Assembly (NCBI GenBank): GCA_963931495.1
Contig: OZ007020.1
Location: forward strand, 390,001 to 422,000
Direction of reading: 5' to 3'
From: an uncultured Alphaproteobacteria bacterium
GTDB taxonomy: Bacteria; Pseudomonadota; Alphaproteobacteria; Rs-D84
DNA: 32,000 nucleotides
The position numbers and the translations under genes were made by a program. Each line of letters begins with the position of its first letter. Within the stretch, counting starts at the first letter, position 1. This document shows positions 1 through 32,000 of this stretch, piece after piece. The notes beneath the pieces were generated by a model, which searched no databases, was not told where the DNA came from, and worked only from the letters and a program-made list of their open reading frames with translations.

Positions 1-6577: not shown

Positions 6578-8659
6578 ATGTCAGTCGGAAAAACAGCACC
6601 TTTGGATATGTACCGCAATATCGGCATTATGGCACATATTGATGCGGGCAAAACAACAACGTCAGAACGTATTTTGTTCTATACCGGTAAAACATATAAA
6701 ATTGGTGAAGTGCATGATGGTGGCGCAACCATGGACTGGATGGAACAGGAACAAGAACGCGGTATTACAATTACGTCCGCGGCGACAACATGCTTTTGGC
6801 GCGATCATCGCATCAATTTGATTGACACACCGGGGCACGTTGATTTTACGATGGAAGTTGAACGTTCGTTACGCGTCTTGGACGGTGCGGTTGCGGTGTT
6901 TGAATCTGTGTCTGGGGTTCAACCGCAAACAGAAACTGTATGGCGCCAGGCTGATCGTTATAACGTTCCGCGTATTTGTTTTGTGAATAAAATGGACCGT
7001 ATTGGTGGAAACTTTTTCCGCTGTGTTGATATGATTCGTGAACGTTTGGGGGCGAATCCGTTGGTTGTGAATTTCCCAATCGGTGCAGAATCTGAATTCC
7101 GTGGGGTTGTTGATGTTGTTGAAATGCGGGGTATCGTTTGGGAAGATGACCTGGGCAAGGAACCGCACATTGTTGATATCCCAGATGACTTAAAAGAAAA
7201 AGCCGCGGAATTACACAACAAACTGATTGAAGAAGTTGTGACACTGGATGATGACATTATGGAAGCATATATGGAAGGTAACGAACCAGATGTTGCAACA
7301 ATTAAAAAATTAATCCGCAAGGGTACAATTGCACAAAACTTTAATCCGGTTTTATGTGGTACAGCGTTCAAAAACAAGGGTGTTCAGCCACTGTTGGATG
7401 CGATTGTTGATTATTTGCCAAGTCCATTGGATATTCCGGCGATTAAAGGAACGGCGATGGATGGTAAAACGGTTATTGAACGTCATGCCGATCCAAAAGA
7501 ACCGTTCAGTGCGTTGGCATTCAAGGTGGCAAATGACCCATTTGTCGGAAATTTGATGTTTATCCGTATTTATTCTGGCAAATTAGTGTCGGGTTCTTAT
7601 ATTTACAATTCTAATCGTGACAAGCGTGAACGTGTTGGACGTATGTTGTTGATGCATTCTAATCAACGTGAAGAAATTAAAGAAGCATCAGCCGGTGACA
7701 TTATTACGCTGGTCGGTATGAAAGAAACAATTACCGGTGACACATTGTGTGATGAATCAAATCCGATTATTTTGGAAAACATTCATGTTCCAGAACCGGT
7801 TATGAGTATTGCTGTTGAACCAAAAACCAAGGCAGATATTGAAAAAATGTCGTTGGGGTTACAGGCATTGGCCAAGGAAGATCCGTCTTTCCGTGTGTCC
7901 GTGGATGAAGAATCCGGTCAAACGATTTTGGCGGGTGTTGGTGAATTGCATCTGGAAATTTTGGTTGATCGCTTGCTGCGCGAATTCAAGGTTGACGTTA
8001 ATGTTGGTGAACCGCGCATTGCGTATCGCGAAACATTCAGTAAACCAATTACAGAAGAATATACGCATAAAAAGCAATCTGGGGGTTCGGGTCAATACGC
8101 CCAAGTGAAAATTGAATTTGAACCATTGGAACCAGGTTCTGGGTATGTGTTTGAAAACAAGATTGTTGGTGGTGCTATTCCAAAAGAATATATCCCCGGC
8201 GTTGAAAAAGGGTTAAAGATAGCACAACAGACAGGTGTTCTGATTGGCTATCCAACTGTGGATTTCAAAGCGACATTGGTTGATGGTAAGTATCATGAAG
8301 TTGATTCTAATGTATTATGCTTTGAAATTGCGGCGCGTGCCTGTTTCCGCGAAGCAATGAAAAAGGCGGCGCCAAAGTTGTTGGAACCGATTATGAAACT
8401 TTCGGTCAACACACCGGAAGAATATGTCGGTGACATCATCGGGGACCTGAACAGCCGTCGTGGACAAATCAACGGTATTGAAACACAATTTGGAAATCAG
8501 TTGATTTCAGCATTCGTTCCATTGGCGAACTTGTTCGGATATGTCAAGACATTGCGTTCTTTGTCGCAAGGGCGCGCAAATCCATATATGGAATTGTCGC
8601 ACTATGCCGAAGTGCCGCAAAATGTCGCAGACGAGGTTATCAAGAAACTGACAAAATAA
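6578..8659 (+). CDS. fusA: Elongation factor G
   Basis: 693 aa with GTPase motifs [17 protein letters not shown] and NKMD, plus the EF-G domain IV/V sequence. Confidence 0.98.
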
Positions 8660-8774
8660 AAAAATAAAAAAAGATTGTGATTTTTGATTTCTGGTTTATG
8701 ATTGGTGAGAATTCCAATGAATCGGAAATCAGATTTCAGAAATCAAATTAACAGCCAAGCCTAAGGAGAAAACT

Positions 8775-9962
8775 ATGGCAAAAGAAAAGTATGTAAGAAC
8801 CAAGCCGCACGTTAACATCGGTACAATTGGTCACGTTGACCATGGTAAAACGACATTGACGGCCGCAATCGTTCATTATTATGGCGTTGGCGCAGACCAA
8901 GCCAAGGGTGTTGATCAAATTGATAATGCACCAGAAGAACGCGCACGTGGTATTACAATTAATACTGCACACGTTGAATATGAAACAGCGAATCGTCATT
9001 ATGCACACGTTGACTGCCCAGGGCACGCGGACTATGTTAAAAACATGATTACCGGTGCGGCGCAGATGGACGGTGCGATTTTGGTCGTTGCCGCAACAGA
9101 TGGACCGATGCCACAAACACGTGAACACATTTTGTTGGCACGCCAGGTTGGTATTCCAAAAATCGTTGTTTATTTGAACAAGTGCGATTTGGTAAATGAT
9201 CCTGAATTGTTGGAATTGGTTGAAATGGAAATTCGTGAACTGTTGTCTTCAAATGACTTTGATGGCGACAAGGCTCCGATTATTCGTGGTTCTGCCGTTT
9301 CTGCATTAGAAGGTAAAAGTGATGGTTTGGGCAAAGAATCAATTGACGCGTTGTTGGCGGCATGTGATGAATACATCCCATTGCCAGAACGTCCGGTTGA
9401 CAAACCGTTCTTGATGCCGATTGAAGACGTATTCTCTATTACTGGTCGTGGTACTGTGGTTACAGGTCGTATTGAATCTGGTACAGTAAAGGTCGGTGAT
9501 GAATGCGAAATTGTTGGTTTGCGTCCAACACAGAAAACAACAGTTACTGGCGTTGAAATGTTCCGCAAATTGCTGGACCAAGGTGAAGCCGGTGATAACG
9601 TTGGTTTGTTGTTGCGTGGAACCAAGAAAGAAGATGTTGAACGTGGTCAGATTATTTGCAAACCGGGTTCTATTACCCCGCACACTGAATTTGAAGCAGA
9701 AGTCTATATTCTGACCAAAGAAGAAGGTGGACGTCACACTGCGTTCTTTAGCAACTATCGCCCACAGTTCTATTTCAGCACAACAGACGTAACAGGTACA
9801 ATCACACTGCCGGCTGATAAAGAAATGGTTCTGCCGGGTGATAACGTCCGTATCTCTGTGCAACTGATTGCACCAATTGCTATGGACGAAGGCCGTCGCT
9901 TTGCTATCCGTGAAGGCGGACGCACAGTTGGCGCAGGCGTTGTATCAAAAATTATTAAATAA
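8775..9962 (+). CDS. tuf: Elongation factor Tu
   Basis: 395 aa, [32 protein letters not shown]...[26 protein letters not shown]...NKCD. An AAGGAG SD is present. Confidence 0.98.
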
Positions 9963-10043
9963 GTAAAACAGTCGTGGGTCGGTGTATCTGGATGAAAAAT
10001 GCCAGAGATTACCGGCCCCGATAACGATAAGGAAAACGAACAA

Positions 10044-10355
10044 ATGGTACCAGCATCTAAAATTCGCATCAAATTGACAGCGTTTGACCACAGGGTTTTA
10101 ATGGAATCTGTGGATGAAATAGTCAAAACTGCAAAGCGCACAGGCGCAGATGTAGTTGGACCCGTTCGCTTGCCGACATTGATTAAGAAGTTTACTGTGA
10201 ACCGTTCGCCGCACGTGGATAAAAAATCACGCGAACAATTTGAAATTCGCAATCACAAAGCGGTTGTGGATATTGTTAATCCAACCCCTCAGACAGTAGA
10301 TGCATTGATGAAGTTGGATTTGGCGTCCGGTGTTGATGTAAAAATTAAATTGTAA
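10044..10355 (+). CDS. rpsJ: 30S ribosomal protein S10
   Basis: From the internal ATG the product is [35 protein letters not shown].... An AAGGAAA SD precedes 10044. The track start at 9999 adds a non-conserved 15-aa extension. Confidence 0.93.
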
Positions 10356-10426
10356 TTGTTTGTGTTGGACGGCGTAATCAATGGTGTGTACAACGTCCAA
10401 CCTACTGACGAAAAAAGGCAAATAAA

Positions 10427-11179
10427 ATGAAACGTAGCGGTTTAATAACAACAAAAATAGGTATGACACGTTTGTATGATGACGGTGGCGTGGCGCATCC
10501 AGTGACTGTTCTGTCTGTGGGTGATTGCACGGTTATCGGTAATCGTACAATGGATAAAAATGGATATGTCGCAAATGTGTTGGGGATGCGCGAAGCCAAG
10601 GCAAAGCATGTTGCAAAGCCCCAGGCGGTTGCGGCAGAAAAAGCAGGCGTAAAACCATATCGCAAAGTCGTAGAATTTCGTGTGTCTGATGATTGTGTCA
10701 TCCCAACAGGAACTGTATTAAATGCGGCGCATTTTATTGCCGGACAATTTGTTGATGTCCAAGCAACCAGTAAGGGCAAGGGATTCCAAGGTGCAATGAA
10801 ACGCCACAATTTTGGTGGTAAAGAAGCGTCACACGGTGTGTTAAAAGCCCATCGTTCAATCGGTGGTACAGGTATGCGTGAATGGCCTGGTCGTGTTTTG
10901 AAGGGTAAAAAAATGGCCGGTCAGATGGGTAACGAAACTGTTACTGTTCAGAATCTGAAAGTGTTTGGTGTTGATGAAGCAGAAAATTTAATCTTTGTAG
11001 AAGGCGCGGTCCCAGGGGCAAATGGAACATTTGTCTTGGTGACAGATGCGATAAAAAAAGAACAGAAAGATTTGCCGGTTCCGACAAAGTTGCAGGTCGC
11101 GGAATCTGTGGCACCAGAATCAGTGGAATCCGGTGAACAGCCGGCGGCAGAAACCGAAACAGAAACTGTTGCGGAATAA
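10427..11179 (+). CDS. rplC: 50S ribosomal protein L3 (with acidic C-terminal tail)
   Basis: MKRSGLITTKIGMTRLYDDGG...FQGAMKRHNFGG...SHGV.KAHRSIGGTG matches L3. The tail is ...VAESVAPESVESGEQPAAETETETVAE. Confidence 0.96.
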   Translation: MKRSGLITTKIGMTRLYDDGGVAHPVTVLSVGDCTVIGNRTMDKNGYVANVLGMREAKAKHVAKPQAVAAEKAGVKPYRKVVEFRVSDDCVIPTGTVLNAAHFIAGQFVDVQATSKGKGFQGAMKRHNFGGKEASHGVLKAHRSIGGTGMREWPGRVLKGKKMAGQMGNETVTVQNLKVFGVDEAENLIFVEGAVPGANGTFVLVTDAIKKEQKDLPVPTKLQVAESVAPESVESGEQPAAETETETVAE

Positions 11180-11214
11180 TAGTATGGGCAACAGATTAGA
11201 GTAAGGTGGAAAAA

Positions 11215-11835
11215 ATGCAAGTAGATGTTATTAATTTTGATGGCAAGTCGGTCGGCAAAGTGGATTTAGCAGACCAGATATTTGGTGTTGAACCGCGCGC
11301 AGATATTCTGTATCGTGTTGTTACATGGCAACGCGCAAAATCACGTGCAGGTACACATGCAGTGAAAACTGTATCAGATGTCGCGGGCAGTGGTAAAAAA
11401 GCATTCAAACAGAAAAAAACAGGTAATGCGCGCCAGGGTGAAAGATATAATGTTCACATGCGTGGCGGTGGTGTTGTACACGGACCGGTTGTTCGGGACC
11501 ACAGCATTGATTTGCCAAAGAAAATTCGCGCATTGGGATTAAAAATGGCCTTGTCGTCCAAGGTAAAAGATGGAAATTTAATCATTATTGATTCTGAAAA
11601 ATTGTCTGCGGCAAAAACAGGGGCGTTTGCAAAACAGTTGAAAAAACTGGATTTGAATTCTGCGTTGTTTGTTGGTGCAGATACGTTGGATGAAAATTTC
11701 CGTAAGTCTGCGGCGAATATTCCAAATATTGATGCGTTGCCGACAATCGGTTTGAATGTGTTGGATATTTTGAAACATGATAAATTGGTTTTGACCGCAG
11801 ATGCAGTCAAAGCGGTGGAAGCACGCTTGGCATAA
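11215..11835 (+). CDS. rplD: 50S ribosomal protein L4
   Basis: MQVDVINFDGKSVGKVDL...QKKTGNARQGE...GGGVVHGP matches L4. I prefer the ATG at 11215, after a TAAGGTGG SD, over the GTG at 11206. Confidence 0.94.
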   Translation: MQVDVINFDGKSVGKVDLADQIFGVEPRADILYRVVTWQRAKSRAGTHAVKTVSDVAGSGKKAFKQKKTGNARQGERYNVHMRGGGVVHGPVVRDHSIDLPKKIRALGLKMALSSKVKDGNLIIIDSEKLSAAKTGAFAKQLKKLDLNSALFVGADTLDENFRKSAANIPNIDALPTIGLNVLDILKHDKLVLTADAVKAVEARLA

Positions 11836-11871
11836 TTTTATGCCTGGGTATGACGAAAAAGGTGAAATAAA

Positions 11872-12204
11872 ATGGCAGAAAAGAAAGTTACATCAGAAAA
11901 AAAAGTCGTTGCGACCGCCGGTATTTATGATATACTGCGTCGCCCGATAATTTCGGAAAAGGCGGCAAAATTGTCTGAAAGCAATGGTGTTGCATTTGAA
12001 ATTGCACCGAATGCAACCAAGGCAGATGTCGTTCGCGCAGTCCAAGCAATTTACAATGTAAAACCGATAAAGGTGAACATTGTTGTTGCCAAGGGAAAAA
12101 TTAAATCTTTCCGTGGACGTGGTGCGGGCGCACAACGTGCAGTTAAAAAGGCATATGTATCTTTGCCGGCAGATGCAAAATTGGATTTATCGGCAAATAT
12201 ATAA
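11872..12204 (+). CDS. rplW: 50S ribosomal protein L23
   Basis: ...YDILRRPIISEKAAKLSESNGVAFEIAPNATKADVVRAVQAIYNVKPIKVN... is L23-like, and the gene sits in the S10-operon position. Confidence 0.95.
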   Translation: MAEKKVTSEKKVVATAGIYDILRRPIISEKAAKLSESNGVAFEIAPNATKADVVRAVQAIYNVKPIKVNIVVAKGKIKSFRGRGAGAQRAVKKAYVSLPADAKLDLSANI

Positions 12205-12277
12205 TATAAACACAGTCTTGGCAGAGAACCCACAAAAATGGATGTTATTGTCAAGATAAAATAAAAAGGTAATAAAA

Positions 12278-13111
12278 ATGGCATTAAAACATTACAAGCC
12301 AAATACAGCAGGAACACGTGGTTTGACATTGGTTGACCACAGTGATTTGCACCGTGGCGCACCAGAAAAGTCGCTGACTGTTGGGTTAAAGTCCAAGGGT
12401 GGACGTAATAATTTTGGACATGTGACGGTTATGCACCAAGGTGGCGGTCACAAACGTAAATATCGTTTAATTGATTTTGCCCGCAAGAAAAAAGGCGTGC
12501 CGGCAACTGTTGTTCGTTTGGAATATGATCCGAATCGTACAGCGTTTATCGCATTGATTGAATACACCGATGGTGCACGTTCGTATATTTTGGCACCGCG
12601 TGATTTGAAAGTTGGCGATGTTGTTGTTTCTGGGGATCGTGAAGATATTAAACCAGGTAATGCAATGCCGTTGAAAAATATGCCGATTGGTACAATTGTG
12701 CATAATGTTGAATTAAAACCAGGTGCCGGCGGCCAATTGGCGCGCAGTGCTGGTTGCTATGCCCAATTAATGGGTAAAGATGGTGTGTATGCCCAGATTA
12801 AAATGAACAGCGGCGAATTACGCAAGGTTCATTCTGATTGTATGGCAACAGTTGGCAGCGTGTCAAATCCAGACCAGCGTAATGTTAACCTGGGCAAGGC
12901 TGGACGTGCACGTTGGTTGGGTATTCGTCCATCTGTTCGTGGTATGGCCCAGAATCCTGTGGATCACCCAATGGGTGGTGGTAATGGCCATTCCAAGGGT
13001 CATGAACCTGTATCGCGTACTGGTATCCCGGCCAAGGGTTATCGCACACGCAAGAATAAACGTACTGCAAAGATGATTATCCGCAGCAGACATTTGGCAA
13101 AGAAAAAATAA
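12278..13111 (+). CDS. rplB: 50S ribosomal protein L2
   Basis: [15 protein letters not shown]...[13 protein letters not shown]...[21 protein letters not shown] is canonical L2. Confidence 0.98.
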
Positions 13112-13130
13112 TATAAAAACGGAGTGATTA

Positions 13131-13412
13131 ATGTCTCGTTCAATATGGAAAGGTCCTTATGTTCATCCGTCTGTGCTGAAGAAAGTTGCGGCGGCAAATG
13201 AAAAAAATGATCATAAGCCGATTAAAACTTGGTCCCGTGGCAGTACAATTATACCGCCAATGGTTGGTTTAACCTTTGAAGTTCACAATGGAAATAAATT
13301 TATTCCGGTGTCTGTCGTAGAAGATATGATTGGACATAAATTGGGCGAATTTGCCCCAACGCGTACATTCAAAGGACACGCAGCGAATAAAAAAGCCGCA
13401 GCGGCAAAATAA
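13131..13412 (+). CDS. rpsS: 30S ribosomal protein S19
   Basis: [19 protein letters not shown]...[28 protein letters not shown]...[18 protein letters not shown] is canonical S19. Confidence 0.98.
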
Positions 13413-13427
13413 TAAAGGGTTACAGTT

Positions 13428-13844
13428 ATGACAACAGCAAGATATGGAATTAAAGATAACCAAGTGCGTGCGTTTAACAGACTGATTCGTATCAGCCATC
13501 AGAAATTGAACTTGGTGTGTGATACTGTTCGTGGGTTGCCAGTTGCGCGTGCGATTGATGTCTTGAAATTTTCAAAAAAGCGCGTTTCTGGGGAAGTTTT
13601 GAAGACTTTGTTGTCGGCAATTGCAAATGCAGAACATAATAAAAATTTGCCGGCAGACAGTTTGTACATCAAAGAAATTTGGTGTGGCAAAGCGTTGACA
13701 ATGAAACGTATTATGCCGGCGTCCCAGGGACGCGCACGTCCGATTTTGAAACCGTTTTCAAATCTGACGATTGTTTTGGAATCTGGGGTGGCGCCATCCA
13801 AGAAAAAAGAAACAAAGGCAAAAAAACAAGAAAAGGCAAAATAA
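13428..13844 (+). CDS. rplV: 50S ribosomal protein L22 (Lys-rich C-terminal tail)
   Basis: ...RLIRISHQKLNLVCDTVRGLPVARAIDVLKFSKKRVSGEVLKTLLSAIANAEHN... is L22-like, in operon position. Confidence 0.96.
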   Translation: MTTARYGIKDNQVRAFNRLIRISHQKLNLVCDTVRGLPVARAIDVLKFSKKRVSGEVLKTLLSAIANAEHNKNLPADSLYIKEIWCGKALTMKRIMPASQGRARPILKPFSNLTIVLESGVAPSKKKETKAKKQEKAK

Positions 13845-13940
13845 TAAATACGGCAAGTGGTATGGATGAAAATCCTGAATAAAGCCGATGCCAAGGCTTC
13901 AAGAACACTTGCCATAAAAAAACACTAAGGGAAAAGTAAA

Positions 13941-14642
13941 ATGGGACAGAAAGTATCACCAGTTTCATTACGCGAATTTATTAACAAGATTACTGATTCG
14001 CGTTGGATTGCGGGTAAAAAAGACTATGCAGGTTTGCTGGCCGAAGATATCAAAATTCGCAACTTTATTGAAAAAAAGTTGAAAAAAGCCGGCTTGGCCA
14101 AGGTTGTTATAGAACGCTTTGCAAAGAAAGTTGTTGTTACTATTCATACGTCACGGCCAGGTATGATTATCGGTAAAAATGGTGCTGATATTGAAACGTT
14201 GCGTAACGATATTAAAAAACTGGTTAAAAATGACCAAGTTGTTGTGAATATTTATGAAGTTCGTCGCCCGGACTTGAATGCACAATTGGTTGCCCAGAAT
14301 ATTGCACAGCAAATAGAAGGGCGTGTTTCATTCAAGCGCGCAATGAAAAAGGCGGTTCAAAATGCACTGAAAGCAGGTGCCCAAGGCATCAAGGTTATGT
14401 GTTCTGGGCGTCTGAATGGTGCAGAAATTGCCCGCAGTGAACAAATTCGCGAAGGTCGCATCCCATTGCATACTTTGCGTGCCGATATTGACTATGCGTC
14501 AATCCAGGCGAAAACAACGTACGGGGTTATTGGTGTGAAAGTTTGGATTTACACTGGTGACGTCGTAAACAAGGAAAAGTTGGCATCTGAAATGGCACGT
14601 CCAGCCGAATATGCCGGCACCAGCGAAAGAAAAAGCAAGTAA
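13941..14642 (+). CDS. rpsC: 30S ribosomal protein S3
   Basis: [11 protein letters not shown]...[20 protein letters not shown]...[30 protein letters not shown] is canonical S3. Confidence 0.98.
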
Positions 14643-14709
14643 TTTTTGTCGGCATCTATATGGTGTCGGGACGACAAAAATTAAAAACAGAAATTAAAAG
14701 GTTGTTATT

Positions 14710-15123
14710 ATGTTAATGCCAAATAAAACAAAATTTCGCAAACAGCACAAAGGGCGTATTCACGGTGTTGCCAAAGGCGGCAGTGAATTGGCGTTTGGGT
14801 CGTTTGGTCTGAAAGCAATGACGCCGGAACGTGTCACCGCGCGTCAAATAGAGGCGGCACGTCGTGCAATTACCCGTCATATGCGTCGTATGGGGAAATT
14901 GTGGATTCGTGTTTTCCCGGATGTTCCAGTTACTAAAAAACCAGCCGAAGTCCGTATGGGTAAGGGTAAAGGTGCGGTTGAATACTGGATTTGCCGCGTA
15001 AAGCCAGGACGCATCTTGTTTGAACTGGATGGTGTTAAACCAGAAGTTGCATATGAAGCGTTTGCATTGGCCGCAGCAAAGTTGCCGGTTAAAACAAAAG
15101 TGGTTGAACGCAAAGTTAACTAA
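14710..15123 (+). CDS. rplP: 50S ribosomal protein L16
   Basis: [24 protein letters not shown]...[39 protein letters not shown] is canonical L16. Confidence 0.98.
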
Positions 15124-15181
15124 GTTGATAAGAACGTTATATTTTTCGCACTGGGGCGGAATATGACAAAAGGGTTAAAAA

Positions 15182-15376
15182 ATGGCAGAAAAAAAAGTTG
15201 AAAAAGAAACTTTGACAGCAGAAGCGTTGCAAAGCAAACTGGAAAACTTGAAAAAAGAACAAATGAATCAACGTTTCCAGCATGCCGCCGGACAAATGGC
15301 GAAAACGCACGTTATGCGCCAGACGCGGCGTGAAATTGCGCGTGTGAAAACACAAATTAACGCGTCAAAAAAATAA
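15182..15376 (+). CDS. rpmC: 50S ribosomal protein L29
   Basis: 64 aa, ...LQSKLENLKKEQMNQRFQHAAGQMAKTHVMRQTRREIARVKT is L29-like, in operon position. Confidence 0.93.
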   Translation: MAEKKVEKETLTAEALQSKLENLKKEQMNQRFQHAAGQMAKTHVMRQTRREIARVKTQINASKK

Positions 15377-15498
15377 ATCACCGATTTTTGTTGAGATTTC
15401 TAAATTTTTAGATATCATATTCCGAAATCGGGTAAAATGTGTGCTGGGGGGGCGGTAATGCACAAACCAGCGTAAATAAATGTAAGGGAATAATAGTT

Positions 15499-15768
15499 AT
15501 GCCAAGACGTATACTGCAAGGAACAGTTAAAAGTACAGCAAATGACAAAACAGTCGTGGTGGAAGTTGAACGTCGTTTTCGTCATCCGCTGTATGGTAAA
15601 TTTGTTAAGCAGAATAAAAAGTACAAGGCGCACGATGAAAACAACGAATACAAAGTTGGTGATATCGTCGCAATTGAAGAACATCGTCCAATTTCCAAGA
15701 CAAAAACTTGGGTGGTCAAAGGGCGCGTTGGTGTGTCCAAAGACGAAACAGTGGATGTTGTTGAATAA
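15499..15768 (+). CDS. rpsQ: 30S ribosomal protein S17
   Basis: From the internal ATG the product is [71 protein letters not shown]. An AAGGGA SD is present. The track start at 15439 is an upstream extension. Confidence 0.94.
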
Positions 15769-15883
15769 TATCACACAGGGTCTTTGAGGTTTGGCACGTA
15801 ATATCTTTATGGCGCCAGACAGTCGGAACCTGGGATAACAAAGCAGTGGGGGATTGCCCCACGTGCAGGATAAAGGTGAAGTT

Positions 15884-16258
15884 ATGATACAAAATGAAAC
15901 AGTTATGACGGTTGCAGATAATTCTGGGGCACGCAAGGCAATGTGTATCAAAGTCTTGGGTGGTTCGCACCGTCGTTATGCAACAGTTGGTGATAAAATT
16001 GTTGTTGCCATCAAAGAAGCAATTCCACGTGGCAAAGTTCAAAAAGGTACGGTACAACGTGCAATTATCGTTCGTACAAAGTTTCCGGTAAAACGTCCGG
16101 ATGGTTCAATTATTCGTTTTGATGACAATGCAGTTGTTTTGATAAACAAAAATAATTTTGAACCAATTGGTACACGTATTTTTGGGCCGATTGCGCGTGA
16201 AGTTCGTCGTAAATATGATGTTCAGAAAATTGTGTCTTTGGCACCAGAAGTTATTTAA
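15884..16258 (+). CDS. rplN: 50S ribosomal protein L14
   Basis: From the internal ATG the product is [52 protein letters not shown].... An AAAGGTGA SD is present. Confidence 0.96.
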
Positions 16259-16302
16259 TTTTGGGTCAATGGCAAGCATGATGTAGACAAAGGATTGGGA
16301 AA

Positions 16303-16605
16303 ATGAAAATCAAAAAAGGCGACGAAGTCGTAGTTATTTCGGGAAAATATAAAGGCGTTAAAGGTAAAGTCTTGGAAGCGCGCCCGTCTGAATCCCGCGT
16401 TGTTGTAGAAGGTGTCAATCGCCACAAGTGGCATGTGAAACCAACACAAGAACAACCAGGACATATTGTTGATCGCGAAGCACCGATACATGTTTCTAAT
16501 GTTGCGTTGGTGGATCCGAAAACAAAAAAGCCGTCACGCGTTGGATATAAGGTTGATGGTGATAAAAAAGTTCGCATTGCAAAGAAATCTGGTGCGGAAT
16601 TATAA
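16303..16605 (+). CDS. rplX: 50S ribosomal protein L24
   Basis: [26 protein letters not shown]...VVVEGVN...KH.KP is canonical L24. Confidence 0.97.
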
Positions 16606-16615
16606 TAAAGAATGT

Positions 16616-16633
16616 TTCCCGCTGTTACGGGAA
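16616..16633 (+). repeat. Intergenic hairpin TTCCCG-CTGTTA-CGGGAA, copy 1 (21 nt before the rplE ATG)
   Basis: 6-bp stem with a 6-nt loop. A 19-nt stretch, TTCCCGCTGTTACGGGAAT, is identical to 18590-18608. It is followed by an AAGGAA SD. Confidence 0.7.
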
Positions 16634-16654
16634 TAAAACGTTAAGGAATAAAAA

Positions 16655-17200
16655 ATGCAAAGCAGATTGCGTGAAGTTTATGAAAAAGAAATTGTTCCTG
16701 AATTAATTAAAGAATTCGGGTACACGAATCCTTTGGCGGTTCCAAAACTGACCAAAATTGTTTTGAATATGGGCGTTGGCGAGGCCGTTAATGATAAAAA
16801 GAAATTGGATGCGGCGGTGACTGATTTAACCGCGATTGCCGCACAAAAGCCGGTCGTTACGCATGCAAAAAAATCTATTGCAACGTATCGTTTGCGCGAA
16901 GGTCAACCCATCGGTACCAAGGTGACGTTGCGTGGCAAAAGAATGTATGATTTCTTAGACAAATTAATTACGGTCGCATTGCCACGTGTAAAGGATTTTC
17001 GTGGATTATCAAAGTCTAAATTTGATGGACGTGGTAATTATGCGTTCGGTATCAAGGAACACTTGATTTTCCCAGAAATTTCCGTTGATAAAATTGACGC
17101 AATCCGTGGAATGGATATCGTCATTGCAACAACGGCAAAAACAGATGATGAAGCGCGTGCATTGCTGACTAAAATCGGGTTGCCGCTGGTTCTGAAATAA
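16655..17200 (+). CDS. rplE: 50S ribosomal protein L5
   Basis: [44 protein letters not shown]...[17 protein letters not shown] is canonical L5. Confidence 0.98.
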
Positions 17201-17215
17201 TAAAAGGTAATACAA

Positions 17216-17518
17216 ATGGCGAAATTAGCGTTAATTAATAAACAAAAAAAACGTGAAAAGTTGGTCGCGCAATATGCCAAAAAACGTGCATCTATTAAAG
17301 AAAAGATGTCTGTGAATGCAACACCAGATGAACGTATGGATGCAATGAAAAAATTGGCAAAATTGCCACGTAATGCAAATCCAACAAGACTGCATAATCG
17401 TTGTTCTGTTACAGGGCGTGCACGCGGGTATTTCCGTTTGTTTGGTCTGTGCCGTCAACAGGTTCGTACCATGGCATCCGAAGGTAAATTGCCGGGCGTA
17501 CGCAAGTCCAGTTGGTAA
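17216..17518 (+). CDS. rpsN: 30S ribosomal protein S14 (long, non-zinc form)
   Basis: MAKLALINKQKKREKLVAQYAKKR...LPRNANPTRLHNRCSVTGRARGYFRLFGLCR...GKLPGVRKSSW. Confidence 0.97.
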   Translation: MAKLALINKQKKREKLVAQYAKKRASIKEKMSVNATPDERMDAMKKLAKLPRNANPTRLHNRCSVTGRARGYFRLFGLCRQQVRTMASEGKLPGVRKSSW

Positions 17519-17603
17519 TTTGTGTTTTTATTAAATCCCCAGTTGTGGACAATGCAGCTGGGCATCAGTTTGGGGAAACCCACTGAGTAACAAGGAGTAA
17601 AAG

Positions 17604-18002
17604 ATGTCATTATCACACCCAATCGGAGATATGCTGACCCGTATTCGTAACGGTCAGAATGCCGGTAAAGAATTTGTGACTGTCCCAAACAGCAAACTGC
17701 GCGCAGCAGTGTTGGCGGTGTTAAAGGACGAAGGTTTTATCACTGATTTTCATAAAGAACAAATTGACGAACATCGCGCTAATTTGGTTGTTGAATTGAA
17801 ATATATTAACGGAAATGGCGCAATCCAAGATATTACAGTCGTTTCAAAGCCTGGACGTCGTGTATATTCAGGCAGTGCAAAAATGCCACGCGTACTGAAT
17901 GGATTGGGCATCGCGATTGTTTCAACACCAAATGGTGTTATGACAGATCACAAGGCTCGCTTGATGAATGTTGGTGGCGAAGTGTTGTGCAAGGTTATAT
18001 AA
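17604..18002 (+). CDS. rpsH: 30S ribosomal protein S8
   Basis: MSLSHPIGDMLTRIRNGQNAGKEFVTVPNSKL...GLGIAIVSTPNGVMTDHKAR..NVGGEVLCKV. Confidence 0.98.
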   Translation: MSLSHPIGDMLTRIRNGQNAGKEFVTVPNSKLRAAVLAVLKDEGFITDFHKEQIDEHRANLVVELKYINGNGAIQDITVVSKPGRRVYSGSAKMPRVLNGLGIAIVSTPNGVMTDHKARLMNVGGEVLCKVI

Positions 18003-18023
18003 TTAAGGTAAGCGAGGTTTAAT

Positions 18024-25544: not shown

Positions 25545-26402
25545 TTATCGGGTGCGCTGTAAAACAACAACTGATTCACTGTTTGGGTTTTTGCGGTCTT
25601 GGTCCACACGCATTATTTTTGCCCAATTTTGAAATCTGGATGCCAAATATTGGTACACTTTGTCCTGTTTTTGTATCCCCATGCGACCAGCCTGGGCGAT
25701 AATGTACCCATTTGGACGCACGTATGGACGCAAATTCAGTAATATATCGTGCATTTGGGCACTGCGTAAATATTCAAATATATTTGACAGATTTATCACG
25801 TCGTATTCGCGCGTCAGATGTGTGTGCAGTGATTCAATGTCGGTCCATATGAAATTGAACGGTTGTGATATTTTTTTACGCATTCCATCATATTCTGATT
25901 CTGTGGGAATGTTTTCTTGGTAATATATTGGTTCTATGCCTTGGCTGAATATCGCGCATTTTGGCATGCTTTGAACAAATTGACGGCTGGCATCTGGTAC
26001 AGATGGTAATATCTGGGCCAGGCCGGCGTCGTATGTGCAATTGTGCATATCGTTCAACAGGGTTATATAATCTGGACGTGATAATTTATGCAAGGCTGTG
26101 GATTTTATATCCATCGCCACTTTGGCACAAAAAGATACATCAAATGTATCAATATGCTTTGCACCACGCAGTGCGTAAAACATTGGTTGGTCCCCACTGG
26201 CCGCGACCGTCAATACATTATCGCATATCCCAGATGTTAATCCAGAAATCCAACGAATGTTTTCGTTCGTTAAAACGTATGACGGCGAATATTTGGCAAA
26301 CATAGGATTGCTTACATTACTGTATATGCCAACGCCGTCACCGTGCCGGATATAGCACTGTTTCGCATCGTAAATATTAAAAGTTCGTTCTGGTCGTTTC
26401 AT
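25545..26402 (-). CDS. SAM-dependent methyltransferase-fold protein, DUF3419/BtaA-like (tentative)
   Basis: 285 aa. ...NVLTVAASGDQPMFYALRGAKHIDTFDVSFCAKVAMDIKSTALHKL... resembles the DUF3419 pattern (vl.I.SaGdn.l.yll...a..v.avD.n..Q..ll.lK.aa...L). A later YDVINLSNIFEYL motif is also present. An AAGGGA SD is present. The assignment comes from motif memory only. Confidence 0.5.
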   Translation of the reverse strand: MKRPERTFNIYDAKQCYIRHGDGVGIYSNVSNPMFAKYSPSYVLTNENIRWISGLTSGICDNVLTVAASGDQPMFYALRGAKHIDTFDVSFCAKVAMDIKSTALHKLSRPDYITLLNDMHNCTYDAGLAQILPSVPDASRQFVQSMPKCAIFSQGIEPIYYQENIPTESEYDGMRKKISQPFNFIWTDIESLHTHLTREYDVINLSNIFEYLRSAQMHDILLNLRPYVRPNGYIIAQAGRMGIQKQDKVYQYLASRFQNWAKIMRVDQDRKNPNSESVVVLQRTR

Positions 26403-26526
26403 CTTTATGTCCCTTAAATATATAGTACTGGAATAAAAAATGTCAAGTTGTTAATTTTTTATAAAAAATGTTTTCAATAACTTTGTAAAATGTGATAAAA
26501 TTAAATAAATTGTTGAGGGGTTTTTC

Positions 26527-29403
26527 ATGAAAAAATTACTGACCAGTATGATAATTTGCCTGGGCTTTATTGCCGGTGCGGATGCGGCGGTACGCAGCCA
26601 GTCGGCAACAACGGTTAATCGTGGGGCGGCGGCAACAAATACGTCAACGCGTGCAACGGCAACGGCGCGTGCGGCAACCACGGCGCGCAGTGCAACGCAA
26701 CCACGGGCCACAACGGCGCGCGCCGCCACAACGGGGCGCACCACGGTCAGTCGTACCAGCGCCGCAACATCATCAACACCAACAGTCGCGGCGCGTGCCG
26801 CCACAACACAAAAAGTGTTGAATGCCGGTACCAGTGTCCAGGCGGCAAATGAAAATATTGTTGTCAGTGCAGATTGTCGCCAAAAGTATTATGGATGCAT
26901 GGATTCGTTCTGTATGCTGGATAATGACAGTGGTGGGCGCTGTATTTGCAGTGACAGAAATGCTGAACTGGATGCCATTTTAGACAAAATTCAACAACTG
27001 GACCAGCAAAGTTATCAAATGGCAACGTACGGTGTTGAACGTATAGAAATGGGGGCTGATGCGGATGCGGCAATCGCAAATGCAAATGCTGTGGCACAGT
27101 CTATTATTGATTCTGTCCCAGAAGAAGAACCAGCCAAGCGAGAGTTTAAGTTGGATTTATCATTATGGGATACGTCCAGTTTATATTCAGATAATGTATT
27201 TGATGAAACTGTTATGGTTGACCCGATTGAAGGTAAAGAAGGTGACGCGTTGTACCAGGCATCACACGCCATTTGTGCACAACAAATACCAGAATGTGCC
27301 GCGGATATGAATATGCTGCAATTAATGTATGCACAACAAATTCGTTCAGATTGCAGCGCGTATGAAAACAGCCTGAAACAGCAACAAAACGCCAGTGCAC
27401 AAAAATTGGCCGCCGCAGAACAGGCGTTGCGCAGCGCGGCACTGGAACAATATCGCAGCGCAAACAAGTATGATCTGGGGCAATGTACGGTTGAATTCAA
27501 AAATTGTATGATAACAACCGGTGGGTGTGGCGATGACTTTGCCGGCTGTGCAACAGTTGCGGCGTTTGATGCAACAAATACACGCGGTCGGGCCAGTGAT
27601 GCAGAAAAATATTCAATCAAAGGCGCTGTTACAGAAATAGAAATTAATGCGTCAACGTACGATATTTTGTTGTCTAAAAAGCCGTTGTGCGAAAGCGTGA
27701 CTCAGCAATGTGTTAATGTTGCCGATCAAGTTTGGGATACTTTTTTGCGTGATATTGCGCCCCAGGTAAAGTCAGCGGAATTAATTGCCGAAGATAATGC
27801 GCGCCAAAATTGCATTGGTAACATATCGTCATGTTTTCAACAGGCGTGTCGTGATACCATGGATCCAAATGATCCAGATGGTTCGTATGATATGTGTCTG
27901 ACACGGCCAGAAACAATGCTGGACTTATGTACAGTGCCGTTGAATGCATGTGAAATTTCTACGACGTCGGCGGCCGAAGCAGAGGCGTCGCCAATATGGG
28001 AATTTGTGGTTGCGCGTTTGCAATCAATGCGTGTGAATTCGTGTACAACCCAGGTTAAAGAATGTCTGCAATCCGAAGACAGATGTGGTTCGGATTATAC
28101 GCAGTGCATCGGTATGGATTCGTATACGATTATTCGGATGTGTCCACAAGAATTGCTGATTGGATGCCAAGGATATGATGGTGGCACCACCAGGGGGGTA
28201 AGTTCAGACAGCCAGGATGCGTTCTATTCCAGTTTGGAAAATATGATTCAAGGTATATTCTTGAATATTGATAACAACATGTTGGCCGAATGCCAGAATG
28301 CCGCGAACGAAGCAATGATAAGTGTTTGTGGGGATACGGAAAATTGTGACAGTTTGGCGGTTGATGATTCTGTGGGGGCAAATACGTTGGAATACAAGAT
28401 ATGCCAAATAAAATCGGGATCTGGTACAGATATTGATTATAACAATTGTGTGACTGATTTGTCCCAGATATCTGATGCGGCGTTGGGACGTGGCGGCGGC
28501 AAGGCAGCAAATTATGCAATTGTAATTGATGGTGAAATTGATTGGGGCGAAATATCGTTTGATGACGAAGGACGCGTTGTGTTGGGCGATGTTCCAGATA
28601 CCACAACCACATCAGACACGACCGCCACAGCAAATGCAAACGCCAGTGTGGCAACTGTTGCAAACGAACCGTTGACAGCGGCGACAACATTGCAACCGGT
28701 TATCGCATTAAACAGAACGCCGGTGGTTACAACAACGGCCCCAGAATTGGCGGCGTCGGAACAAGAACTGAATGCAGAATTGGTGTTGTTACAGAATAAT
28801 ATTAATAATGCGATTAACACAATTGAATCAAATGCCCAGGTTAATTTCTGTATGACGGGGCGCGAAGTTCAAGGTATCCGCAATGTCGTTGACAGAACGC
28901 AAGAAGGGGGCCGGTTCCCAAGTCTGACCAAGCAAATGCGTATGCTGATTGCGTCGTCGGCAATCAAGGCGGCAATGGATAACTATTATGAAAGATATGA
29001 AGAACTGACGCAAAGAAAGATGCAAGACTATGTCACGATGAATGAACGTATTGCGGAAATAAATAATCAAAATACGTTGGATGCACGTCGTGAAGCAGCG
29101 CGTATCGCGTGTGTTGAATTGGCCGAAAGTGATGGCGCATCTGGTGATGATACAGAAAATTCAACCCAGCAAAGCACAACGGTTGCATCATTAAACGGCC
29201 AACCGGGTGGACCGTTGGCGGGTGCCAGAGAGACCGCAAACGATTGGAATTATAAAGAAACAATAACATCAACGTTTGATTGGGAAACATTGGCCTGTAC
29301 CAGATGCACACGTAAACAAAATTGTTTAGATCCCAAGGGTGGCAGAAGGTTCTGTAAAGAATGGGAAGATCCAGTTGAAACATGCACAACGGTTGAATTC
29401 TGA
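26527..29403 (+). CDS. Giant secreted cysteine-rich protein, paralog 1 (958 aa), unknown family
   Basis: GAGGGG SD. Signal peptide MKKLLTSMIICLGFIAGADA|A. An Arg/Ala/Thr low-complexity tract follows (TRATATARAATTARSATQPRATTARAATTGRTTVSRTSAATSS...). After that comes about 800 aa with many Cys in conserved pairs (CRQKYYGCMDSFCMLDNDSGGRCICSD...) interspersed with Q/A/E-rich predicted helical stretches. It ends ...CTRCTRKQNCLDPKGGRRFCKEWEDPVETCTTVEF. Confidence 0.85.
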   Translation: MKKLLTSMIICLGFIAGADAAVRSQSATTVNRGAAATNTSTRATATARAATTARSATQPRATTARAATTGRTTVSRTSAATSSTPTVAARAATTQKVLNAGTSVQAANENIVVSADCRQKYYGCMDSFCMLDNDSGGRCICSDRNAELDAILDKIQQLDQQSYQMATYGVERIEMGADADAAIANANAVAQSIIDSVPEEEPAKREFKLDLSLWDTSSLYSDNVFDETVMVDPIEGKEGDALYQASHAICAQQIPECAADMNMLQLMYAQQIRSDCSAYENSLKQQQNASAQKLAAAEQALRSAALEQYRSANKYDLGQCTVEFKNCMITTGGCGDDFAGCATVAAFDATNTRGRASDAEKYSIKGAVTEIEINASTYDILLSKKPLCESVTQQCVNVADQVWDTFLRDIAPQVKSAELIAEDNARQNCIGNISSCFQQACRDTMDPNDPDGSYDMCLTRPETMLDLCTVPLNACEISTTSAAEAEASPIWEFVVARLQSMRVNSCTTQVKECLQSEDRCGSDYTQCIGMDSYTIIRMCPQELLIGCQGYDGGTTRGVSSDSQDAFYSSLENMIQGIFLNIDNNMLAECQNAANEAMISVCGDTENCDSLAVDDSVGANTLEYKICQIKSGSGTDIDYNNCVTDLSQISDAALGRGGGKAANYAIVIDGEIDWGEISFDDEGRVVLGDVPDTTTTSDTTATANANASVATVANEPLTAATTLQPVIALNRTPVVTTTAPELAASEQELNAELVLLQNNINNAINTIESNAQVNFCMTGREVQGIRNVVDRTQEGGRFPSLTKQMRMLIASSAIKAAMDNYYERYEELTQRKMQDYVTMNERIAEINNQNTLDARREAARIACVELAESDGASGDDTENSTQQSTTVASLNGQPGGPLAGARETANDWNYKETITSTFDWETLACTRCTRKQNCLDPKGGRRFCKEWEDPVETCTTVEF
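26733..26862 (+). repeat. Near-identical block 1, copy in paralog 1
   Basis: 130 bp matching 29615-29744 with 2 mismatches, by manual alignment. It spans the end of the Arg/Ala/Thr tract and the sequence VLNAGTSVQAANEN. Confidence 0.85.
27481..28107 (+). repeat. Near-identical block 2, copy in paralog 1 (perfect core 27547-28049)
   Basis: Matches 30306-30932 at an offset of 2825. I see mismatches only at 27504, 27546 and after 28049. The identical 78-aa antisense track ORFs 27713..27949 and 30538..30774 confirm it. Confidence 0.9.
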
Positions 29404-29417
29404 TTGGGACGGGATAA

Positions 29418-32000
29418 ATGAAAAGACTGGTTGCGATTTTATTAATGTTGCTGGTTATTCCTGGGGCGGATGCGGCAACACGCGGACAGAGTGCAACGGT
29501 GTCGCGTGGAAATGATGCGTCGTCGTCCACTGCAACGCGGGCGACCGCGGCGCGTGCCGCAACCACAGCACGTAGCGCGGCGGTGCCACAAACGTCGGCA
29601 CGTGCCGCCACATCGGGGCGCACCACGGTCAGTCGTACCAGCGCCGCAACATCATCAACACCAACAGTCGCGGCGCGCGCCGCCACAACACAAAAAGTGT
29701 TGAATGCCGGTACCAGTGTCCAGGCGGCAAATGAAAATACTGTTATCCAAAATCAGTGCCTTGAAAAATATTATGGTTGTATGGATTCGTTCTGTATGCT
29801 GGATAATGAAAATGGCGGTCGCTGTATTTGCAGTGATAAGAATGCAGAATATGATCAAATCTTGGCGGATATAGAACGTTTGGACCAGCAGAGTTATCAA
29901 ATGGCGACTGTTGGGGTGGAAAGTATTGAATCAGGATTTGATGCAACAGCGGCGATAAGTTCGGTGGTGAAAGATGACAGTGGTGTTGATTTGTCACTGT
30001 GGGACGCATACACCGTGATGGATGATTTGGATTCGGGTTCTGCAAATCCGTTAAGTGGCAAAGAAGGGGATGCGCTGTTTAATGCATCGCACCAACTATG
30101 TGCCCAGCAAATGCCCGAATGTAATGAACAGTTAAGTATGCTGTCACTGATGTATCGCCAGCAAATTCGTTCCGATTGCACGGCGTATGAAAACAGTTTG
30201 AATCAACAAAAACAAGCCAGCCAACAAAAATTAGCCGCGGCCCAAACGGCGTTACGCCAGGCGTCATATGAACAACTGCAAGCGGCGAATAAGTACGACT
30301 TGGGTCAATGTACGGTTGAATTCAAAAACTGTATGATAACAACCGGTGGGTGTGGCGATGACTTTGCCGGGTGTGCAACAGTTGCGGCGTTTGATGCAAC
30401 AAATACACGCGGTCGGGCCAGTGATGCAGAAAAATATTCAATCAAAGGCGCTGTTACAGAAATAGAAATTAATGCGTCAACGTACGATATTTTGTTGTCT
30501 AAAAAGCCGTTGTGCGAAAGCGTGACTCAGCAATGTGTTAATGTTGCCGATCAAGTTTGGGATACTTTTTTGCGTGATATTGCGCCCCAGGTAAAGTCAG
30601 CGGAATTAATTGCCGAAGATAATGCGCGCCAAAATTGCATTGGTAACATATCGTCATGTTTTCAACAGGCGTGTCGTGATACCATGGATCCAAATGATCC
30701 AGATGGTTCGTATGATATGTGTCTGACACGGCCAGAAACAATGCTGGACTTATGTACAGTGCCGTTGAATGCATGTGAAATTTCTACGACGTCGGCGGCC
30801 GAAGCAGAGGCGTCGCCAATATGGGAATTTGTGGTTGCGCGTTTGCAATCAATGCGTGTGAATTCGTGTACAACGCAATTCAAAGAATGTTTGCAATCCG
30901 AAGACAGATGTGGTTCGGATTATACACAGTGCGTTGGACTGGATACAGATACAATCGTGCGGATGTGCCCGTATGACGCGTTGCCCGGATGCCAGCAGGT
31001 TTATGGCAGTAATGAAATTCGCGATGATGCCGTATATGACGAATTATATGAATTCGCCCAGGGAATATTCTTGGGCATAGACAACAATATGTTGGAATAT
31101 TGCCAGTCTGCGTTGGATGAAGCGGTCATAGAAGTTTGCGGTTCAACAGATTCCTGTGACCAGTACATGTTAAATCAAGATGTTGGTACGCGTTCATTGG
31201 ATTACAAAATCTGTGATATCCAGGTTATTGATGGTACGGATATTGCGTATTCAAATTGTCGGACAACGGCATCGCAAATAACAGATGTTGAATTGGGACG
31301 CAATGCAACCGGACAAATTTCACCGTTGGGTGGCGTTATTACAGGTACAATTTATTGGGACAGTGTTGATGTTGACAGCAATGGCAACATTACCCCGGTT
31401 GATGAATATTTCGTAAATGCAGATTTGACAGATGCATCAGATTCAGAAAAAGAAATGGTGGCGTTGGAATTGGGGGCGTTACAGACCAATATAGATATGG
31501 TGTTTGGTATGATTGAATCTGACCCGACCGTACAATTCTGTATGAGTGGCCGTGAAGTTCAGGGTATTAAACCGTATTCTGGGGAAACAAAACCACGGTT
31601 CCCAGAATTAACCAAACAGGTACGTATGCAGATTGCAACATCGGCACTGAATGCCGCGCGGGATAATTATTACCAGCGATATGATGAATTAAATGAACAA
31701 ATGAGCAAAGATAATATTGAAATCGCCGAACGTATTGCCGCGGTCAGTGGTGAAAATGCAAAAGATGTTCGTCGTGAAGCCGCACGCCAGGCATGTGTGA
31801 ACTTGGCAGATATGTCTGGTATGCCAAAGTCAGAGACACCAAAATCACTGGTTGGAACAATTATTGCCGCCGCGGTTATCGCGACATCGGCGGTTCTGAT
31901 TACAGTGTTCAGTGCAGGGATTGGTGGGTTGGTCGGGCTGGCAGCAACAGTTACAGCCAAAAGCGCCATTGTCGCGGCGGCACCAATAGTATATGTGGCC
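29418..32000 (+). CDS. Giant secreted cysteine-rich protein, paralog 2 (first 861 codons; continues beyond the window)
   Basis: Not in the ORF track because there is no stop codon before the window end. The ATG is 14 nt after the paralog 1 stop. Signal peptide MKRLVAILLMLLVIPGADA|A. It has the same Arg/Ala/Thr tract and the same Cys framework (CLEKYYGCMDSFCMLDNENGGRCICSD...). The last roughly 50 codons in the window are hydrophobic (LVGTIIAAAVIATSAVLITVFSAGIGGLVGLAATV...). Confidence 0.85.
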   Translation, partial: MKRLVAILLMLLVIPGADAATRGQSATVSRGNDASSSTATRATAARAATTARSAAVPQTSARAATSGRTTVSRTSAATSSTPTVAARAATTQKVLNAGTSVQAANENTVIQNQCLEKYYGCMDSFCMLDNENGGRCICSDKNAEYDQILADIERLDQQSYQMATVGVESIESGFDATAAISSVVKDDSGVDLSLWDAYTVMDDLDSGSANPLSGKEGDALFNASHQLCAQQMPECNEQLSMLSLMYRQQIRSDCTAYENSLNQQKQASQQKLAAAQTALRQASYEQLQAANKYDLGQCTVEFKNCMITTGGCGDDFAGCATVAAFDATNTRGRASDAEKYSIKGAVTEIEINASTYDILLSKKPLCESVTQQCVNVADQVWDTFLRDIAPQVKSAELIAEDNARQNCIGNISSCFQQACRDTMDPNDPDGSYDMCLTRPETMLDLCTVPLNACEISTTSAAEAEASPIWEFVVARLQSMRVNSCTTQFKECLQSEDRCGSDYTQCVGLDTDTIVRMCPYDALPGCQQVYGSNEIRDDAVYDELYEFAQGIFLGIDNNMLEYCQSALDEAVIEVCGSTDSCDQYMLNQDVGTRSLDYKICDIQVIDGTDIAYSNCRTTASQITDVELGRNATGQISPLGGVITGTIYWDSVDVDSNGNITPVDEYFVNADLTDASDSEKEMVALELGALQTNIDMVFGMIESDPTVQFCMSGREVQGIKPYSGETKPRFPELTKQVRMQIATSALNAARDNYYQRYDELNEQMSKDNIEIAERIAAVSGENAKDVRREAARQACVNLADMSGMPKSETPKSLVGTIIAAAVIATSAVLITVFSAGIGGLVGLAATVTAKSAIVAAAPIVYVA
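29615..29744 (+). repeat. Near-identical block 1, copy in paralog 2
   Basis: Matches 26733-26862 at an offset of 2882. The identical antisense track ORF N-termini (MAARAATVGVDDVAALVRLTVVRP) corroborate the match. Confidence 0.85.
30306..30932 (+). repeat. Near-identical block 2, copy in paralog 2 (perfect core 30372-30874)
   Basis: See 27481-28107. The flanking coding sequence of the two paralogs is far more diverged. Confidence 0.9.

Follow-up and report, generated by a model that had tools for sequence, protein, structure and literature searches.

A tandem pair of paralogous cysteine-rich genes

The window, a 32,000-nt stretch of DNA that was analyzed as a whole, ends in two co-oriented genes. 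ORF1 (positions 26527 to 29403, plus strand) is a complete open reading frame of 958 codons for a Cys-rich protein, putatively exported and without an anchor, placed in a family that we call F0; its mature product has a mass of ~101 kDa and a pI of 4.4. ORF2 (29418 to 32000, plus strand) covers the first 861 of the 957 codons of a membrane-anchored paralog and is cut by the end of the window; the full length of 957 amino acids was read in contig L001, which is 99% identical. The 14-nt spacer between both genes (29404 to 29417, plus strand) carries a GGGA Shine-Dalgarno-like element and no terminator, suggesting that the pair is probably co-transcribed. By BLASTP, the two products share 62% identity over 881 amino acids (E = 0), and the description of two co-oriented paralogous genes 14 nt apart, given in an earlier note on this DNA, was thus borne out.

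The AT-rich intergenic region at the 5' side of ORF1 (26403 to 26526, plus strand), in which a GAGGGG resembling a Shine-Dalgarno element precedes the ATG by 8 nt, is the divergent upstream sequence common to ORF1 and a gene transcribed in the opposite direction (25545 to 26402, minus strand). The latter encodes a 285-amino-acid DUF3419 (BtaA-like)/SAM-methyltransferase-like protein (Pfam PF11899, E = 6e-10, 39 bits against a cut-off of 28). A promoter scan revealed no convincing plus-strand sigma-70 consensus upstream of ORF1, and a search of Rfam gave no match near ORF1 or ORF2. Terminator-like matches at 26807 and 29689 lie on the antisense strand, inside the GC-rich Arg/Ala tract.

Predicted architecture of the proteins

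Both ORFs start with a classical n/h/c signal peptide layout, read by eye, in agreement with the earlier note, which had it ending in GADA before an Ala. In ORF1, this Sec-type signal peptide spans residues 1 to 20 (26527 to 26586, plus strand; MKKLLTSMIICLGFIAGADA followed by A), and the same layout and A-x-A site were found in 48 homologs. No lipobox was observed; the cleavage site reads A-D-A before A, with no conserved Cys at position +1. A disordered basic Arg/Ala/Thr tract follows in ORF1 (26587 to 26862, plus strand; residues 21 to 112), with 10 Arg, a net charge of +10, a pI of 12, and a pLDDT below 50. Such a tract had been proposed before and is indeed present, although its length is ~90 residues and not about 70. 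The family median of its charge is +11, and AR-x-A and RMPTMP motifs related to it occur in neighboring families.

The acidic, mostly alpha-helical body of ORF1 (26863 to 29214, plus strand; residues 113 to 896) bears a framework of 33 Cys. In the two proteins, the body has a pI of 4.2 and a net charge of -59 to -66, compared with +10 for the tail. As seen in the conservation profile, the most conserved cores are residues 110 to 180 and 240 to 540, and the variable or indel regions are residues 181 to 240, 541 to 560, 620 to 760, and 860 to 900. In the AlphaFold2 prediction, the body is mostly helical (pLDDT 70 to 88) with small beta elements, matching the helical segments suggested previously; overall model quality is moderate (mean pLDDT 64, pTM 0.45).

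The last ~60 residues (29215 to 29400, plus strand) form a predicted four-stranded beta domain with 5 Cys (AlphaFold2 strands 897 to 905, 909 to 918, 923 to 933, and 950 to 957), in which C943, W946, C953, and the terminal F958 are invariant in the 48-sequence alignment. Among outer-membrane proteins, Phe is enriched at the C-terminal position. For this work, we defined the F0 superfamily by a signal peptide, a basic tract, a C-x6-C-[ML]-D-x-F-C...C-x-C start motif, two CGxD[FY]xxC modules, and a C-terminal beta domain ending in Phe; both ORFs of the window carry every one of these features.

Conservation and paired loss of the cysteine residues

Each mature protein contains 38 Cys, as do most homologs. 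In an alignment of 48 homolog sequences (55 to 87% identity), all 38 were kept, 35 being invariant and 3 present in at least 90% of the rows. The conservation of Cys positions that the earlier note described for the two proteins extends to the homologs, and every Cys motif that it quoted was found in the proteins. Superfamily Cys counts fall on 34, 36, 38, 40, and 42, with an even number in 124 of the 146 sequences. Moreover, Cys 441 and 457 were missing together in 16 sequences and never singly, and the pairs 513/539, 429/475, 626/641, and 927/953 were likewise lost together; these paired losses are few independent events and partly depend on the alignment. In the AlphaFold2 model, each co-lost pair connects adjacent secondary-structure elements. 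The loss of Cys in pairs and the mostly even counts point to disulfides, which ORF1 and ORF2 would form.

Two four-Cys modules were identified in the body of ORF1: the first, C-x6-C-x6-CGxDFxxC, spans residues 320 to 341 (27484 to 27549, plus strand), and the second, residues 506 to 527 (28042 to 28107, plus strand). They were matched to each other by hhalign with 96.6% probability, and the module was also detected in two neighboring Cys-rich families, C12 (93%) and C16 (85%). Genomes of the order Rs-D84, to which the source organism belongs, have been reported to lack respiratory chains, which would leave the canonical DsbB-quinone route without an obvious electron sink and weighs against a disulfide-stabilized layer. 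This raises the puzzle of how a strict fermenter without quinone-linked respiration would make proteins with ~19 disulfides.

A large superfamily of real genes without described relatives

ORF1 and ORF2 have at least 1184 homologs, and the family comprises 906 clusters at 50% identity. F0 proteins share 42 to 64% identity across genomes in which RpoA and SecY share 84 to 96%, and the Cys scaffold is retained. Between strains, dN/dS was 0.095 (15 synonymous and 5 nonsynonymous changes), the same as for rpoA, indicating ordinary purifying rather than diversifying selection at short range. ORF1 and ORF2 are real genes under purifying selection and not chance ORFs. The idea that they are spurious or decaying and functionless, which their lack of annotation in every database and the low-complexity N terminus could invite, is effectively refuted: the homologs are full length, the Cys framework is invariant, synteny is kept, the dN/dS is low, and the genome is smaller than 1 Mb without accumulation of pseudogenes.

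Searches of Pfam, NCBIfam, and PHROGs with both ORFs, the 48 homologs, and distant paralogs returned nothing significant, only sub-threshold noise (HCMV_UL116, DUF6291, Ribosomal_S4, and DUF5460). The DUF5460 match on the ORF2 C terminus (E = 0.008) was rejected as it is absent from all other family members. There was no match in a sequence-profile search of the PDB, in tblastn searches of phage and plasmid collections, or, at a significant level, in Foldseek comparisons of the AlphaFold2 model with the PDB and BFVD (none with E < 0.05; best E values, 0.7 and 0.07, respectively), and the literature searched nowhere describes these proteins. On the strength of these comparisons, the superfamily appears to match nothing described so far, which agrees with its previous designation as an unrecognized family; the statement that no known adhesin, RHS, or RTX signature is present also held in Pfam, NCBIfam, and PHROGs, which gave no known toxin family either. 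We consider it a probable new fold of disulfide-stapled helices. Overall, a lineage-specific superfamily of ~100-kDa, putatively disulfide-rich exported proteins was identified.

Unanchored and anchored paralogs and a shared identical tract

A Kyte-Doolittle scan and the homolog alignment placed the start of a Gly/Ala-rich hydrophobic hairpin at 31842 to 32000 in ORF2 (plus strand; residues 809 to ~875 of the full protein). This hydrophobic segment of ~60 residues (809 to 870) is cut by the end of the window and is absent from ORF1. Its first half is strongly hydrophobic (Kyte-Doolittle value of 2.3 over 19 residues), Lys residues lie on the body side, and the loop between the helices is uncharged. 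Of 18 co-oriented tandem pairs, 17 show the same order, a copy without the hydrophobic segment followed by one that carries it, so the paralogs have differentiated into unanchored and anchored forms. Paralogs within a genome are 39% to 87% identical, and identities across genomes show that the duplication is older than speciation; the tandem pair is, as judged from these comparisons, ancient and specialized. The old duplication, the split into both forms, and the putative recent conversion tract behind part of the similarity had been missed in the earlier note.

The tract concerned, 545 nt long (27505 to 28049, plus strand), is identical to positions 30330 to 30874 in ORF2 except for one base and represents either gene conversion or an assembly collapse. 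Diverged sequence is kept at this position in ORF2 of contig L001 and in the cluster representative P0038. Such a tract might belong to a variable surface antigen system, in which tandem paralogs swap sequence by gene conversion, so that an exposed coat varies as it does with Anaplasma Msp2 or Giardia VSPs. Identity over 545 nt between paralogs otherwise ~60 to 70% identical in DNA, the difference in the sister strain, a hybrid protein in the database (P0002, with an ORF2-type 5' part and an ORF1-type 3' part), the wide spread of within-genome identities, and the fast divergence between species would all fit. Nevertheless, we hold this explanation to be highly improbable. What is converted is the most conserved core and not the variable regions, which would homogenize rather than diversify the copies; the gene is present once or twice, with no store of silent cassettes; the dN/dS is that of purifying selection; and a collapse in the metagenome assembly could explain the identical tract.

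Host and conserved gene neighborhood

The locus comes from "Candidatus Enterousia" (order Rs-D84), an uncultured gut alphaproteobacterium with a genome below 1 Mb, which is consistent with the under-studied lineage supposed previously. Standard transporters and many biosynthetic pathways are missing from Rs-D84 genomes, and a reliance of these organisms on partner cells through uncharacterized membrane proteins has been proposed (PMC12306168). Genes for probable outer-membrane beta-barrels in the window suggest a diderm envelope.

A syntenic block is kept across 78 genome loci. Besides F0, it comprises C3 (a 2-TM protein), C4 (a 700-amino-acid Cys-rich protein with Gly-rich hydrophobic segments), a peptidoglycan-binding protein with CarboxypepD_reg and OmpA domains, and the Cys-rich families C12 and C16; F0, C3, and C4 remain adjoined after rearrangements. 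The DUF3419-like gene is a conserved neighbor in 42 of the 82 sequences clustered (the 78 genome-scan loci, contigs L001 to L003, and the window). Hence, the methyltransferase-like gene and the Cys-rich envelope genes recur, and the neighborhood that the earlier note had asked to check is conserved. The C-terminal domain of C3 gave no significant match in the PDB, the best being a Can2/SfsA nuclease-like fold (E = 0.12; model pLDDT 75). C4 was considered as an F0 homolog and rejected, since hhalign found no homology.

Comparison with known protein systems

The analogy with chlamydial OmcB drawn in the earlier note holds for the basic N-terminal tract and the high Cys content and is otherwise superficial. 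OmcB and OmcA are also exported proteins of a host-dependent bacterium, whose high Cys content is thought to stabilize the envelope by disulfides, and OmcB has a basic region after its signal peptide, comparable, by analogy only, to the net +10 tract and 38 Cys found here. This region of OmcB binds glycosaminoglycans. However, OmcB is beta-rich and ~60 kDa, whereas F0 is predicted to be alpha-helical, is ~100 kDa, and lacks a lipobox; OmcB has nothing equivalent to the hydrophobic hairpin or the C-terminal beta domain, and no sequence relationship was seen, with no Pfam or NCBIfam match to the OmcB family (Chlam_OMP6/DUF11) in ORF1, ORF2, and the 48 homologs.

The helix-turn-helix units of F0, in which Cys at fixed spacing (C-x6-C ... 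C-x6-C) would staple neighboring helices by disulfides, are analogous to those of Helicobacter Hcp proteins (Sel1-like repeats) and CHCH twin-CX9C proteins. In F0, however, the spacing is CX6C rather than CX9C or that of Sel1-like repeats, the proteins are far larger and without repeat architecture, and Pfam gave no Sel1 or CHCH match. The variant surface proteins (VSPs) and high-cysteine membrane proteins of Giardia offer another likeness, as Cys-rich coat proteins that are anchored in the membrane of a gut-dwelling anaerobe and form multigene families with recombination between copies and presumed protease resistance. There is no homology, and the Giardia proteins differ in being eukaryotic and CXXC-dominated (F0 has one CxxC), with a single C-terminal TM and a CRGKA tail; the Cys content is ~12% in VSPs and 4.5% in F0.

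The hairpin of ORF2 recalls the Gly/Ala-rich hydrophobic helical hairpin that anchors glycine-zipper 2TM proteins (SlyB/Pcp and the Rickettsia 17-kDa antigen) in the membrane. The corresponding segment of a 716-amino-acid paralog gave sub-threshold matches to Gly-zipper_Omp, YMGG, and Rick_17kDa (E = 0.002 to 0.85; Gly-zipper_Omp, 18.2 bits, below the cut-off of 25), and Pfam detected no Gly-zipper in the C-terminal region of ORF2. F0 differs in having no lipoprotein signal and a longer segment (~60 residues) inside a 957-amino-acid protein. Like F0, trimeric (YadA-like) autotransporters have a signal peptide and long helices and finish in a short beta unit of four strands whose last residue is Phe. 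An autotransporter of the trimeric or classical type was rejected because the C-terminal domain is charged and rich in Cys and the passenger-equivalent region holds 33 Cys; no YadA_anchor or Autotransporter barrel match was found in Pfam, AlphaFold2 gives only a four-stranded Cys-rich sheet, and ORF2, unlike YadA, has a hydrophobic alpha hairpin ahead of its beta unit. A Cys-rich passenger is incompatible with type V secretion, in which the passenger is unfolded.

Proposed role of the protein pair

We tentatively propose that ORF1 and ORF2 are the soluble and anchored subunits of a disulfide-stabilized cell-envelope or attachment layer in "Ca. Enterousia," a reading that is plausible though short of probable. 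Both proteins would be exported by Sec and cleaved after ADA. Outside the cytoplasm, the ~780-residue acidic, mostly helical body would be locked by ~16 disulfides, many of them from C-x6-C pairs on neighboring helices and including those of the two C-x6-C-x6-CGxD[FY]xxC modules, and the 60-residue C-terminal beta domain by about three more. The hairpin just before this domain would hold the ORF2 type in the membrane, and the hairpin-less ORF1 type would bind its anchored partner through the highly conserved core (residues 240 to 540). The ~90-residue disordered tail may bind anionic polymers, candidates being peptidoglycan or LPS of the same cell, the acidic body of an adjacent subunit, or the surface of a partner cell. 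The outcome would be a coat or attachment layer, structural or adhesive, resistant to proteases and stress and built together with the Cys-rich exported proteins encoded alongside.

The earlier suggestion of major envelope or host-interaction proteins is consistent with the signal peptide, the signs of disulfides, the hairpin, the Cys-rich and OmpA-containing neighborhood, and the fast divergence. The word "major" lacks support, since the codon adaptation index of 0.62 just reaches the lower values seen in ribosomal proteins, and this index does not discriminate. Rs-D84 and Enterousia are widespread in the guts of humans, birds, and ruminants, and their mode of attachment to, or feeding on, partners is at stake. 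With several paralogs per genome clustered with Cys-rich envelope genes, these proteins are the most obvious candidates for the interface of the organism with its surroundings and provide concrete targets for metaproteomics, antibody- or FISH-based localization, and structural work.

Both proteins may be exposed at the surface. Since the signal is of the Sec type only and no outer-membrane translocation system was linked to the locus, the default location is the periplasm or the inner membrane. Accordingly, both proteins might stay in the periplasm, the ORF2 type anchored in the inner membrane by its helical hairpin and the ORF1 type soluble, as a disulfide-stapled strut that links the inner membrane, peptidoglycan, and outer membrane with a role like that of the Lpp, OmpA, or TolA tethers and without contact to partner cells. 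The strongly hydrophobic first half of the hairpin would be read by SecYEG as a stop-transfer signal, the organism is apparently diderm, a peptidoglycan-binding OmpA-domain protein adjoins, and the core is highly conserved under ordinary purifying selection. We still regard such a scaffold as rather unlikely: divergence far faster than that of RpoA and SecY and an expanded superfamily are more typical of exposed proteins, the body-side Lys and uncharged loop fit poorly with the positive-inside rule, and the invariant C-terminal Phe is of the kind seen in outer-membrane proteins. If it were an internal scaffold, the family would still be new, and its interest narrower.

The envelope or attachment layer that we favor could be extended further. 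F0 and the co-clustered Cys-rich families might be the main material of an unprecedented bacterial envelope or contact organelle, by which an obligately partner-dependent organism with no respiratory chain would fix itself to a second cell, perhaps a protist or bacterium of the gut, and obtain metabolites from that cell; this is speculative and, in our judgment, doubtful. If true, folding would need an unconventional, respiration-independent route of disulfide formation.

Metabolite uptake could also be served by a translocon or pore, with the helical body as a soluble pre-pore whose hairpin inserts into the membrane of a partner cell or the own outer membrane, the channel compensating for the missing standard transporters. 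The glycine-zipper-like hairpin next to long helices, the lack of canonical transporters in Rs-D84, and the Gly-rich hydrophobic segments in the neighbor C4 would be in line with such a channel. Against it, which we consider improbable, stand the absence of structural likeness to ClyA-, Hbl-, or Nhe-type toxins or translocators (the Foldseek match to NheA had an E value of 8) and the complete lack of the hairpin in half of the family, including ORF1. Finally, heavy disulfide stapling argues against the extensive refolding typical of alpha-pore formers.

Two paralogous genes encode a new family of probably exported cysteine-rich proteins

ORF1 (26527-29403, + strand) is a complete reading frame of 958 aa, and ORF2, which starts 14 nt downstream at position 29418 on the same strand, stays open to the end of the window with 861 codons; its full length, 957 aa, was read in contig L001, which shares 99% identity with the window. 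Both proteins open with a Sec-type signal peptide of classical form that ends in GADA|A. An Arg/Ala/Thr tract, roughly 90 aa long with 10 Arg (net charge of +10, pI 12), and a strongly acidic body (net charge of -59 to -66, pI 4.2) follow, and each mature protein contains exactly 38 cysteines. The coordinates, this common layout, and an identity of 62% over 881 aa confirm what an earlier note on this DNA had described, namely, two co-oriented paralogs 14 nt apart with the same architecture. The antisense ORFs at 26451-26804 (-) and 29033-29686 (-) (MAARAATVGVDD...) are not genes and, like the terminator-like hairpins at 26807 and 29689, were set aside as by-products of the GC-rich sequence coding for the Arg/Ala/Thr tract.

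ORF1 and ORF2, whose family we designate F0, are real genes, as indicated by at least 1184 homologs forming 906 clusters at 50% identity, by the retention of all 38 mature cysteines (35 of them invariant) in an alignment of 48 homologs at 55 to 87% identity, and by a strain-level dN/dS of 0.095 (5 nonsynonymous and 15 synonymous changes), equal to that of rpoA. The possibility of spurious ORFs is effectively excluded, and the positional conservation of the cysteines noticed in the window extends across the alignment. Between genomes, F0 proteins are 42 to 64% identical, while RpoA and SecY are 84 to 96% identical. As seen in the conservation profile, a highly conserved core (aa 110 to 180 and 240 to 540) is accompanied by variable, indel-rich parts, comprising the tail and aa 181 to 240, 541 to 560, 620 to 760, and 860 to 900.

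Searches of Pfam, NCBIfam, and PHROGs with ORF1 and ORF2, the 48 homologs scanned singly, and the distant paralogs gave nothing above noise, and a profile search against all PDB sequences gave no match at an E value of ≤1. An AlphaFold2 model of ORF1, built from the 48 sequences (mean pLDDT of 64; 70 to 88 across the ordered body), exhibits long helices, two small beta elements at residues 622 to 686, and a four-stranded C-terminal sheet at residues 897 to 957. Foldseek comparison of this model returned best E values of 0.7 (PDB) and 0.07 (BFVD), with TM-scores of ≤0.1. Phage and plasmid collections yielded no relatives, and a literature search found no description of F0 proteins. Overall, these negative results bear out the view that the pair belongs to an unrecognised family; F0 is new as a protein family and probably also as a fold. 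The resemblance to chlamydial OmcB, Helicobacter Hcp and CHCH hairpins, Giardia VSPs, SlyB-type glycine zippers, and trimeric autotransporters is in each case an analogy of principle only, and the sole features of known systems recovered among those tested were an OmcB-like basic N-terminal region and a high cysteine content, again by analogy.

Cysteines behave as probable disulfide partners

Across the superfamily, mature cysteine counts center on 34, 36, 38, 40, and 42; of 146 sequences, 124 have an even number. Cysteines 441 and 457 are lost together in 16 sequences and never singly; further paired losses affect 513/539, 429/475, 626/641, and 927/953, and each co-lost pair joins neighboring helices or strands in the AlphaFold2 model. 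Such behavior, which comes from few independent loss events and depends on the alignment, is supportive of disulfide pairing, without being proof of it. A four-cysteine module, C-x6-C-x6-CGxD[FY]xxC, occurs twice in the F0 protein (aa 320 to 341 and 506 to 527; hhalign, 96.6%) and again in two neighboring cysteine-rich families, C12 and C16 (85 to 93% probability). A near-invariant acidic loop, C-RDTM-DPNDPDGSYDM-C, with a cysteine at both ends, lies at aa 441 to 457 of ORF1 (window positions 27847-27897); it may be closed by a disulfide and is a candidate site for Ca2+ or another ligand.

Unanchored and anchored copies

Most F0 homologs, including ORF2, carry a Gly/Ala-rich hydrophobic region of about 60 aa that follows the last long helix and precedes the C-terminal domain, typically ..LPKSPNPPKxAFGK-ILSAVALVGAAVAIPFTGG-...AGIGLLGN.. 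in these anchored forms; in the remaining homologs, among them ORF1, a short polar linker takes its place. A translocon or pore function of the hairpin appears unlikely to us. Of 18 co-oriented tandem pairs, 17 have the unanchored copy first and the anchored copy second. ORF1 is 56 to 64% identical to the first copies of other genomes versus 45 to 56% to their second copies, and ORF2 is likewise nearer to second than to first copies; therefore, the duplication is old and both copies have specialized.

Within the window, positions 27505-28049 match 30330-30874 over 545 nt with one mismatch, as do 26732-26857 and 29614-29739 over 126 nt, also with one mismatch; outside these tracts, the DNA identity of ORF1 versus ORF2 is about 50 to 75%. 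ORF2 of L001 and the cluster representative P0038 have diverged sequence across the 545-nt tract, whose identity in the window is due either to recent gene conversion from ORF1 to ORF2 or to a collapse during metagenome assembly. Tandem-pair identity within genomes ranges from 39% to 87%, which argues for conversion occurring in the F0 family, and one database protein (P0002) is a hybrid of an ORF2 5' part and an ORF1 3' part. That such copies serve as variable antigens is, in our assessment, very unlikely.

Host lineage and genomic neighborhood

When one genome per GTDB species was scanned, 274 relatives turned up, and 78 loci were kept; apart from two evident mis-binnings, all of these come from MAGs carrying the label Alphaproteobacteria, 'Rickettsiales', or Candidatus Enterousia. 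Enterousia, placed in order Rs-D84, comprises gut bacteria of birds and mammals with genomes of 0.75 to 1.0 Mb that are devoid of a respiratory chain, standard transporters, and most biosynthetic pathways, and an obligate symbiont or parasite lifestyle has been proposed (PMC12306168). Since a respiratory chain is reportedly lacking, the usual DsbB-quinone route would have no obvious electron acceptor for the approximately 19 disulfides per protein, which is in tension with the disulfide model. Two ORFs without Pfam matches, with alternating hydrophobic residues and ending ..GVKFGAQF (2543-3022, +) and ..IGAEFSVEF (3614-4432, +), are probably outer-membrane beta-barrel proteins judging from their sequences, so that the envelope is probably diderm, with BAM.

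The str/S10/spc/alpha ribosomal operons lie upstream within the window. Among the 78 loci, the conserved block comprises rpoA-rplQ; a DUF3419 (BtaA-like)/SAM-methyltransferase-like gene (285 aa; 25545-26402, -), divergent from ORF1; one or two copies of F0; C3 (about 335 aa, two TM helices); C4 (about 700 aa, Cys-rich, two Gly-rich hydrophobic segments); C11, with CarboxypepD_reg, Cys-rich repeats, and an OmpA peptidoglycan-binding domain; and C12 and C16. The F0-C3-C4 adjacency survives rearrangement of the block. The C-terminal alpha/beta domain of C3 is modeled with a pLDDT of >90 and has no PDB match. The DUF3419-like gene sits beside F0 in 42 of 82 clustered sequences, rearranged ones included; its product evolves fast (median identity, 39%) and may act on lipids or exported proteins.

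Downstream of the pair, a conserved island (L001, 15832-22278; L082, 2954-14760; L037, 3484-11123, in related contigs) harbors C3, C4, the CarboxypepD_reg-OmpA gene, C12, C16, two further Cys-rich families (C23 and C36), and distant F0 paralogs. These paralogs form subfamilies of about 716, 830, and 856 aa that are clearly homologous to F0 (hhalign probability, 100%) and, in several genomes, are encoded within about 20 kb. With 74 to 86% identity, the 716-aa type is slow-evolving; it has a hydrophobic segment inside the C-terminal domain, with sub-threshold Gly-zipper matches. Exported families unrelated to one another, namely, F0 with its distant paralogs, C4, and C12, have in common a basic tract that follows the signal peptide and contains AR-x-A or (A/Q)RMP(T/S)MP motifs (for example, L001, 16957-17150, and L037, 7191-7300), and this Arg-rich tract may be a sorting, anchoring, or processing signal.

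Elsewhere in the window, a secreted 188-aa protein (4758-5324, +) matches the Ephrin_rec_like Cys-rich repeat at 31 bits versus a cutoff of 23. This repeat occurs mostly in eukaryotic surface proteins, and the protein adds to an impression of possible eukaryote contact. Together with the Cys-rich neighbor families, it makes the secretome of this organism appear unusually Cys-rich overall.

Possible role of the F0 proteins

The best-supported reading, which we hold with somewhat less than even confidence, is that F0 proteins are elongated, helical components of the envelope, exported through Sec and stapled by disulfides. The soluble and anchored copies would act as a pair and belong to a wider assortment of Cys-rich envelope proteins, and the basic tail would bind anionic polymers. 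A surface-exposed layer of this kind could serve for attachment or as armour, and a periplasmic one as a scaffold; the periplasmic scaffold is the main rival and seems to us somewhat less likely than the reading above. The envelope or host-interaction role suggested by the earlier note is plausible and unproven. By biological role, F0 most likely falls into a broad class, that of the lineage-specific proteins found in the envelope or on the surface of host-dependent microbes. As a well-defined new superfamily, it gives a concrete handle on an uncultured, widespread gut lineage.

Genes between rpsK and rpoA

A small secreted Cys-containing ORF of 148 aa (22805-23251, -) lies between rpsK and rpoA, with the same position in 38 loci; it has no Pfam match and diverges fast (median identity, 49%). 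A TaqI-like restriction-modification pair (N6_N4_Mtase and RE_TaqI) is inserted between rpsK and rpoA in L001 and in a second 99%-identical contig, L002, and absent from the window (window 22647-22804 versus L001 4558-6223), and thus is a strain-level indel within the ribosomal-protein gene region.
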